Assembly: GCF_041146345.1 (NCBI RefSeq) | Contig: NW_027191408.1 | Span: forward strand, 930,001 to 994,000 | Reading direction: 5' to 3' | DNA length: 64,000 nucleotides | Source: Neodothiora populina | Lineage: Eukaryota | Part shown: positions 1 to 64,000 of the stretch, piece after piece | Position numbering within the stretch: position 1 is the first letter of the stretch | Layout of the letters: each line of letters begins with the position of its first letter | The notes under the pieces: generated by a model | What the model was told of the DNA's origin: nothing | Database searches by the model: none | What the model saw: the letters and a program-made list of their open reading frames with translations, nothing else | Program-made: the position numbers and the translations under genes

Positions 1-205
1 TTAGCGTGGCTGGCTTATTACGCGATGCGACTGGACGTCATGGTTGTGGAGTACTGAGGACTGTTGTGCACAGAATACAGCAGCACAACACTCATACTAC
101 ACGTGTACGGTATATAGCTATAGTATATTGACTAAGGTAGCAATAGATTTGTTGTCTGAACGCTGACGCATGGTCTGAGTGATAGAACAAAAAAACTCTT
201 CTGAC

Positions 206-2267
206 CTATTTCTGACCAGAATACTCTGCGCACTTCTGTGCGAAATGGCCCTTGACCTCTTCCGCCAGCTTTCCCGTCGTGTCTGCGACGATCGCACTGA
301 CAAGCGAATAATTATTGACAAGGAATCTTTCCCTTTTCTTGACCTCTGCAAACCCTTTACTCATCTTGAGCAAAAACGCCTCAAAATCATTACGTAGTCT
401 GCCGAGACTGTTATGCACGGGTTCGTCGTCACCGGCTTCACCGCTGAGCGCCAGTATACCTTGAGTGAAGATTGCGAATTGCTGAGTTATGGGATGTGGT
501 GCAATCGACTGTGGGTTTGCAGAGCTCGTCAAACTCAACGCTGATCCAACTGGCTTTCCGGCCAGGGCAGTTGTGTGACGTCGGAGCGACTCGCAGTGCA
601 TGTCCATGACAATCTGGAAGCGAGGCCATAGCAACATGCCTGTCCCGAAGATGTATCCTTCCAGTGAAGGCACCTTTCTCCGCTGTAGTTCGAATGCAAA
701 GTGTTGATTGAGCCGCACGCATATCAGCACACCAAGAGCGTCTGCATTGGGATCGATGAGCTGCTTGGTCAACGCGTAACCTAGCGCCAGTGTGGGCTCG
801 AATATCTCAGTGAACATGCGATTGACTGCATGGAAAGATTGCTTTGCAAAGAACTCCGTCAAAAACGAGAATTCGGCAGAGGCATTATCAACGAGCGCCA
901 AATTGAAGGCGCGGAATGGCACTTCGAGATAGTGCGTCGACCTGTCCTCTTCCGCCACGCTCGAGGTCATAGCATGTGTCGCCGTGCTGCGCAGTATATC
1001 CATCCGACGACCGAGCGAGAAGGCATCGTGCGGTGCGGTGGCTGGCTTCGACCCTCCGAGCATGCCCGTCCGTTTGGTGGCGTCATCGTTGGCTAATGCT
1101 TCGGTTCTTTCAATCACATGGATCCGAAGCTTTTCTATCGAGCTTTTATACCGCGTGAAGTGGTGTAGATAGTACCATCTCATAGTGTTGATGTAAGCCT
1201 TGCTGATCTCTTCGCCCAATTGCGGCTGATCTCGGGACAGGAAGGCAAAGGCATCTTTGTAGCGCAGGAAAGCATTACGCTGCAACACTTGGGCGTTGAC
1301 TGCTGGAGCTCGTAGAGCCTTGATCTGCGTGACAACATGATCCCGGACACGCTCGGTGGCCTTGTCTTTGAGGTTGCCAATCAAGGGCCTCAAGTCTGAC
1401 ACGCCTTTGGAGTCTGCGCCGGACTTTGTCTTGAGGTCGATTATCTTGGCCCTCTTCTCCAATTCGGCCAGCGCCTTGATCCATGCATCATCAATGGGTC
1501 CATCGGTGATTTTGCGAACAGTAGCAGGAGCGATGCTTAGGGAGTCGACTTCGGGTCCTAGCAGCTTTTCGACGTCTTTGCGGCTTTCTAGTCTGGTGTT
1601 CAGCGAGGCGGAGCGTTGTTGCAGCGTCTCGATCTCGGCAGACACAGCGGCGAGGTCGGCCTGGAAACTGTGCAGATACGTCTCGACCGACTTCAAGACC
1701 TCGTCGCACGCTGAGATGGATTGGTGCAGGTCCTCAAATTTGCTCTTCTCCTTTTCGTCTGGGCGGATTCTGAGTAGGAAATTCGCAAGGGGTAAGGATG
1801 GTCGCGTACATACACTCTTGAAAAGACTGCGAATCTTCCGGCTCGTCTTGCTGCGCAGGGGCCGTGACAGATTGCGTGTCCACAAATTCTTGCAAGCTTA
1901 ATTGTCCAAAATCTATCTGGTCGATGAGCTCCTGACGTTGTTGCGATTCGGAGCGAGTGTCATCCTCCTGCGCATTGCCGGCGAAGGAAGGTCCAAGGAT
2001 ATCTCGGAGTACATCCACAGGGTCGGGAGAGGCGTCAGTGGTCGGCGCATCCAATTGATTCCTCAAGCTAGATGCGTTAGGCTGCCTCGCCTCACGGGGA
2101 AGGCTGTCGCTCGAGCCATTGGTCAGAAGCGACAAGGTGGATGCTCGCGGCGAGAGTCCTGGTCTGTTCGGAGAGGAGTTTGGGCCGAGATGACTGGGTC
2201 GTCGTTGTGGTAGTGGTGAGGCTGATGTCGCAGGCGACGAGTGCCCACTGTAGCGATTCAACCACAT
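206..2267 (-). CDS. VPS52: GARP complex subunit Vps52/Sac2 (2 exons; intron 1813-1759)
   Basis: Two ORFs are joined by a GTATGT...CCCAG intron. Vps52-type sequences include FEDLHQSISACDEVL, FQADLAAVSAEIETLQ and FNLALVDNASAEFSFL. Confidence 0.92.
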
Positions 2268-2640
2268 GCCATGTATGTAAACCTATATATTGACGTCTAT
2301 GTTGATTACTGGTATTGTCGTGTGAGATGTCTAGATCTATTATGAATCACGGGGTCTTCCGTTTTCTGATCAGACGTCGCTTCGTACAGTTGTACAGTGG
2401 GCATTATTATTTACAAACAAAGGTATGAAGGGGATCGAAGATGCGAGATGATAACAACGCCAGTCCGGGGGCATCTATGCTTCACAGCACGTACGATAGC
2501 ACGGTACCACTACTGCTGGAGTAAAGGGTCGGTCCCTGAGTGCAAGGTACAGTACAATGATGAGGTACAGTACAAGTAGCTTCGTTCCCCCACCAGGTAC
2601 TGTACCCCCTTCGAGCCCGCCCTCTTAGCCAAGTGCAGCC

Positions 2641-2642
2641 TG

Positions 2643-2685
<43 letters not shown>

Positions 2686-2687
2686 CT
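2641..2687. repeat. (TGGCTC)n hexanucleotide microsatellite, about 8 copies
   Basis: Perfect tandem repeat read directly in the divergent VPS52/eIF5A intergenic region. Confidence 0.95.
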
Positions 2688-3118
2688 GTTGCTCCACGCA
2701 GTCGAGTCCGAAGTCGAGTCCGCAGCTTGTCGCACAGTACAGTACAAGTGACTGTCTTGGCACTGTACAACAAGCTGTAAAGCTACTTGTAGCTTACACT
2801 AAGCTAGCCCAGGCTGGACCACAGCAGTGAATGGCCCACAGTAAGGGCGAGGGATTGCAGGGTAAGCGCAGAATGCAGTAAAAGTGAATTGCAAGGACGG
2901 AACAATCTCGGGTGTCAGCCTGGGGCTTGGCAACTCAAGGTGGGGTCAAGATTTGCCATTCGCTATTTCCAATGCTCCGCACTGGTCACTTTCACAGCTT
3001 CAGAAGAGTAAATTTGTGATCTCGACGCTTTTGCCCTTTCAACTTCTCTTCATCGCTAAAACCAGTTTTTTCCCATTCTACTTCAACCCCCTCTTCAACC
3101 CCTCAAGAGATCTTCAAA

Positions 3119-4028
3119 ATGGCCGACGACGCACAGGTATGTTATATCTCGTGCCCCCCTTTGTCTTCGTCCAAAATGCGCTCGATTGCCAATGTTGTAT
3201 TGTCTTGTGCCCACCTCAAGTCTTTGCGAGGGGAGGTGCGAGTCCGACACGGCCAGATTGGGCGCCACGGCGCTGCTGCGCACTGTAACTCACCGCACCG
3301 CAACCACGCACCACCGCCTCGCCTCGCCTCGACTCAGCCCTTTCCCATCTCATCGAGCGCCAGACCCATCGAGAAGCGACAGACATGTCCATCATCACCA
3401 TCACCATCATGCACCACCAACTAACTTGCGATCTCTGTAGCACGAGCACACCTTCGACTCCGCCGATGCTGGCGCTTCCACCACCTTCCCCATGCAGTGT
3501 TCTGCTCTGAGGAAGAACGGTCACGTCGTCATCAAGGGCCGCCCTTGCAAGATTGTCGACATGTCCACCTCCAAGACCGGCAAGCACGGTCACGCCAAGG
3601 TCCACATGGTCGCCATCGACATCTTCACCGGCAAGAAGCTTGAAGATCTCTCTCCCTCCACCCACAACATGGATGTCCCCAACGTCTACCGTCGCGAGTA
3701 CCAGCTCGTGAGTGTTTACTGAAGAAGCTACTCTTTCGCAGACAGAATTCGCTGACACGCTGCCTATCTAGCTCGATGTTACCGATGACGGTTTCCTCTC
3801 GCTCATGCACGACGATGGCACCACCAAGGACGACGTCAAGATCCCCGACGGTGAGATTGGCGAGCGCATCAACAAGCTCTTCAAGGAGCAGGAGAAGGAC
3901 ACCAGTAAGTCATGCAGTCCGAGAAGAAGAGCAGCCAAATAGCTAACATTGACTCTACAGACGTCATCATTCTCACTGCCATGGGTGAGGAGGCTTGCAT
4001 TGACGCCAAGGAGGCCCCCAAGTCTTAG
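3119..4028 (+). CDS. HYP2: Translation factor eIF5A (exons 3119-3136, 3441-3707, 3772-3904, 3961-4028)
   Basis: Hypusine motif [12 protein letters not shown]. Canonical splice sites restore a continuous frame, and codon bias is strong. Confidence 0.97.
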
Positions 4029-4817
4029 ATGATTTGCATACAATCTCTTTTTTGGAGACAAAAAACGCTCTTGCGCCATTGCCTCTACGCGGAACGAGAA
4101 TCCTCGGACAATCGCCCCAGTCTCGACTTTTTGGGTGCGATTTATTCTTTGTAGTGATGCGAAGAATAGCGTCTGATCTCGCTCTCGTTCTCAATCTCGG
4201 CGAGGTTGAATGGTAGTTCTCACCTTGCCGTCTTTTTCACAGCGAGCCAATCTCGTGCTCGCTCAGACAATATATTGTCACGAAGCCATGGTTCATAAAA
4301 TCTAGTCAATGCAGATCCTTTTTCCCAATAGACATGCCCTATTTGGTGTTATACCAAGCTCGTACGACGGCACTCTGTATATGTGAGGCTCTGCGTGCCT
4401 ACGTGCATGATATGATATGTGATAAGAAGCTATAGCTCCGCTGTACTTGGCTGTGCCGACTGTACCTCAAACAGCTTCTGCACATCAATGTCGAGGTGAG
4501 GGGTAATTTCCATAAGATACGTAGTAGTCTAAGCTCAAGCGGGCATGACCACAGCCATTGGTTCATACTCGTCTTACGTTGTCTCGAAAACAGATCTGTG
4601 CCTGTACTTGTGAAATGCCTTAGGTAGCGCATCCGGTGGGAAATCGTTGACTGAATGTGAAGCCCAAACCCCCCCATTTCTCACATGATATTTTCTGGCA
4701 CGTTTCCAGCGTTCACAACACTCCATCTAAACCCCGCCACCAGCTTGTCTCACGTCACAGTCGGACTGGACACGGCGTGATTCCATCATGAATCACGCAG
4801 CATTGAAAAAGACATAG

Positions 4818-6651
4818 ATGGACTTTGAGTGCGAGTCGGGCAATTGCGGCTCTACCTCTTTTCGCGTGGGCGATGATGGTTACACCTATTGCTCCGAGGG
4901 TCATAGACAGCTTTCTGTAAGACATACGAAGTTGCGGCTTTTCATTGTGGAATCATGTTCTGATCAAAATCTTGCTTCCATAGAGGGGAACACAATTCGC
5001 CGAAGAGAATGAAGGCGCGCCGCAATTCGGTCGGAAAGCCAGGAGATTAGGAGAAGAAGAGGAGGCGATAGATACAGGTGAGCTAAACAATCATCAAACT
5101 GACTTGCGCCTTTTGTGAATACTCGCTGATTGTTCTTTGCACAAAGCTCTGACTGGCAAGCGCGCTTTCGAGCATTACCTGCTGTGCTTTCAGCTTGTCC
5201 TTTGGAAGCAGGTCCATTGGTTGATATCTGTGAAAAGCTTTCCGGTTGAATTTGAGGTATTTCTTGTGCAAAAGCCTATATAATCCACTAGGTGATCTGC
5301 GCTGACGAATTAATATGATAAGACTATGGTTCGTGACCTCTGGGCTCTACGCCTTCAGACACTGCAGTCACGAGCAACTTACGAGTCCGAGAGCGAAGCA
5401 GAGCATAGCTCCCAGCTATGGAGTTCTCAATCTGAAGCCGAAGCTACCGATGCCAGCACCAAACGGAAGTCTCGAAGGAGTAAGATTGATGCAATCCCTC
5501 AGCTCGTCGATGCTGTTAGCTTGTGCTACATTGGATCTCTGTTGCTTCGCCTTCCAGTTGCCGTCAATGATTATCACCAATGGATCGCGAGCGGCGATCT
5601 GATCTACTATAGAGCGGTGACTACGCTCTCGCCTTCCATGAAGTTGAGGTTGCCTTTCAACTTCAGTCAGGCCCTAGATCCTCAGAACATCCTCAAGGCT
5701 AGCAGTCTGCACAAAGCTGTCATAGATAACATTACCGCTTACAGCTCAAGTTTCGGCATGCGCGTGCCTCCGCTGAACCATATTCTGCTACTATATCGAT
5801 GGATGGGCGATTTGGCACTACCATTAGAGGTGTATGCCGCCGTCTTACGAATTGCCAAATTGATCGACGTCCACTTCGACTACGAGGTCGAAGGTCAACG
5901 GAGACCAGCAAGGTTTCTTGTGCTGAGACTCGCCGAGGCCAAGCTCATGTCTCTGATCGTGGTCGCAACGAAGCTACTCTTTCCCATGGACGGGGGAAAA
6001 CGGTATCCTAGAAAGCCTACAGAACTCGCGGCACTAGCTATGGACTGGTCCATCTGGACATCATCACGAGAGCAGCACGAGCAGTCGGAAAAAGACACGC
6101 AGCGTCTTGGCTATGAAGATGCGTTGCGGATATCAGAAAGCGATGTTTTGGAGATGTCGGATGACAAGCTTGATGACTACATGGACTGGTATGGAAGCAC
6201 ATTCGCCGTTGAGCATGTTCGCGAGCATGGACGTGCTAGCAAAGAAGCAGAGTTCAGGCGCGCTATGTTTCGCTACTTCCCTATAGATCGTGCGCCAGGT
6301 GAAACTGAGCAAGAGGCTCGAGAGGAACAGGTCTCGGATGATTTGACTCGTTTACGAGGAGATCGCATCAAGGAGGTCCAATCTGCGCTGAAGCCGCTAC
6401 GGGTCAGACAGGATGGCGATACGATGAGAGATGGAGAGGTCATACAACGGCCTGGCAGTCACTACAAGCGCTTCAGATCGGTTAACGAACTTTCGGGTTA
6501 CGCTGAAGAGTTCTACAAAGAAGCTGCCAAGGTGTCCGGACTTGGGCTCGACTCTCTTGTTCGTGCGGTCTTCACAATGGAGAAAAGGATCGAGGACTTG
6601 GAGGCCAAAGCTCGCAAAGCTGACCAGAGTTCTCATATGGTGGAAGGGTAA
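4818..6651 (+). CDS. RRN7: RNA polymerase I core factor subunit Rrn7 (TAF1B-like), 4 exons
   Basis: N-terminal zinc ribbon C-x4-C...C-x2-GH. The spliced segment YLLCFQLVLWKQVHWL...FETMVRDLWALRL is typical of fungal Rrn7. Confidence 0.85.
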
Positions 6652-7181
6652 TGGTGCTGTTATATCTAAAGCCAGTGGCAACTACAGTATTGTCAGAGAA
6701 AATGCCCTTTTGTCAAGGAAGGAACTTGTACGATGCTGTGTCTCGCATCTGATTGGCTTTCTGTGCGTGATGGGAACTACATCACAGGAGAGATCCTACA
6801 CTATTCAATGCGACGAATCAAATCTAGTAGTGATTGCGACTGGACCAGTGCATCCAAGTCGTCAAGCAGTACTTACTGTGCAAATCGAAATCTCAACATG
6901 AGTCATCTGAACATTTATCTGAAGAACATGCAATATCTCTGAACCTATTAGTATCTTTCTATCAGTGACGGTAGGGTACATTACAGTACAATACAATACC
7001 TAAGGTAGGCTGTTGTCAGGGTTCTGACGTGAGTGGGGTGCGTGAAGTGCAGGAACGGAGAATCGGACTCGTTAAGCGGACGCTTGGACCAGCTCCCACT
7101 TCACTGATTTTGAACTTCGACAGACACACTCTTTGTGAATCCGTGACCGACGACCTTCAGACGACCCGAGGAACCGCAACC

Positions 7182-8019
<838 letters not shown>

Positions 8020-10350
8020 ACTATTCGTTTCACTGCTGCTGCTGCTGGTTATGGGAGAAGGCGTTTGGGAAAGTTTCATGATCTGAGAGTAGTGATTTTA
8101 TTAGCTCATCAGAAATGTCATCACGTTCTCCCGCTTTGATTGAAAAAAAGAAGCAAAAAAAAAGATGATGATCCTCTTCTCTTTTTTGTCCATTGGTGAT
8201 TGTGACGAATGTGCATATGGATCGCATTGGATTTCCCGATCACTACGACGAGTCGCCCAGCTTAATCTTGAATACTTTGCAATTTCTGCCCAAACTGCGA
8301 CAAGAGTACCACACAACCACAACCACAGCAAAAAAAAACCTACCCTATGCGCAAACGACTACACCGACGAAGGCCTTACCCACCGTCCAAACCCAAATCC
8401 CCATTGTCTACCACTACTACGAATCACAAACCAACCACAACCCTCCATGGTTTAATGCTCGTCTCTGTCTCCGCTACTTATTATACACGCACAGCCCACC
8501 GGCGCAATATTATGAGATTACCACTCACTCGCTTGTTTCGTGTTTGGCTTTGGATAAGGTAAATACAGTGACGTGATGGAATAGTTGGTAAGATATGCGA
8601 CGCTCGCGAACGAGAACTACTGTGTGATCGAGCGGTAGAATGAATAGCTGAATCATTCGTATCGACCATGTCAACTTTACGAGGTACGCGACGACGAGAA
8701 ACCTCGAGCAGGTCAAATAGTTGATGGTCACTAGCTCTTCGGTTCTCATGTAGACGAGCACGAAGGAGGAGCAACTGAGTAACTCGTTACTTGCAAAGGG
8801 TAATGGTTCATATTTAATGGATGGAGAGAGGGAGGGTGATATGCGCTGTTCGTGTAGCTTTCTCTTGCGTATCGTACTTTGCCTGCCTTGGTCTACATCG
8901 ACTACATCGACTACTACGGCGCGAGTACAGATCGCTACCGTAGCTATATAAAACGTTGAGCGCACACTCCCTCCAAGCTCTATGACATCCAAACGCTATG
9001 CTCCCATCAAAGAATAGTAGGGAGAAATGCAAAGTAAAACAATGGAAGGCAAAGCAAAGATAAGAGGACTAAGGACTACAAATGGGCTTTCTCTTGCCCC
9101 AACTTTGAAGCGAAGCCGAAGCGAGAGGTGGCTGGCTAGCTGGCTGACTTGCTTGCTAGGCTTGCGTGCTGGGCTGGTTATCTTAGTCAACTAGCTGGCT
9201 GGCTGGATAGCTGGCGTAAGTGGACTCGTGGATCAAGGAAACAGAATAAGCAGGTTTGGACACAGGGTATCACACTGCAGCATCATACTGCACAGCACTG
9301 TAGGATAACTAGAAGAAGGTCTGTATATGGTACGGTCAGGTCAGGTATAGATTGTGAAGCAAGGTAAGATCGAGGTGTGATGAATGCAATGCATGTACTG
9401 TATTACAAATTCATATCTTTGCTTTATTCATTCGAAAATGAATGTTGACGGGGAGGCATTGTGCATGCTACTGTATCTTTTCTACTCAGAATAGGTGAAC
9501 AATGTTTGAGTAGTCATACAGTAGCAGCCAAAAAAAAGGTCCATCAGCCGATCCAAAGCCAGCCGTGATATCATAAAAAGATCGGAATCACAAGCGAGCG
9601 AGTCCCTCGATCAGATGTCAAGAAACGCGTGAGAAGGATCGATGATACTACTGTACAACTACCCCAACCAGCAGCCAACAGCAGTCGAGTACAGCAAGGT
9701 ACAGTAGGCCGGGGACTTTGTTCGCAGAAACGCCAATAGTGGGTGACGTGATGTAGACAAGTAACTGAGGTAACTAGAAACAGTCTTTTCGCGACTCGCC
9801 GAGTCGTGTTCCCCCGACAGGTTCTTTTGACTCGATCGTGTCGACGTGCCCCTTTTCCATTTCTGTGATTGCATTTCACTATATTGCTACCGGAGACAGA
9901 GAGGGCACAGCGCGTATGAATGGTTTTCCGAATAGACATCGGCAATGCGTTCGTTGGGTCTTCCAGCGCTTACTCGCTGGTGGTGAGCGGCATTTCGCAT
10001 CTGCTCTGCTGGTGAAAGCCGACTCGACTAATGCAAAGGGTTTGTGCTTTGCATTAACCCATGCAGGCAGAACCCGAGACTTGTTTAACCAGTTTCATGC
10101 AGCGATTGGTTAAAGCCCTCATAAGAAACAAATGACTATATTCTCACTTTGCTGCCATGAGATAGTGATACATATGCTTTTCTTGCAAGTCTAGCTCCTA
10201 CATATATGAATGAATTGATTGTTCTGTATAACCATATTACTCGAGAAAAGAAAGTTTGCCTTGGCGATCGTCACGGCTCATAAATACAGTACGGCCGCTG
10301 ACCCGCCCCGGGGCTTGCCTTTAAGGACGTGTGTGTGAGAAGCAAAGGGT

Positions 10351-10380
10351 AAAACGCGCGACGCGCTCACGCATTCGCGA
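10351..10380 (+). promoter_or_regulatory. Cluster of CGCG-core (MCB/SCB-like) elements upstream of the TOS4-like gene
   Basis: AAAACGCGCGACGCG...TTCGCGA lies about 500 bp upstream of the ATG. TOS4 is an established G1/S (MBF) target in yeasts. Function here is inferred. Confidence 0.5.
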
Positions 10381-10867
10381 CTTTTGGGCGGGCCTTGGGA
10401 GGGCCCAGAGAGAGAGAAACCTCGTTTCATTCCAGATTGAAAGCATTGAACACTCTCTCTTTTTTTCCCTTCCCTCTTTTTATTACACGTCTGAAGGACC
10501 GAGTATCTTTCTTTCTTGTCTTATTCATAGTCCTTGACCGTCAAGGGCGAGAAGCTTGCACGCTCCTTATATATCCTTCAGTTCGGGGATCTGCTTCGCT
10601 GACGAGTATTCCCCGTCTTGTACACCGTCGCGTGTGTGTGCACTTCCTGCCCGGACACAGTGATCGAGAAAGGCGGTGGGGATATAATTTCGAGGAACTA
10701 ATTGACTTGACCGCTCAACCTGCCTTGTCTATCATAGCTTGCAGATCCGGCGTAGCAGGAATCAAAGACGCGACTGTGTCCAAAGTTGCAGCAGCAGCAG
10801 AACGGAACCAAGCGTACACACTCACGATTCACGCATGCTCGCAGGTATTTCATAAGCCAAGCCAACC

Positions 10868-12643
10868 ATGGACGAGCTTGACAATGGAAGAGGAGTCAGA
10901 GGAAGCATGTTCCCTACGTGTTCTTCCTCTGTTTCTTCTTGCGCTCCCTCTTCTCAAGAGCAGCGGCAGCAGCAGCAGCAGCAAAAGCCGCAGCCGGCGA
11001 GGCGGCCTTCGCTGCTCCCGGCTTTCGAACCTTGCATGTCGTCTTCCCCAGTCGGTCTACCAAAAACCATGAAACGCAAGTTCGACCAACACAACGAAGA
11101 AGACCAAGACGACGCGGTAATAATCGAAAAGCTCAACGCCCGAAAATACTACCCCACCCCAGTCCCGACATCTTCGACTGGCATTCTTCCTTCGTCGCCG
11201 GACATGCGTGTCACGCGTCCGAAGCTTCAACGTGACGTATCCAGCCTATCCGAGCGTGCACCACTTGGGGCTGTTCCAACCCTCCGCCTCCACACCAATG
11301 GTGACCCTGTTCTCATGGGACGTTCGAGCAATTCTTCCGATTATCAATTGTCTGCAAATCGTCTCATCTCCCGCGTCCATGTCCGCGCAACCTACCATGC
11401 TCCCGAGGGATCTCGATTGCAAGGTGAAGTCGTCGTCGAGTGTGTGGGTTGGAATGGAGCAAAGATACACTACCAAGGTTCTGTCGTCGAGCTCGCTAAG
11501 GGCGAGAGCTTCGTTTCGCAGAAGCCGGGTACCCAGATCATGGTCGACGTCCAAGAAACGCGTGTTCTGCTGGCTTGGCCGAGGTCGACGTCCGATGAGG
11601 ATACTCCCGATTGGGGTTGGCAAGAGGCCTCACCGACGAATAGAACCAGTGCCGAAGCTGCCCAGAGGATCGCGTCGAGTCCACCACCATTGCTGCCGAG
11701 TATGCAGTCGCCGATTTCGCCCTCGCCTGATGCCCACGACATCGATGCCAGTTTCGAGGAAACCTTCATTGCCAACGACGACGGTGTCATCAGTGGTACG
11801 CCAGTACAGGTCTATGAAGACCATGCGACGCCCGAGGACGACGAGGAGTACGAGGAGGAGCTTCCCGGAATGCGAACACCTGTCCCGATCAGCAGAGGAT
11901 CTCCTGTGCAATCGAAAACCTCGACCCCTAGCAAAACCCCAAGAGCAGTCCCAGTCGAAACAAGTGGCTCTGCTGAGCCGGAGGAGCTTTCCGAACATGA
12001 CGAGGAGAATGATCCTATCGTGCACTCGTTCGGCCCCTTTGGTGAAAACCTTCTCTCGCGTTTTGAGTCTTTCACCTCGACTTCGCCTGATCGACGTCGC
12101 CATCCCCTCAAAACTTCACTAAATGCCAACACCTCACCACGCATCATGCCGTCCGAATTGAGTACCATTCGTCAAAAGACCGCATCGCCCGTCAAGGCTA
12201 TGCTTGATTCGTCGCCCGTCAAGAACCATGTGATAAATCAACTGGCCTTTTCTCGCGTACACTCCTTACCTCTGTCAACCATCTTCAACAACCTGCCGTC
12301 GGATATGAAAGGTGGAAGGAAGCTTGACAACCTGCCGGCACTGTCCGCGGAGCACGTCAAGAGCATGATGGATAGGATCCCATGTGTAGGTGAGATTCGT
12401 CGCCAAGGCAAGGACGCTGCTGGTAAGGCTCTGGAGGATGAGTTCTACTATGTCCCAGAGATGGACACTGACGAGCACCGTCGTGCTGCTGTGAGCATCG
12501 CGAAGCCGCCTTTGAGAGCAACCAGGAAACAACACAAGGTATGTCGTGTCTCCCATCTTTTCTTGTTCATCCATCTTCACCGCTCGGTTTTCTGTAGTCT
12601 GACATGTTACTAGCAATACTACTGGAAGAAGCCGCGTCACTAA
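10868..12643 (+). CDS. TOS4: FHA-domain transcriptional regulator Tos4/Plm2-like (intron 12539-12613)
   Basis: FHA motifs MGRSSNSSDYQL and ISRVHV. Conserved C-terminus GKDAAGKALEDEFYYVPE...RKQHK|QYYWKKPRH. Confidence 0.85.
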
Positions 12644-15600
12644 TCGCCGAGGATGCAATTGATTCGCCGCAATTGACCTCAGCCTACGAGGTTATGTAAG
12701 AGATGGCGTATACCACTTGTATGGCTGTGTTTATGAAAATATCTAGTATAATCGTTTTTGTTCATTGCAAGGCGTCCGGCGGTCATGGCCTCGATTGTCG
12801 AAGCTCCAATCAAGGGAGTTTGGACGATTAGGCCCATGGATGGGTGGATGTGTCTTTCAATATTGCGGTACGTTCTCCACAAGTTCGAGAGACGTACAAG
12901 AAACGTCGAAACACGATGGTACGACGACGATATCCAAACATGTCTGTGTTTACGATGTATTGAATAGAAGTACAATAGGTAGTGCTTATGCAGCAAACGA
13001 GAGCTAAAATAAATAATTGACCAGGTTCACCCCAGACGAATCAGGGTCCTTGTGACGTCATGTCAACACGTCTTCTCGCGTAGTCACGTGTCAAGCTCGC
13101 GTTATAGGTGTTTGGATATCCATTCAAGGTAGTCGCGCTTGAGGTATATACATATACATTCACCAATACTATTCGGCTTCGCCACTAGTAAAGAAGGTAT
13201 GCAGCATGAAAGAGCTTTAGATCGCCGGGACTGTGCAGCGCCTGGAAAGGTGGTCAAGATTCTCGAAGCTGAGTGACATGTTACAACGAGACTCGGCACG
13301 TCAAGGATTGTAATTAGTCGTAGTACAGTAGGGATTTGTACCTACCCAGCATATCACCACAAATCGACACGCCGACACGTGGAAGGAAGAGTAGGTTGGC
13401 CGGGAGAGCTAACATGGCGCGTACCATCGCACTGGAATCATTGATATTGTTAGAGACGTAGGACACGACACCCCAGATGGGATTCAGGGACCTTCATGCG
13501 CTCACCCAAGACTTGCTCCGCGGATAGAGCGGGACGTAGCACCAAACCACATGCTAATGGAGCAGCAGTCTGCGCGTCTGCGCGACAAAGGGGGGAACCA
13601 GCAGCACTAGACAGCTCAAACCCTGGTCGAGAAAGATATCTGTTGGCGAATGGGCATAGAAGGTAAGGTAACCAGATGTATGTGTACTCGAGGACCGTTG
13701 TTGATTACATCCCCATCTGTCTGTACCACAACGCGCGAGACTCTTGTCAAGGCCACTGTACCTCAGCACTCGGAAATTATATCCTCTCAGCTCTGCACCT
13801 GTACCTGACTCTCAATACCGCGGTTGTGGCTCAACGGGGACAAGGTAAGCACTTTGATTAAGGTAACACAAAACGGCAACGACTTCTGAGTGAGGAAACG
13901 GGACAACAAGAGTATCGTCGGCTTGCGCGACCAAACCAGTTCGCCATTCTAGCGATACCCCGAGAAAGCACAAGTATACCGGGAGAACTTTGCTTGGACG
14001 ACATCTGGTGTACTGTTACTGTACCTACCGTGCCGCTCGAAAGTATTAGCATCTTGTCCCATTGTATGATCTGCATTACGTATATTATATATCTAACAGC
14101 CAGCTGGGGGAAATCCGTGGATTGCAAATATGCCATTCGCATGATCTTCAGGGTCATCAGAGAGAGAGATCTTATTTACGCCACTAACCCTGTGTTGTTG
14201 AACTTGTTTGGTTACCTGACTTGATCGGCCGCCCGGCAGGCCGCATCGAATAGCGGCACACTTGCCTTGTAGCTGAAGTTGTCCGTCGGATTCGCTGGCC
14301 GGCCAGAATTTGCGACAAGGGGTCTTGATGTCCAAAGTCGGTCTGAGCAAACTAGACAGAGTTTCATGTCCGCTAAGACTGCACACGTAGTGTCCGCTAC
14401 TTTCTCCGGAGACTTAGTCTACGCGGAGCAAATGCAAGGGTCAACGCAATCGTTCCACAGCACGCATATACAGTGCATGTTCTGCTCGTCAATCTAGGTA
14501 CCACGTGCTCTAGGTGTCAGACAGAGGAGTCTTACCCTCGCCGAAGGGTCTCGGTAAATTTGCGAGCATACCGTTCGCGACATGCTCACTTCATTGGGTG
14601 CAGCAGTGGGCACACGAGGGAAAAATAATAAAACAAAAAAAAAGAGCACGTAAGCTAAGGAGCGACGGCGCGCGGTGTGGCGTTGGATGCTAAATCGGGC
14701 CATAGCAGAGACATATCTGGGCAGCTGTGAAATTTCAGCACTCTTAATCATGTTTCCAACGTCCTCGTATGACAACAAGATATGGATGATCAGAGAGGTG
14801 GGAAAGTCATTCATACACAGCCACAATTGTATGCTTGCTCGGAATAAGTCCCTTTACTGGTTAATGGATGCATCTAACGGACTCGCACGTTGCAGCACGT
14901 TTCACAATCTAGGCGAAACGCAGACGAGTCAAGGGCTTCCTTTAAATGCACCAAGGCTTGGACGATTGCGCCAAGGAGTGTTCGGGGCACAACGCCAGCT
15001 AAGGTACAGTATTGTAAAGCTACAAGTACCGGTACAGTAAGGTTCCCGTAGTGTGTAGCAGGAGTAGTAAGGCAGAGAAAAGAGAGGGGAGAGAGAGAGG
15101 GGCGGAGAAAGGCTACGAATGGATGGTGAACGTCTGAAAGGAGCGAGTCGTGCAGTGCTTTGAGTGAACAGTCGTATCTGTTGATCTGTTGGTCTAGGGA
15201 GTCTCTATTATGACCTTGCATTACCCTTTTGTACCGCCCTCTTCACCATAGTATCCCTTATTTTCTGCACGTCCTTGCTGTTGCTGTTCATGCAGTACAG
15301 TCTAGTCAGTGTACGGAGTAGTTAGCCTCACGACGACCTGCCAATGCCCCGTTAGACAGTTTCGATCATCATTATCGCTTGTCGCTGTCGTCGTTCTCGC
15401 AGTCGTCCGGCTTCAGGTTCAGGAGTGGCCCATCTCCATCTCTCAATCTCCTGGACACATCAGCATCGCTCGGATTCGAGTGTGACAAGGGCGGCGCGCG
15501 GCCCACGATCACTTTCTTACGCCATTAATCAACAGCAAGTCAAGCCGATAATCCCTCTGTAGTCTCATCTCGTTTTCCTGTACTTCTCATTGCTTATTGC

Positions 15601-15711
15601 TCTGGGCAGTCCAAGCGTCTGCGACACTGCATCAATCCACTCTCGCGCAATCCCATCAGTCAACTGACACGCTTGTCCTGAGCTGCGTCGCGATTTTGAC
15701 GGGTGTGCGCA

Positions 15712-18700
15712 ATGGAGTCGGAACTCTCCCCCACCGGCTATCCAGAGTCACCACTCGATGAGGATGAGATCTTTCTGTGTAAAGGCTGCGGCGAGGTATG
15801 CTATCACCACCCAATGCGATCGAATGGTCCACGTCGCCAAATGGTGAACTGATGATGCGTAGATACTAGAGCAAGGTCGAGCATTCGAACTAGGTATGCG
15901 TTGATGCCATAGCTCTGCTGCAGCATTGTGTTTCCCTTTCCACTGACTTGCTGACCCACTCCAGCTGGCCACCGATGGCATCTTACCTGTTTCCGTTGCC
16001 ACTCGTGTGGAACGCTACTCGACTCGGATGCCAATCTGCTGCTGTTGGGCGACGGCTCCCTCATCTGCAACAACTGCACATACAGCTGCAGCTCGTGTGG
16101 CAACAAGATCGAGGATCTCGCCATCCTCACGGGCGACCAGGCCTTCTGTGCCACCTGCTTCAAATGTCGGAACTGCAAGAAGAAGATCGAGAACTTGCGT
16201 TATGCGCGCACCAGCCAAGGCATCTTCTGTATGGATTGTCATGAGAGTCTGATGGCTCGACGGCGGAAGAAGGCGAAACAGTCAAGACAATCTGCGGCCG
16301 CCGCTGCTGCAAGCGCGAATCATCACAATACCATGGTTCTGGATAAGAGCCTACCAGCGCTGCCTCCGAGTGCGGTACCACAAAGCGCCCTACAGAGCTC
16401 GGTGGAAACGCCGCCTTCAGACTCGTATACAGACACGCCCGGCGAACACTCTCCCCGAAACAATTCCAGATTCCTCAACACGAACCGACAAGACGCTCCC
16501 CGCAGGGATGTCTCGCCAATGTCTGACGACGGCAGGAAGGGTAAGTCAAGACACGAAATTGCAATTGTCAATGCTGTTGTTGCTGACCATCTTCCCCTGT
16601 CAGAAACACTCACGCTACCCGCCAGCACCTACAAAGCGAACCGCGCCTCGCTTGTCTCATCCGTCATGTCTGCGACGGCCTCAGACAACGACGATGACCA
16701 AGCAGGCTTTCTTACAATGGCCTTCGATCCCAATCCCGCTCCTGGCCCGCCTCCCATGTCACAAAGGAGGATGCAGCACAACGACGAGACCCAACACACC
16801 CCTCGCACACGCGAGAATCTCTCGCCGAGGGACTACTTCAACAAAACTCCTCGTACTGATCACCGAGATAGACTGAGCATTGCCAGACCATCCTCGTCAC
16901 GATCTGTTTCCACTGAAAGAGAAGGAGTCATTCCTCGTCCGAAAAGCAGCAGCCCGCATGTTGCCTATCAAGACAAGTCGCGGCCATCAACAAGACGGGA
17001 CATATCCGAGCAAAGCACTCCCTCGCCTTCCACCATGGCTTCATCAACCGTGCCACCCACACAAGCCAGTGAGAAGCAAGAACGTCCTCGACCACCTCAC
17101 CTCAACAGCGCCTCGTACACTCTCGGCGGCTCTTCTGAGCCGTTCAAGCTACAAGAAGTGCCTCAGGATAGAAAGGTCCCGAGATCTAGCCCTCGCGTCG
17201 GTAATCGCTCTGACACCACTCTGGAAATCCTCAGCCAAACTCGCTATCAGCCGCCTGAAGAGTCCAACGTCTCTTCGTCGCCTGCGTCACTGGACACCCC
17301 GAGCTCTTCGTTTAACCCATTCGATGACCCCAAGCTGCGTGAGGCTACTTCGGGCCCCTCCTCGGCAACAAGACTCCCGGCGCGCGAGGACTCGCTACCA
17401 CCTGCAGCAAAGAAAGAGCGCGAAGCAGAGTCGACATCCAGGATCACTTCCCCGAACGGCACTCCCTCGACTTCCCTTGATGCCAGGCACCAACGCAATG
17501 AGTCCGCGAGTTCGTCTCAATACGTCGACGCTCCAGCAGAGGTCCCGGCCGAAGCTAGTCGATCCAACAACCAACCGTCTCTTGATTCTCCCTTGAAGAG
17601 CGGCAGTATCGACGGGCCGACCGCACCACCGAGAGCAGCCAGCCGCCCCTCAGCCCCGAGCAAATCTGTAGGCAACAACGACGACTTCATCGCACCGAGA
17701 CATCCTCCGCCACCCCCTTCAGCAGCGTCTACTGATCGTCCTCGCAACGAGTCTGTCAGCACCTCTCACAGCGATATCGATCGATCCGCCTACACCGCCA
17801 CATCCCCGCCCCCGCCGTCATGGCGTGGTCACCTTCCAAAGCACAGTGCTGGAGGAGATTTCTCCATGGAAGAAGAGATGGCACGAATCCTGCGAGGCGA
17901 GAACAAAGACAAGAAGAGGGAGGATGGCGACGGCACTTCGGTGCTTCGTCGTGTGTCGAATGCTGTCAAGCATGGACGCAGCTTCAGCGACAGATCTGTT
18001 CCCATTCACCACAAGACGCCGACACTCGGCTCCATTGAGATCAGCAGTCCCATTAACCTGGGCAGTCCCGCTTCTTCTGGAGGCATGAGGGATGAGATCA
18101 CTTCTCTCCGAGCCCAGCTGCGTCGTTCTCAGCAGAAAATCGCAGAGCTCGAAGCGGAGAAGATCGGGCTTGAGGAGCAAGTCACCACTTCTGCAGACAT
18201 CAAGCAGGTCAACACCGAGCTTCGTGAGAAACGCTCTACCATGGCCTTCCTTGATACTCAGCGCGAGATGGTGGTGCGCGAACTCGAAGTCATGACAGAT
18301 CACCTGTCCAAGGCCAAGGATACCAACCGACCACTGGATATCGAAGCTCTTAAGTCCGACGTGTTACAAGATTTCGCCCGATCCCTGCAAAAGCTGAAGG
18401 ATTCTATTGGAGCACAGGTCGAAGACCTGGTGCACAAGCGGAACGAGCTTACGGACGATATCGGTAGTCTTATCCAAGTCAAGGACAAGGGCTTACAGGA
18501 GTTCGAGAACCTGTCATCCAAGAACCATCAATTGGCAGAGTTGAACAACCAGCTTGTCACGAGCATCCAAGAAATGTACAGAGCGAACGCCGGTCGCCTG
18601 CAAAACGCACCTGGGTTCGAACGTTCGCCATTGACAAACGGACTCGGAATATACACCGCTGCCGGCAAAGCGGATATCGCAGATTTCCACAGCTTGAAAG

Positions 18701-19838
18701 CTGGCTCGCTCCAAGAGTCTTCGAGTCTACAAAACCTCCTGCCCGAAGGTGCAGACGCAGAACCAGCCACCATCCTCACTGCACCAAAAGTCGTGGATAT
18801 TCGCAAGGCGCAACCAAAGAAATTCTGGAAAAAGGGCTCCAGCGGCATTGGCAAGTCTGTGACCAAGGGTCTCAAGGGCGCATTTGCTGGTGGCAGTGAT
18901 CGCATGCCTATCAACACTGGCTCGTACGATCTTAATGGGATGCCCTACTCACAGATGCAGGCCGGACCCGGAGCTGTCATGGGTGATTCAGCACTCAATG
19001 CGAAGCAGGACGGCAAGGGAGGCTTTGGATTCTTCTCGTCCGGACAGAAGAACGGATTAAAACCCGGCACCACGGGCAGCAACTTGAAGAACAGCAGTTC
19101 GACGAATCTGCCCTCGGAAGCCGCCTCCGGTAAGTTGACCAGGCCGAGCGCTCCATCCCACAATTTGACTGACCTTGGTGTAGTATTGTTTGGCTCCGAT
19201 TTGCAAGATCGATGTGACTACGAGAAACGGGTAATCCCAGCTATCGTAACCCGATGCATTGAGGAAGTCGAACTACGGGGCATGGACATGGAGGGAATCT
19301 ATCGCAAATCCGGTGGTAGCGGTCAAGTAAAAACCATACAGCAAGGATTTGACAAGGATGGCAACTACGATATATCGGACCCGGACCTCGATATTCACGC
19401 AGTGACCTCCGCCTTGAAGCAGTATTTCAGGAAGTTGCCGAATCCGCTCATTACTTATGAGGCTTATGACGGAGTGCTTCATGCCGCGCAAATCACTGAC
19501 AAGGAAAAGCAAGCCACGACCATGAGGGCTGCCATGGATGCTCTACCCCAGGCACATCGTGTGGTCCTCGAGTTCCTGGTACAACATCTATGCAGAGTGG
19601 TGAAGATGGAATCGGAGAATTTGGTAAGTTTTCGGCATCACTTGTCCCCTTCGTTTGCATGCGGCGAATTGACCATTTCCCCTATCAGATGACGCCACTC
19701 AACCTCTCCGTTGTTTTCGCCCCCACCATCATGCGGCCCCTCTCGATCGAGCGCGAGATGTCGGACATGCAGGCGCAGCGCATGGCAGTGCAGGCACTGC
19801 TTGAGCACGCCGATACCGTCTTCGAGGCTATCGAGTGA
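15712..19838 (+). CDS. LIM-domain Rho GTPase-activating protein (Rga1/Rga2-like), 6 exons
   Basis: Two N-terminal LIM domains (CKGC...WHLTCFRC; CSSC...FCATCFKC), a coiled coil, and a C-terminal RhoGAP with arginine finger EGIYRKSG and MTPLNLSVVFAP. Confidence 0.92.
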
Positions 19839-21347
19839 GATCCCAGAACAAAACAAAAACCAAAAATGAAGGGATGATGATTTCTCTCCCCCACAGACGA
19901 AAGTAGAAATCAACGAGAAGATTTGCAGAGGGCATGAGTCCATTGATGACTGCGGTCTTTGAGGACATTGAAACTTATTTTCTTTTCTCGGCCTTTTTTT
20001 TCCTATGCCATAACACTCTCGCAGACATGAGAGGTAGATAGCCGCGTAGGAGTTGGTCCATTGTAATCCATTGTGGCAGTCGTGCTTAATTTTTTCTTCC
20101 ACTTCTTACCTCCCATGCCTTTTGCCTTGGTCTCAACCCCAGCTACCAGAAGAGGCCGCTCTGCTGTCCATGGGCTATTTATCCTACATGTTCATTGCGA
20201 TGAAGTAGCGTGGGTAGGGCCAGTGATTTCTTGCTTTCTTCGTCATGGAGGGGAGATACCTTGTCGTTATAATTCATCATAGAATGTCTACACAAACACT
20301 TCCTCGCAGTAAAAGACTGAGCATACCAGTACCGCCTTTCTAATACAAAGACTCGCAATCACACGCCTTGATGTTTCTGGTAGATCTCACATGGGACTTG
20401 TTCTAGAACAGTGCACTCAAAGACCGCGTGTATGTAGTTCCTTTCTTTGGGTTCTGTTTGGTTACAGCCTCGACTTTACTCGAGGGGGACCCTGTCTGTG
20501 AAGCCGAAGCTAAGTTCGCGTCATCCGAGAGAGTATTTCTTGTTGCTTCGGCGGAAGAGGAAGGGGGATCTATTGTTGAAGCAAGCTGTTTTTCAATGAT
20601 ACGTTTGTCTGTAGATGGAATGTATCGAATAGGTATGTATGGTTAGAGTCAGTGTGCTTGAGAACATCACGGAAAGCCAGGACTCTTGTAGTCTCCGGAA
20701 ATAGATATCGCAAGAAGCACACATGCAGCCATGCAACCATGCATTTACTTGATTCACTTCGCTATGCATAAGACTCGCGCAGATAAAGATGCAGCGAGAT
20801 TGTCCACCGCTGATTCTATAAACCACTAACGCTAGTGACTCGCCTTTGATTGATGTTCCCATTTACCAGGTACCCGAATCTCCCAACGCACTCACACGCG
20901 CGAGTCACTGCTCCTAATCACCGTGGCGTTTCCGGGTCCAAACCCCCACCTCCAGCTCCACAGTTCAAGTGAGGTGCAAGCAAGCACCTCCTCCTACTCC
21001 TCCTCCCCCGCACTAGGTTCGGACTCTTCGGCCGCTTATACCCGAGTGCAAGGAATGGTCTTTGGACGGAGGTTGAGTGGGGTTAATGTGATGTACAAGT
21101 ATCGTACTCGAATCGGTAGGCACGTCAGTCGAGATCGGTTTGGTGTGTAGGGCACTCTTACATAAGTGATTGGTGTCTTGACACCTCGGTTATCTTTGTC
21201 TTCTTTGCTTGCGTTGTTGTGTTCGTACATATTCCGCCAGCTGTGGTTCTTGAGCTGGGATTTGTTCTGTTAAAAGGTGTCTGTGATAGTGTGAATTGTG
21301 CAACTGCATTTGGGACGAATTCGAGATTGGGATAGTGTATCGTCAAG

Positions 21348-23410
21348 ATGTTTGTTGCTTGCTTATTGTCCTTGCTTCTGTGGGACTGGTTGGGCTGACT
21401 TGGAGGTTATAGGGTGTATACTGCTTCTTTTGCCTTCTTTGAGGCTATCTGGGAGGTGAGTGAGCGGATTTGCTTATCACTTGCTCTCACAATCGAACAA
21501 GCAGTCGATCTTGGTTCAATATGTTGACGCTGTGCGATCTAGGCCGGCATCACGCATTGCTTCGTCAACCTGGGATCTGATCATCCGAGTATCATCGAGG
21601 CTATTGTCAAAGGTCAGAATGAGAAGGAGGGCCAGTTTCCACGTATCATAACGTGTCCAAATGAGGTATGCCTTTTCCCATTACATCTGCATCTCACTTG
21701 AGACACAGCCGTGGGTGCTGAAGAACGATACAGATGGTCGCACTGTCAATGGCAGACGGGTACGCCAGACTCACGAACAAGCCTCAATGCGTGATCGTCC
21801 ACGTAGATGTGGGTACTCAAGGTCTGGGCGCTGCGGTGCACAACGCATCTTGCGGCAGAGCCCCAGTACTCATCTTTGCTGGTCTCTCTCCGTACACTCT
21901 CGAAGGCGAGTATCGTGGCTCGAGGACAGAATACATCCATTGGATCCAGGATGTCCCCGATCAAAAGCAAATCGTGGCCCAGTATTGTCGTTACACGGGC
22001 GAAATCAAGCGGGGCAAGAATGTCAAACAAATGGTAAACAGAGCATTGAGTTTTGCTACTAGCGAACCGCGAGGTCCCGTCTATCTCTATGGTTCACGGG
22101 AAGCTATGGAGGAGGATATCGAGCCTTACAAGCTCGATCAGAGATTCTGGAATCCCGTGGAGCCAACCGCGCTTGCCCGTAAACAAGTGGAAGACATCGC
22201 AGAGTTGCTCTCTAGCGCGGCAGCGCCACTCGTTGTGACCGGATACAGTGGTCGAAACCATGCTGCAGTAGCAGCTTTGGTCGGGCTTGCAGACACAGTC
22301 AAGGGACTACGAGTCCTCGACACGGGTGGCAGTGACATGTGTTTCCCTGCAGACCATCCCGCTTGGCTGGGCCTTCGTTACGGAATCGAGGACAACATCA
22401 AGACGGCGGATTTCATTCTAGTGGTCGACTGCGATGTTCCATGGATCCCAACTCAGTGTCGACCTGACAAGAACGCCACAATCATACATATTGATGTGGA
22501 CCCGCTGAAACAGCAGATGCCAACATTTTATATTGACGCAATGGCACGATACCGTGCCGATGCCGAGACTGCGTTTGCACAACTGAGCAGCTTCATCAAA
22601 GCGAACCTTGGAGAAAAACTCAACGGTGAAGTACACCAGGAGCGATGGACTAAGCTTCAGACATCTCACAAGGAGCGGCTCGATACTATTGCAAGCCTGG
22701 CTAAACCAGGTTCGGATGGTAGCTACGGATGCTCGTTCTTGATCAATCGCTTGAGAAGTCTTTGTCCTCCCGACACAATATGGGCCATTGAGGCTGTGAC
22801 GAACACGGCATTCGTCGCCGATCAGATCCAGGCCACTCTTCCTGGAAGCTGGATCAACTGTGGAGGCGGAGGCCTCGGATGGTCCGGAGGTGGCGCGCTG
22901 GGAATAAAACTCGCAAGCGACAATGAGCACGGAAAAGGAAAGGGGAAGTTCGTGTGCCAGATCGTAGGCGACGGTACATATCTGTTCAGTGTTCCTGGCT
23001 CAGTGTACTGGATCGCTCAACGCTACAATATCCCGATCTTGACAATTGTGTTGAACAACAAGGGCAAGTCTGAGAATGATGTTGTCACAATGTAGTTGTA
23101 CTAACAAATCGCAGGCTGGAATGCTCCTCGTAAGTCATTGCTCCTCGTCCACCCAGATGGCGAAGGTTCCAAGGTGTCCAACGAAGAACTGAATATCTCT
23201 TTTGCCCCCACGCCTGATTATGCCGGAATTGCGAAAGCTGCATCCGGCGGCCAATGCTGGGCTGGTGTGGCATCTACTGTCGAAGAACTCGAAAAGGTGC
23301 TTCCTGAAGCTATCGCTGCGGTCAAGGCAGGCACCTGTGCTGTTCTTGATGCTCATTTGGATGGGCCGCAAGGGAAGTTCGGAGGTGGCAAGGCTGTAAC
23401 AGTCGGTTAA
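21348..23410 (+). CDS. Thiamine-pyrophosphate-dependent enzyme (acetolactate synthase/decarboxylase-like family); exons 21348-21349, 21413-21455, 21543-21665, 21734-23063, 23115-23410
   Basis: N-terminus MVYTASFAFFEAIWEAGITHCFVNLGSDHP, conserved Glu in CPNEMVA, and TPP-binding motif GDG...NN (VGDGTYLF...VLNNKG). Confidence 0.92.
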
Positions 23411-23655
23411 GATATGAAGTGATGTACGTGAAGCAATTCATCTCGGACTAGAAGTAAACAAGAGGTGTGCATCAGTATACATCGTCGCAAGCCCAGAGAC
23501 GTTTCCGGCCGCAATTAGCATCGCGACTTCCACATTTGCAGCTCGATGCTGTCATTCATCATATCTCTCGATAAAATATATCACATCTTAGAACATCTCA
23601 CGCTCCAGCGTGTTGACGTTTCTCGACTCCCAGTCACTTTGTAAGTTATCCAAAT

Positions 23656-26600
23656 ATGCTCGCTGGTTTCCATGAAGCATTGACGACACCGTCTGGGTTG
23701 TGTGGTGTTTTCATCTTCTTCGTCGCCCATGCACTTGCTTTTCTCTGCCTCTTCAAGAAATATCCTATGCTATACTATCCTTCCCTATTCATGCTTGAGC
23801 CTGGCCGGTGTACACCAAGTGGCATTTTGCAGTGGGCCAAGCCACTTTTCACAGACGCAGATATTGTCCTCCAGCAACGAGGTCTAGACACTTACTTGTA
23901 TATACGCTATGTCAACATGCTTTACCGGATCATGTTGCCCATCACAATACTAGGAACGCCCGTTCTAATTCCGATGTACTACTTCGGTTCTAACGTTGAC
24001 CAACAAAAACGCATGGCAAGACTCACAGTCATCAACATCTCCACCCGGAATCGACCACTCATATTTGCAATTCTAGCCATTGGCACCCTTTTCGTCTTCT
24101 TTGTCTGCGTCTTACTTCGCATCGAACGCAACAATTACCTCCGGGTCCGAATAGCGCTTCTTGCTAATCCATATTATCGCATCAAACCTTCTTCTCGGAC
24201 TATATTAGTTCGAGATATACCTGATCATCAGTTGTCCACTTCAGCGCTCAGGGCGGTCTTTGGTGTTTCGACCGGAAGACTTGGCAACATTACGATAACC
24301 TTTTTCGAGGACTATTCTCGTCTTCACTCGCTTGAGCAGATAAGAGATCGACTGGTCGCGCAGCTCGAATATGGCGAGCTCTGGTACATTGGAGAAGCGC
24401 AAAGAGTATATCAGACTTCACATCTCAAGTCAGCAAGCGAATGGAACGAACTCGCCAGAGCAAAAATTGAGCCAGCGACGTCCGGTACGGCTACGTCAAG
24501 CCATATTGTACGAAGCTATACTGATAGTGCTTCGTCAGAAGTAAGACGATCCAATGCCAATCAACTTATTCGCGGAGACAAGCAGTCGCAGCCCTCAATG
24601 GTCGGAGCCCAGAGACGCTGTTTGGATCATGGACATGAGTCTGAGTCTACTACAGTACATAATCCTCATTGGAAGTCATGGTCATCACTTTCCATGGCCT
24701 CATCATCGAAGATTGAGAGCACTAGAAGCATCGGCTGTCATAGACGACACAAGCACAGTGACGAAATGCTCAACTATGGACATTGGGCTTATCACCAAGG
24801 AATGCAGCAAGATTATTGTGTCAGGACATTCGATGGAACTGAAGAAACTGCTCTTTACGCCCTTCAAAATCCATATTGTCCACTGAGAGCGCATTATGGG
24901 TATCCTAAGCTCTGGGCCACCCGACCTGGAAGATGTAGAAACCATCTTCACAGTCACGAGAAGGTCAATCTTTACCGCAGGTCCCTTTCACATCATGGGG
25001 TTGACGGCTGGAGCTCACCAGCCCAACACAGTCCCTTACTGAATTTTCTCGCGATAAGATCGACGAGCCAGCCGATGGATATGTTGCGATACAAAAGTGA
25101 GGTTGTGAATGCATCGAGAAGGGCACAAGTGAAGTGCAATGTAGCTTCGCCACGAGACTTGTATACATATGGACCATCTAAGGAGCATACCCGCCAAGTT
25201 GACTACTTTGGCAACGTGATCGACCCTGAAGGGGATATAGATTACGGCGACTGGTCCTTTGTCTTCGAAGCTCTGGTCGAGAAGTTGAATCTACAACAAA
25301 AGTTGCTTCCTCAGGTCTGGAGCACACCGAATACCCGCAACACCTCAGCTCGTCGAAGCCATTCACGGGCTTCTCTGAAGGATGTTCCAAAAACTCGTAG
25401 TGTTTCTTACCAAGAATTTGAAGCGGACTTCGGCCAACCTCCTACAGCACTCCCGCTGAGACTAAGCAGTAGTGGCAGGCAGCATTACATCAGACATATC
25501 TTGAAGCCGCGCAAGAGCCTTGCACTCGTGAACAAACAAATCAAGTCGTCTCAGTTAGAGTATCCGAGAAGGGTACCCCAATGTTTTGTTACTTTCGACT
25601 CTCCAGAACATGCTATCATAGCCAACGCTAAACGACTCCCGGCCACGATGGAATGCGCCACTGTAGAGATGGCACCCCATCCAGAGGACGTTCGATGGTA
25701 CGCAGTGGCTCACAGAGCGTGTCGGATACTGCCTTCTTGGCCTCGTCTCACAATCCATGCGTATCTGGCACTTGAGTCGTTTGCCTGGCTTGCTGATGCG
25801 GTCGACACGATAATAACCGAGATAGTTGTGAAGAGGATCAAGCACCCACCAATATGGCTTGTGTCACCCCTTTCGCCCATCTGGGGAATAGGCCTGAACC
25901 TCTACATAAACGTAATTATCACATTCACTAGCAGACTCTTACAGTGGTTGCTAGAGTTCAGATCGCCTGGCGAGTTCATACCAGCATCCAGAGCTGAGTT
26001 ACACGTCCGAGCGCAGTGGATGGTCTTATTCTGGACTCTCGCCTCACCGATTGGAACAGGTAAAAGTCCATCTATCTGCTTGCATCAAGACACGAAGAAG
26101 ATGCTGCTTGGACTGATCATCATTGGTAATGGTGCTTGTTTCTACCTCTTCGTCCAGGCAATGCAGGCTACAGTGTATATATGTCTTAAGCCCTCTGAGC
26201 TCTTGATACGCCTTGTAGCGCCTCCTGCTTTGACGCCGAGAAATGTCTTTCGCGAGAACACGCGGATAGTCCGGGTCGAATGGACATCTGCATATCTGTC
26301 TGTTTCGGTACCATTAATTGTTGGGCTGTGGTTAGGCCTCTCGACCCCGTTGATGCTACCCGTCTCCTGCGTATCAATGTTCATGGTGTCAATGAGCCAA
26401 CGGTACTCGGTCCTCTACACTAGAGCGACAGAGCACGACACCAACGGCGCTAGCTTCAGAGCCGCACTTGGAAGTGTGTTCGTAGGCCTGTACCTACTCC
26501 TGACTACGCTCGGAATAAGTATAGCCGGGCTCACCAACGACGCGAGCGGTGAACGTTGGGCACCAGGACACATCGCACTGGTCATTCTATTGATGGTCTT

Positions 26601-27084
26601 TGTACGAACAGCAATCGAGCACATACAGTCGTGGAGAGCGATCGATTACGCCTTGCTCGAGCACTGTACAGAAACGCAAGAAGCCAAGGAGGAGCCCACA
26701 GAAGAGAACCCGAACAATATCGCGTCAACTACCATAGGAGACGATAGTGAAGGTGATACTGAAGACAGTGACGGTTCTTCACTCGATGGTCCGGTCACGC
26801 TTTTAGATCTCGAGCCGGAACAGCGCCGCATCCTCATTGAAAACGCATATAGACACCCTGGAGCAAAAGTCAAGGGTGGTCCGGCAGTTATTTGGATCCC
26901 GCAGGATTTTGCGGGCGTGAGTGAGACTGAAACTGCACGTACACGGGCGTTGTTTCCGGGTGATGAGGGCTTGCTGGTGCTGTCCGAGGGAGCAGCAGTT
27001 GGGTATGTAGGGGAATTCGTGGACAGGGCGATTGTCAGTGGGTACCCTCCTGATTGGAGCGAGTTTGATGAGATTGAGCTTTGA
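23656..27084 (+). CDS. Divergent OSCA/TMEM63/CSC1 (DUF221, RSN1/PHM7-like) channel-family membrane protein
   Basis: 1142-aa ORF with GLDTYLYIRY, SSRTILVRDIP, FVTF, APHPEDVRW, HDTNGASF and C-terminal AYRHP...VIWIPQD.GVSE, plus multiple hydrophobic helices. Confidence 0.8.
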   Translation: MLAGFHEALTTPSGLCGVFIFFVAHALAFLCLFKKYPMLYYPSLFMLEPGRCTPSGILQWAKPLFTDADIVLQQRGLDTYLYIRYVNMLYRIMLPITILGTPVLIPMYYFGSNVDQQKRMARLTVINISTRNRPLIFAILAIGTLFVFFVCVLLRIERNNYLRVRIALLANPYYRIKPSSRTILVRDIPDHQLSTSALRAVFGVSTGRLGNITITFFEDYSRLHSLEQIRDRLVAQLEYGELWYIGEAQRVYQTSHLKSASEWNELARAKIEPATSGTATSSHIVRSYTDSASSEVRRSNANQLIRGDKQSQPSMVGAQRRCLDHGHESESTTVHNPHWKSWSSLSMASSSKIESTRSIGCHRRHKHSDEMLNYGHWAYHQGMQQDYCVRTFDGTEETALYALQNPYCPLRAHYGYPKLWATRPGRCRNHLHSHEKVNLYRRSLSHHGVDGWSSPAQHSPLLNFLAIRSTSQPMDMLRYKSEVVNASRRAQVKCNVASPRDLYTYGPSKEHTRQVDYFGNVIDPEGDIDYGDWSFVFEALVEKLNLQQKLLPQVWSTPNTRNTSARRSHSRASLKDVPKTRSVSYQEFEADFGQPPTALPLRLSSSGRQHYIRHILKPRKSLALVNKQIKSSQLEYPRRVPQCFVTFDSPEHAIIANAKRLPATMECATVEMAPHPEDVRWYAVAHRACRILPSWPRLTIHAYLALESFAWLADAVDTIITEIVVKRIKHPPIWLVSPLSPIWGIGLNLYINVIITFTSRLLQWLLEFRSPGEFIPASRAELHVRAQWMVLFWTLASPIGTGKSPSICLHQDTKKMLLGLIIIGNGACFYLFVQAMQATVYICLKPSELLIRLVAPPALTPRNVFRENTRIVRVEWTSAYLSVSVPLIVGLWLGLSTPLMLPVSCVSMFMVSMSQRYSVLYTRATEHDTNGASFRAALGSVFVGLYLLLTTLGISIAGLTNDASGERWAPGHIALVILLMVFVRTAIEHIQSWRAIDYALLEHCTETQEAKEEPTEENPNNIASTTIGDDSEGDTEDSDGSSLDGPVTLLDLEPEQRRILIENAYRHPGAKVKGGPAVIWIPQDFAGVSETETARTRALFPGDEGLLVLSEGAAVGYVGEFVDRAIVSGYPPDWSEFDEIEL

Positions 27085-27245
27085 AGCTTAGGGGCATTGC
27101 ACTTGAGTGTATTGTCATTCGCGTTCGTGAGACGTCAATATACATTACATACACCACCAAAACTCAAGGGTGTAAACCCGCTGCTTTCCTTGACTAGTTC
27201 CGTCTGTACTCATCCTCTTTCAGCAAAAACTCGTCATGTTCAGTT

Positions 27246-29429
27246 TCACGCACCGGGCGTAGCCTCCTTGATAGCCCTGAGCAAGTCCTTCAGCTCCTCG
27301 ACCTCCTTCCTCAACTCCCTGACCTCAATAAGAGTAGCATCAGTCTCGACGTTAGGCTTCGACTCCTCACACTTCTTGACCCAACCATCGCGTTCGAAGT
27401 CAAACTCTCCCTCAAGCTGCTCCCACTCCTCGACGGTGTCCTCGTCTTCCTCACCTCTGTTCCTGTTCCACTTGACTTTGCGCGCCACACGCACCTCGAG
27501 CGCCGCAGTGACGCACAACAGCGGCGAGTAAATGAAGCCCATGACGGCGTCGTTGAGGCGCTCGTACGTCGATCGGCTCATCCACCACTCAAAGGGCAGG
27601 ACCAGGAAGATGATCTCGATCAGGTTGAAGGGCGCGATGTAGACGTTTTCGTCGGGCGCGCGCACGAAGCGGATCGTCTTTTGGCTGAAGAGCGCCATGT
27701 ATTCGTCGATGGCGTCGTCGGTGATGTCCTCGTAGGCCGAGTTGTACAGCGCGATCAGGACGTTCAGGAGGACTGTTTTCCCATGTTGATTAGTTTGGTT
27801 CCGTTTCAATTCTTGTAGACCTCCCCCAAGAGAGACTGATTGGTTGTTTACTTACTGACGACGATAATGAAGTTAAAGACATAGTAGAGGATCAAACCGA
27901 AAGGAGGAGCGAAGTTGTCGAAGCCGTCAAAGTCGGGAGAGCCCAGCATGGCGTTGAGCATTTGCAGACTGACGAAACCGACATCATCAAGACTCGAGTC
28001 GACCTGGTCTAGACCGATAAAGGCCTGCAAGAAACCCACGAGCACGACGATGAGCAGCGCGAAGAAGATAAGCGATTCTTGCATCATGACTTTGAGAACG
28101 ACGAGCATGGCACCGAAGAAGCGGTAGCTATCGAGGTAAAGCAACAGGCGGCACCAGAACATTGGCGCCGAAAAGGCGAGGAAATTATAACTCAATGTGT
28201 TGAAGTAGATGCGCTTATCGTCGGCAATGGGGTGTGTGAGGGCAATCATGCGGGTGATGAAAGACACGGTCAGGAAAGCATACAGCGTGTTGTTGAACGT
28301 GTTCCAGAATCCGAGGTAGTATCTGCCCACTTTCCAAAATTTGGCGATCTCGTCGCAGATGAAACCCAGAGTAAAGATGTACAGAAGGCCTTCGACAACA
28401 TCGAGATCACCAGTAGGGTTGATGGTGTTGATGGCACCGGTATAGAGGGCAAGGAAAATGAAACTGAACAGAACCTGGGCAAAGTTTTGATACATCGGGA
28501 CACGCATGCGATCCGGATCGAAGTGAACCCAGTAGTTGCCCGAAGTCTTGTGCTTGTAGTCAATAAAACGACTTGGATCATCCTCGTCTTGTACAAGCCA
28601 GCCGCGCCATAAGTAAGATATACATTTCTGGTAGCCTGTTGGAAAGCATAGTCAGCTTTGAGTTGCTAGCCCATCATTTGGAATACGAGATACATACCGG
28701 AGCTTCCAATGACAGGCAGAACGTGCAGGTCAACTGCTCTTTCAATCACGTTCGCGGGCGGTGTGTCTTCCCCATCAACGACGATGCTATACCGCTTCAA
28801 CAAGACATCTCTCAGCAAATAAGTAATGTCTTCTTCCTCCTCGATGATCTTTCTGGCGAGGACCTCGCAAGCCACCGCTCTGACAGCATGCAGGTCCGCA
28901 TCCCACAGCTCTAGCATCGCTTGCTTCTTGAACCATTTCTTGCAGATGAGCAAACAGAATACCACGCATGCACTGTAATCCGGATTGTCTGACGCGTCAA
29001 GGTTTCCGGGATTGTTCAGTTTGCCTGCTGACTTGGCTGTCGCGACTACCGCCGGAGTGATGATGTTCGAATGCGCCGCTGTGACGCGCGACTCTTCCAG
29101 CTCACATGGCACAACCTGCTCGATCTGATGCTTCAGACGTAGAGCTATGCGCGTGACTTCACGTGCCGGGATTGCACTTTGAAAGTTATCATCATTATGC
29201 GTAGGAAGCACTAGAAGTGGTGTCAGAATCAGGTAGAGTCAAGCGGTGAGAGTGAGAGGAGGTTTAGTAACAGAGCACTTGACCAGACATGGGAGGTAGC
29301 AAGTCTGAAAATTACAGTTTGAAAGCATTGGATTTCTCTTTACTTACGCGCGCTGACTTCGTCTGCTAAGTGCCTAGAGCCATTACCGCGACGACTATCA
29401 AAGTCAAAGAGGCTTGTCCATTTCACCAT
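27246..29429 (-). CDS. YVC1: Vacuolar TRP-family cation channel, 4 exons
   Basis: RLKHQIEQVVPCE, RAVACE, AVDLH, RMRVPMYQN, ILLNVLIALYNSAY and RAPDENVYIAPFNLIE match fungal Yvc1/TRPY1. Confidence 0.93.
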
Positions 29430-30156
29430 CTTGATGAGCACTCAGGCGATTATAGCACAATCGAAGACTACGACCCAATTGGCAGACCTCCAGGATCTGT
29501 AAGTGCCAAACAATCTGGAAAGCGGTGGTGTGGATTGCCCGGCCTATCTACTTTTCTTTGAAACTGGGAATGTTGGCAGTGGGAAAACACCTCAAGGTTC
29601 ATTGGCGCCAGCTCCATGCAAGCAGGTTTAGTGCGTCATATATGGTTCTTAAACTCCGTAAACGCCGACGATGTATACAAAGACTGCGATCGCTTGCTGT
29701 ATGGCAGCAAGAGCGGGACTCTGGAGCACTTTCCACCTAGGCCTGTTTGCATGCTTTACTGTTTTTTGGACGACAAAGTGAAACCACAACAGCGAGAACA
29801 TGTCATAGTAAGGAGCAAATAGAATACGTGGATTCTCGTAAATGCAACCTTCGTATCAGTGTCACAATCTCCCAACTCTTTCCATACACAAAATGTTATA
29901 TCCTCCTCCCACCATATACTCGATGTTCAGCCCATCCTGTGACCTAGCTTCTCTCTATCCCGTCTGTCCCGTTTCACGACTTCACAGCTCCTTCGTGTCG
30001 CGTGCGCGCCGAGGATCGGAGTGCTGCTTACTCGTCTAATCCGTCCGATCAACAAAATCTGCTATGAGGAGGCGCTTGCTGCGCGAGCTCCTCAACAGGG
30101 CCCTGAGAGACAACTCGAAGGACTCCCTCATAATAATGTATCAATCATGTGTCGCA

Positions 30157-32461
30157 TTACTTCGTAGGAATTGCATCAGCGGACACGCCAGCCTCATCGC
30201 GAGGAATGGAGATGCTAGAGCTTCGATTGGTGCGAGCTGCATTCATTTCCTCCTCGAGGCCCTTGAGCTTACCCAAGCGGGCGGTAGGTAGCCACTTCTC
30301 TTCAGGGGTAAACCACCAGGTCAAGACTGCGAAGATGGTGATGCTACCAAAAATGACAGGAGAGTAGTTGAAGTTTTCGCCAGTGACCGGGAACTCGAGT
30401 GGCGAGAACAGAACGGCAGCAAGAAACAGGTTCCAGACCATGGCAATGAAGTTCATGGGAAGAGACCAACGTCCTAGAGACCAGCTTGCTGACTTGAACT
30501 CGTTGGGAGTGACAAACACTCTTCCGAAACAGATAAGGGCGTAGGACATGATGGTAGGCACACCGGCAGCACTGACAAGCGAGGCGAAAGCCACGGGGGA
30601 AGGCAAGATCGTACAGAGCAGCAGCGCTGACACAGTGAGCATGACAGTGACAGCGTTGTTGGGCATCTTCTGATCATTGACTTTGCTGATCCAGCCGGAG
30701 AAAGGAAGGACACCGTCGCGCGCTACTGCCCAGATCAGGCGGGACGATGCCACTCCTGCTACTGTGGTGTTGAAGATGAGGCCGAGGATGCAGATAATCG
30801 TCATGAAGACATGACCTCCCTGGCCCATAGACATCGCGTAGATGCTGATGAATGGCTGTGGTGCGGCAAGATTATAGATAACGTCCAAGTCAGGCATGCA
30901 GAAGAGGAAAAGAATAACAACTGGGAATCCAAGCACAGCAGAGGTGACTGCTGACGAGAAAATGCCGCGAGCCGCTGTCGTGCTTGCATTCTGAGTCTCC
31001 TCGCTGATGTGTCCGCTAGCTTCGAAACCGACCAGTACACCGGCTGTCACATAGTATGAGAGCATCCAGTTCCATACCGGTGGGGCTCCAGTCTCGTTAT
31101 AGGTCTGAGTGAAAACAAACTCGGCAGATTGGAAGCCATACGACTTGGACACCGCGATAGGTAGCCAGATGATGTTAAGGAAGAAGTCAAGCATGATGAG
31201 TCCACTCGCAATACGAAAGATCAGCTTGTAATGCTTGGGGTTCAGATAGTTCATTCCGATGGAGATGAAGAGCATTGCTTCGGCAACTATCCATTGCACT
31301 GCTCTGAACTTGACATCGTTTACGTCGGTAGTAAAGTCAACGCCAAACACTGTTAATTCGGAGAGCAGGTAGTTGGCAGCACCTTGGGAGTTGGAGGCGA
31401 CGAATGTGGTCCATGCTGTAGTGGCCCACCATGCAACGATGAATCCAAAGAGTCGACCAAATTTGCGACCACCGGACTCGGCCGCCCAGAAATAGATGGA
31501 ACCTGCAGCGGGTAGTGCAGAGCAGATTTCGGCCAGGACTGCAGCAGTAATGAAGACGAAGATGCACGTAATGACGTAGCTCGACCTTGTTGGGGGTCAG
31601 CATCTGAGATCACAATAACACTGATTGGGCATGTTGCAATTTAGAGCACAATAGAGCTCAGGAACATGTCTATGTGCACCCCGGGAATACCCTCGCGTAT
31701 GGCTTGAGAGTGCATCATCAACAGAGACTTACCAGTACGCAGCTGGTCCGCCAGCGCCAACACCGATGGAGAAGGTCACACGAATACCTCCAACGAAGTA
31801 GAGTGCGGCTGGAAAAATCAGTATGCGAAGCTCGCAAAACGAATAAGGTCAGGCAAATTCAAAATACCGAAACTGGCCGCGAAGCTTTCAAAGAACTTCC
31901 ATTGCCGATGCAAAGACTACATTGTATCAGTATTGGCATTCTGAAATGCTCAATTAAGCGCACTCACTTGTTTGTAACCGAGTGCGTTCTGCACTGTGTC
32001 AATAAATTAATCAATCACAGGAAAGGGAGAAATCAAGAAAGGTCGATAATTCAGTCATGGCATCTCCTTCCGCGCTCATGAAAGCGATCAAGTTCAAGCG
32101 GTACTCTCTCAGCCCTTGCCATGGCATCGAATCTTCTTCTCAAAAAACTCGATGCCTAGCTCAGACGCCCGCGTGCAATGACTGTTGTTGGTTGTCGTAT
32201 TTTGCTGTTCTTGTTTGGATCTTTCATGGCCTACTTACCAGGTGCCATCGATTGAGCGCGTTGGAAGGATGTTTTGCTTGCCGGTAACGAAAATCGCCAT
32301 TTCGGGATCCCTTTTCATGTCGCCCTTACCAAGTAGCGCTCGTCTGAATCCATGCTGGATGTCTCCTCGAAGTTGCTTTGCAGCTGGTTTGTGGGCTTGA
32401 CTGCATTGTCGATGTCCACACCACTGGCGCGCGCTGTGCCGGAACGGAGCTTGGTCTGCAT
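30157..32461 (-). CDS. APC-superfamily permease (GABA/choline permease-like), probable thiamine or precursor transporter (Thi9-like); exons 32461-32330, 31988-31968, 31916-31868, 31808-31733, 31585-30157; 568 aa
   Basis: Spliced product has DERYL|NALGYKQ|SLHR, GGPAAYW, LAEICSALPAAGSIYFW, GFEASGHISEET and SRLIWAVARDGVLPFS. The substrate is inferred from the intronic TPP aptamer. Confidence 0.9.
32052..32184 (-). promoter_or_regulatory. TPP riboswitch aptamer in intron 1 of the permease
   Basis: Minus strand shows P1 CAGTCATTGCA/TGCCATGACTG, P2 GCGG/CCGC, a long P3 extension GGCATCGAGTTTTTT/AGAAGATTCGATGCC, J3/2 GGCTGAGA, TTGAACTTGAT, P5 CGCTT-TCAT-GAGCG and CGGAAGG. All conserved TPP core elements are present in order. 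Confidence 0.93.
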
Positions 32462-33372
32462 TCTGTAGGTCGATATGCTATGAGCACTTAATCTGAAGGT
32501 GTAGCAGACGGTTGTCTCTATAATATATAAGTCAAAGAACCGTGGCGTGACCACTGGCGACTTTGAAAGATTTTTATGACGCTGCGATCCGCCGACTACG
32601 GTTCAATCACGCCCGGATGAAGAGAAATATCGGAGAGCCTTGTGTTAGCGCGAACGTGAGCTCGTAGCAACTTCGGCCTAAATGCCGTGACTACCCCGAA
32701 TAATTATATAGTGCCGCCGATAGAGATGGCTGCGGGAATTGGCTTCTCAACATTCTCAAGCCGCCCAGGGTCCAACTTACTCGATGGGCCTCGACCGCTC
32801 TACAGTATGAGGAGGACGAAAGCCGTATCGAAGTAATAATATACCACACCAGACGATCTCAGATCAGCTACCCCACGATACAACCTGGCCTGCCATCATC
32901 CTATGTAAAATCCTTTGTACCTAGCAGGTTATTATATATCATGAAGACTTACTGTATCTATCGTCCGGAAGCGACGTTGAAATAAGATTGTCATGACCGA
33001 ACGATTCTACGTTGCCCACAGCCCTTGGAGCCCTTGCAACAACATTGTGACGCGGCACTCCACGGCTTGCAAGAACCGAGACCGTCCAACTCTATGAGGT
33101 ACTCTTCATTCTTTTTCCTTAGGATCTTGGTGTTCCTAGGGTCATTCATCTAGATTTCCTTGTCCTTGTACTTGTCATCACCACTCTCTTGATCTTTAGC
33201 TCTGCGGCCACGATTGCCTTGGGTCGCTTCATTCTCACGTTGAGCTTTTCTCTGACAGTTGGATCTATATTCGCAATCTAGCAAAGACATCTGCGCAATG
33301 TCATAACCCCCAATTTCGTATATATCCTCTCCTCAAAAGGCACCATGAGAAAGCTCAATTATGGCCTAGTAA

Positions 33373-35951
33373 ATGCCGCAAAGCACTTGTGATATACCAA
33401 GATTGGTTATGGATTGTCAACCTCCCCCTTCAGACTCTAGTCGCACCGCGATAGTAGGCAAAGATGACCTCAATATAGGTGACATCGGTTCTGTGCGACA
33501 TGCGTGGACCGAGAGACCTGGGTTGTCAGGAGTAGGAGCCTATCGAAGCTCTACAGAGCGCAGGACGTCTCTGACCCGGGAATCGAGCAAAATTTTGTGG
33601 AAGTTTAAGCTTCGACCCTGGGACGATGATCAGGAGAGAGACTGGTGGTTCGCGGGAACGGCGATTCCGTAAATCAGATACCTCGTAGCATCTCATAAGC
33701 CAAAGCTAACCATTGACTAGCTTGCTCGCTGCAACTCTGGGACCTCTCGCAAACGTGCTTTCAATAGCAGCACTTGTTACTTATTGGCGCATGTGTTTGA
33801 TAGATGGCGTAGATCCTGCGACATGCCCATCGATCGGGGTTGATACATTGCTCGCAGAATTATATGGACATACCTTTGAGGATCCCAAGTGGTAAGCCAT
33901 CGCAGTTGCATCAGGACCGATACACAACTGATCTTGAGTCAGGTGTTATGACCTGAATGTAGTATCTCTGGTTGCAGGATTTGTGGGTAACATATTCCTG
34001 TTGTTCAACTTCACAGGCCGAGTGAGATACATGATTTCCCTGCCTGTCACCATTTTGTCGTGGTACCTGGCAACAGGCATTGTAAGCTCTTCCATGTACA
34101 CTGATAAGCTTCGGTCTAATACCTATGCAGTTGATGGCAATTACAATATCAATGGATGTCTATGTGGCTCCTATGCGCCCTCAGCAGACGTACACACAGG
34201 GTTTTTGGTATGCTGTCATTGCAGCGGTGTTGTATATGGTCGCCTCTATGCTCCTCATGATCAACATGCTCGGCTATTTTCTTGGACACTATCCTCAACA
34301 ATTCAATCTCACAGATTCGCAGCGAACATTGATCCTCCAGACAATGCTGTTCTTTATTTGGCTTGCCGGAGGCGCGGGTGTGTTCTCTACGATCGAGACC
34401 AAATATGGCAATGGTGACATTCCTTGGTCTTATGTGAATGCCTTGTATTTCTGCGACGTTACTATCCTCACCGTCGGCTTCGGGGATCTGTACCCAACCA
34501 GCGACACAGGACGCGGACTGGTTTTCCCATATTCAGTGGGTGGTATTGTTATGCTAGGTCTGATGATCTCGAGCATCACCAAGTTCGCTTCGGAATTGGG
34601 ACAGGACAAGGTACTGCAGAAGCATGTGGAGAGATCTCGGACAAGAACGGTCGGCAGAGCTGTGACGACCTCGATTGAGCTTCAGGAACGCGAACGTGTT
34701 CTATCCTCAAGACCAGTCATACCAGGCCCTCTGCCTGTACCTCAACAAGGTACACCGCTCCGGATCATTGACAATAAAGAAGAATTGAAGAAACAAGCCG
34801 AGCAAGTCCCCTCGCATAGCCAATTGCGACATGGCTTGCGACGTATGACAGGACAGCTCACACCGTTCAAACCAGCAAAGAAATCGCGATTGTTACTGCT
34901 GCGAGAGGAGAAAGATCGGTTCGATGCCATGCGCAACATCCAGCGAAGCACAGCAAAGTGGAAACGATGGTATTCGCTTGTTCTGTCCGTCATGGCATTT
35001 GGAATCTTGTGGTGCATCGGCGCAGTCACCTTCTGGCAGGCAGAGAAGCGTGAGCAGGGCATTACCTATTTCCAGTCACTCTATCTCTGCTATGTATCTC
35101 TTCTCACCATCGGCTATGGCGATCTAGCTCCTAGGAGTAATGCCGGACGACCATTCTTCGTTGTATGGTCTCTCGTTGCCGTACCAACGATGACCATCCT
35201 CATCACTGAGATGAGCGATACCATCATTGGTGATTTCAAGAAGGCGACCTCGGGTGTCGCAGGTTTTACCGTATTGCCTGAACGTGGAGTCTGGCACAGG
35301 TTTCTAGACAGACAGCCTTGGCTTCTCAGAGTAATAGCCCGACGACGCGCGGACAAAGATGCCCGCTTGAGACTTCAGCGGGGCTTTGAGGTTGGCCCTG
35401 ATCCCGAAGACCCAGATGAAGGTCTCAATGAAGAAGCACCTACGCTGGCCACTTTAGCTGCCGAGGACGATGACGGGAATGGACCAGTGAAAAAGCCCAG
35501 TGATTTCGATCTTGCGCGAAGACTTGCTCGTGCAATTCGGCGCACCGCCAACGATCTGCGTGCTGACCCGCCTCGTAGGTATAGCTATGAGGAGTGGGTT
35601 GAACTTACTCGACTCATTCGCTTCACCTCACATAAAGGCCACGGTGAAGCACAAGACGAATCGGTAGAAGAAGGTCTCGTGGAATGGGATTGGATCGGCG
35701 AAGATTCACCTATGATGGCACAGGAAAGCGAGGCAGAGTTCGTACTGGATCGACTGTGTGAAAGCATGGGAAGATATATACGTCGGTTAGCATCCCCAGA
35801 AGATGACGATGACGACGAGGGGGGTGAACGACAGGCTCCTAGCAGTGCAGATGAAAATAGAGCTGTGGACAATGTGTTGGATGATGACAACGATGATACC
35901 ATCGTTGACGAGAGTAACGGATCCACTGCAGACGCGTCGAAAAGGCGTTAG
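33373..35951 (+). CDS. TOK1: Outward-rectifying two-pore-domain potassium channel, 4 exons (start uncertain: 33373 or 33409)
   Basis: Two pore signatures TVGFGD and TIGYGD. N-terminal WWFAGTAIP|LLAATLGPLAN and LTDSQRTLILQ are typical of TOK1. Confidence 0.93.
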
Positions 35952-37341
35952 CTAGCAAAGCTATACGATCTCATGGAAAGTCGTACACCATTCGCTGTTA
36001 CATCCTAGAGGGTTGCTTTTGCCAGCTTCTTTTCGAGCGAGACATGTCCTGTACCATGGTGTACTTGCCTTGAAGTATGAGAGTACAACTTTGCCGTATC
36101 AGAGGCAGTCTGGTAACGAGATTCGCAGTAGCACGAAGGACTGGACTGGTTTAGGACTATCGGATCACTCTTCACTTTGGGAGCTCTTCTTGGATCTGCT
36201 ATTAGCGTCCGGTGGAAAATGATTCCGGGACCATTGAACGCAATAGCATACACTGGATCAATGTGCTGTGTTCGCAACTCATACAACGTTGCTATATGTT
36301 ACAGGACAACTCTCGTTGTAATCGCGAAAGAAGAAAGTATACATATCGACAGCAATTCCTCCCTACCTTGATATAGCTATTGAAACGGATCAACACAATG
36401 TGGATCCTGGCGCTCCCACCCAGAAGCAAGAGTAAGGTACGCAACTGCGGAGTGGGCTGAGCCGAATAGTGCACGGGGCAGCACAATGCTGCCTGTGTTG
36501 TTGAGCGTGTCGCGTTTGGATCCGTTCTACGCGCAATAATATGGACAGTAAAGCAACACTTCTACTGAGAACTTGGAAGTGTACTACGCCAACGTCCTGA
36601 TGGGGCAGGTAAGTCATCGAGATATCGACTATAAAAAGACGACGATCGAATATGTCCACAGGTCAAATACGACTTAACTTGCACGAATGAGGAATTCATG
36701 CAGACGAAGGGTCGATCGCGCCCACAATTTTCGAAACTCCCAATATTGAGCGCGTGCAGGGCGTCTGTCATTGGAGGAAGCATTTCAATACCTCCATAAC
36801 GAAGCGAACGCGAACGCGCAACCAAAGCGCCAGCTTTTTCATCTCATGATTCAACATCCTTGGCAGGTTCATATATGTGTTACCCACAGCAATAAGTCTC
36901 TGTGATATCATATCTGTGCAGGTAGCACGAGGGGATGTGGGGAGACATTGCAGCGTATCATTTCTGGAGTAGTCAATTGATCTGCTCAGCACTATGGCCA
37001 GCAAGGCGGCTGCGAAGACAGTCCAATTATGCAGGCCGTTTGCCATGCATATAACATTCTCCAACCCGTGGCCTAGGGACACTTCTCGACTGTTGTTTCA
37101 AGTGGCCGTCTCTCGCTTTGTTGTGATGCTCCGGACGATTTCATAGTACTGAGGAAGCCCGGCATTTATCCTTACACCAATCCTCGATCTGTCCTTCGCA
37201 AGCATTTTTTAGTCCACGTTCTATGGTGATCCTGCGAGAGTTGCTGGGCTTCACAGTTCGAGACCTGGCCTAAGGACGGTTTGCAAGCTACATCTGCTAT
37301 ATTTGTCATAACACCTTATTCCGGTCTAGAGCCACTGGATC

Positions 37342-39145
37342 ATGGCGAGACTTGGAGAGTATATTTCACGCTCTACAGTTAAGAAGGCTGGAGTACTTTT
37401 TGGTGCAATCCTCATACTCGGCCACTTACACTCACTTTCTTCTTTTGCTCTGCCTGGATTCTCAACTGGTATGAACAACCAAATCCCCATCCCCACTCCA
37501 TCATCGTTACTGGACTGAGAGGATCGCAATGTAGAAATACCATCACAGCTGCAGATTTCCAGGAAAACCGAGGTTGCTGCCGCCTTCCAGCATGCGTGGA
37601 CAGGATACTCAAACTATTGCTTTGGCCACGACACTTTGCGTCCCGTGACCAACACGTGCGAGGATGACTTTGGCGGATATGGCGCAACCGCCATTGATTC
37701 TCTGCCAACAGCCATCATGCTAGGTAACGAAGACGCAGTCCTGCAGATCCTTGGATTCATCGCCGCTTTGGACTTCAATGTGGTCAAGGGAGGTACTAAG
37801 ATTCAGGTCTTCGAAGTTACGATCCGACATTTTGCGGGCATGATATCGGCTTGGGACTTGCTCAATGGGCCGTTTTCTGGTATTGCCAAGGACGCGGATC
37901 TTCGGCAAGCTTTATACCACCAGATGATCAGGCTAGGGGATGTACTAAGCTGCGCTTTCAACACTCCCAGCGGTGTTCCCCGTGATTGGGTGGACCCCAA
38001 GTTGTGTGAGACTGACCAGGGCACTACGAACACTGTTGCTGGGGTTGGTACAATGATACTTGAGTTTGCCAGGTTATCAGACATTACAGGAAACGACACA
38101 TACGTCAAGCTGGCCCAGAAGGCAGAGGATTACCTGCTCAGACCCAGTCCTGCAGTCGGAGAGCCATATCCAGGACTTCTTGGCTCGTCTGTAAGTGTGG
38201 CGACCGGATCTATAGTGGACTCCAAAGGAAGCTGGGGTGCTTTCTCAGACTGTAAGGAATCTATGTAGCGTACATCCAGCAAACGATGGCAGACTTACGA
38301 AACTCAGCCTTCTACGAGTATCTCCTCAAAGCATACCTGTACAACAGCGATCAGTATGAATTCTACCTCGAGCGCTGGCTAGCGGCAGCAGACTCAACAA
38401 TCCAATACATCGGCTCGCACCCCTACGGCCACCCAGAGTGGACCTTGCTGCCCTACTGGGACGGAGCAAACTCCAAAAACCTAATGGAGTCTCTATCTTG
38501 GTTCGCAGGCGGCAACTTCATCCTCGGAGGAATGGTAACGCGCAACCAAACGCTAGTGGACTACGGACTCTCGATAGCAGATGCCGCAGGCGCAGCATAC
38601 AACATGACAGCGACAGGCCTAGGCGGCGAATTCGTAGCATGGACCACCGCGTCCTCCTGTGACGATGGCAACGCCGACGAATCCACCTGCGACCCGAGCA
38701 ATTCGTTCCGCAGCTCCGATACTAAGTTCAGACTGCGACCCGAGGTGCTGGAGACGTGGTATTACGCCTACCGAGCGACGCGGGACCCAAAGTATAGAGA
38801 GTGGTCGTGGAGCGCGTTCAGCGCCATCAATCAGCACTGTCGGACGGAGTCTGGATTCAGCGCCATCAGGGACGTCATGGCGGAAGATGGCGGCGGAAAG
38901 ATAGACGTGCAAGAGAGCTTTGTGTTTGCCGAAGTGATGAAGTACGTGTATCTGATCCATTTAGAGGTGAGTAGTTGTAAATCTTGACTTTTCTCCCGGG
39001 CGATATTTGAGAATCAATGCTTACTCTGGTCGTCTAGGATCATAACACCCGGTTTCAAGTCCAGGATAGTCGCTCCGGAGCGAAAAATACTTGGGTCTTC
39101 AATACCGAGGCTCACCCCTTTCGTGTCGCGGGTCCACCAGTGTAG
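37342..39145 (+). CDS. Class I alpha-1,2-mannosidase, glycoside hydrolase family 47, 4 exons
   Basis: AFQHAWTGY...GHDTLRP, VFEVTIR, DSFYEY, LRPEVLE, QESFVFAEVMKY and FNTEAHP. Hydrophobic N-terminal signal or anchor. Confidence 0.93.
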
Positions 39146-39776
39146 AGATGAACACATAAATAGACTCTTGAATATGCGTATACATGTAATCATCTTTGTC
39201 GCCGAGTTCCAACGACGTCCTTGCTCTATTTGGCGATATTGCAGTCTTGTCAATGAACTCTGCAGCCTGGAGTACTTACTTCTGGCGCAGCTGTCAAAAT
39301 GAAATTGTGGACCAGCAAATCCAAACTCTTCAGTGTAGCAACAGCTCCGCCGAAATCTTGTATCTGACATCTACATATCTGACCCCTTGAGCATCCCAGC
39401 ATAGGGGATATAAACGTATAAAGTTCGACGAAACGACCAATGAAAACCAGAGATTGAAGAATGTGAGTTGCCAGTCCTTGGTTCGTTGAGACGCAGCACT
39501 AAGGACTTTGAGAAAGGAGGGATGCATGAGTGGCACAGGAACAAGACTCGACAAGTTGATGGGTCACACAGCGAGGCCAAGAGCTTCACATGGGTGGATT
39601 TTCACATCTGCTACTGCTGTTGTTATCGCTGATGCTGCTGCTGCTTCTGTTGTTCCCAAATGACGCTAATATCAACCAAAACGACACGACGCAAGAGATC
39701 TCCAACTACAGGATCTCGGACCATATAGACAGCAAGCTATTATTGATAAGGAGCAACCAGTAAAAAAAATACAGAA

Positions 39777-40941
39777 TCATGAAGGTAATTCATATAAGCG
39801 ATCACCATGATACGGCAGCTCGGCAAGCTGTTTCCACTCTCTGCCATCCAACTCCTCAGGCTGTTTATGGCGCTGATGAAAGTGATAATAAAGCTCATGA
39901 TGCGGATACAGCGGACGCGGAAGCTTGTCTATACTTTCGTTTTGATCCGGGTGTTGATGCCAATAGCCTCGATCTGGGAAGCCCAGACGAGTTCTTCGTT
40001 TGCGGCCATTGCTTGCTGATGAGGATGGCGTCGTCGGGTTTCGCTTGCTGCGGAAGTAAATTGCGGCGCCGATTATGGTGGCTAGTACGGCGGACGCGCT
40101 GATTACTATTCCGGCTATTGCGCCGACGGACAGGCCTGGGTTGGGAGGTTGCGTTGTCGTCGTGGGTGGTGTAGATGATGGTGACGAGGAAGATGTAGTG
40201 CTGCTGCTTGAGCCTGTGGGTGATGTTGACGCAGCAGAGGATATTGCGGTGGATGATGCTATGCTGGGTTTTGTTGTTGTCATAGGTGATGATGATGATG
40301 ATGATATTGACGCTGACGCCGCCGTATTTGAGACAGTACTAGTGATCGAGAACAGAGAGAGGTCAGGCGGTTGAAAAGCCACTGTGATGGGTTGCGCCCA
40401 CATGGTGACTGGACCAGTAACTCGTGCGAACATGGTCGCTGTGCCATCAGATATCGAGCTGAAGCCATCAACTTCTGCAAATACCGTCGTTGCACCCACA
40501 TTGCTGTACATGCTCGTGCATCCATAGTATCCTGCAGAGGCTTGGTCCTCATTCACCCCGCCAATGGAGCTTGTGTAGACGAAATTGCTATGATATGGTC
40601 AGTGAGACTCGAAGATCATCTGACAAGAGAGAAAAGTACCTGGGACAGCATACTGCTGTGGTCACTTTGATATTGAAGTTGTTGTAGGCCGTAGTATAAC
40701 CTGATGGACACGCGCCTGGACTGAAGACTTGGATGAATGATGGTGCTCGACCCCAGCCACCAAAACCCGGTGGATAACAAGGCTTGTCAGGGCGATCAAA
40801 TTGCGCGTCCTGCAGAAGAAGTCCTCCTGACATACTATTTGCAGATGCAGGCTCAAAGGTCCAGTGTAAAGAACACGAAGATGGTGGAGTGAAGATAGCC
40901 GACATGGGACTTGTTATGGTACTGAGGGCATTGGAACCCAT
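39777..40941 (-). CDS. Uncharacterised single-pass membrane protein with Cys-rich N-domain and Ser/Thr-rich stalk (Mid2-like architecture), 1 intron
   Basis: FTPPSSC...FSPGACPSGYT...AVCCP, a long S/T tract, then a TM helix GLSVGAIAGIVISASAVLATIIGAAIYF followed by basic RSKR. Confidence 0.75.
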
Positions 40942-41982
40942 TTTGCTTCTGACTCCAATGTGAAGACCAAGAGAGTATCCATCCAGGAAGGTTACAAGAG
41001 GAAGCGCATGTCAGGTAAGTGAGGAATTGTGAGACATGTGGACAAGGTACTCGGGGCAGATACCATGCCAGTTCAATTGCATTAAAGCCATCGATCCGAA
41101 GGAAGACAAAAGGCACCGGAGCGGCTAACGCATTATCTGTCTTTTGCATCACTGGCTGTATGTTGTAGACTCATGCGCGCATCTATATTTGACCGCGGGA
41201 TTGTTTGATGCCAAAGTACGTGCTTGAACCATTCCCTTTACGCCTTGATAGATAGATCCGATGGATGCTTGGAAATGTAGACCGGCGGTTAGGTGATTTA
41301 GGCGCCTATGCTAGATACAAGGACATGATTCTGGCGTATCAGAAAGCATTCCCAATCATCTGGGCGAGAGAATGTGCCATCTCGCCTGGGGATAGATTAA
41401 AGCCGTAGCATTTTCGGGACGAGCTATGCAATTTTTCTTCCCCCAGTAATAAGGCATCCGTTGAATAGTGACCGGCACGCAGTGTTAGACTGCTGTGAGA
41501 ATCAGCCGACAAGGTGAAGACCGAGTCCAGTAGAATTGTACCTGTCTTACAGGAAGGTGCACAGATACCAGGTGTGATAGAGACTCGGCGCTAGATCAGC
41601 GCTTATGTATTGGAAGCCCCAGCCAGCGCCTCACAACGAGGCAAGCCACAGCAAAGGTTTAGGCCTCAAGCCATTACCACACATAACACAATATATCATC
41701 CAGATAATGGCTATTGTGATTTTGTCCATGATTGCAGTTCAAGAAAAAAAAGAAGGCAGAAACAAATGACCACAAAATCGCGTAAATGTGTAACAGGTAG
41801 CTGAGTGGGAATGATTTTTTTTTTTACAGGTATAACATTCTATGACAGGTACCGGTCAAATCGGGCATCATTATTGTACTGCGCAAAGTCTTTGGTGGCA
41901 CAGATGGCCAACCCATCATGAAGAAGCAGAAGGGAAGAAGAAAGCTGGCTAGATGCCCTTGCGAAATTGGCAATCATTCGTC

Positions 41983-43607
41983 TCACCGGCGTCTGAATTG
42001 CTCTCCAAGGTACTCGAGGACCTTTGGACTGACGACACCCTGGTTGACAAGGTGTTTGCTCAGCCCTCTCACAACCTCCATTTGCTGTTCCGGAGTGAGG
42101 CCTGTAATCGCAGTCTCGATGACACTGCCAACAGAAGCCTTGTAGACGGCGATGAAGCTCTGGTAGTAGACAAAGGTGAAGAAACCCATGATGAATTGGC
42201 AATCCATACGGTCGGTCATGCCGCCATGGCCAGGAATAGAGTCGCCAAAGTCCTTGATGTTGAAGGTTCTCTTCAGACCGGAGGCGAAGAAGCCACCAAA
42301 GGGAGCGATGAGCGAAGCAAAAGACGCGAACACCAAGATATGGAATTGCATAGGGCTATCAGGAACCATTAGCAGGGATAGACATGCATTGTCACAGCAA
42401 GGAAAAAAAAAATTACCAGATGCTCAACTTGGTAGGCAGATGGGTCCAGTTTGGAGGGATGAAAGGCAGCTGGTATGTATGGGGCAGGAAGACTGGGTTC
42501 ACGTCACATTCGAGTCCAGTGAAGAGGTTTGCGCCAAAGTCCTAGACCGATTAGCAAGAATTTTGTCTGTGTGGCAGATAGTAACATACATTGACAGGAC
42601 AGATGAAGTACTTGGACCTTGCGAGAAGGTTGGTCAAGGCAAAGCCGAAGATGATGGTGAAGACCCATGCGCCTAGGAAACCCTCGACAGTCTTCTTTGG
42701 GCTGATCTTGATCAACTGGGTGCGACCAAACGTGATACCACAGATGTATGCGAAGATGTCATTGGTGATGACCAAAGATGCCGGCAGGAAGAACCAGATC
42801 ATGCCCTCGAAGACGCTGTTCATGACAAAATGGGCCTGCACAACGATGAGGTAAAGAGCCATGTGAGTCCAGGCGAATTGGGTGAACTGGAACTTGTAGT
42901 GGCCCTTCTCGAGAGACATGACGAAGAAGACGAAACCTATCAAGGGCAAGTTAGCTATAGCGAGGAGCAAGAACAAATATGGCGATGACTCGACGAACCC
43001 ATGACATAGAGCATGAAGCTGATGAATCGGTGGTGCGTCGCAAATGGTAGCAGGACCTTGTCGACCAAGATGATGTGCTTGAAGTAGTATATGACACTCT
43101 CGCCGTAGAGGAAGTACATTGTGGTTCCCAGGAAATACCAGTTCAGTGTCTTAGTGAAACGCAGCTTTCGAGCCCTGCTGGGGACGTTTGAAATGGCGAT
43201 GACTTCCTTGAAAGAGATGATCTGGATGGCGGTAACGATCATGATAATGTAGATGTGACCAGCGAACATGGCAGCGAAGAAAGCGCCAATCATGACAAAA
43301 GTCCAAATCATTCTCGTGATGAACGTTTGCTTCTTCTTCTCATATTCAGTTTGAGGAGGAGGCAGTTGAGGCTGCAGGTTTCCGGGTCAGCGTTCGTACA
43401 GAAAGATATGCACGTGAAGATGGCAGTGCTCGCCTTTTCATCATCTGTCCAATTCGCATCATGAGGCTCAGACGACTCAGACTTAGAGAGCGACGAGTGT
43501 CCATTACGGGTAGGAGTGTGTGGTGGATTGGAAGCGACATCTGATTCCCTTCGCTTCCTTAGGCCATCCTTGTATTGGAACTTGACGTCCTTCTTTGGCT
43601 TCGTCAT
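41983..43607 (-). CDS. CDS1: Phosphatidate cytidylyltransferase (CDP-diacylglycerol synthase), multi-exon
   Basis: SPKKTVEG and the signature SGLKRTFNIKDFGDSIPGHGGMTDRMDCQ. Confidence 0.96.
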
Positions 43608-44475
43608 TTTGCCGCTTCTCGTTGAAATGGCAAGCACGGAGTGGTCGTATAAGGCAGGACTAGAGTGTGCTCATGGAGATCGACGAGGTCGAGGAGCTTT
43701 ACAACACACTGTCGCGTCGAATTATTCTCTTCGGGTATCTGAGCGTCTCCGCGTGCGGCAGATGATGTAGCGACTCTGATCCTACGCAGATACGCTATGG
43801 TAGCTAGCGACTCAGACGTAAGTGGTTCGCAGGTGACGTAGGAATCAAGGACTACTGAAGCGACAATCACAACACAGATTCAGTGATAGCTAAGCAAAGG
43901 TCAGGTACCTAGACATTGAACACCTATGTCGAGAGAGATGCTGTATCTTCCGTGTCTTTCCTCCGACACTGCCCTGCCCGCCGGATTGTCAGGTAAGCTC
44001 TGCGGGTCAGTGCCTGCCCGAACCAGCTTTCCCGGCTTCCTTTTCCTCCAAAACGACGTCAACACCTGCCTGCTTTCCGTGCTTTTGTACACTTTCTTGG
44101 CAAATGCATGTGATTGGGCGGTCCGACTAAAGCTCCGTTGCCCGCATCCATTCTACGTAGTGAAGTACCTACTCCGACATTCAGATGCAGTGATTAGATA
44201 CAGTGATAATCAACCTTGATATCTCGATACACAGTAAACAACAGCGGAAGTGAGTTCCTGATCAATCACTGTACAGAACATAAGTTCGTCGCCAAAGTCT
44301 CTGCAGTCTGCTCGACTTGGTGTTTTCCTCTTTCACTCTCTCTCTCTTTCATATTTTCTGCATCATCTCATCTTCCTGAATGGCAATTGATGTTACTGTA
44401 ATCTATAAGCCTGATAGAGTGCTGTACAGTGATCTAGTCGCGTCCTAGCATGGTCTCCAGCTTATAGAAAGACTG

Positions 44476-47075
44476 ATGGCCGACCAGGATGATGAGTTCT
44501 ATACCTCGGAACTGGAGTTTGTCCCGCAGGCCACTTTGAATGATCTGGAACATGATGCGCTCGTATCGACTCAGCGTAAGGTAGCGGCATTGCAGAGCCA
44601 AAGACGTAGCCAAGTGTCACGACCATTCCATCCTCCGAGTCGTATCCAGAGATGGCACCTGCCAGCGCCAGCTCGCCATGCATCTCCACTGCCTGAGGAC
44701 CCTCCCTCCTCGGACTACGCATCTGATGGCCTTGACGACGAAGATGTCATCAATCTGGATGACAGAGACGCTTCTTCCACCATAGTGTACGGTGCCCCGA
44801 CTCGAACTTTGGCAAATGAACTTGGTTAGCTCATCCTTCTTCTTCCCACTTGAATTGTGTTGATGGGTCTCTAACATGCATGAGAACAGAAAGTCCTGAC
44901 TCACATCATGCCATTGATGGCGTTGGCCGCCAGCAGAATGGACCCATCCATCCACAAACCGGCGAGCTGTCACATCCTGCGGCGCCAACGGAAGATGCTA
45001 CCCCCGCTGCTTCAGAAGCAAAACTGCAGCAGGTAAGCAGGTTTCCAACCGAGAAACATGCCCAGGAAAGCGCCCACTGACCACCATCGGGCTTTACCAG
45101 ATTAGAGCCGAGTTTGAGCGGAGGATACAGATGGAAAAAGAGATCGCAATGAAGAAAGCCGGGGAGATAGCCATTCTGAGATCCAAGCACGAGAAAGATA
45201 CAAAAGAGTACGAGCGACGCATAGCTGTCATGCAGAAGCTGCACGCAGACGAAACCGCCAGGCACAGGGCTGAAGCGCAAGCCGCGCAGAAAGATCGCGA
45301 GAAGATCGAGACGAACAACCGCTTCCTGGAACATGATCTTGCTGAGGAGGTTGAGCGCTCTAAAAGGTTCAAGGTTACGGCCAAGCATACAAGTGTGAAG
45401 CAAGTCGATCAGAGAGCTCCTTCGTCTAGCAGAACATTCGACTTACCACATCGCGACGGCTTTGACGATCATGAAATTGTGCTCGTGTCTCCGTCGAAGG
45501 CAAAGGACAAACCAAAGGCAGAGACTCCACGAGCGGGCAACAAGCGCAAACGCAAAGTCGACGTCAGCCCCGTTCCGCCTCTTGAGCTGCATACCGTCGC
45601 CGCCAAGGCTTCTCCTACTGTCCAAGAGCTTGATGACTCTGCGATCGGTCGGCAACCGCAAGATCAAATTCTTCAGGATGGGTCTCGCTTCCTGGTCAGT
45701 GGTTTGTTGGATCCGTACACACGTGTCTTGTTACTGACTTGGCTAGACTATCCAGCACGTGCTGAATCACCGAGTTGCGCCTGGTTGTGAACGTACTTAC
45801 GAAATGCTCACGAGATATTCATTGCCTTCCTCATCAGGAAAATCAATCGCAGCTACGATCAGCGAAGCACTGGCGAAGTACCTCCCGTCAAGGAGCAGTC
45901 CAGATCTATCGCTGCATATATGCAACACCATACTCGGTCTCTGGGCAGCATGTATAGAGGAGCATTATGTGAGCCAATATATTTTCAAGCATGTCTTGAT
46001 ACGTTGACACTGATTGTGGAAATAGTACGCCCCAATACGCCCTCTCGCAGAGCTCATGGACTTTGTGCTGAGTTTAGGACCGAAGGCTACAGCAAGTCCA
46101 CTGATCGATCAATTTGTCCCCGTGGCCATGAAAACAATAGACTTGATCGCCATGCCGATAGCACGACCTTCGCAGATATCCTCATCAACCAAAATTCAGA
46201 CCGGTGTGGGGTCTGTTCAAGACTTGTCTGAATGTGTCGATATGGACCATGTCCTCAGCATGATGCATGACATGTCACTAACAGCCAGCCGTTCCGCCGA
46301 GACGAATCGCTTGTTCTGGCAGAAGGTCGAGTTTGACTTTGCATTGTTGCTTCTCAACGTGCCGCAAGAACTCCCCCACATGCAGCTGATGCTTCAGATG
46401 ATAGCAGCGTCGGTCCTCCCCGAGACTTTTGGAGTCATCTCACCTCACCCCGAGAAGCAAGAAGATCTAGAAATACATACGATACATCGATTGACGAATT
46501 TGTTGTTTGAGAAGCCCAAGGCACCTCCGCATGAGGAAGAATACGAGGATGTCGAGCTTGGACTGTTGCGCATCGACATTCTGCAGACGCTTGCAGCTAT
46601 AGCGGTCACACAACATGGCAGCACGAGTATCGCACAACACCGCACGGCAATAGGGAGGCTGATGCGGTTCACGCACATACAAGTCATCAACTTGTACGAT
46701 ATTCCCTTTACGTCATTCGTAGAGTCTGAGGGGGCGGTACTTGCGCAGCAAAGCCGAATGCACGAACTTACCACCGCGGCCATCAACATGACCGTACGCC
46801 TGTTGTACTACGTTATGCACAAGCACGCGGACATTGTCAACTTTCGTGAAAAGTTTGGTATCATCCCTGGCGGGCATCACAAGTTCTTGGTCTCACTTAC
46901 AAGACTTGCCTTTTCCGACCAATTAATCTACGAAGCTGGCATCGAAGAAGAGACTGTGGATGCGGCGCACGCTATGCTCGACCACATCTTGACTCCCGAA
47001 GAAGGAGAAGCGGTCTTCGAAGCCATCGAGACACCTCGAGGTACTAATGGATCGAGAGCGTCAGCGCCCGGGTAG
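44476..47075 (+). CDS. rad26: DNA-damage checkpoint protein Rad26/ATRIP (UvsD-like), 5 exons
   Basis: Coiled coil with KAGEIAILRSK and TNNRFLEHDL, DGFDD.E, the basic motif GNKRKRK and C-terminal HKFLVSLTRLAFSD...LTPEEGE. Recognised from memory of Pezizomycotina homologues. Confidence 0.75.
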
Positions 47076-47753
47076 ATTTGATTCTAGACTGCGTGAAGTT
47101 GTATGGCAAGCATAGACTGACAGATGGGTGCAACGACACATCTGTCTTTACCCGTTGCACTCAGGTGAATGAGGCATCATGATAAGGGGGCTTATATTGG
47201 ACTCGAGTAATATGAAGCACAATCCAGGATAGGGACCAAGGAAAGGAGACAGGGCGCTGGAGCAGCTTGTAGCTATGGCGGCACTCGGATGGGAAAACAC
47301 GAAATTATGGATATAAGACGCCACCCACTTGTATAGAAAAGTACACTAACACTGATACTGCTCGAACGATCAAGCACGGCTCATACACCTCATGAATCTA
47401 AAGAATGTCGACGTGAAGACCATGTAAGTGAAAGTCCAAGTCACGTGCAACACCGCCATGTGGAGAAGGAAGCAGCGGCACTTTCCGTTTGCGGCCACCA
47501 AGGGTAGCACTTGCCTTGCCCCGCCAGCCCTATTCAACATTCGGGAAAGTTTGAAGAAAGTGTGACGGCAGGAGCGAGAGAGTCAGTCAAGAGCAATCAG
47601 TCACACATCAGCTGGACAAAGTTACCACAACAGCATCGCTAGACATCACCACCCGTACATCCAACTGACCCAGGTTTACACAGCCAGAAGGGGATCTACA
47701 AGCATAAAGGAAACAAACAAAACACAGAAAAAGACAGGAACAAATCGCCCATC

Positions 47754-48872
47754 ATGTCTCTCACGAATTGCCGCTTCTACGAGGAAAAGTTCCCAGAGAT
47801 TGATTCGTTCGTCATGGTGAACGTCAAGCAGGTGCGTTCTTTTGCTGGTTGTGGCGCGCCGAGATAAGGGGGAAAGAGGAGCAGCAAAAATGCAATAAAG
47901 ATGGAAAAGAAGGACAAGACGAGAAGACATGCGCTGACTTGAAGACCAAAACAAAAGATCGCAGAGATGGGCGCATACGTCAAGTTGCTCGAATACGATA
48001 ACATTGACGGCATGATTCTGTTGTCTGAGCTCTCCAGAAGACGTATCAGAAGTATCCAGAAGCTCATCCGAGTGGGAAGGAACGAGGTTGTCGTCGTGCT
48101 GAGAGTGGACAAGGAGAAGGGTATGGCATCACATGACAGAAAAGCAGTAAGGATAAGAAGCTGACTTCCAAGAAAAGGCTACATTGATTTGTCAAAGCGA
48201 CGAGTGTCGCCCGAGGACATTGTCAAGTGCGAAGAGCGATACAACAAGTCCAAGATGGTGCACTCGATCATGCGCCACGTAGCAGAAAAGACCAACACCC
48301 CGATCGAGGAACTGTACCAGACCATCGGCTGGCCGCTGAACAAGAAGTACGGCCACGCCGTCGACGCCTTCAAGCTGTCCATCACCAACTCCGACGTCTG
48401 GTCCGAGATTGCCTTCCCTAACGACGTCGTCAAGGAAGAACTCACCTCGTACATCGGCAAGCGCCTGACTCCCCAGCCCACCAAGGTGCGCGCCGACGTC
48501 GAAGTCACCTGCTTCGGCTACGAGGGCATCGACGCCGTCAAGAACGCTCTGCGCTGCGCAGAGGCAAAGAACACCCCGGACACCCAGGTCAAGGTCAAGC
48601 TCGTCTCGCCTCCGCTGTACGTGCTCACTTCGCAGACGCTCGACAAGAACGTCGGCATCGACGTGCTCGAGGAGGCCATCAAGGACATCACCGAGAACAT
48701 CAAGGCTGCCGGAGGCAACTGTGTCGTCAAGATGGCACCCAAGGCCGTCACCGAGAACGACGACGCCGAGCTGCAGGCTCTCATGGACAAGAAGGAGCGC
48801 GAGAACGCAGAGGTCAGCGGTGACGAGGACGACTCGGACTCTGACGACGGTGTTGTCGCTGCCGACAAGTAA
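47754..48872 (+). CDS. SUI2: Translation initiation factor 2 alpha (introns 47832-47957, 48121-48177)
   Basis: [15 protein letters not shown] start and the Ser51 loop [16 protein letters not shown]. Confidence 0.97.
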
Positions 48873-49633
48873 AAAGTGCCTTTCTTTTCCTGTTCAAAAC
48901 CCGCTTTTCATCTTCTTTGATCTCTTCTTCTTCATCGTAGCCGGGCGAAAGGGGGCGTAGAGGGATGAAAGAGGAGGACCCGACACGGTGACACTACATG
49001 GACCCGTCTTTCAGCACGCATACACAACCAACGCTGATGTAGAAAATAACGCAGGCTTGTTATGGGTTCATACCAGCATGGCGTCAACTAAGGGGAAACG
49101 CACGTGAAGTGGATGAACGGACGAGTGGAAGAAGGAGAAGCAGAAGAGATCCGGCAGGTAGCTCTTAGCAAAAAGAGCTGTCCAAAGATTATCACGTAAC
49201 GATGAACTCGAAGAATTGTGTTTTCTTTAGAGCAAAAAAAGTAGAAAGAAATGCAGCAATATGGGAAACTATCAGTCTATTTCGTCTTTGCCTGTCCTTC
49301 CTTTGTTCATTCATCCCATGCGCTGATAGAGAGTTTCGATGAACCACGAATAGAAGTCGATTCACGAAGAGCTGATGCCGTGCCCTTTATACATCTCTCG
49401 AAAGTCTAGACCACACGAACAGGGTATCACCATTGCACTTTTCTTGACTACCTTACGGTTTCTCCCTTGTCTGTCGGCCGGGTACCGACGAACGACTACA
49501 TGGCCCACGCTGCGTTATCCCCTCGTTTTTCTTATATCTACAGTACATATCCGCACGCTTCTCTCCCTCCGTGTCAAGAACAATACATACACAGCATACA
49601 CCCCATCAGTACCGTAAAACAGAGCTCAAAAGA

Positions 49634-52600
49634 TCAAAATCCAACTCTAAGCATCAACATCTCCCAGGCCCGACCCATCTCCTTTGTCTCCAGTGCACTT
49701 GCATCCTGATCTGGCGCCTTGGTCTTTTCTCGGGCTTTGTTCCCGTCGTTCCTCCCGTCTTCGGTCTTGGCTCTTGCCGTTTCTTTGCCTAGCGCTGCGA
49801 TGAAGCGCTCGATGGCGCCGCGGAGGGCGTGCATGTCTTCGCTGTTGATTTTCGGTTCGTTCTTTCCTGTAGGTGCGGAAGAGAAAGTCCGAGACCGCGT
49901 CGCGGAGGCAGAGGTAGGCTGGGAGGAGGAAGAGCGCAGTCGACTCCATACCTCGAGAACGGCCGCGAATACTCTCTCTATCGCGTCTCGCAGTTTCCTG
50001 TGTCTGGAGCGCAGGAACAGGCGCGTGCGGATTGCGGATAGGGTTCTTTGATGCAGTTTTTGGAGGTCGGACAGGGTTGTCTTTACTTTTCTCTTTGGGT
50101 GGGGGGTTTCGTCGTCGATGTTCGAATCGGGAGATGGAGAGGAAGAGAGATAGAAAGACTCGGTCTCGTCGACTGCGCGCATGAGGTCCCCCCAGGGCTC
50201 GGCAATGCCTATGTCGAAGATGTAGGCTGCGAGGCTCGTGATGAAGGCGTGAGAGTACATCGCGTAGGCTTGTGCTGCTTTGCTTGTCGTGTTTGCATCT
50301 GCTGCTGCTGCTGCTGCTGCTTGGGAGGAAGGAGAAAGAGAGGGCGAAGCAACGACGAGTCTCCGTAGCCCGACCACAACGTGCACCATCCTGACTACTC
50401 CCAGAACAAACCTGAACACGTCGTCGTAGTCGCTCATTATGTTGGCAGTGAAAAAGACAGTGTCTAGTGGTCGAGGAGCCTCGTACGACAGTCTCAGGAA
50501 ATCGAGCGCGTGGATCGAGTTTGGGTCTAGGATTCTTTGAATCTCGGCGTCGGTGGGGATGTTGCGGATGCTGAACGAAAGAAAGTTGTCGATTTTCCGG
50601 ACTTCTGTTGTCGCTGTGGCAGCGGACACGATACCATTGTTGCTGGTGACGGATGCGGGCTGACAAGACTCGGATAGTACGCCCATCAGAGCAAGTCTCA
50701 ATTCACTACCTCCGGGCGGCCACGAGGACGACGATGAAACATCTTCTTTTTTTTGTCCTCCCCTGCTGTCTAGCCGTAGACCCAACGGCGCGCCGCCGCC
50801 TTCTTTGCCTATGACGCTTCCCGTACGTCTTTGAGCAGTCGTCGAGTCGGCGTCGAAGAGCGCGAGCGATAGTCGATATGTGAAGAGGCCGTTGCCGAAG
50901 AGATGAAAGGAGTGCTGGATGTTCAAGTGGTGCCGTAGACCATAAGTCCCGAACAGGAGACGCATGATTGTGATGTTGAGGATGCTGGATTGGGCCTGAA
51001 GATATGGCTGCAAGGGCCCGAGAAGGGCATATCTGTTGTGCGATTCTTGTGAAGATAAAACATCTGCTGTGTGAGACAGAAGGTCGTTATTGCTATGGCC
51101 TGCACGCAACGATTGACTCTGTTGGATAGCAGAAGTGACACGGGACCGAAGAGAGTCGGACTGATCAGTTGAGGACGATTGTCTTTGATCAGGCATCTGT
51201 GAAAAGCGATCGCCCAGGTTGGCGAAGAAGACTTGTTGATGCTCGTTGTCTTCCCACGCCATGCATTCATCATCATCACCCAAATCTGAATCACCTGTCT
51301 CGGGAGTCTTCGGTATTGCACTTTGTCTCGCACCTGCGTCATATCTTCCAATCACCTTTCTGAGCTCCTCTTCATACCTGTTGACTCTTCCCAGAACTTC
51401 TTCGGCGGTAAGATGGTATGCGGCAGCATCAATATCCGGAAGCTGCACGCCCCAAGTAGCAGGGGTCAGCAAAGGATGGTCTGGATCAGACTCGTGGAGT
51501 ATACCAAGTCCAGTGACTAAGTCATCGATAACTTCCTGGTCCTCATCTGACACCATGCCTGTCAATTCCGGTGCAGTTCCCACGTTATCAGACTTGCGAA
51601 TCGACAAGCCAACCCTTTCACTAATGTCCTGCATCCAAGGTCGACCGACCCTATGCAAGATATCGAGATAGACTGCGGAGTACGGAGAGCAAGAATTCTC
51701 CAAATCCCAGACGTCTTTCTGTACAAGCTGAATAGCCTCGGTATCTGATCTTGCAGACCTGATATTGTCAACGAAAACACTCAGATCGTGGAGAACAACA
51801 CCGGTAGTCTCGAAATGGCTGACGAGCTGCAATGTGCTCTTTGCACCAGGTACATTGCTGGCAAGTTCTTGCTCCAGCACTTCGAGGATAACCTGTACGC
51901 ATCTCGCAAGGGCGACTCGAGCAGCGAGTGGGTCTTTTGATGCATATGTCCCATCGACAAACCTCCTCAGCTTGACGAACAAACCACCTATACGGCCGAG
52001 CTGTTCGACGATGCCCTCGGCGGCCATGAGCGACACGCCAGAGAACCTGACATTTGGAAGTGTCTGTGTGAAAGTAGCATTGTAACCATGTCTCTTCGTC
52101 TTGTTCTTGTCGCTTTCGTTCCACTGGAACAGCGCGCTCGAGCGGCCGGAGCCGAGAAGAGCAAGACATTTGAGGTAGAAGGCACTTTGCAACACGTCTC
52201 CCGCACCTTGTCGCCCCCGTCCATGTCTGTTACTCGAGGGTTTAGAGTACAGTCTCTCAAGCAGACCGTCGAATACTCGGTCGCCAGCTTCAGAAACATA
52301 CTTGATGCTCGACTCTGCCTTCTCTTCCTCGTTTCTGTTCTCGTCGCTACCGGTCCCTTGCATTCTCCTCTCTTCAGCAAGGAAGACATCCCACGTCCTC
52401 AACTTCGGCATGTCATTGTCCAGCTTCATAGCCCATTGCCACAGATCTCCTTCCTCTTCTCTTTGGTCTGTGTGTCCAAGACTGAATCCCTCGACATGAT
52501 CAGACTCGGGGGGACTGACACCGCCAGGCACAGCATCAAGCCCGAGTCCCTGTCCGAACTCAAACGGCCCACCGAGTCCAATATCGTCCTCGACGAGTCC

Positions 52601-52966
52601 CGGTCCAAGCCTCAACTCATTCTCATCCGCCTCTGAGCCCCGAACATCAAGATCCAAAGACAGAGACAGAGAATCGAAGAGTCCCGGCCGATACATGCCC
52701 TCTTTTACTTTGCCCCTCATGACATCCTCTCGACCCTCCTCCTTCTCTTTCTTCAGCTTTTTCACATCTCCGTCGCCTTGGAAACAGACCACCTCATTAA
52801 TGGCATCAGCGAACAGACTCTTTCTTGGATCAAAAGCACCGCGAGGAGACTGTCCACCGTTGTCTTGATCATCGTCTACTCCGCCAAACGAAGTGAAGAA
52901 TCTGGATTTCTGCCATAGGTTCCGAGTCGCGAAGGGGTTGTATGTGCTCATGCTACCATCTTCCAT
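49634..52966 (-). CDS. Gamma-tubulin complex component (Spc97/Spc98 family, GCP6-like); start uncertain
   Basis: Long intronless ORF with GRSSALFQW, HLNIQHSFHLFGNGLF, WPPGGSELRLALMGVL and ALDFLRLSYEAP. Confidence 0.78.
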   Translation of the reverse strand: MEDGSMSTYNPFATRNLWQKSRFFTSFGGVDDDQDNGGQSPRGAFDPRKSLFADAINEVVCFQGDGDVKKLKKEKEEGREDVMRGKVKEGMYRPGLFDSLSLSLDLDVRGSEADENELRLGPGLVEDDIGLGGPFEFGQGLGLDAVPGGVSPPESDHVEGFSLGHTDQREEEGDLWQWAMKLDNDMPKLRTWDVFLAEERRMQGTGSDENRNEEEKAESSIKYVSEAGDRVFDGLLERLYSKPSSNRHGRGRQGAGDVLQSAFYLKCLALLGSGRSSALFQWNESDKNKTKRHGYNATFTQTLPNVRFSGVSLMAAEGIVEQLGRIGGLFVKLRRFVDGTYASKDPLAARVALARCVQVILEVLEQELASNVPGAKSTLQLVSHFETTGVVLHDLSVFVDNIRSARSDTEAIQLVQKDVWDLENSCSPYSAVYLDILHRVGRPWMQDISERVGLSIRKSDNVGTAPELTGMVSDEDQEVIDDLVTGLGILHESDPDHPLLTPATWGVQLPDIDAAAYHLTAEEVLGRVNRYEEELRKVIGRYDAGARQSAIPKTPETGDSDLGDDDECMAWEDNEHQQVFFANLGDRFSQMPDQRQSSSTDQSDSLRSRVTSAIQQSQSLRAGHSNNDLLSHTADVLSSQESHNRYALLGPLQPYLQAQSSILNITIMRLLFGTYGLRHHLNIQHSFHLFGNGLFTYRLSLALFDADSTTAQRRTGSVIGKEGGGAPLGLRLDSRGGQKKEDVSSSSSWPPGGSELRLALMGVLSESCQPASVTSNNGIVSAATATTEVRKIDNFLSFSIRNIPTDAEIQRILDPNSIHALDFLRLSYEAPRPLDTVFFTANIMSDYDDVFRFVLGVVRMVHVVVGLRRLVVASPSLSPSSQAAAAAAADANTTSKAAQAYAMYSHAFITSLAAYIFDIGIAEPWGDLMRAVDETESFYLSSSPSPDSNIDDETPHPKRKVKTTLSDLQKLHQRTLSAIRTRLFLRSRHRKLRDAIERVFAAVLEVWSRLRSSSSQPTSASATRSRTFSSAPTGKNEPKINSEDMHALRGAIERFIAALGKETARAKTEDGRNDGNKAREKTKAPDQDASALETKEMGRAWEMLMLRVGF

Positions 52967-53044
52967 GTCGTCGTTCTTGCACTTGATGTAGGCGTTGTTT
53001 CTGGTGTCGTTGATCCTCATCGTCGTCGTCGAGCGCACCAGTCC

Positions 53045-53084
53045 GGCGTCGAAGAGCGTGTTCAGGCGTCGAAGAGCGTGTTCA
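53045..53084. repeat. Exact 20-bp tandem duplication GGCGTCGAAGAGCGTGTTCA x2
   Basis: Read directly from the sequence, just upstream of the GCP6-like ORF. Confidence 0.9.
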
Positions 53085-54164
53085 TTGTGCCATTGTTTCG
53101 CTCTTGTGGTCGTCGCTGCTATGCCTGCTGATCGAGGGTAGATGATCGCATTCGTGACTGCCCTGCACCAATCCGTGCCTTCCCCGAATCGCCAATCCCC
53201 ACAGAAGCGCGAGCTCGGATGGAAATCGTCTCGTGTAATTCGTGACGTGACTGCAGAGAGCTAATTGGTCGTAAAATCAAAGGCGGCGCGAATAGTGTTA
53301 TACAGGATAGTGTAATGTCCTGCTATCATGGACTTTCTTGTCGCTGTTGTTGTTTGTAGTTTCAATTATTGCGGGGGAGAGAAGACGCGACTTGGATGGC
53401 TTCGACTCCACGAGCTACTGTATTACCTTACTTCACTATGGGAGTACAGTAGTTTGACTCGGGAAGCCTGATATGTGATTCGTGACTTGGATCTTTATAG
53501 ATACATTTAATCCCGTACACAAGGTAATATACAGATTAATGACACGACTTAGCAGCCATCTCGAATGCGAAACAGCAGTAGCATATCTCGGTATGCGCTA
53601 CAATGCAATGCTCAGACACATGGGTCAACCTTCGCTGCGCGAGGAGCATATGAACATGCATAGCGTCACGTCAGGTCACTACTCGGGACGTTCCATACCT
53701 TTTGACAGAACATGTCGGTCGCACATACATCACAGGCAGAAAGACACAGGCAAATGAAAGGTTTATAAACATAAAGGGACATTTTCATTTCTAAACTCCC
53801 ACATTTCCTTCCACACGTGTGTCAGAATGCTGCCGAGAAACAGACACTTGACATTTGATCCGAACCCAAGGGTATTTTTTAAACAAAAACCCAAAGAATC
53901 CGGATCATCTTTGGGCCGCCGTCATTTTTGAGGTCTTTTTTGGTTGCTTTCATATCTTTGAAAATCTTCGTAGCCCATCACCGTGTATAAATCCAATATT
54001 CATTCGTCTAGGGAAAGAAACCCCCTTCAGTGCGTCACCACCAATGGCAGCGCGCACTCAAAGGGACCCCGGCTCTCTTTTTGTCGAGCGCCGGAGAGAG
54101 GATGGTGATGATCGTCATGGAAAGAAAGGAGAAGAAGTCTATCATCAAGAGGGATAGAAATCCT

Positions 54165-57043
54165 CTAGAGCTTGTCGTAGTAGTTCTCGTATCCGGGAAC
54201 CTCGGGCTTAAGACCCTTGCGCTTACGCATGGTCTCGACGACTTGACCGGGCATGGTGGCCTTGTCAAGAGGAGATCCACCGGGGAGGATCTGCCAGTGG
54301 TCGAAGACCATCTGGGGGAAGGCCTGGCCAGAGGTGGCAGCACGGAGATCGGCGTTGAAACCGAAAGACTCCTTGACGGGGAGGTAAGCCTTGACGTTGA
54401 ACAGGGGAGTTCCGGGACGCTGGGCCTCCTCGAAGACGTGACCTCTTCTGCGGGTGAGCACAGAGTAGATACCACCCATGGCGTTCTCGGGCACGGTGAT
54501 CTCGACCATGAAGACGGGCTCGAGGAGAGAGGGGTCTGCAAGGAGAGTGGCGGCGTAGAGGACACGACGAGCGGTGGGGATGATTTGACCACCACCACGG
54601 TGGATGGCATCGGCGTGGAGGGTGACATCCATGATGTTGAAGCGAACGGAGCGCATGGGCTCCTCGGCAACGGGACCTTCCTTGGTGGCCCACTGGAAAC
54701 CGGAGACGACGGAATCCTTGATTTCCTGGAGGTACTGGACGGCCTTGGTCTGGTCGACGAGCAAGTTGGCACCGTTGGTGTCGGGACCGAAGCACCAAAT
54801 CTTACGGGCGTCGGTGACGTCCCAGCCGTGCTCGTCAGCGAGGATACGGGCACGAGCCTTGAAATCGTCACGGGGTCCGATCTTGCCGGACTCGATGTCC
54901 TTGGAAACCTCCTCGGCCATGGGGGCGGCGATCATGTAGATACGGTTGTGCTTGTTGGGCGACTTGGAGAGAGCCTGCATGCGGGACTCGGCGGCAACCG
55001 ACTCACGGTACTGGACGACGGGGTCCGAGATACGGAGAGGGACACCGGCGTGGTCCTCCTCGAGATCCTTCAAGCAAATCTCCAAGTGGAGCTCACCGGC
55101 ACCGGCGACGACGTGCTCACCGGAGGGGGTGATGAAGGTAAGGACGCAAGGGTCGGACTTGGACAGACGCTTGAGACCCTCAACGAGCTTGGGAAGATCG
55201 TTGGCGTTCTTGACCTCGACGGAGCGCTGCACAACGGGGGAGACGGAGAACTTCATGACCTTCATGTTGTGGGCAGTCTCGGAGGTGGTGAGGGTACCAG
55301 ACTTGAGCAAGAACTGGTCGACACCGACGAGACCGAGAATGTTACCGGCGGGAACATCGTCGATGGGCTCGGTGTAACGACCCATCATGAGAATGGTGCG
55401 CTGGATGGACTTGATGAACAGGTCCTCCTTGCGGCCAGGGGTGTAGTTGGGGCCCTGGATGCGGACCTTGAGGCCGGAGCGGACGGTACCGGAGAAGACA
55501 CGACCGAAGGCGTAGAAACGACCCTTGTCGGAGGTTGGCACCATCTTGGAGACGTAAAGCATGAGAGTACCCTTGGCATCACAGTCACGGATGGCAATGG
55601 CGGCCTCGTCGTCGTGAGGACCCTCGTAGAGAGTCTCCATACGGTACTTCTGGGCGGTAAGAGGAGAAGGAAGGTGGAGAACCATCATCTCAAGAAGAGC
55701 ATCGGCGGCAGGAAGGAACTTCTTCATGACGACCTTGAGGAGCTGCTTGCCCTCGAGCGACTTCTCGTCACCGGTGAGCTTGATCTCGAGCTTCTCGAGG
55801 AGGGTGGGGATCTGGTCAGTCTTGAAGTTCATGACGGCGCTGAAGATTCTGAAGATGGGGTCGAGGATGAACTGGTTGAAGGCACGGGTGCCCTCGATGT
55901 CATCACCACCGTTCTTGGACCACTTCTTGGTCTTGGGGTTGAAGAAGTTGTCACCCTGAAGAGGAACTTGTCAGTCTGGTTGTTTGTGAATAGAAAAAAC
56001 AGTCTGGCTTTCTTACCCAGAGACGGTCCATCATCTTGTTCTTGTCAACACCAAACTTCTTGGCGTATCTGGTGGCGAACTGACGGATGGTGAAAGCCCA
56101 GCCGTGAAGACCGGAACCGAAGGCGATGGTACCCTTCTCGGGGTACACCTGTACATCACCGAGGGTCTTGTCGAAGTAGGTGGCAATGACGACGTTGACC
56201 GACTCGATGACACGGGAGAAGTTCTGGTACAGGTCCTCCTTGGAAACCTGGAGCTCGAGAAGAGCACGATCGACCTTGTTGATGACAACGACGGGCTTGA
56301 TACGCTCACCGAGAGCCTGGCGGAGCACAGTCTCGGTCTGAACGCACACACCCTCGACGGTGTCGACGACGACGAGAGCACCGTCGGTGACACGGAGAGC
56401 AGCAGTGACCTCGGAAGAGAAATCAACGTGACCAGGCGAGTCGATCAAGTTGATCAGGAACTCGTTCTTCTCGGTCTTGACGGGAATGTCCTTGAGGTCC
56501 TCCTCGTCCAAGAGCTGGGCGAAGAGAGAGATGGCAGTCGACTTGATAGTGACACCACGCTCCTGCTCGTCGGGACGAGTATCGGTGAAACGAGCCTCAC
56601 CGGCCTTGGCCGATGAGATGATACCGGCACGCTGGACGAGAGAGTCGGTAAGGGTGGACTTTCCGTGGTCGACTGGAGCACGCCCGATGTCAGTAGATTG
56701 CTCCATCTTATCGAATCAGAGGGATCTGCTTACCGTGGGCAATGACCGACATGTTACGGATGTTGGCCGGGTTGTCCATGAGACCACGGATCTTTGCACG
56801 AGGTTAGCAGCTATTACATTCACGGTCGCCATCATGGTTGATTTGCGCGCTACCCGATGGCGCAGGGCGTTAGAGAAATGATTCGTACCTCCTCGACGGT
56901 GAAGCTATAAGCAGAAACCTGGTCAGCAAGCTTTTTCTTCACATTTTGCCCAAATCCTTCATCGCTACCGAGACGACCTCCAAAGCCATCATTTCCATCT
57001 AATTTTTTTCATTTGGAAGAGGGGTATGCACTCACTTGACCAT
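54165..57043 (-). CDS. EFT2: Translation elongation factor 2, 5 exons
   Basis: MVN|FTVEE|IRGLMD...[22 protein letters not shown] and the diphthamide loop [13 protein letters not shown]. Confidence 0.98.
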
Positions 57044-58358
57044 CTTTGCGGTGTTGTCTTTTGAAAAGAACTTTTTTTCAGGTTGCTCTTAGGCAAAAAA
57101 GGATTCCAGAAAAAAGAACCCCGCTCTCAGTGATGCTGGAAGCGCGTCAAGCACAACCAAGTAATTTGCTGGATTGAAAGAGAGCCTGCCTGTGACAAGA
57201 GAAGAAAAACAAGTAAGCGACCCGCACAACAGTTTACACACCAGGAGAGGGGGATAGAGGGGCAGGAGAAGACTGTGTGTGTGAAGAGATGAAGCACAAG
57301 AAAGGACTGACCTGAAATGAGGCGATGGAGTCGGTGAGAGAAGAGGGCGGCGGCGAGGGTGGGCAGCAAGAAAGCCTTTCGATTTTTAGTATTTGCCCCA
57401 CTTCGAGTGGGCGCGCTAAACCAGTTTTATCCGAGCTCTTTCCGCTTACTCAACTGTCGCTGTCTGCTTTTCTGCCCGCACCTGCCCAGCCTGCCTGCCC
57501 TGTCTGCCCTCATGCCACGCTGGCGTTGCCTCAGCGAGCAGAAGGAGAAAAAAAAGGTGATCTAATCCTGTTCGCTTCGCATCACACATATTGCCTACCT
57601 TGCTTTTCCACCATTGAAACCGTAAAGTCCGGAGTCGTCAATGATAAGGCACGGATCGAATGACCACTTGCCTCTAATTCAATGATCTTGGACTCATCTC
57701 GTATTTGCTGCTGTCACTGCTGCTCCCTTGATCCCCTGCTTAGAAACATACTGTACCTTCCTGCAGTACCTGTACTCGAGCTACCCTGAAGCTCCTGATC
57801 GTTTTCACCCAAGCACTCGGAGCTGCCAGCTTGACTTGAAATAGGCGCCAAGCCCGTTACGGTAGGTACTTTGTACATGTCGTTGGGCGACAGTACCTTT
57901 TGCAGACAATTGGTTGTTTCGTGTTTCATGGTTCAGGTGATATATTGTTCATAATGTAGTGAAGCATTATGTTGCTCTTTACATGCGCTTTGCGATAGTG
58001 ATAGAAGCAGTACTGGTGTATGCTCAATCGACACCCTGCTTGCGCTCTGCTTGTGCCTATGTACTTGTAGTGCAACTAGGTACCTTGAAGAACAAGGTAC
58101 ACAAACGATACACAGTGATACACATTTAGACTGACGCTGTCCTGCAATTGATAATCCTATTACTACTACCTTATATCTCAGGTATGTATATTGACAAACC
58201 GCGTCAACAAAACGCGAGAACCTATCCCAACCATCATCCCCCAGATCTGACATTTCATATCCCTGCATTGAACCCACCCCGGTCGTGACGAAGGAAACCC
58301 ATAAACTTTATAATTTCAATACCTCTCATACCTGCATAATCCAAGGAGCACTGTTCGA

Positions 58359-61163
58359 TCAAGTGTAGATACTCTCCGTGTATGCGTTCACCTGCAGTCC
58401 CTTCTCCGCCATCTCAGCATTCTCCAGGAACCTGAGCGGCATCCAGACAAGATGACCCTTGATCTTGTCTAGATCTTTCCTGATGTCCTCGGCAGGTCTA
58501 AACTCATCGTAGAGATGTCCCTGCTTCATGTTGCCACGACGCGGTAAGAAGTTCTGATAGTCGTCAAAGGTCAGGATGTTGTCATCGGGGTCGGCATGGA
58601 ACAAGTGACGGAAGACGTCAGTGTTTGTCGTTGCTCGCGAAGTCCACAGCTCCCAGAGCTCATCAGACAGAGGATCGGCCACGAGTTGGTCATATTCGTC
58701 GCCTTCGAACCACTCGTTGGGGCCATCGTTTGGTGGCATGGCGTTGATCTCGTCCGAGGCGTCGAGATCTTGTGCCGGGAGAAGACCTAGATGCTCGCGC
58801 CAAAGCATACGACGGAGGGTCGCGGCGTGGTGGCCTGCCTTAAAGGGCTGTCCGTTCATGGTGCTGTCGAGGCTGTTTGTGTCTTGCATGACAATTGTGA
58901 GCTCCGAGTCGTGGAAACCGAGTTGAGACTAGCACAAAGTCAGTCGTTTCCACAAAGCAGTCTATGCAGATGAGAACTTACGCGATCGTTGATGTTGCTG
59001 CTTCCACACAAGACGATCCTGTCGTCCACGATGAGTACTTTGCCGTGGATGTACAGTTCCTCCTGCACCCAGTTCTCCTTCTCCGAGCTCAAATCACCAT
59101 CGCCCCATTTTTCGTCGACAAGCTTCTTTTCACCGAGCATGGCACTCTTAGCTACACTGTCGACACTGGCAACATTGTTTTCGTCGTCGTCACCTCCGTT
59201 CCTTGAAAGCCCCACCTTTTCTCTCTTGGCCTCAAATTGACGCTTGCGATCAGCCATGCGTTCCCTCTCTTCCTCGCCGTCAGAGTCGCCTTGTCCATCG
59301 CTGCTTGAATCGTCACCGTCGACTCCGTGAACACCAGAGCCCATGACCTCTTCGGCGTTGGCACGCTGTACTTCTTGGTAACTGACACCTGATTCCTCCT
59401 CCTGCTTCTTCATTGCAGGTGTCTTGTTCAGGCGGTCATACGAGCGAAGATTGAAGACGAAGATGTATTTCTCAGGGTCAATGCCCTCCTTCTTGACTTG
59501 ACCGAAGATGGAGTTCTCGCCGCGGCTGATAGATTTGTATTGGTAGTCCATGATGGCGCTATGATATAGTCAGAATTGGAGAGCACAATATGGTCAAAGA
59601 ACGCGGTCACATACCGAGTACCAGCTGCAGCGTCATCTCTCAAGTCACCAGCAAAACCAGGGATAGCTGGAATAAGGATGATGACCCTGAACTTTCTGTT
59701 TTCCTTACCGGCCTTGACGACTGCATCGACAATGGCGCGACCAATTTGGTTGTGGATCGGCGACTGGTCCTCACCAGTAGCAGTGACTGAAGAGCTGTCA
59801 GCAAACTAGATGATCGACGTCAAAACAAGACCAACTTACTGAAGAATTGGTTCTCAATGTAGACAAAGTGCTCTGCATTCCTGATTACTTCGCAGTACGC
59901 GTTCTGGATGGAGTGCTCGACAAGGATACCGCTCGACCAATCCGCACTACTCCTGCAAAGCTGGGCATGAACAGTGCCCTGGTTGTTGTCGGCATCAGGC
60001 CTGCCGGCCTTGGTAGAGATGTCCGAAATGGGATGGAAAAGATATTCGCCCACGGGATGCTTAGGCCTCTGGACTCCGACCAGATCCTCATCCTCTCCTG
60101 TGCGGCCATGTATGGTCAGCCAGTCGTAGCGCTCATCACGCTTGTACTTGTCACGCTTGCAGAAGTTCCAGCGCAGAACGAAGTGCTCTGCTATATCGTA
60201 GATGCAAGGGCCAATGACTCCCATTGCAACATCGTGCCATGGCATGCGGCCATAGTCGGCTTTGCTCAACTCGTTACTCTTCCAATCCTTTACGTCTTGG
60301 AAGTCCATGATACGATTGTTGTTGAAGTCTTGGCCAGGGAAGAGCTCGTTCTCTACACCGGCAGGGTGGACGTCGGACAATGGGTGCTGCTTCTGGTCCC
60401 AACGTCCAAAGCACAAATCGAGACCGCCGATGAAAGCAAGCTCGTAGTCAATGACGATGAATTTCTCGTGATGTGCCCAGTAAAAGGTCATGTCTCCAGC
60501 ATTCTCGAAGACGTTGTGGTCAGGATGCCTCATGACATGGATTTTGCCATATCCAGGCGAACCCTTTGGACACAAGGCGCTGAGAGCGTGCTTGGTGTGT
60601 GCAGAATTACAGGTCAATGCTTGCGATACCTCTTTGTAGACGATAACGTAGATCTCGACTCCCCGCTCTGCGGCTCTCTTCAACGTCTGATCCAAACGCC
60701 ATTCCTGATTGAAGTATGGAGGACGTCGAAGGAAGAGCTCGGGCGAGAGCCACCAATCGGCAATGTAAATGGTCTCTTTCGCTCTCTCAAGCGCGACACT
60801 GACAGCATGGAAGTAATCACGACCGTCAATGTACCACTTGATCTTGTTGCCGTCTCTCTCGGGTGCGAAGCTCTGGAAGCGATGGCCCTCGCCGATTCGA
60901 GTTCTCTTCTCGTCCGTGGCTTTTTCGTGCTCCTCGTCGTGTCGATGATTCGGGTTGATCAAGTTTTCGAACTTGCCGATCTTGTGTTTCATGTGAATGG
61001 CTCCCACCTTGAGGTCGTAGAGATGGGTATCCTTCAACTTCTCCCTCAGTTCGGGGAAGGGATGCTTGAGCTTCTCAGCGAAGCCACGAGTGGGCTCTCC
61101 GCCTGAGGGGCCAGGAGCTGCGCTGCCGCTGTCGACATGGCTGGTTCTGCCTATCAGACCCAT
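58359..61163 (-). CDS. Phospholipase D (short fungal type, no PX/PH domains), 4 exons
   Basis: Two HKD motifs (HHEKFIVID, IHGKVLIVD...GSSNINDRS), plus RMPWHD and YIENQFF. Confidence 0.93.
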
Positions 61164-63168
61164 GGTGAACGGTATGCAACACTGCTAGTAGTGTATATCG
61201 CTTTCACTGATGCGATCACAAGGGTAATCGCGCTCTCGTAACTTATTGCTGAGTTTCTTTCTGGTTGCCTTGATCGCAGTAGCAGCTGACGCTGGCATAA
61301 GATCTGGATATGTGTATGATATAGCAATACACCGATGCGGTCAGATGGTGATCGAGTGGTGCAAGAGCGGAATAATGATCGCACACTCAAGAGAAATAGC
61401 GGATTAGCTTGGCTAAATTCGAACACTGAGTCAAACCGGAGTATGGCAAGGATTGAGATAAGGTCAGGTAACAGGTAGCCAAAGGTACCTTACTTCACTA
61501 TAGCAACTTAGGAAAACGAAAGTATCTTGTAGGGGAAAGAGCACAGCTGGTTCGCACACACGTCAATGGGAAGAAACGGGAGAAAAGAGGGGGAGCGAGA
61601 ACTTAGAGGATACGGTACAGTAGATAACGAGGTGACTAAGGCATTTCTATACAAGTAGGCAACACCAAGATTATCGAATGCAAGAACCTGCTTTTGAATC
61701 AACGACTACCACCAACACGCAATGCCCAGCGATTAGCTGCGACACTTGGGAGGGTCAAAGTCAGCCTAGCGGACCTGCAGAAAGTTGTATTCGCTCCCTC
61801 TTTCTCTGCTAAAGTACCTTGCCTTACTCTGCTACAATTTAGTCGCACATCGCAGGACGATATTGATTGAATCTGCGTGCAACTTTGCACGCGCATTGGC
61901 GGGCGCCTTGCGCGTGCCCCGCTTTCGTCATCGCACAGTTTTGGAAACCCCTCTCCTTACCTTATCGAACCAGGACCCATGCCCGATCTTGAGAGTCTGC
62001 AGGAGTGGAACCGGGCGATGAAACCATTTGCACGAAATAGCTAGAAAGCATTGACCTTTGGTTCGCAAAAGAGTTTTGCGAGTCTCAACCGGTTATGTCT
62101 CCTGAACCAAGTAGTCTCTGCGCCGAGCTGTAAACAGTATTGCAGTCTTGCCAGCCTGACTTTTTTGTGTCGTGCATTAAGCAAGTATCCCTGATCAGCG
62201 GGGATGGACAGACCAGATAATTACCGACCGACCCCAAAAGAAGCCACCAGGTACGTTACACGTAGATCCTCCAACCTACCTTATCCTTGTTCCAGTGGGA
62301 TCGGTACAAGTACGATTTCGTTTTCATAGACAAATCTGCATCGATATCATTTGAATCCCATGTACAAGTACAGCCTGTTCCCCGATCTACAACATTCAGA
62401 TAGTCGACTTCGTGATGCAAACCGTAGCTTCTTCCGAGCATCGGAACGTCGAGTCAGCACTGCAACGTCCAAAGTCGAAATGCCAAGGGCAGGAAAGCGC
62501 CGAAACCCTGCCAGCCTCTATCCACCGGTTGCTACAGTTCAGTGCTACCTAAAGCAGGAAGTAGGACCTGAGCACTCATCGCGGTCTACCGAATGATAGC
62601 ATTATCGTGCCAGAGCAACACATGATTACCTTAGGTAGCTATATGGGTAGCAGAAGTAGTTCAAACAAAACATGCCACAGTCTAATGCAGACACATCTCT
62701 CCCAGCACATCGTGTTGTTTGGCTACTCAAAATCTTCCATGATTAAAGTACGTATGAACGTTGACAACCCCCATAATTGAGCCTTTTTGGCGTAATCGTC
62801 ATCATCGTTAAGATGCCTCGTGCGCCACATCAGTTTCTCCTCGAGTGTCTCCTCGAGCGTCTTGCTCCCCATCTCTGGGCTGTATATGTCGTAGAAAAAG
62901 ACAGCGGAAAAGGAGGCATGTCTCAAGTAGACGATCCAAACTGAACACTCACTCCCTTCCTAAACGCCGCATCTGAGGTCTTTCAACCGTCAAGTACATG
63001 TAAGAAACGAACACCCGCCCATGTCTAGGTACCTTGGGTAAGGTAGCTAGGGCTTCAAGGTGGAGTCGGGAAGCGTGGGCCACGCGCTCGTTCTTGGCCG
63101 ACGTCGACCCTTTTGGTAAACCGCACTCCGTACGCATCCTACCATCATCTAAAAAACATTGAGAAAAG

Positions 63169-64000
63169 TTAACACTCGTGCATGAATTTGTTCTTCGGCC
63201 ATGTGTAGCCTGGTATATCCGTCCAATGCTGTGACATGAGATATTAGCATGAATGTTCTCTAGCATTCCCAAGAAGACACTGTCGACTTACCGTGTAATT
63301 AGGATTATTGTATGCCTCCGGATGATTCTTGATATACTCCGTCGTTTCGTACCCAGGCGGATCACATGTCACCATCTCCTCGCCTTCCTTTTGGTACCAT
63401 CTCACATAGTCGATTCGCATCGTGGTTGGAAAGTGCAACGCGGGCCAGTCGATGTTGACCCAAGCTTCACTGATACCCAAATTCATCACCAAACTCATGG
63501 GCTCCTCGCTGATGATGCGTTGCCCAATATTACCATTAGGACCAATAGCTCGAGCATCGAATTGCATCGTCATCTGATCACCTACCCACCACGCGATACT
63601 TGAGTTTAGAGTCACACCAGGCGTGTACTCATAAGCGTACTTTTGGTACATCAGCCCATCATACCAAGAATTGTTCAGCATCGTTGTCGTGGAGACAGCC
63701 TGTTGGAATGGACCGCCAGTATACGTGTTGACGAACGAAGTAGCGTAGTCCGGCGTCTCCATGAAGTCGTAGTTGGGGTACCACCAAATATCGAAGGGTG
63801 CTACTTGATAAGATTGGGTGGCCACAGCAACGCCCATTCCCTAATGCTTCTGTCAGCTAAAAGTGAACGATCAGCACCTTTACGCAAGAACGCTTACACC
63901 CCAGTCGCCAGACACCTCAATAATATCAATCTCCGGCGCACCTCTTCCGACACCAGGAGTCGGATGGTCCGAGTTCGGACAACCACAGCTCGTCAATTTC
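63169..64000 (-). CDS. Beta-1,6-glucan synthesis-associated GH16 protein, KRE6/SKN1 family (3' part; continues beyond the window)
   Basis: [11 protein letters not shown] catalytic motif, [30 protein letters not shown] and TCDPPGY. Last exon [19 protein letters not shown]. Confidence 0.92.

Follow-up and report, generated by a model that had tools for sequence, protein, structure and literature searches.

Intron 1 of an APC permease gene in Neodothiora populina carries a full-length TPP aptamer, which our analysis confirms, and this RNA probably functions (at about two chances in three) as a TPP riboswitch that belongs to the fungal THI9 / amino-acid-transporter group and chooses the 5' splice site of the intron. 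We infer both its ligand dependence and its direction: it would most likely be an OFF switch, with splicing turned to a dead-end mRNA when TPP is plentiful. No riboswitch class other than TPP is known in eukaryotes, and its transporter-linked groups are the least studied. Positions refer to the window, the whole 64-kb stretch of DNA that was analyzed.

The host gene encodes an APC permease

The gene bearing the intron lies on the minus strand and corresponds to the N. populina protein AAFC00_002266 at NCBI. Its parts are as follows:

32461 to 32330, minus strand: exon 1, with the ATG at 32461; 44 codons ending in DERYL, whose translation is the N terminus of protein P0001
32329 to 31989, minus strand: intron 1, 341 nt, from GTAAGG to CAG
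31988 to 31968, minus strand: exon 2, a 21-nt micro-exon encoding NALGYKQ
31916 to 31868, 31808 to 31733, and 31585 to 30160, minus strand: exons 3 to 5, the APC permease body, with the stop codon extending to 30157
30157 to 31916, minus strand: the block of exons 3 to 5 including introns 3 and 4, which matches AA_permease_2 and is 100% identical to P0001

Spliced together, the exons (132, 21, 49, 76, and 1,426 nt) give 568 codons whose translation is protein P0001 (100% identity). The host protein matches PF13520 (AA_permease_2) with an E value of 2.6e-50, and an APC-type host gene is a trait of the THI9 / TPPsw-AA group. An initial annotation of this DNA had placed the aptamer in a coding-region intron of a permease, as the gene model bears out; it had also given the other introns as 50 to 70 nt, which holds for two of them (51 and 59 nt) but not for the third (147 nt). 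No thiamine-related function was found among the neighboring genes.

Intron 1 contains a complete TPP aptamer

The aptamer and its helices were located as follows:

32052 to 32183, minus strand: TPP aptamer, placed by Rfam alignment, orthologue comparison, covariance model, and folding
32182 to 32174 with 32062 to 32054, minus strand: P1
32172 to 32169 with 32101 to 32098, minus strand: P2
32166 to 32112, minus strand: the long P3
32112 to 32107, minus strand: CTGAGA
32092 to 32089 with 32070 to 32067, minus strand: P4
32086 to 32083 with 32076 to 32073, minus strand: P5
32082 to 32077, minus strand: L5

The whole Rfam model RF00059 (positions 1 to 105) aligned to 32182-32047 with a score of 41.7 bits and an E value of 7e-07 in a search of 501 bases. 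Infernal cmsearch, which the initial annotation had proposed as a check, thus gave a significant full-length match, but one whose score is under the Rfam gathering score of 54.3 bits, an operational threshold and not a structural feature. For this reason, a scan of the whole 64-kb window at the gathering threshold returned no RF00059 match. The shortfall is due to a 44-nt insert in P3, which the alignment contains together with 10 deleted positions (the optional P3a). Two of the 20 orthologues scanned, both with a short P3, exceed the cut-off (L031 with 65.6 bits and L026 with 59.0 bits), and the other 18 fall short of it. According to passages of Donovan 2018 (PMC5997356), one of the three Neurospora crassa switches likewise has a sub-threshold Rfam score.

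A covariance model built from orthologues scored 114.3 bits at 32183-32052, its sole match within the 64 kb. Folded alone, a 142-nt stretch formed the P1-to-P5 three-way junction, with P1, the P2/P3 arm, and the P4/P5 arm, at -54.4 kcal/mol, a z of -4.86 that none of 200 shuffles equalled. The CUGAGA after P3 and the GA..C..UGAU and GCG blocks around P4/P5 match the upper-case consensus of Rfam and are invariant in 20 orthologues; we take the CUGAGA and the unpaired blocks flanking P4/P5 to be the parts that hold the ligand. The aptamer is predicted to bind TPP. Three features depart from the typical form: P1 contains a single U-C mismatch, P4 has G-G as its innermost pair, at a position where 29 of the 45 family members lack standard pairing, and L5 reads UUCAUG, without the RUAAUR motif typical of other fungal groups. 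An L5 without the usual motif is itself a trait of the amino-acid-transporter TPP riboswitch group (PMC11683625).

Helices of the aptamer covary across related loci

Using the orthologue-built covariance model, we found one aptamer, on the strand of the gene, in 51 of 80 related loci; an initial regular expression for the aptamer core had caught 24 of the 80, and the covariance model was used in its place. When the loci were restricted to those with 600 nt or more of upstream sequence and a protein identity of 66% or higher, the aptamer was kept in every case (35 of 35). An alignment of 45 distinct sequences fitted to the model had 93.4% of its cells paired, with both-sided (compensatory) changes in 16 of the 26 pairs; slid partners gave 4 to 9 such pairs, and none of 500 shuffles reached the observed number. 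Similarly, a plain MAFFT alignment of 20 sequences, which was not fitted to the model, was 88.4% paired under a hand-drawn structure and had 12 both-sided pairs, compared with 2 to 9 for slid partners. Strong covariation upholds the helices.

The claim that intron 1 holds a complete TPP aptamer is therefore borne out by the RF00059 E value, the score of the orthologue model, the covariation, and the fold, and the elements and coordinates described in the initial annotation were confirmed. A chance resemblance to a TPP aptamer, for which the empty whole-window scan at the gathering threshold could be cited, has a negligible probability: it is already refuted by the E value across the full RF00059 model, by homologous aptamers that occupy the corresponding position in 51 related loci, two of them above the Rfam cut-off, and by the covariation.

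Two 5' splice sites and an in-frame stop codon precede the aptamer

Four further features define the layout of the intron:

32324 to 32329, minus strand: S1, with the sequence GTAAGG; the 5' splice site for productive splicing, weak, with no match to GT[AG][AT]GT
32315 to 32317, minus strand: in-frame TGA, four codons past exon 1, read if the S1-S2 segment is retained
32233 to 32238, minus strand: S2, with the consensus sequence GTAAGT; an alternative 5' splice site located 91 nt 3' of S1
31989 to 32051, minus strand: pyrimidine-rich intron tail and 3' splice site, with the CAG at 31991 to 31989

This arrangement is widely shared. S1 occurs at the same codon in 43 sources, all 43 of which have an in-frame stop 3 to 51 nt downstream. 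Among 39 distinct introns, S1 never matches GT[AG][AT]GT (0 of 39), S2 matches it in 37, and the stop lies 5' of S2 in all 38 introns that possess S2. The riboswitch introns of relatives measure 226 to 551 nt (median 350), and the aptamer is separated from the acceptor by 63 nt in the window and by 42 to 107 nt in the 39 introns (median 63), in agreement with the earlier estimate of about 60 nt. The order of weak S1, stop, consensus S2, aptamer, and acceptor is kept across relatives, which fits the earlier view that the layout suits splicing control.

One related sequence has the form expected from use of S2. Contig L012 is 2,086 nt long, encodes a protein 72% identical to P0001, and is sister to the genomic locus L025. 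All of its introns are absent, an 81-nt S1-S2 segment with its stop is retained, and S2 is joined directly to exon 2, so that it is exactly the S2-spliced form, in a relative. L012 could have arisen as a processed pseudogene or could be an assembled transcript, and the 80 related loci yielded no contig spliced at S1.

A segment upstream of S2 is complementary to the aptamer 3' strand

Between S1 and the aptamer, we identified a potential competitor for the aptamer 3' strand, along with a short complement of P5/L5:

32254 to 32289 (core 32271 to 32254), minus strand: alpha element, complementary to the aptamer 3' strand
32053 to 32076, minus strand: alpha prime, the aptamer 3' strand (3' strands of P5, P4, and P1), which can pair within the aptamer or with alpha
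32221 to 32228, minus strand: CATGAAAG, eight nucleotides immediately 3' of S2 that are complementary to CTTTCATG in P5/L5 of the aptamer and are paired in the whole-intron minimum free energy (MFE) structure

The alpha-alpha prime duplex in the window has an energy of -23.7 kcal/mol (z = -3.35; p = 0.007). In the whole-intron MFE structure of the window (-102.4 kcal/mol; z = -2.77), the alpha-alpha prime helix is present and P1, P4, and P5 are unformed. Since MAFFT alignment of whole S1-to-aptamer regions aligns alpha too poorly for column-wise covariation, the evidence for alpha in relatives consists of duplex energies compared with shuffles. When the S1-to-aptamer segment was paired with the last 25 alignment columns of the aptamer, 24 of 37 distinct pairs beat 95% of 300 dinucleotide shuffles (mean z = -2.65) and 13 were not significant, the 37 pairs being related sequences and not independent trials. 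Both controls were near chance, with a mean z of -0.41 for reversed alpha prime (3 of 37) and +0.46 for the aptamer's 5' segment (0 of 37). In 35 of 36 pairs the whole of alpha is upstream of S2, and alpha tracks lineage-specific P1 3' sequences, as in L026, L054, L065, and L071.

Other candidate pairings were rejected. The MFE structure of the window suggested that an S1-proximal segment pairs with the intron tail beyond the aptamer, and this pairing had a mean z of -0.27, with 1 of 36 at p ≤ 0.05. Masking of a donor by free alpha in the TPP-bound state likewise found no excess pairing, either at S1 (mean z = 0.06; 1 of 37) or at S2 (mean z = 0.56; 1 of 36). An exact match to the complement CATGAAAG was present in 2 of 25 scanned sources, the window and L043; its position is not kept among the 25, and we do not regard it as a conserved part of the switch because its only other occurrence, in L043, is at a different place.

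These results also bear on whether the aptamer is a decaying relic without a regulatory role. The score below the Rfam cut-off, the P1 mismatch, and the non-canonical L5 could be read in that way, and passages of PMC8786325 speculate that thi9-type switches may be losing function. We nevertheless consider a relic very improbable: the aptamer is kept in all 35 of the close orthologues, conservation extends to S2, the stop, and alpha, and relics do not covary, whereas compensatory changes are found in most of the pairs here.

Proposed mechanism of splice-site choice

When TPP is low, alpha prime would pair with alpha, 41 to 76 nt downstream of S1, and the resulting helix would keep the aptamer from closing. 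S2 and the 5' half of the aptamer would be looped out and the weak S1 brought near the acceptor, allowing excision of the full 341-nt intron and production of the 568-amino-acid transporter. When TPP is high, the aptamer would close on its ligand and free alpha, and the consensus S2, which is closer to the acceptor, would be expected to outcompete S1. The mRNA would then retain the 91 nt between S1 and S2, including the in-frame TGA; it would encode a 48-residue peptide and probably be a target of nonsense-mediated decay. The net outcome would be that uptake is turned off when the cofactor is abundant.

A real aptamer could also act on S1 or on splicing overall, so that TPP would lead mainly to intron retention, stops, and decay and not to a switch to S2. 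There is precedent for this in Candida parapsilosis DUR31, where, according to passages of PMC5997356, unspliced RNA increases with thiamin, the second donor is used both with and without thiamin, and the authors propose controlled access to the first donor; in the window, intron retention would also reach the TGA at 32317-32315. However, S2 is consensus in nearly every distinct intron and S1 in none, alpha is placed between S1 and S2 almost without exception (35 of 36), the pairing of alpha with the S1 region is at chance, and an S2-spliced molecule exists in L012. We therefore regard control by intron retention as unlikely and prefer the choice between S1 and S2.

Comparison with known fungal riboswitches

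Donovan 2018 (PMC5997356) describes five groups of fungal genes with riboswitches, one of which consists of THI9 homologues, a group name attributed there to Moldovan 2018, and states that experimental characterization of these homologues is still awaited. Vargas-Junior 2024 (PMC11683625) uses the name TPPsw-AA for the corresponding group, in which it places Aureobasidium pullulans, Hortaea werneckii, and Verruconis gallopava; supplement 2 of that paper reports, for A. pullulans, a 'Type III' TPP riboswitch in an intron of an amino-acid-transporter gene, and A. pullulans is of the same taxonomic order as N. populina. Both papers support the statement in the initial annotation that riboswitches on transporter genes had been predicted computationally before. 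Mukherjee 2018 (PMC5882874) has the THI9/amino-acid-transporter group absent from Ascomycota; supplement 2 of PMC11683625 includes 6 ascomycete cases among 18 in the group.

The locus resembles the THI9 / TPPsw-AA group in its APC-type 'amino acid' permease host, its aptamer in an internal intron, and its L5 without the usual motif. In a comparison made only by eye, the H. werneckii, A. pullulans, and V. gallopava entries of supplement 3 (PMC11683625) contain the same conserved blocks, which in the latter two follow the window's order and wording. Unlike those species, N. populina is missing from the lists of the group. Neither alpha pairing nor an S2 isoform is described for this group in the literature passages searched.

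'Type III' regulation (Mukherjee 2018; PMC5882874) is described as not observed experimentally and is likened to Type I, a mode of regulation with S2 masked by the aptamer. It involves an internal intron of 200 to 400 nt (341 here) with S1, S2, an in-frame stop between them, and an acceptor just past the aptamer, and it is a predicted OFF switch; the corresponding set in the window is S1 at 32329, TGA at 32317-15, S2 at 32238, and the acceptor at 31989. The window differs in that its conserved complementarity is with the aptamer 3' strand and lies 5' of S2, not at S2.

A closer mechanistic parallel is N. crassa NCU01977, a DUR31-type gene (Li and Breaker 2013; PMC3597705) and an OFF switch, in which an alpha element near S1 pairs with P1 nucleotides of the aptamer and loops out internal donors. 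In both cases, the element lies tens of nucleotides past S1 and pairs with the aptamer, including the P1 3' strand; looping out of an internal donor, competition between TPP and the pairing, and alternative products with stops are features of NCU01977 that our model shares. The two differ in the alpha-alpha prime separation (about 530 nt in NCU01977 versus about 180 nt here), in intron length (650 to 900 nt versus 341 nt), in the number of alternative donors (several versus one), in alpha prime, which in the window also spans the 3' strands of P4 and P5, and in the host gene, which is a urea/DUR3-family transporter in NCU01977 and an APC permease here (PMC3597705). The window riboswitch would work like the NCU01977 type (Type II) but is not a member of it, given its different intron size, separation, and gene family.

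N. crassa NMT1 and THI4 also have two competing 5' splice sites, with TPP binding leading to use of the proximal site, and P4/P5 nucleotides that take part in the ligand-free alternative pairing (PMC3597705). In NMT1, another OFF switch, TPP binding unmasks the proximal donor. Their introns, however, are in 5' UTRs and act via upstream ORFs, whereas the intron in the window interrupts coding sequence, and their aptamers pair with the splice-site region itself, whereas in the window pairing between alpha and the S2 region is not above chance.

N. populina thus adds a member to a known kind, that of 'Type III' riboswitches in the THI9 / amino-acid-transporter group; the mechanistic detail may be new.

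Transporter phylogeny and probable cargo

We consider thiamine or a precursor the most likely cargo, by analogy, on the basis of the riboswitch and the literature on Schizosaccharomyces pombe Thi9. Transporter-linked TPP riboswitches in general have thiamine-related cargo. Like the protein in the window, Thi9 is an APC-family permease related to amino acid transporters, and it is the sole characterized thiamine carrier of that family (Vogl 2008, as cited in PMC5997356 and PMC12329505). The riboswitch could also operate as proposed and the cargo be something other than thiamine: the pyrimidine precursor (HMP) or the thiazole one, a form that is phosphorylated, or an amino compound that is used with the help of TPP enzymes. 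The host protein is a generic AA_permease_2 member, its relatives are named 'amino acid transporter' or 'related to GABA transport protein' by their sources, and passages of Mukherjee 2018 (PMC5882874) argue that such genes are not assignable to one ligand class. Against this, passages of PMC5997356 indicate that the tested members of both riboswitch-bearing fungal transporter groups (Dur31 and S. pombe Thi9) carry thiamin, and we find a cargo other than thiamine somewhat unlikely.

The transporter tree adds a further point in favor of a different cargo, since four proteins named 'thi9' in databases fall in a sister clade without the riboswitch (the tree does not include S. pombe Thi9 itself). 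Saitoella (Taphrinomycotina), however, lies inside the riboswitch clade, so that the indirect signs on a possible orthology of the host protein to S. pombe Thi9 are mixed. P0045, a protein from Aureobasidium, clusters with locus L025, which bears the riboswitch.

In physiological terms, the locus suggests that Dothideomycetes have an uptake route repressed by vitamin B1. A tentative joint reading, which we hold at slightly less than even odds, is that the THI9-type riboswitch is a compact alpha-alpha prime looping switch, with a short-range version of the NCU01977 mechanism placed in a 'Type III' coding-region intron that has a weak productive donor and a consensus decoy. Under the same reading, L012 would be the first OFF-state mRNA seen in nature, and the presence of the riboswitch would set a subfamily of transporters (in Dothideomycetes, Saitoella, and others) apart from the riboswitch-less proteins labeled Thi9. 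Together with its 51 relatives, the locus offers a ready experimental system: the intron is short (341 nt), with one weak and one strong donor, the competitor helix is defined and has natural compensatory variants, and the ON and OFF mRNAs are predicted to differ by 91 nt.

The tree also matters for annotation, since 'thi9' labels sit on the riboswitch-less sister clade and the riboswitch gene is labeled generically; its present label is 'hypothetical' or 'amino acid transporter'. In several relatives, the gene models are truncated and start 3' of the riboswitch intron.

The permease gene and its first intron

The minus-strand interval 32461-30157 holds a five-exon gene that, after splicing, comprises 568 codons and gives a translation identical to NCBI protein P0001, "hypothetical protein AAFC00_002266 [Neodothiora populina]," from a member of the Dothideales. 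Its AA_permease_2 domain (E 2.6e-50) corresponds to the last exon, and the introns other than intron 1 measure 51, 59, and 147 nt. The four flanking genes in the window include no thiamine-linked gene.

Features of the locus and its neighbors
32461-32330, minus: exon 1
32329-31989, minus: intron 1, 341 nt
32317-32315, minus: in-frame TGA
32238-32233, minus: S2, the alternative downstream donor, GTAAGT, 91 nt downstream of S1, the weak productive donor
31988-31968, minus: exon 2
31916-31868, minus: exon 3
31808-31733, minus: exon 4
31585-30160, minus: exon 5
23617-27084, plus: RSN1/CSC1-like 10-TM protein
27848-29238, minus: TRPY1/YVC1-like calcium channel
34086-35951, plus: two-pore-type potassium channel
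37519-38987, plus: GH47 mannosidase

At only 21 nt (NALGYKQ; 31968-31988, minus), exon 2 is a conserved micro-exon, which annotated isoform P0006 leaves out, and the Aureobasidium vineae model P0045 begins only within the first membrane helix. The riboswitch intron and the micro-exon seem to trip up gene predictors.

A TPP aptamer with a long P3

The initial annotation placed a complete TPP aptamer in intron 1, and all of the elements it listed were found there in the order claimed, with 63 nt to the acceptor where about 60 nt had been given. A search with the Rfam TPP riboswitch model, RF00059, a check it had proposed, aligned the whole model, positions 1-105, to 32182-32047 with E 7e-07 in E-value mode on 31900-32400; the 41.7 bits fall under the Rfam gathering score of 54.3, and at that threshold there were no matches across the 64-kb window. 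The low score is explained by a 44-nt insert in P3 and the deletion of ten positions of the optional P3a hairpin, while the upper-case consensus blocks were matched. When 20 aptamer-bearing loci were rescanned at the gathering threshold, 18 failed and only the two with the shortest P3 passed (L031, 65.6 bits; L026, 59.0 bits), and the shortfall in the window therefore comes from P3 length and not from identity. Folded in isolation, the 142-nt stretch forms P1, P2, a long P3, P4, and P5 at -54.4 kcal/mol (z -4.86), and none of 200 shuffles did as well.

Metagenome contigs were scanned with an alignment of 18 homologues, yielding 80 loci that encode relatives; in 24 of these a strict motif search located the core of the aptamer 5' of the permease exon. 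Twenty aptamers were aligned, their five helices were assigned by hand, and a covariance model was built from the result. This model scored 114.3 bits at 32183-32052, its sole match in the window, and matched 51 of the 80 loci, once each and always on the strand of the gene. All 35 loci that had 600 nt or more of upstream DNA and whose product was 66% or more identical to the window's protein carried the aptamer, as did 7 of 18 below 66%; the upstream DNA of the other 27 was too short to judge, and 9 of these nevertheless showed it.

In the hand-drawn helices of the 20 sequences, 88.4% of cells were paired and two-sided changes occurred in 12 of 26 pairs, compared with 2-9 when partners were slid. 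The model-fitted alignment of 45 distinct rows gave 93.4% paired cells and compensatory changes in 16 of 26 pairs, against 4-9 in slid controls and with none of 500 shuffles equaling it; that alignment is biased towards structure, and the unfitted count agrees with it in direction. CTGAGA is a normally invariant ligand-contact block. In one sub-lineage (L003, L005, and L022) it is replaced by TTGAGA, with altered P2 and P5 sequences, and the family model still detects these variants at 57-67 bits.

Relation to catalogued riboswitches

In Donovan 2018 (PMC5997356), Moldovan 2018 is credited with five riboswitch-bearing gene groups including THI9, riboswitches are reported on Thi9 orthologues of Taphrinomycotina, Pezizomycotina, and Basidiomycetes, and the THI9 group is said still to await experimental characterization. 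According to Mukherjee 2018 (PMC5882874), the amino-acid-transporter group is common across Basidiomycota and missing from Ascomycota. Of the 18 switches of this kind tabulated by Vargas-Junior 2024 (PMC11683625), 6 come from Ascomycota, and these include intronic cases of Type III, the predicted two-donor splicing mode, in Aureobasidium pullulans, Hortaea werneckii, and Verruconis gallopava. Compared by eye, the sequences of these three have the same blocks as the window, and the usual L5 motif, which that paper describes as missing from the group, is likewise missing here. The Neodothiora populina riboswitch therefore joins a known class.

Two donors and a proposed competing helix

Exon 1 could be traced to its end in 43 of 52 sources, the remaining 9 lacking that DNA; in all 43 it ends at the identical codon and is followed by an in-frame stop 3-51 nt inside intron 1. 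Among 39 distinct introns (226-551 nt, median 350; aptamer end to acceptor 42-107 nt, median 63), S1 never has the consensus GT[AG][AT]GT, and a second donor with that consensus lies between S1 and the aptamer in 37. The exceptions are L013, with GTAAGA, and L031, with no S2; the stop is 5' of S2 in every intron that has one. The S2-to-aptamer spacer of L013 (L013:2300-2560) exceeds those of its neighbors by about 200 nt and looks internally repetitive, with recurring GTGTC/GACAC-type words, and may be a small insertion within the riboswitch intron.

The segment from S1 to the aptamer also holds a stretch, alpha, complementary to the aptamer 3' strand (alpha prime: P5 3', P4 3', and P1 3').

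Competing pair in the window
32289-32254 with 32076-32053, minus: alpha with alpha prime, -23.7 kcal/mol, z -3.35, p 0.007

Across 37 distinct pairs the mean z was -2.65 and 24 scored better than 95% of 300 dinucleotide shuffles, 13 not being significant; these are related sequences and not independent trials. Both controls were flat: reversing the target gave a mean z of -0.41 (3 of 37), and using the aptamer 5' segment as target gave +0.46 (0 of 37). Alpha is entirely 5' of S2 in 35 of 36 cases, and its 5' part tracks the lineage-specific P1 3' strand (e.g., L026, L054, L065, and L071), as expected of a maintained pairing. When the complete intron of the window is folded to its minimum free energy (-102.4 kcal/mol, z -2.77), the alpha-alpha prime helix is present, P3 is intact, P1, P4, and P5 do not form, and S2 occupies a small hairpin loop within the region that the helix encloses. 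Two other candidate pairings were tried and abandoned.

A molecule spliced at S2

Only one of the 80 loci, L012, has joined exons. This 2086-nt contig (1-2086), sister to the genomic locus L025 (compare L025:2290-3010), is collinear with it as far as the base preceding S2 and then runs straight into exon 2 and on through exons 3, 4, and 5, with no introns. It retains the 81-nt S1-S2 segment including GTA TGA, and so matches exactly the isoform of the orthologous gene that is spliced at S2 and contains the stop; no S1-spliced contig was found among the 80 loci. Some 110 nt precede its ATG and some 280 nt follow its stop, a size in keeping with an assembled mRNA, the alternative being a processed pseudogene. 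With either origin, a close relative has at some time made a molecule in which splicing joined S2 to the usual acceptor.

The data agree with an OFF switch, whose ligand dependence, direction, and substrate we infer. In the ligand-free RNA, alpha would pair with alpha prime, S2 would be looped out, the weak S1 would come close to the acceptor, and the intron would be removed in full. Binding of TPP would close the aptamer and free alpha, and the consensus S2 would then be used, leaving a premature stop in the mRNA. The proposed switch is, by analogy, a merger of two published designs. Its layout is the one predicted for Type III, which Mukherjee describes as not observed experimentally (PMC5882874). 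Its putative competitor helix resembles that of N. crassa NCU01977, where alpha-alpha prime pairing was shown; there alpha is situated about 50 nt 3' of S1, and its P1 partner nucleotides are about 530 nt distant (PMC3597705). Alpha pairing in the THI9/amino-acid-transporter group is not mentioned in the passages covered of riboswitch papers other than Moldovan 2018.

Phylogenetic distribution of the aptamer

An unrooted tree of 72 rows, built without nine loci whose alignment covered fewer than 300 residues, divides at SH-aLRT 100 into 58 and 14 rows. On the larger side 44 rows carry the aptamer and 14 are not assessable; on the smaller it is shown to be absent in 11, and 3 are not assessable. 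The split could reflect loss in one orthologue lineage or an old duplication.

A second tree combined 24 of these rows with 20 named database proteins picked from 120, a set that does not include S. pombe Thi9. The aptamer side holds Dothideomycetes (Hortaea, Aureobasidium, Saccharata, Myriangium, and sp. NU459), an Anthostomella entry, and Saitoella, and the aptamer-less side holds Eurotiomycetes, Leotiomycetes, Xylona, Sarea, and Fusarium. All four proteins named "Thiamine transporter thi9" (P0090, P0097, P0117, and P0120) fall on the side whose genomic loci are without the riboswitch, and public sources name members of the riboswitch-bearing clade only "amino acid transporter" or "hypothetical." The "thi9" labels may sit on the wrong clade, or the labeled clade may have lost the riboswitch. 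The Anthostomella pinea protein P0016, from a Sordariomycete, falls within the Dothideomycete riboswitch clade beside Hortaea (support 92), a placement that could stem from assembly contamination, horizontal transfer, or misplacement.

Follow-up and report, generated by a model that had tools for sequence, protein, structure and literature searches.

The window, a stretch of 64,000 nucleotides from Neodothiora populina, carries on its minus strand the gene AAFC00_002266, which encodes a Thi9-like transporter of the amino-acid-permease family of 568 aa. When spliced, a five-exon model of this gene reproduces the deposited protein P0001 letter for letter. The features of the gene and of its first coding intron, in the direction of transcription, are the following.

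32330..32461, minus strand: coding part of exon 1, with the ATG at 32461-32459 and 44 codons, the last of which are ...GAG CGC TAC TTG (...DERYL).
32329..31989, minus strand: first coding intron, 341 nt, which carries the TPP aptamer.
32324..32329, minus strand: distal donor S1, TTG/GTAAGG, sub-consensus, with G instead of T at +6; splicing from it yields the full ORF.
32315..32317, minus strand: in-frame TGA (GTA AGG GCG ACA TGA); isoforms that retain this stretch are cut to 48 aa.
32233..32238, minus strand: proximal donor S2, CTG/GTAAGT, full consensus; its use keeps 91 nt, the stop included.
32049..32184, minus strand: TPP aptamer, P1-P5; CUGAGA lies at 32112-32107, and 44 inserted nt lengthen the P3 hairpin.
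31989..32048, minus strand: 3' part of the intron, with a pyrimidine-rich tract and a TTGAC branch-like site at 32002-31998.
31990-31989, minus strand: acceptor AG (TGCAG), the single acceptor common to S1 and S2, with a tandem AG at 31995-31994.
31968..31988, minus strand: micro-exon 2, 21 nt (NALGYKQ), followed by the donor GTGAGT.
31916-31868, 31808-31733, and 31585-30157 (including the stop), minus strand: remaining exons, which encode the AA_permease_2 transporter body.

The last exon matches the Pfam family AA_permease_2 (PF13520, E 4.6e-50) over its residues 3-414, which assigns the protein to the APC-superfamily permease fold. Four relatives with 57-59% identity (P0090, P0096, P0117, and P0120) are labelled "Thiamine transporter thi9" in their source. 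AAFC00_002266 is thus presumably a Thi9-like permease of the amino-acid/polyamine/choline superfamily and a predicted importer of thiamine or of a thiamine precursor, the label Thi9-like being drawn from the source names of these relatives. A second clade, with 44-49% identity, bears the same thi9 name. The micro-exon is kept across the orthologous loci. The neighboring genes encode a YVC1/TRPY1-like channel, a two-pore K+ channel, a GH47 mannosidase, and an RSN1/PHM7-like protein, and none of them is thiamine related.

The Rfam model RF00059 matches the minus strand at 32182-32047 over its entire length (model positions 1-105 of 105) with 41.7 bits and an E value of 1.4e-6; at the gathering score of 54.3 bits no match is reported, because the P3 hairpin contains the 44-nt insertion and ten model positions (P3a) are deleted. 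In the alignment CUGAGA, ACC, UGAACUUGAUC, and GCG-AAGGA are all in place. A purpose-built covariance model, R1, gives the window aptamer 125.1 bits and reveals an aptamer in 57 of 80 loci, compared with only 18 of 80 in a first scan by regular expressions; in 46 related loci it lies in the same intron. The Rfam gathering score overlooks this group of aptamers, and this may be the reason that the Ascomycota were reported in one survey to lack the amino-acid-transporter class (Mukherjee et al. 2018, PMC5882874). In 13 orthologous aptamers the sequences of the junction and the sensor helices (CUGAGA; ACC...UGAAC.UGAUC; GCG.A.GGA) are invariant, and 90% of the cells are paired, as against 30-47% in slid controls. 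Nine of the 28 pairs (in P1, P2, the base of P3, and P5) are altered on both sides, with a covariation score reached by none of 500 shuffles, the structure having been projected from the window's own fold, which somewhat favors that structure; P4 is uninformative in this respect because it is invariant.

The initial annotation had placed two alternative 5' splice sites upstream of a common acceptor, with a premature stop between them, and this core reading is borne out. Both donors (at 32329 and 32238) and the TGCAG acceptor at 31989 are present as read on the minus strand. Joining 32330 to 31988 yields the in-frame ...DERYL/NALGYKQ, as it had proposed, and the spliced model is identical to P0001. 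Its 48-aa truncation is likewise confirmed: splicing from S2 and full retention of the intron both end after 48 aa, because reading on from 32329 meets the TGA. Within the 91 nt retained after S2 splicing, inspection by eye found no in-frame AUG in the right phase to restart the main frame. Use of the upstream AG at 31995-31994 would shift the frame and lead to a stop after 79 aa. A sequencing run, probably of DNA, gave three short contigs (30000-30253, 32408-32671), none inside the intron and none with joints.

This layout is shared by the orthologs. The set comprises 35 loci with a complete intron (the window included), which reduce to 23 distinct introns at <=90% identity. S1 conforms to the consensus GTRWGT in none of the 23, all 23 have an in-frame stop 4-49 nt from the start of the intron, and in 21 an S2 that does match GTRWGT follows at +62 to +114 nt from S1. 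By comparison, shuffling the segment between S1 and the aptamer places a GTRWGT there in 2.1 of 23 introns (maximum 8 in 1000 shuffles), its reverse complement contains one in 3 of 23, and even the longer part formed by the aptamer and the sequence 3' of it does so in only 7 of 23; the background density in the window is 0.88 per kb. The two exceptions are L011, with only GTAAGA at the place of S2, and L028, whose 193-nt intron is without an S2. As judged from sequence conservation, the arrangement of a weak distal donor, a stop, and a strong proximal donor is beyond what chance would produce.

The use of S2 was observed once, in a relative. When the metagenome contig L010 is compared with the genomic locus L023, it contains exon 1 and the segment between S1 and S2 up to the base before the GT of S2; directly joined to this are the micro-exon and exons 3-5, so that all four downstream introns have been removed. 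The frame reads TTG GTA TGA, the in-frame stop thus being kept, and the R1 model finds no aptamer in this contig. The absence of introns makes L010 transcript-like and suggests that it derives from RNA. As far as found, it is the first transcript-level sign of proximal-donor use in an intron of this sort.

The intron also contains a sequence, designated alpha, that is complementary to part of the aptamer, designated alpha'. The elements involved are the following.

32253..32269, minus strand: alpha, an anti-aptamer element (UCCUUCC-AAC-GCGCUCA) situated 13 nt upstream of S2 and complementary to the aptamer UGAGCGCGGAAGGA.
32282-32279, minus strand: four additional pairs on the alpha side.
32065..32078, minus strand: alpha' (UGAGCGCGGAAGGA), formed by the P5 3' strand, J, and the P4 3' strand, which pairs either inside the aptamer or with alpha.
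32062-32059, minus strand: extension of alpha', UGCC, in the P1 3' strand.
32221..32228, minus strand: CAUGAAAG, just 3' of S2 and complementary to CUUUCAUG (32084-32077; P5 5' strand and loop).

The helix between alpha and alpha' has 14 bp and a single 3-nt bulge, and CAUGAAAG and CUUUCAUG are partly paired in the ligand-free MFE structure and ensemble. For the window, the duplex between the 5' flank and the aptamer has an energy of -35.3 kcal/mol, compared with -25.5 for dinucleotide shuffles, none of 100 being as low. Across the 23 introns such a duplex beats its shuffles (<=1 in 100 as low) in only 10, and in 12 at least 6 of 100 shuffles are equally good. In the ligand-free ensembles of 22 orthologs, the nucleotides at -30 to -16 from S2 pair with the aptamer with a mean probability of 0.57-0.60. 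The MAFFT alignment of the alpha region was inconsistent for these 22 sequences, and therefore the energies of cognate and non-cognate duplexes were compared. Cognate pairs of alpha and alpha' average -27.5 kcal/mol against -24.6 for non-cognate ones (permutation p = 1.5e-4), a significance inflated by the common ancestry of both elements among related sequences; the cognate duplex is worse than half of the non-cognate ones in 7 of 22 rows. The partners change together: GCGCUCA/UGAGCGC in the window is replaced by GCGCAUAU/GUAUGCGC in L013 and L056, by GCGCAUG/CAUGCGC in L005, and by UUACGCGC/GCGCGUAA in L004. Twelve of 22 alpha' positions are changed on both sides, a count that comes from energy-optimized duplexes and so leans toward pairing. 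Median distances are 53 nt from S1 to alpha, 11.5 nt from alpha to S2, 190 nt for the loop, and 71 nt from alpha' to the 3' splice site; in the window 47 nt separate S1 from alpha, ~70 nt separate alpha' from the branch site and acceptor, and the loop is ~170 nt.

We propose that the first coding intron is a TPP riboswitch that turns off a Thi9-like importer by the choice of its 5' splice site, through a looping-out of the proximal donor by alpha and alpha'; we put the probability of this reading at roughly 0.7. When TPP is scarce, alpha' (32078-32065 and 32062-32059) would pair with alpha (32269-32253) and block the formation of the aptamer. The resulting helix would close a loop of ~170 nt around S2 and the aptamer's 5' half and would bring the weak S1 close to the branch site and the acceptor. 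Splicing would then start from S1, and excision of the entire intron would allow synthesis of the 568-aa transporter. When TPP is abundant, the ligand-bound aptamer would occupy alpha' and alpha would be freed because its partner is held; the consensus S2 would then outcompete S1, giving an mRNA that keeps the 91 nt with the TGA and specifies a product of 48 aa. Because at least three exon junctions follow its stop, this isoform would probably be an NMD substrate. For TPP as the driver, for the direction of the switch, and for the decay of the nonsense isoform by NMD, we rely on the precedent of the Neurospora crassa gene NCU01977 and on the feedback logic of an importer. TPP binding, the loop-out as the cause of the preference for S1, and the substrate that is transported are likewise inferred.

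Thermodynamic folding alone fails to predict the switch, since the predicted accessibility of neither donor differs between the two states. Over 22 orthologs, S2 (-3..+6) has a mean accessibility of 0.40 in the ligand-free state and 0.41 in the aptamer-closed state (Wilcoxon p = 0.97), and S1 has 0.38 and 0.35 (p = 0.61). A masking of S2 through reduced accessibility is therefore not claimed here. S1 is never predicted to pair with the aptamer (probability 0.00-0.02), a point in favor of the proposed reading. In the window, the end of exon 1 (GAGCGC...UUGG.AAGGG) mimics alpha' and is predicted to pair with alpha at 0.93-1.0. The masking of S1 by a released alpha was rejected as a general feature, as it reaches 0.3 in only 1 of 22 orthologs, and was kept as a possibility specific to the window.

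These accessibilities bear most directly on a direct masking like that of NMT1, in which nucleotides of P4-P5 pair with S2 when TPP is absent and hide it from U1, and the binding of TPP unmasks it, no loop-out or proximity effect being necessary. This corresponds to the "Type I-like" reading that Mukherjee et al. gave of their Type III, and it has the merit of a mechanism that has been described for NMT1/THI4 (PMC3597705). In 8 of 22 orthologs (L022, L024, L040, L056, L061, L064, L066, and L078) S2 (-3..+6) is predicted to be paired with the aptamer at >=0.36, and in seven orthologs the helix of alpha and alpha' stops no more than 1 nt short of S2 or overlaps it (alpha end at -7 to +1 nt from S2). 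In the window itself, UAAGU of S2 and ACUUG of the aptamer are able to pair, and the adjoining CAUGAAAG matches CUUUCAUG; the predicted probability that S2 pairs with the aptamer there is nonetheless 0.00, with accessibilities of 0.59 and 0.58 in the two states. Given also the unchanged accessibility across the orthologs, and a best-conserved complementarity that lies 10-50 nt upstream of S2 and not on it, we regard direct masking as a distinctly less probable account than the loop-out, though the foremost of its competitors.

Another account would have the riboswitch decide only between the removal of the intron from S1 and its retention, with the proximal GTAAGT little used and not the regulated step. 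Retention yields the same 48-aa product, and L011 and L028 lack a consensus S2. In addition, little evidence of regulation of a second donor was found for DUR31 of Candida parapsilosis, and some genes have one obvious donor (Donovan et al., PMC5997356). If S2 were unused, however, it would be hard to explain why 21 of 23 distinct introns, as against 2.1 of 23 in shuffles, have a donor of full consensus in a constant position, and the S2 junction is actually present in the contig L010 of a relative; we consider such control by retention improbable.

A decayed or fortuitous aptamer in a constitutive intron whose two donors are ordinary noise would agree with an Rfam score under the gathering score and with the opinion that the thi9-group riboswitches are unvalidated and possibly losing function (PMC8786325), but it is very hard to reconcile with a full-length match at the E value given above, with the presence of the aptamer in the same intron of 46 related loci, with its compensatory changes, and with the conservation of both the splice-site layout and the alpha element. 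No more credible is an ON switch, in which TPP would favor the distal donor and raise the expression of the transporter: the ligand-free MFE structure of the window has part of S1 in a helix with the 3' pyrimidine tract, and NCU01977 was at one time published as an ON switch, before its annotation was corrected, but that reading was withdrawn by the same laboratory (PMC3597705), a strong acceptor-proximal S2 is the default expected in the absence of intervening structure, the only conserved structure that competes with the aptamer encloses S2 and not S1, the window's S1 is predicted to be less accessible in the aptamer-closed state (0.13 vs 0.49), and the feedback logic expected of an importer would also argue against it.

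The loop-out reading places the Neodothiora intron among splicing switches of a type already described in fungi; it is not a new type, and it matches both the "Type III" model and the thi9 group. The initial annotation had implied that a switch operating within the CDS and not via 5'-UTR uORFs would be a novelty; this does not stand, as such action has already been demonstrated experimentally for NCU01977 and the layout is that of the published Type III model. In that model (Mukherjee et al. 2018, PMC5882874), TPP was proposed to shift splicing to S2 and thereby truncate the protein, which was not observed experimentally, and the class was termed mechanistically like Type I, with the aptamer interacting with the donors. 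The resemblance extends to the location of the aptamer in an internal coding intron, which has 200-400 nt in the model and 341 nt here, to a pair of donors that precede the aptamer and are separated by an in-frame stop, and to an AG acceptor shortly after the aptamer (here the aptamer ends 60 nt before the AG and exon 2 starts at 31988). Unlike Type III as published there, the host is a Dothideomycete, the conserved complementarity involves alpha upstream of S2 and not the donors, and there is one transcript-like contig spliced at S2 (L010).

NCU01977, a member of the DUR31 family, is an OFF switch within the CDS that involves premature stops, as established by RT-PCR and reporters (Li and Breaker 2013, PMC3597705). 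As in that gene, the intron interrupts the coding sequence, the distal donor alone gives the ORF and proximal donors lead to premature stops, the sequence separating S1 from the proximal donors includes an element that would pair, without TPP, with the aptamer's 3' side, and the distances from S1 to alpha and from alpha' to the 3' splice site are short (PMC3597705). A complementarity of such an element to the 3' side of the aptamer, with compensatory changes, is what we find here, and it suggests that alpha and alpha' constitute a short-range version of the NCU01977 loop-out. The two differ in scale, the NCU01977 intron having ~600 nt, ~530 nt between the partners, and three proximal donors (PMC3597705), compared with 341 nt, ~170 nt, and one donor here. 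They differ also in the identity of alpha', which is the 3' shoulder of P1 in NCU01977 (PMC3597705) and here consists chiefly of the 3' strands of P5 and P4, with a few P1 pairs, and in the host gene, which belongs to the sodium:solute symporter family there (PMC3597705) and is an APC-superfamily permease here. The intron accordingly falls outside the NCU01977-type ("Type II") group, which is characterized by an intron of 550-900 nt, a separation of ~500 nt, several proximal donors, a P1 shoulder, and a urea/DUR31 host.

With NMT1 and THI4 of N. crassa the intron shares alternative 5' splice sites upstream of the aptamer, of which TPP favors the proximal one in those genes, and the involvement of P4-P5 nucleotides in the ligand-free alternative pairing (PMC3597705, PMC5882874). 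In NMT1 and THI4, however, the introns are in the 5' UTR and repression is exerted via uORFs (PMC3597705, PMC5882874), whereas here a retained in-frame stop lies inside the CDS. The thi9 group consists of TPP aptamers associated with homologues of S. pombe Thi9 (Moldovan et al. 2018, cited in PMC5997356 and PMC8786325), and Thi9 orthologs with riboswitches are present in the Pezizomycotina (PMC5997356); the present case resembles it in that a TPP aptamer is tied to a Thi9-like gene, Pezizomycotina included (PMC5997356, PMC8786325). In the main-text passages found there is no experimental work on the splicing of thi9-type riboswitches and no mention of a 3'-UTR location for fungal TPP riboswitches; the genus Neodothiora is not named in the portions of the riboswitch literature that were found.

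The thi9 group and the Type III layout have so far been predicted, and the locus offers a clean and compact example of them in an intron of 341 nt. To our knowledge, eukaryotic riboswitch mechanisms have been experimentally solved for few genes, namely NMT1, THI4, NCU01977, plant THIC, and Candida DUR31. The locus leaves the broad view of fungal TPP riboswitches as it was. The ortholog set yields specific predictions that can be addressed by mutation, at alpha (32269-32253), alpha' (32078-32065), position +6 of S1, and the GT of S2.

A wider and more tentative reading, to which as a whole we give somewhat less than even odds, joins three propositions. The thi9-type, Type III introns, instead of being reduced copies of the NMT1 switch, may be short-range counterparts of the NCU01977 loop-out. 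In these a co-evolving alpha, close upstream of the strong proximal donor, would capture the 3' strands of P5, P4, and P1 in the absence of TPP and shut that donor in a loop, so that splicing passes to a distal donor kept deliberately weak. In Neodothiora, folding models suggest that the freed alpha may additionally clamp the end of exon 1 together with S1, giving a toggle with three partners. Finally, in a paralogous thi9-named clade (Aspergillus, Penicillium, Pseudogymnoascus, and others) the aptamer appears to reside in an intron of the 3' UTR; if this is true, TPP would be coupled there to NMD or to 3'-end processing, as in plant THIC.

A reading of positions 33400-31000, together with a scripted check of the splice junctions, gives a five-exon gene on the minus strand of the window. 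Its spliced translation is identical to the deposited protein P0001 (568 aa, 'hypothetical protein AAFC00_002266 [Neodothiora populina]'), from an ascomycete of the Dothideales. The last exon matches Pfam AA_permease_2 (E 4.6e-50), and relatives at 57-59% identity bear the source-given name 'Thiamine transporter thi9'.

Features of the permease locus and two flanking genes (window positions)
34089-35948, plus strand: two-pore-type (two-pore-domain) K+ channel, upstream of the permease gene and divergent
32461-32330, minus strand: exon 1, 44 codons, ends ...DERYL
32329..31989, minus strand: intron 1, 341 nt
32329, minus strand: distal donor, TTG|GTAAGG
32317-32315, minus strand: in-frame stop TGA (GTA AGG GCG ACA TGA)
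32238, minus strand: proximal donor, CTG|GTAAGT
ending at 31989, minus strand: acceptor TGCAG
31988-31968, minus strand: exon 2, 21-nt micro-exon, NALGYKQ
31916-31868, minus strand: exon 3
31808-31733, minus strand: exon 4
31585-30157, minus strand: exon 5
27851-29238, minus strand: YVC1/TRPY1-like vacuolar channel, downstream of the permease gene on the same strand

The initial annotation had claimed for intron 1 two alternative donors that share one acceptor and enclose a premature stop; on reading the sequence we found every one of these elements in its place, and scripted translation gives the predicted truncation at 48 aa both for the proximal-donor isoform, which keeps 91 nt, and for full retention. 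The acceptor is itself the second of a tandem pair on the minus strand: CACAG (AG 31995-31994) and TGCAG (AG 31990-31989) lie 5 nt apart, right after a TTGAC branch-like site, and close relatives retain the pair as well (CAGAGCAG, CAGGGCAG, CAGTGCAG). Splicing to the upstream AG would change the reading frame and bring a stop after 79 aa. The model of P0006, the protein of the close relative Dothideomycetes sp. NU459, runs ...DERYL-TLHRQWKFF without NALGYKQ, and its annotation seems to have skipped the homologue of the micro-exon (31968-31988). A GH47 mannosidase and an RSN1/PHM7-like protein are also neighbours of the permease gene; none of the four neighbouring genes has a thiamine link.

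At gathering thresholds, Rfam gave no match anywhere in the 64-kb window. A permissive scan of 31700-32700 placed RF00059 (TPP) at 32182-32047 on the minus strand over the full model length (41.7 bits, E 1.4e-6), with CUGAGA, ACC, UGAACUUGAUC and GCG-AAGGA each present; the score lies under the 54.3-bit gathering score because of a 44-nt insertion in P3 and the absence of the small P3a. Folded alone, the aptamer RNA is predicted to adopt the expected P1-P5 architecture. When 13 orthologous aptamers are aligned with MAFFT, 90% of the cells in P1, P2, the P3 base, P4 and P5 are paired, versus 30-47% with slid partners; 9 of 28 pairs have changed on both sides, and the observed covariation score was reached by none of 500 shuffles. 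We regard the aptamer as genuine and maintained by selection, with TPP as its presumed ligand. The aptamer group of the related metagenome loci (L001-L080) falls, together with the window's, under the gathering score, and this may explain why a survey that found the amino-acid-transporter riboswitch class widespread in Basidiomycota describes it as absent from Ascomycota (Mukherjee et al. 2018, PMC5882874).

A protein-guided scan of metagenome contigs yielded 80 related loci. A covariance model built on the 13 aptamers (R1) detects the aptamer in 57 of the 80 and has a single hit in the window; the large exon lies downstream of the aptamer in 46 loci. The whole intron is contained in 35 sequences including the window, or 23 after the merging of those more than 90% alike. 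Across these 23 distinct introns the distal donor never has the full GTRWGT form (GTAAGA or GTAAGG in most), all 23 have an in-frame stop within 4-49 nt after it, and a full GTRWGT second donor lies upstream of the aptamer, 62-114 nt into the intron, in 21, the exceptions being L011 (GTAAGA) and L028 (a 193-nt intron without a second donor). Mononucleotide shuffles of the same regions gave 2.1 of 23 (with 8 as the highest of 1000), the reverse complement 3, the longer aptamer-plus-3' part 7 and the constitutive micro-exon donor 9, and the background of the motif in the window is 0.88 per kb. On this comparative evidence, a weak outer donor combined with a stop and a strong inner one is a selected design.

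One relative offers what looks like the nonsense product itself. L010 is a contig of 2086 nt, and its protein shares 75% identity with that of the window; it has a leader of ~108 nt, an unbroken coding body and a trailer of ~250 nt, and a covariance-model search found no aptamer in it. Aligned to the genomic relative L023, its first block (L023 3263-3457) consists of exon 1 and the stretch between the donors, and its last base is the one that precedes the proximal GTGAGT (intron position +86); the micro-exon follows directly, then L023 3776-3822, 3873-3951 and 3999-5357. L010 lacks every one of the four downstream introns, and its riboswitch intron has been excised from the proximal donor. The reading frame, noted over L010:1-520, runs ...TAC TTG GTA TGA and retains the in-frame TGA. 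Because of this mRNA-like structure the contig probably derives from RNA, and it matches the nonsense isoform that had been predicted. A second contig, L029, runs ...DELQL-RS-LGYKQ... uninterrupted, and may represent either the productive isoform or a gene that has no introns. A search for RNA data from N. populina itself came up empty.

In the predicted ligand-free minimum-energy fold of the window intron the aptamer is absent. An element 5' of the inner donor, alpha (32269-32253, UCCUUCC-AAC-GCGCUCA), pairs with a partner stretch, alpha' (32078-32065, UGAGCGCGGAAGGA), which is made up of the 3' strands of P5 and P4 and the junction; four more pairs extend into the P1 3' strand, and CAUGAAAG, directly 3' of the inner donor, is partly paired with CUUUC of P5. 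The duplex of flank and aptamer has -35.3 kcal/mol in the window versus -25.5 for dinucleotide shuffles of the 5' flank (0 of 100 as low); it outdoes the shuffles in 10 of 23 introns, where no more than 1 of 100 is as low, and is indistinguishable from them in 12, where 6 or more of 100 are as low. The mean z is -1.9. In the ligand-free ensembles of orthologs, the aptamer is paired through its last ~30 nt with the stretch from -50 to -10 relative to the inner donor; the mean probability is 0.24-0.60 and peaks from -30 to -16 (0.57-0.60). Cognate alpha/alpha' duplexes have -27.5 versus -24.6 kcal/mol for non-cognate ones (permutation p = 1.5e-4); the cognate duplex ranks among the top two in 9 of the 22 rows and in the worse half in 7. 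Among the orthologs compared, alpha changes to match wherever P5 or the junction differs, and 12 of 22 alpha' positions have changed on both sides, a count made on energy-optimised duplexes and hence biased towards pairing.

Partner sequences in alpha and alpha'
Window: GCGCUCA/UGAGCGC
L013, L056: GCGCAUAU/GUAUGCGC
L005: GCGCAUG/CAUGCGC
L004: UUACGCGC/GCGCGUAA

The median distances are 53 nt from distal donor to alpha, 11.5 nt from alpha to inner donor, 190 nt for the enclosed loop and 71 nt from alpha' to the acceptor. By analogy with NCU01977 of N. crassa, we infer a loop-out mechanism at the N. populina locus: in the absence of TPP, alpha would pair with the 3' side of the aptamer, loop out the inner donor and draw the distal donor near the acceptor, and binding of TPP would withdraw alpha' from alpha.

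Two other ways of controlling the donors deserve consideration. An NMT1-like direct masking of the inner donor by the aptamer may play a part in some lineages, with inner donor-aptamer pairing of at least 0.36 predicted in 8 of 22 orthologs, but it is not the common denominator: the predicted accessibility of the inner donor is the same in ligand-free and aptamer-closed ensembles (means 0.40 versus 0.41, p = 0.97), and the window's inner donor has a predicted probability of zero of pairing with the aptamer. The second concerns the distal donor. In the aptamer-closed window, the freed alpha is predicted to pair with GAGCGC and UUGG of exon 1 and AAGGG of the distal donor at 0.93-1.0; alpha can pair with either this region or alpha' because the end of exon 1 with the distal donor (32341-32323, minus strand, GAGCGCUACUUGGUAAGGG) resembles the alpha' stretch (32078-32064, GAGCGCGGAAGGAG). 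A clamp that would hide the distal donor when TPP is bound is a possibility that we retain for the window only, because such pairing reaches at least 0.3 in only 1 of 22 orthologs; the prediction is strong for the window and for no other of the 22.

The proposed loop-out mechanism has a close precedent. In NCU01977, as Li and Breaker showed (PMC3597705), an element between productive distal and unproductive proximal donors pairs without TPP with the 3' side of the aptamer, looping out the proximal donors and moving the distal one close to the acceptor; once TPP binds, alpha' is withdrawn, and premature stops inside the CDS were demonstrated as the OFF output. The logic of an element between the donors that faces the aptamer's 3' side is shared, whereas here the range is ~170 rather than ~530 nt, alpha' lies chiefly in P5/P4 and not in P1, and there is a single strong proximal donor. 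The layout is that of the published 'Type III' class, an internal intron of 200-400 nt in which an in-frame stop separates two donors and the aptamer is followed by an AG; its authors describe the class as never seen experimentally and mechanistically akin to Type I (Mukherjee et al. 2018, PMC5882874). Because of this layout, and because stops in the CDS are the OFF output shown for NCU01977, the Neodothiora intron is a further case of an already described kind of switch. Our additions are modest: layout statistics across relatives, a co-varying candidate expression platform, and a single contig spliced at the proximal donor. The initial annotation's interpretation is supported in its architecture by the conserved layout and in its nonsense isoform by the relative's transcript-like contig; that thiamine controls the splicing and that the isoform undergoes NMD we infer. 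Thi9 orthologs with riboswitches are mentioned for Taphrinomycotina, Pezizomycotina and basidiomycetes in a passage stating that they 'remain to be experimentally characterized' (Donovan et al. 2018, PMC5997356, with reference to Moldovan et al. 2018), and a passage in a later paper considers the thi9 group unvalidated (PMC8786325).

Outside the window, a second permease clade of 11 loci (L041-L044, L048, L049, L051-L055), 44-49% identical to the window's protein, is paralogous, and its riboswitch apparently sits in a 3'-UTR intron, a location of which we found no mention in the fungal TPP-riboswitch literature searched. L044 has no intron where the window's riboswitch intron sits. The aptamer lies on the coding strand 58-151 nt past the stop codon in these loci; in L051, for example, the stop is at 5381 and the aptamer at 5532-5636, with no long ORF further on for more than 1 kb. 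A consensus GTRWGT donor precedes P2 by 20-37 nt in 10 of the 11, and in most loci CTRAC-like sites and then an AG follow 30-115 nt past the aptamer. NCBI relatives of this clade, several of them named thi9, come from Pseudogymnoascus, Aspergillus, Penicillium, Paecilomyces and others.

Follow-up and report, generated by a model that had tools for sequence, protein, structure and literature searches.

A candidate TPP-responsive splice-donor switch with a co-varying anti-aptamer strand in a THI9-type permease intron of Neodothiora populina

In the window, a 64-kb stretch of Neodothiora populina DNA, a THI9-type permease gene carries a TPP aptamer in its first coding intron, downstream of two alternative 5' splice sites, here called S1 (distal) and S2 (proximal). 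We consider it probable (about 0.6) that this intron is a TPP-responsive switch between S1 and S2 that works in the manner of NMT1, with a strand just upstream of S2, segment (a), as its anti-aptamer. An earlier note on this DNA had proposed a hybrid of two known mechanisms, carried by three segments, (a), (b), and (c). All of its coordinates and strings are exact, including the hairpin at S2 and the two targets in the aptamer (32078-32061 for segment (a), 32089-32077 in P5/L5 for the other two). Of the hybrid itself, the NMT1-like half holds through segment (a), whereas the long-range link of the NCU01977 type through segment (c) is not supported.

Eighty related metagenome loci were examined, 47 of which carry the aptamer with an LGYK micro-exon downstream; the other 33 of the 80 did not match this aptamer-plus-micro-exon pattern, and some of them lack upstream DNA. 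Looser motif matches (L011, L074, and L076-L080) were left out of the analysis, five loci have a variant aptamer, and nine aptamer-bearing loci have no S1. This gave 39 introns with S1, the window included, and removal of 13 that were more than 93% identical left 26 non-redundant introns (the window and 25 relatives). In MAFFT alignments, both of whole introns and of the region bounded by the anti-aptamer and the end of the aptamer, the register of the anti-aptamer between clades was lost. Our case for co-variation therefore rests on per-sequence duplexes, shuffles, and a partner-swap test; the duplexes were fitted sequence by sequence, a procedure that is biased towards pairs.

The host gene lies on the minus strand and encodes an APC-family protein (PF13520, E 2.6e-50) that is 100% identical to a N. 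populina entry; orthologues with 57-59% identity carry, as a name given by the source, "thiamine transporter thi9". Judged by sequence, the host is orthologous to the THI9-type thiamine permease of the APC family, and the aptamer lies inside it. In the deposited protein (P0001), S1 is joined to the 21-nt micro-exon, and this junction is in frame. S2 lies 91 nt downstream of S1, is the only consensus alternative donor of the window intron, and, if used, would extend exon 1 into an in-frame TGA after 12 nt. The two sites differ in strength throughout the sample: +5G/+6T is present at S1 in 0/26 introns versus 22/26 at S2. An in-frame stop occurs in the S1-S2 interval in 25/26 introns, and in nearly all relatives it comes close after S1. 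Thus, two alternative donors are predicted upstream of the aptamer, only the distal one of which is in frame, and the predicted layout is that of the published, NMT1-like "Type III".

Table 1. Features of the TPP aptamer-bearing intron and its flanks (positions in the window)
Feature	Position	Strand	Remarks
Exon 1 of permease gene	32330..32461	minus	ATG at 32461; 44 codons ending ...DERYL; matches N-terminus of deposited protein P0001
Intron with TPP aptamer	32329-31989	minus	First coding intron, 341 nt
Distal donor S1, GTAAGG	32324..32329	minus	In-frame product; non-consensus at +6
Segment (c), CATGAAAAGGGATC	32306..32319	minus	Present; L5 pairing not beyond chance, not conserved
First in-frame stop (TGA) upon exon extension to S2	32315..32317	minus	Inside segment (c)
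Anti-aptamer strand	32253..32291	minus	Core is segment (a), 32271-32253; weaker 5' extension (GGCA, GTTA, TTC) faces P1 3' shoulder
Small hairpin ATGGC/GCCAT carrying S2	32226..32248	minus	Arms also in L002
Proximal donor S2, GTAAGT	GT at 32238-32237	minus	Consensus; carried in small hairpin
Segment (b), CATGAAAGATC	32218..32228	minus	Complementary to L5
TPP aptamer with long P3 hairpin (32156-32123)	32047..32182	minus	RF00059
Aptamer 3' half (P4 5', P5, L5, P5 3', P4 3', P1 3')	32050..32089	minus	Target of (a), (b), and (c)
Putative branch site, TTGAC	31998..32002	minus	Inferred from sequence; orthologues have TGCTAAC or TTGAC at the same place
3' splice site, AG	31989..31990	minus	
Micro-exon 2, 21 nt (NALGYKQ)	31968..31988	minus	Seen in deposited protein P0001

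The aptamer matches the full RF00059 model (positions 1-105), scoring 41.7 bits (E 1.4e-6). Its P3 contains a 44-nt insertion, and it is because of this insertion that the score falls below the gathering threshold of 54.3 bits. Nearly all aptamers of this group are overlooked at that threshold, since 19 of the 20 orthologous loci tested stay below it and only L034, which has a short P3, reaches it (59 bits). In the model alignment, the conserved core is present (the CUGAGA junction, P2 ACC, the P4/P5 strand GAAC-UGAUC, GCG-AAGGA, and a closing P1), P1 forms when the aptamer is folded alone, and CTGAGA, ACCG, ACTTGA, GCG, and AAG are invariant across the 26 introns. The TPP aptamer looks intact.

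The evidence for an anti-aptamer centers on segment (a), for which the earlier note had claimed complementarity to the aptamer. This complementarity amounts to 7+7 bp and a further 4 bp at CATC/GATG. Between the S1-S2 stretch and the L5-P5-P4 3' strand, the duplex energy is -23.0 kcal/mol (z -4.1), which none of 300 dinucleotide shuffles equalled; with the whole aptamer 3' half as target, z is -3.7 (1/200 shuffles as good). Only 14 of 12,794 30-nt windows of the 64-kb sequence pair equally well, trivial opposite-strand copies included. Among the 26 introns, the S1-S2 stretch is significantly complementary to the aptamer 3' half in 16 (≤5/200 shuffles, a test that used the initial S2 choices for L034 and L040, for which later duplexes used other S2 sites), and 10 have no anti-aptamer that is significant by shuffles; with the P5/P4 3' strand alone as target, 12/26 reach ≤7/300. 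In the partner-swap test, the duplex energies of the introns with their own partners sum to -651, versus -566 +/- 16 with swapped partners; 0/5000 permutations were as low, a figure that is not a true probability because the orthologues share kinship. Compensatory changes include GCGCTCA/TGAGCGC to GCGCATA/TATGCGC and G-C to T-A at the GCG-G/T-AAGG position, and in L034 the P1 3' contact is altered on both of its strands. We take segment (a) to be a real, conserved anti-aptamer strand just upstream of S2 that co-varies with the aptamer. Because it pairs with the P5 3'/P4 3' strand, its pairing and the ligand-binding fold would be mutually exclusive. The 5' extension of this strand does not pair significantly with the P1 3' shoulder in the window (-11.8 kcal/mol, z -0.8, 63/300 shuffles).

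Segment (b), said to be complementary to L5, does contain CATGAAAG, which perfectly complements CTTTCATG in L5 (an exact 8-mer), and in the ligand-free ensemble this pairing has a probability of about 0.5-0.7. One compensatory change is found in the nearest relative, L002 (CATTAAAG with L5 CTTTAATG). Against L5 alone, however, its energy is within chance (z -1.1, 45/300 shuffles; 11% of 25,590 genomic windows are as good); a first test with 0/200 shuffles had used a target running into that of segment (a). L5 pairing of this type reaches ≤7/300 in only 3/26 introns. Segment (b) is lineage specific, being kept only in L002. The small hairpin described at S2 is present, with its arms also found in L002, but it is weak (-6.5 kcal/mol, z -0.71), 45/200 shuffles folding as well.

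The intron resembles NMT1/THI4 of Neurospora crassa in that the aptamer shares its intron with distal and proximal 5' splice sites and in that a strand adjoining the proximal site, here segment (a), complements the P4-P5 region and would be freed on TPP binding; TPP represses in NMT1/THI4, as it would here by analogy. In NMT1/THI4, P4-P5 blocks the proximal donor (Li & Breaker 2013, PMC3597705), whereas the window donor itself is not paired with the aptamer and lies in the small hairpin between segments (a) and (b). Segment (a) ends 14 nt before S2 in the window, where the pairing probability of S2 with the aptamer is 0.00; when duplexes are fitted sequence by sequence, 7/26 introns have a helix that overlaps S2, and in 5 more the helix ends ≤5 nt from it. 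In ligand-free folds, the aptamer 3' half is paired with the pre-aptamer intron at a mean probability above 0.5 in 20/26 introns. The forced-aptamer state is less stable by a median of 13 kcal/mol over the 26 introns (in the window, -99.4 versus -110.5 for the ligand-free fold).

By analogy with the validated NMT1 riboswitch and the "Type III" layout, we propose the following. (i) At low TPP, the anti-aptamer would hold the aptamer 3' half, and S2 would be occluded, either directly, as in the 7/26 relatives, or, in the window, in a three-way junction flanked by segments (a) and (b); S1 would then be spliced to the micro-exon to yield the full-length permease. (ii) At high TPP, the aptamer would close and free segment (a), and the stronger, nearer S2 would win. 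Because the window intron lies between coding exons, the non-productive isoform would carry a premature stop, as opposed to the upstream ORFs of NMT1/THI4, and TPP would thereby repress thiamine uptake. The accessibility calculation does not support a simple unmasking of S2. Opening the 9-nt S2 site in the window is computed to cost 1.9 kcal/mol without the aptamer fold versus 2.4 with it, and across the 26 introns the aptamer fold lowers the cost in 9 and raises it in 15 (Wilcoxon p 0.52), with no consistent shift; steric occlusion lies outside thermodynamic folding.

Because the computed accessibility of S2 is unchanged, an effect of topology naturally suggests itself as an alternative. A helix between the first ~80 intron nt and the region that begins at P5 3' and reaches the polypyrimidine tract could act mainly by placing S1 beside both the branch site and the 3' splice site, leaving S2 in the loop without occluding it, as in NCU01977, for which both proximity and loop sequestration have been discussed (Li & Breaker 2013, PMC3597705). 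In the ligand-free folds of the window and L002, intron nt ~3-37 form a zipper with the tract that follows the aptamer, and nt 38-78 pair with the 3' half of the aptamer itself, with probabilities of 0.8-0.99. The geometry is also similar to that of NCU01977, with a pairing strand that starts less than 60 nt after S1 (from 38 nt) and a target whose end is about 60 nt upstream of the 3' splice site; likewise, the intron lies in the coding region, and the productive S1 is proposed to be favored without TPP. We nevertheless regard looping as rather unlikely, for the zipper between the post-S1 strand and the polypyrimidine tract is within the range of shuffles in the window (29/200) and reaches ≤5/200 in 1/26 introns. 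Moreover, the pairing partner of the alpha element in NCU01977 is the P1 3' shoulder and not P5/L5 (Li & Breaker 2013, PMC3597705). Because pairing with that shoulder is rarely significant among the 26 introns (3/26 at ≤7/300 or 4/26 at ≤15/300) and is not significant in the window, the alpha/alpha' contact that defines NCU01977 is not demonstrated here. Other differences from NCU01977 are its intron of 550-900 nt with several alternative donors, versus 341 nt and one here, and its family, classed with urea/DUR31 transporters in the accessible text of PMC5997356, versus the PF13520 permease here.

In this species, a two-way toggle is also conceivable, in which segment (a), once freed by TPP, folds back on S1 (exon GAGCGC, junction TTGG, donor AAGGG) and masks it, the same strand favoring S1 without TPP. 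The duplex of segment (a) with S1 is strong (-20.9 kcal/mol, z -3.6, 0/300 shuffles), pairs 8 of the 9 donor positions from -3 to +6, and is contained in the forced-aptamer fold, and opening S1 is computed to cost 3.3 kcal/mol without the aptamer fold versus 8.1 with it. We consider the toggle unlikely: it is not conserved (1/26 introns at ≤7/300, 3/26 at ≤15/300, median z -0.1), and in L002 the pairing is matched by 21/300 shuffles and leaves the donor uncovered. The match may be coincidental, since Glu-Arg codons constrain its exonic portion. The fuller version, in which the pyrimidine-rich segment (a) would hold the aptamer 3' half without TPP, with S2 in a clamped three-way junction, and would shut S1 with TPP (15 bp, -3 to +7), strikes us as quite improbable. 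If the toggle were true, a single element would set both splice sites, a mechanism that, in this lineage at least, would go further than the NMT1 and NCU01977 models.

The hybrid of the earlier note, in which segments (a) and (b) clamp S2 while segment (c), located 10 nt past S1, draws S1 towards the branch site by pairing with P5/L5, is very unlikely. Segments (c) and (b) have CATGAAA in common, and only 1.2% of 25,590 genomic 25-nt windows pair as well with the L5 target as segment (c) does; against shuffles, however, this pairing is not significant (z -1.7, 14/200; in a second test z -0.4, 91/300), and a significant post-S1 complement of L5 is found in 1/26 or 2/26 introns, depending on the shuffle test. 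Its probability in the ligand-free ensemble is 0, and segments (b) and (c) need the same L5 bases. In L002, L5 is changed and segment (b) followed, while the position of segment (c) did not. The CATGA of segment (c) contains the in-frame TGA, a stop that is near-universal shortly after S1. The pairing of segment (c) looks like chance. Across the orthologous introns, co-variation is seen for segment (a), in L002 alone for segment (b), and not for segment (c). The combination of P4-P5 masking of the proximal donor with alpha-alpha' pairing is not new as an idea, having been raised for NCU01977 by its authors (Li & Breaker 2013, PMC3597705). Least probable of all is a decayed relic aptamer in an intron spliced constitutively from S1, as might be supposed from the score below the Rfam gathering threshold and from the loss of function suggested as possible for THI9-type riboswitches in the accessible part of PMC8786325, against which stand the invariant core, the P3 insertion as the source of the low score, the co-varying anti-aptamer, and the conservation of S2 and the stop.

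The NMT1-like reading agrees with published descriptions. In the accessible text of Mukherjee et al. (2018, PMC5882874), "Type III" is used for internal introns, 200-400 nt long, in which a stop separates S1 from S2; the window intron, with 341 nt, S1/S2, an intervening in-frame stop, and a 3' splice site just after the aptamer, is similar. According to the same text, riboswitches of amino-acid transporters are widespread among Basidiomycota but do not occur in Ascomycota, in contrast to the window case in a Dothideomycete, and an anti-aptamer analysis of this transporter family was not found in it. THI9 riboswitches are listed in Pezizomycotina, including the Dothideomycete S. nodorum, in the accessible text of Donovan et al. 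(2018, PMC5997356), citing Moldovan et al. (2018), and the THI9-associated TPP riboswitch is also termed TPPsw-AA in that of PMC11683625. The window case has the same host family, an APC permease related to S. pombe Thi9, with the aptamer in intron 1.

THI9-type TPP riboswitches are listed in surveys, whose accessible text describes them as not experimentally characterized. For mutation, segment (a) has priority, followed by segment (b), and segment (c) is not worthwhile. With a weak S1, a consensus S2, an intervening stop, and a co-varying anti-aptamer by S2, the window intron and its 25 non-redundant relatives offer a testable platform for this family.

To judge from its sequence, the intron is a real TPP riboswitch of a known kind, carried by a newly sequenced fungus. 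The large downstream exon encodes an APC-family permease (PF13520, E 2.6e-50) that is 100% identical to a protein labeled Neodothiora populina, a Dothideomycete, by its source; in this deposited protein, exon 1 is spliced to the micro-exon precisely as read in the window. Orthologues of the permease at 57-59% identity carry the source label "thiamine transporter thi9." The strings and coordinates of the earlier note were all exact on re-reading of the sequence.

Features of the permease gene and its riboswitch intron
Feature	Position	Strand	Basis
Permease ORF start	32461	-	read from sequence
Exon 1 end (…DERYL)	32330	-	read from sequence
S1, distal donor GTAAGG	32329	-	read from sequence
Intron, 341 nt	32329-31989	-	read from sequence
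Segment (c)	32319-32306	-	proposed in the earlier note
In-frame TGA met if the exon is extended to S2	32317-32315	-	read from sequence
Segment (a)	32271-32253	-	proposed in the earlier note
S2, proximal donor GTAAGT	32238	-	read from sequence
Segment (b)	32228-32218	-	proposed in the earlier note
TPP aptamer, RF00059 full-length match	32182-32047	-	Rfam, 41.7 bits, E 1.4e-6
Micro-exon, 21 nt (NALGYKQ), then further exons	31988-31968	-	read from sequence

The Rfam TPP model gives no match in the window at its gathering score (54.3), and 44 extra nucleotides in P3 keep the aptamer, at 41.7 bits, below it. Among 20 related loci tested with Rfam, one aptamer attains this score; long P3 insertions push the other 19 under it, and routine annotation would therefore overlook this riboswitch group. 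TPP riboswitches in Pezizomycotina THI9 orthologues have already been recorded: Donovan et al. 2018 (PMC5997356) cites Moldovan 2018, lists S. nodorum, and describes the THI9 riboswitches as remaining to be experimentally characterized, and a later survey (PMC11683625) named the THI9-associated group TPPsw-AA.

A protein-guided scan of metagenome contigs yielded 80 related loci; in 47 of them the LGYK micro-exon again comes after the aptamer core. S1 was present in 39 introns, the window counted, of which 26 are nonredundant at 93% identity. S1 has the +5G/+6T consensus in none of these 26 introns and S2 has it in 22, while 25 have an in-frame stop between the two donors; the window and its relatives share the layout called Type III by Mukherjee et al. 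2018 (PMC5882874). Five close relatives (L016 at 75% protein identity; L015, L023, L031, and L043 at 79-81%) have a variant aptamer about 250 to 450 nt upstream of the protein match, in which CTGAGA is changed to TTGAGA, CTTGATC to CTTGGGC, and P2 on both strands (CGCCGG with ACGGC). RF00059 does not match these variants at E <= 0.01; the donors, an anti-aptamer-like strand, and the micro-exon are retained.

Segment (a) is a conserved anti-aptamer, as comparison of the introns indicates. When the S1-S2 stretch is paired with the 3' half of the aptamer (32089-32050, minus strand), the strongest duplex lies directly before or over S2 in every intron, and in 16 of the 26 it is equaled by at most 5/200 dinucleotide shuffles (window, 1/200, z -3.7). 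The signal is carried by the complement of L5-P5-P4 3' (window, 0/300 shuffles; at most 7/300 in 12/26 introns), and of 12,794 windows taken from the 64-kb sequence, 14 pair as strongly as (a). Explicit double changes can be seen: four introns have TATGCGC/GCGCATA in place of TGAGCGC/GCGCTCA, six have T-A for G-C at the GCG-N-AAGG position, and the unique P1 3' strand of one locus (L034) is matched by its partner. Pre-aptamer strands also pair better with their own aptamers (sum, -651 kcal/mol) than with those of other introns (-566 +/- 16 kcal/mol; 0/5000 permutations, which is not a true probability because the sequences are related). Seven of the 26 introns have a duplex that extends across S2 itself, which makes a separate (b) unnecessary in them. 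One intron (L033:4203-4753, 551 nt) carries about 200 extra nt, with many internal repeats, in the stretch from S2 to the aptamer; the anti-aptamer therefore does not lie at a fixed distance from the aptamer.

Two further elements were observed between the donors. A recurrent GGCGAT(C)-like motif, 25 to 40 nt after S1 (window, 32299-32293, minus strand; same place in L020, L033, L037, and L039), complements GATCGC in the 5' strand of P4/P5; this pairing reaches at most 7/300 shuffles in only 2/26 introns and at most 15/300 in 3/26, and in the window's fold the motif has another partner, ATCGACC, downstream of the aptamer. In a more distant clade (L045, L053, L070, and L071), whose micro-exon ends LGYKP and in which the anti-aptamer gives a weak signal (z -1.2 to +0.4, shuffles), a AAGTTAATCATTCGTGTACA-like block is conserved, part of which is complementary, by eye, to GATTGTAC of the aptamer J3-2/P2 region.

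There is modest support, from sequence, for (b) as a lineage-specific addition. Segment (b) (CATGAAAG) is perfectly complementary to L5 (CTTTCATG). L002, the nearest relative, has CTTTAATG in L5 and CATTAAAG at the place of (b), a single compensatory change where the surrounding sequence has otherwise diverged. The energy is ordinary (45/300 shuffles; 11% of genomic windows as good), and an earlier 0/200 result was obtained with a target overlapping that of (a). After S2, a complement of P4 5'/L5 stays within 7/300 shuffles in 3/26 introns and within 15/300 in five (L007, L009, L042, L065, and L028, from two other clades); neither the window (45/300) nor L002 (50/300) is among them.

Chance together with the stop codon best accounts for segment (c), whose CATGA holds the in-frame TGA. 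Its proposed pairing with L5 is matched by only 1.2% of genomic windows but is not beyond shuffles (14/200 in one test, 91/300 in another), requires the same L5 bases as (b), and is missing in L002, where L5 is altered and (c) did not follow; in the ensemble its probability is 0, (c) being paired with the polypyrimidine tract. The suggested donor hairpin folds at -6.5 kcal/mol (z -0.71). Of the hybrid mechanism, the NMT1-like anti-aptamer (a) is supported and the NCU01977-like link through (c) is not. The NCU01977 gene has an intron of 550 to 900 nt and encodes a transporter of the DUR31/urea type (literature including Li & Breaker 2013, PMC3597705), a family to which the window's permease does not belong. 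In NCU01977 the alpha element has the 3' shoulder of P1 as its pairing partner (PMC3597705), a defining contact that is not significant in the window (63/300 shuffles; at most 7/300 in 3/26 introns and 15/300 in 4/26). Nor is the hybrid new as an idea, since Li & Breaker suggested that P4-P5 masking may act alongside alpha-alpha' pairing in NCU01977.

It follows from the sequence that pairing of (a) with P5/P4 3' and the ligand-binding fold are mutually exclusive. Without ligand, the aptamer 3' half is predicted to pair with the pre-aptamer intron at a mean probability above 0.5 in 20/26 introns, and the forced-aptamer state is less stable by a median of 13 kcal/mol across the 26 (window, -110.5 free versus -99.4 kcal/mol forced). 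Forcing the aptamer does not consistently unmask S2 (easier in 9 introns, harder in 15, p 0.52; opening cost of the window's 9-nt site, 1.9 kcal/mol without and 2.4 with the forced aptamer), and S2 in the window is unpaired with the aptamer in the folding ensemble; occlusion may therefore be steric or topological. (i) S2 may lie in a three-way junction with (a) and (b) on either side. (ii) A long helix may enclose S2 in a loop and also draw S1 near the 3' splice site, an arrangement discussed by Li & Breaker 2013 (PMC3597705); the S1-proximal part of this helix is predicted by folding and is not beyond chance in shuffles. In the window alone, modeling suggests that (a), once released, can form a duplex with S1 itself: 32341-32323 and 32269-32254 (minus strand) form 15 bp (GAGCGC, TTGG, AAGGG; -20.9 kcal/mol, 0/300 shuffles), and opening S1 costs 8.1 kcal/mol with the aptamer forced, against 3.3 without. 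This pairing is not conserved (at most 7/300 shuffles in 1/26 introns).

A hairpin at 32002-31974 (minus strand; AGTGC/GCACT inside TGAC/GTTA, -8.7 kcal/mol) surrounds the putative branch site together with the AG of the 3' splice site and the beginning of the micro-exon. Its middle pair is changed on both sides in L020 (AGAGC/GCTCT), is G-U in L002 and L005, and is broken in L026; L053, L070, and L071 have a different hairpin across the 3' splice site.

In NMT1 and THI4, binding of TPP lifts a block that P4-P5 imposes on a proximal donor (Li & Breaker 2013, PMC3597705). By analogy, low TPP would favor S1 and yield the full-length permease, and high TPP would favor S2 and lead to a premature stop.
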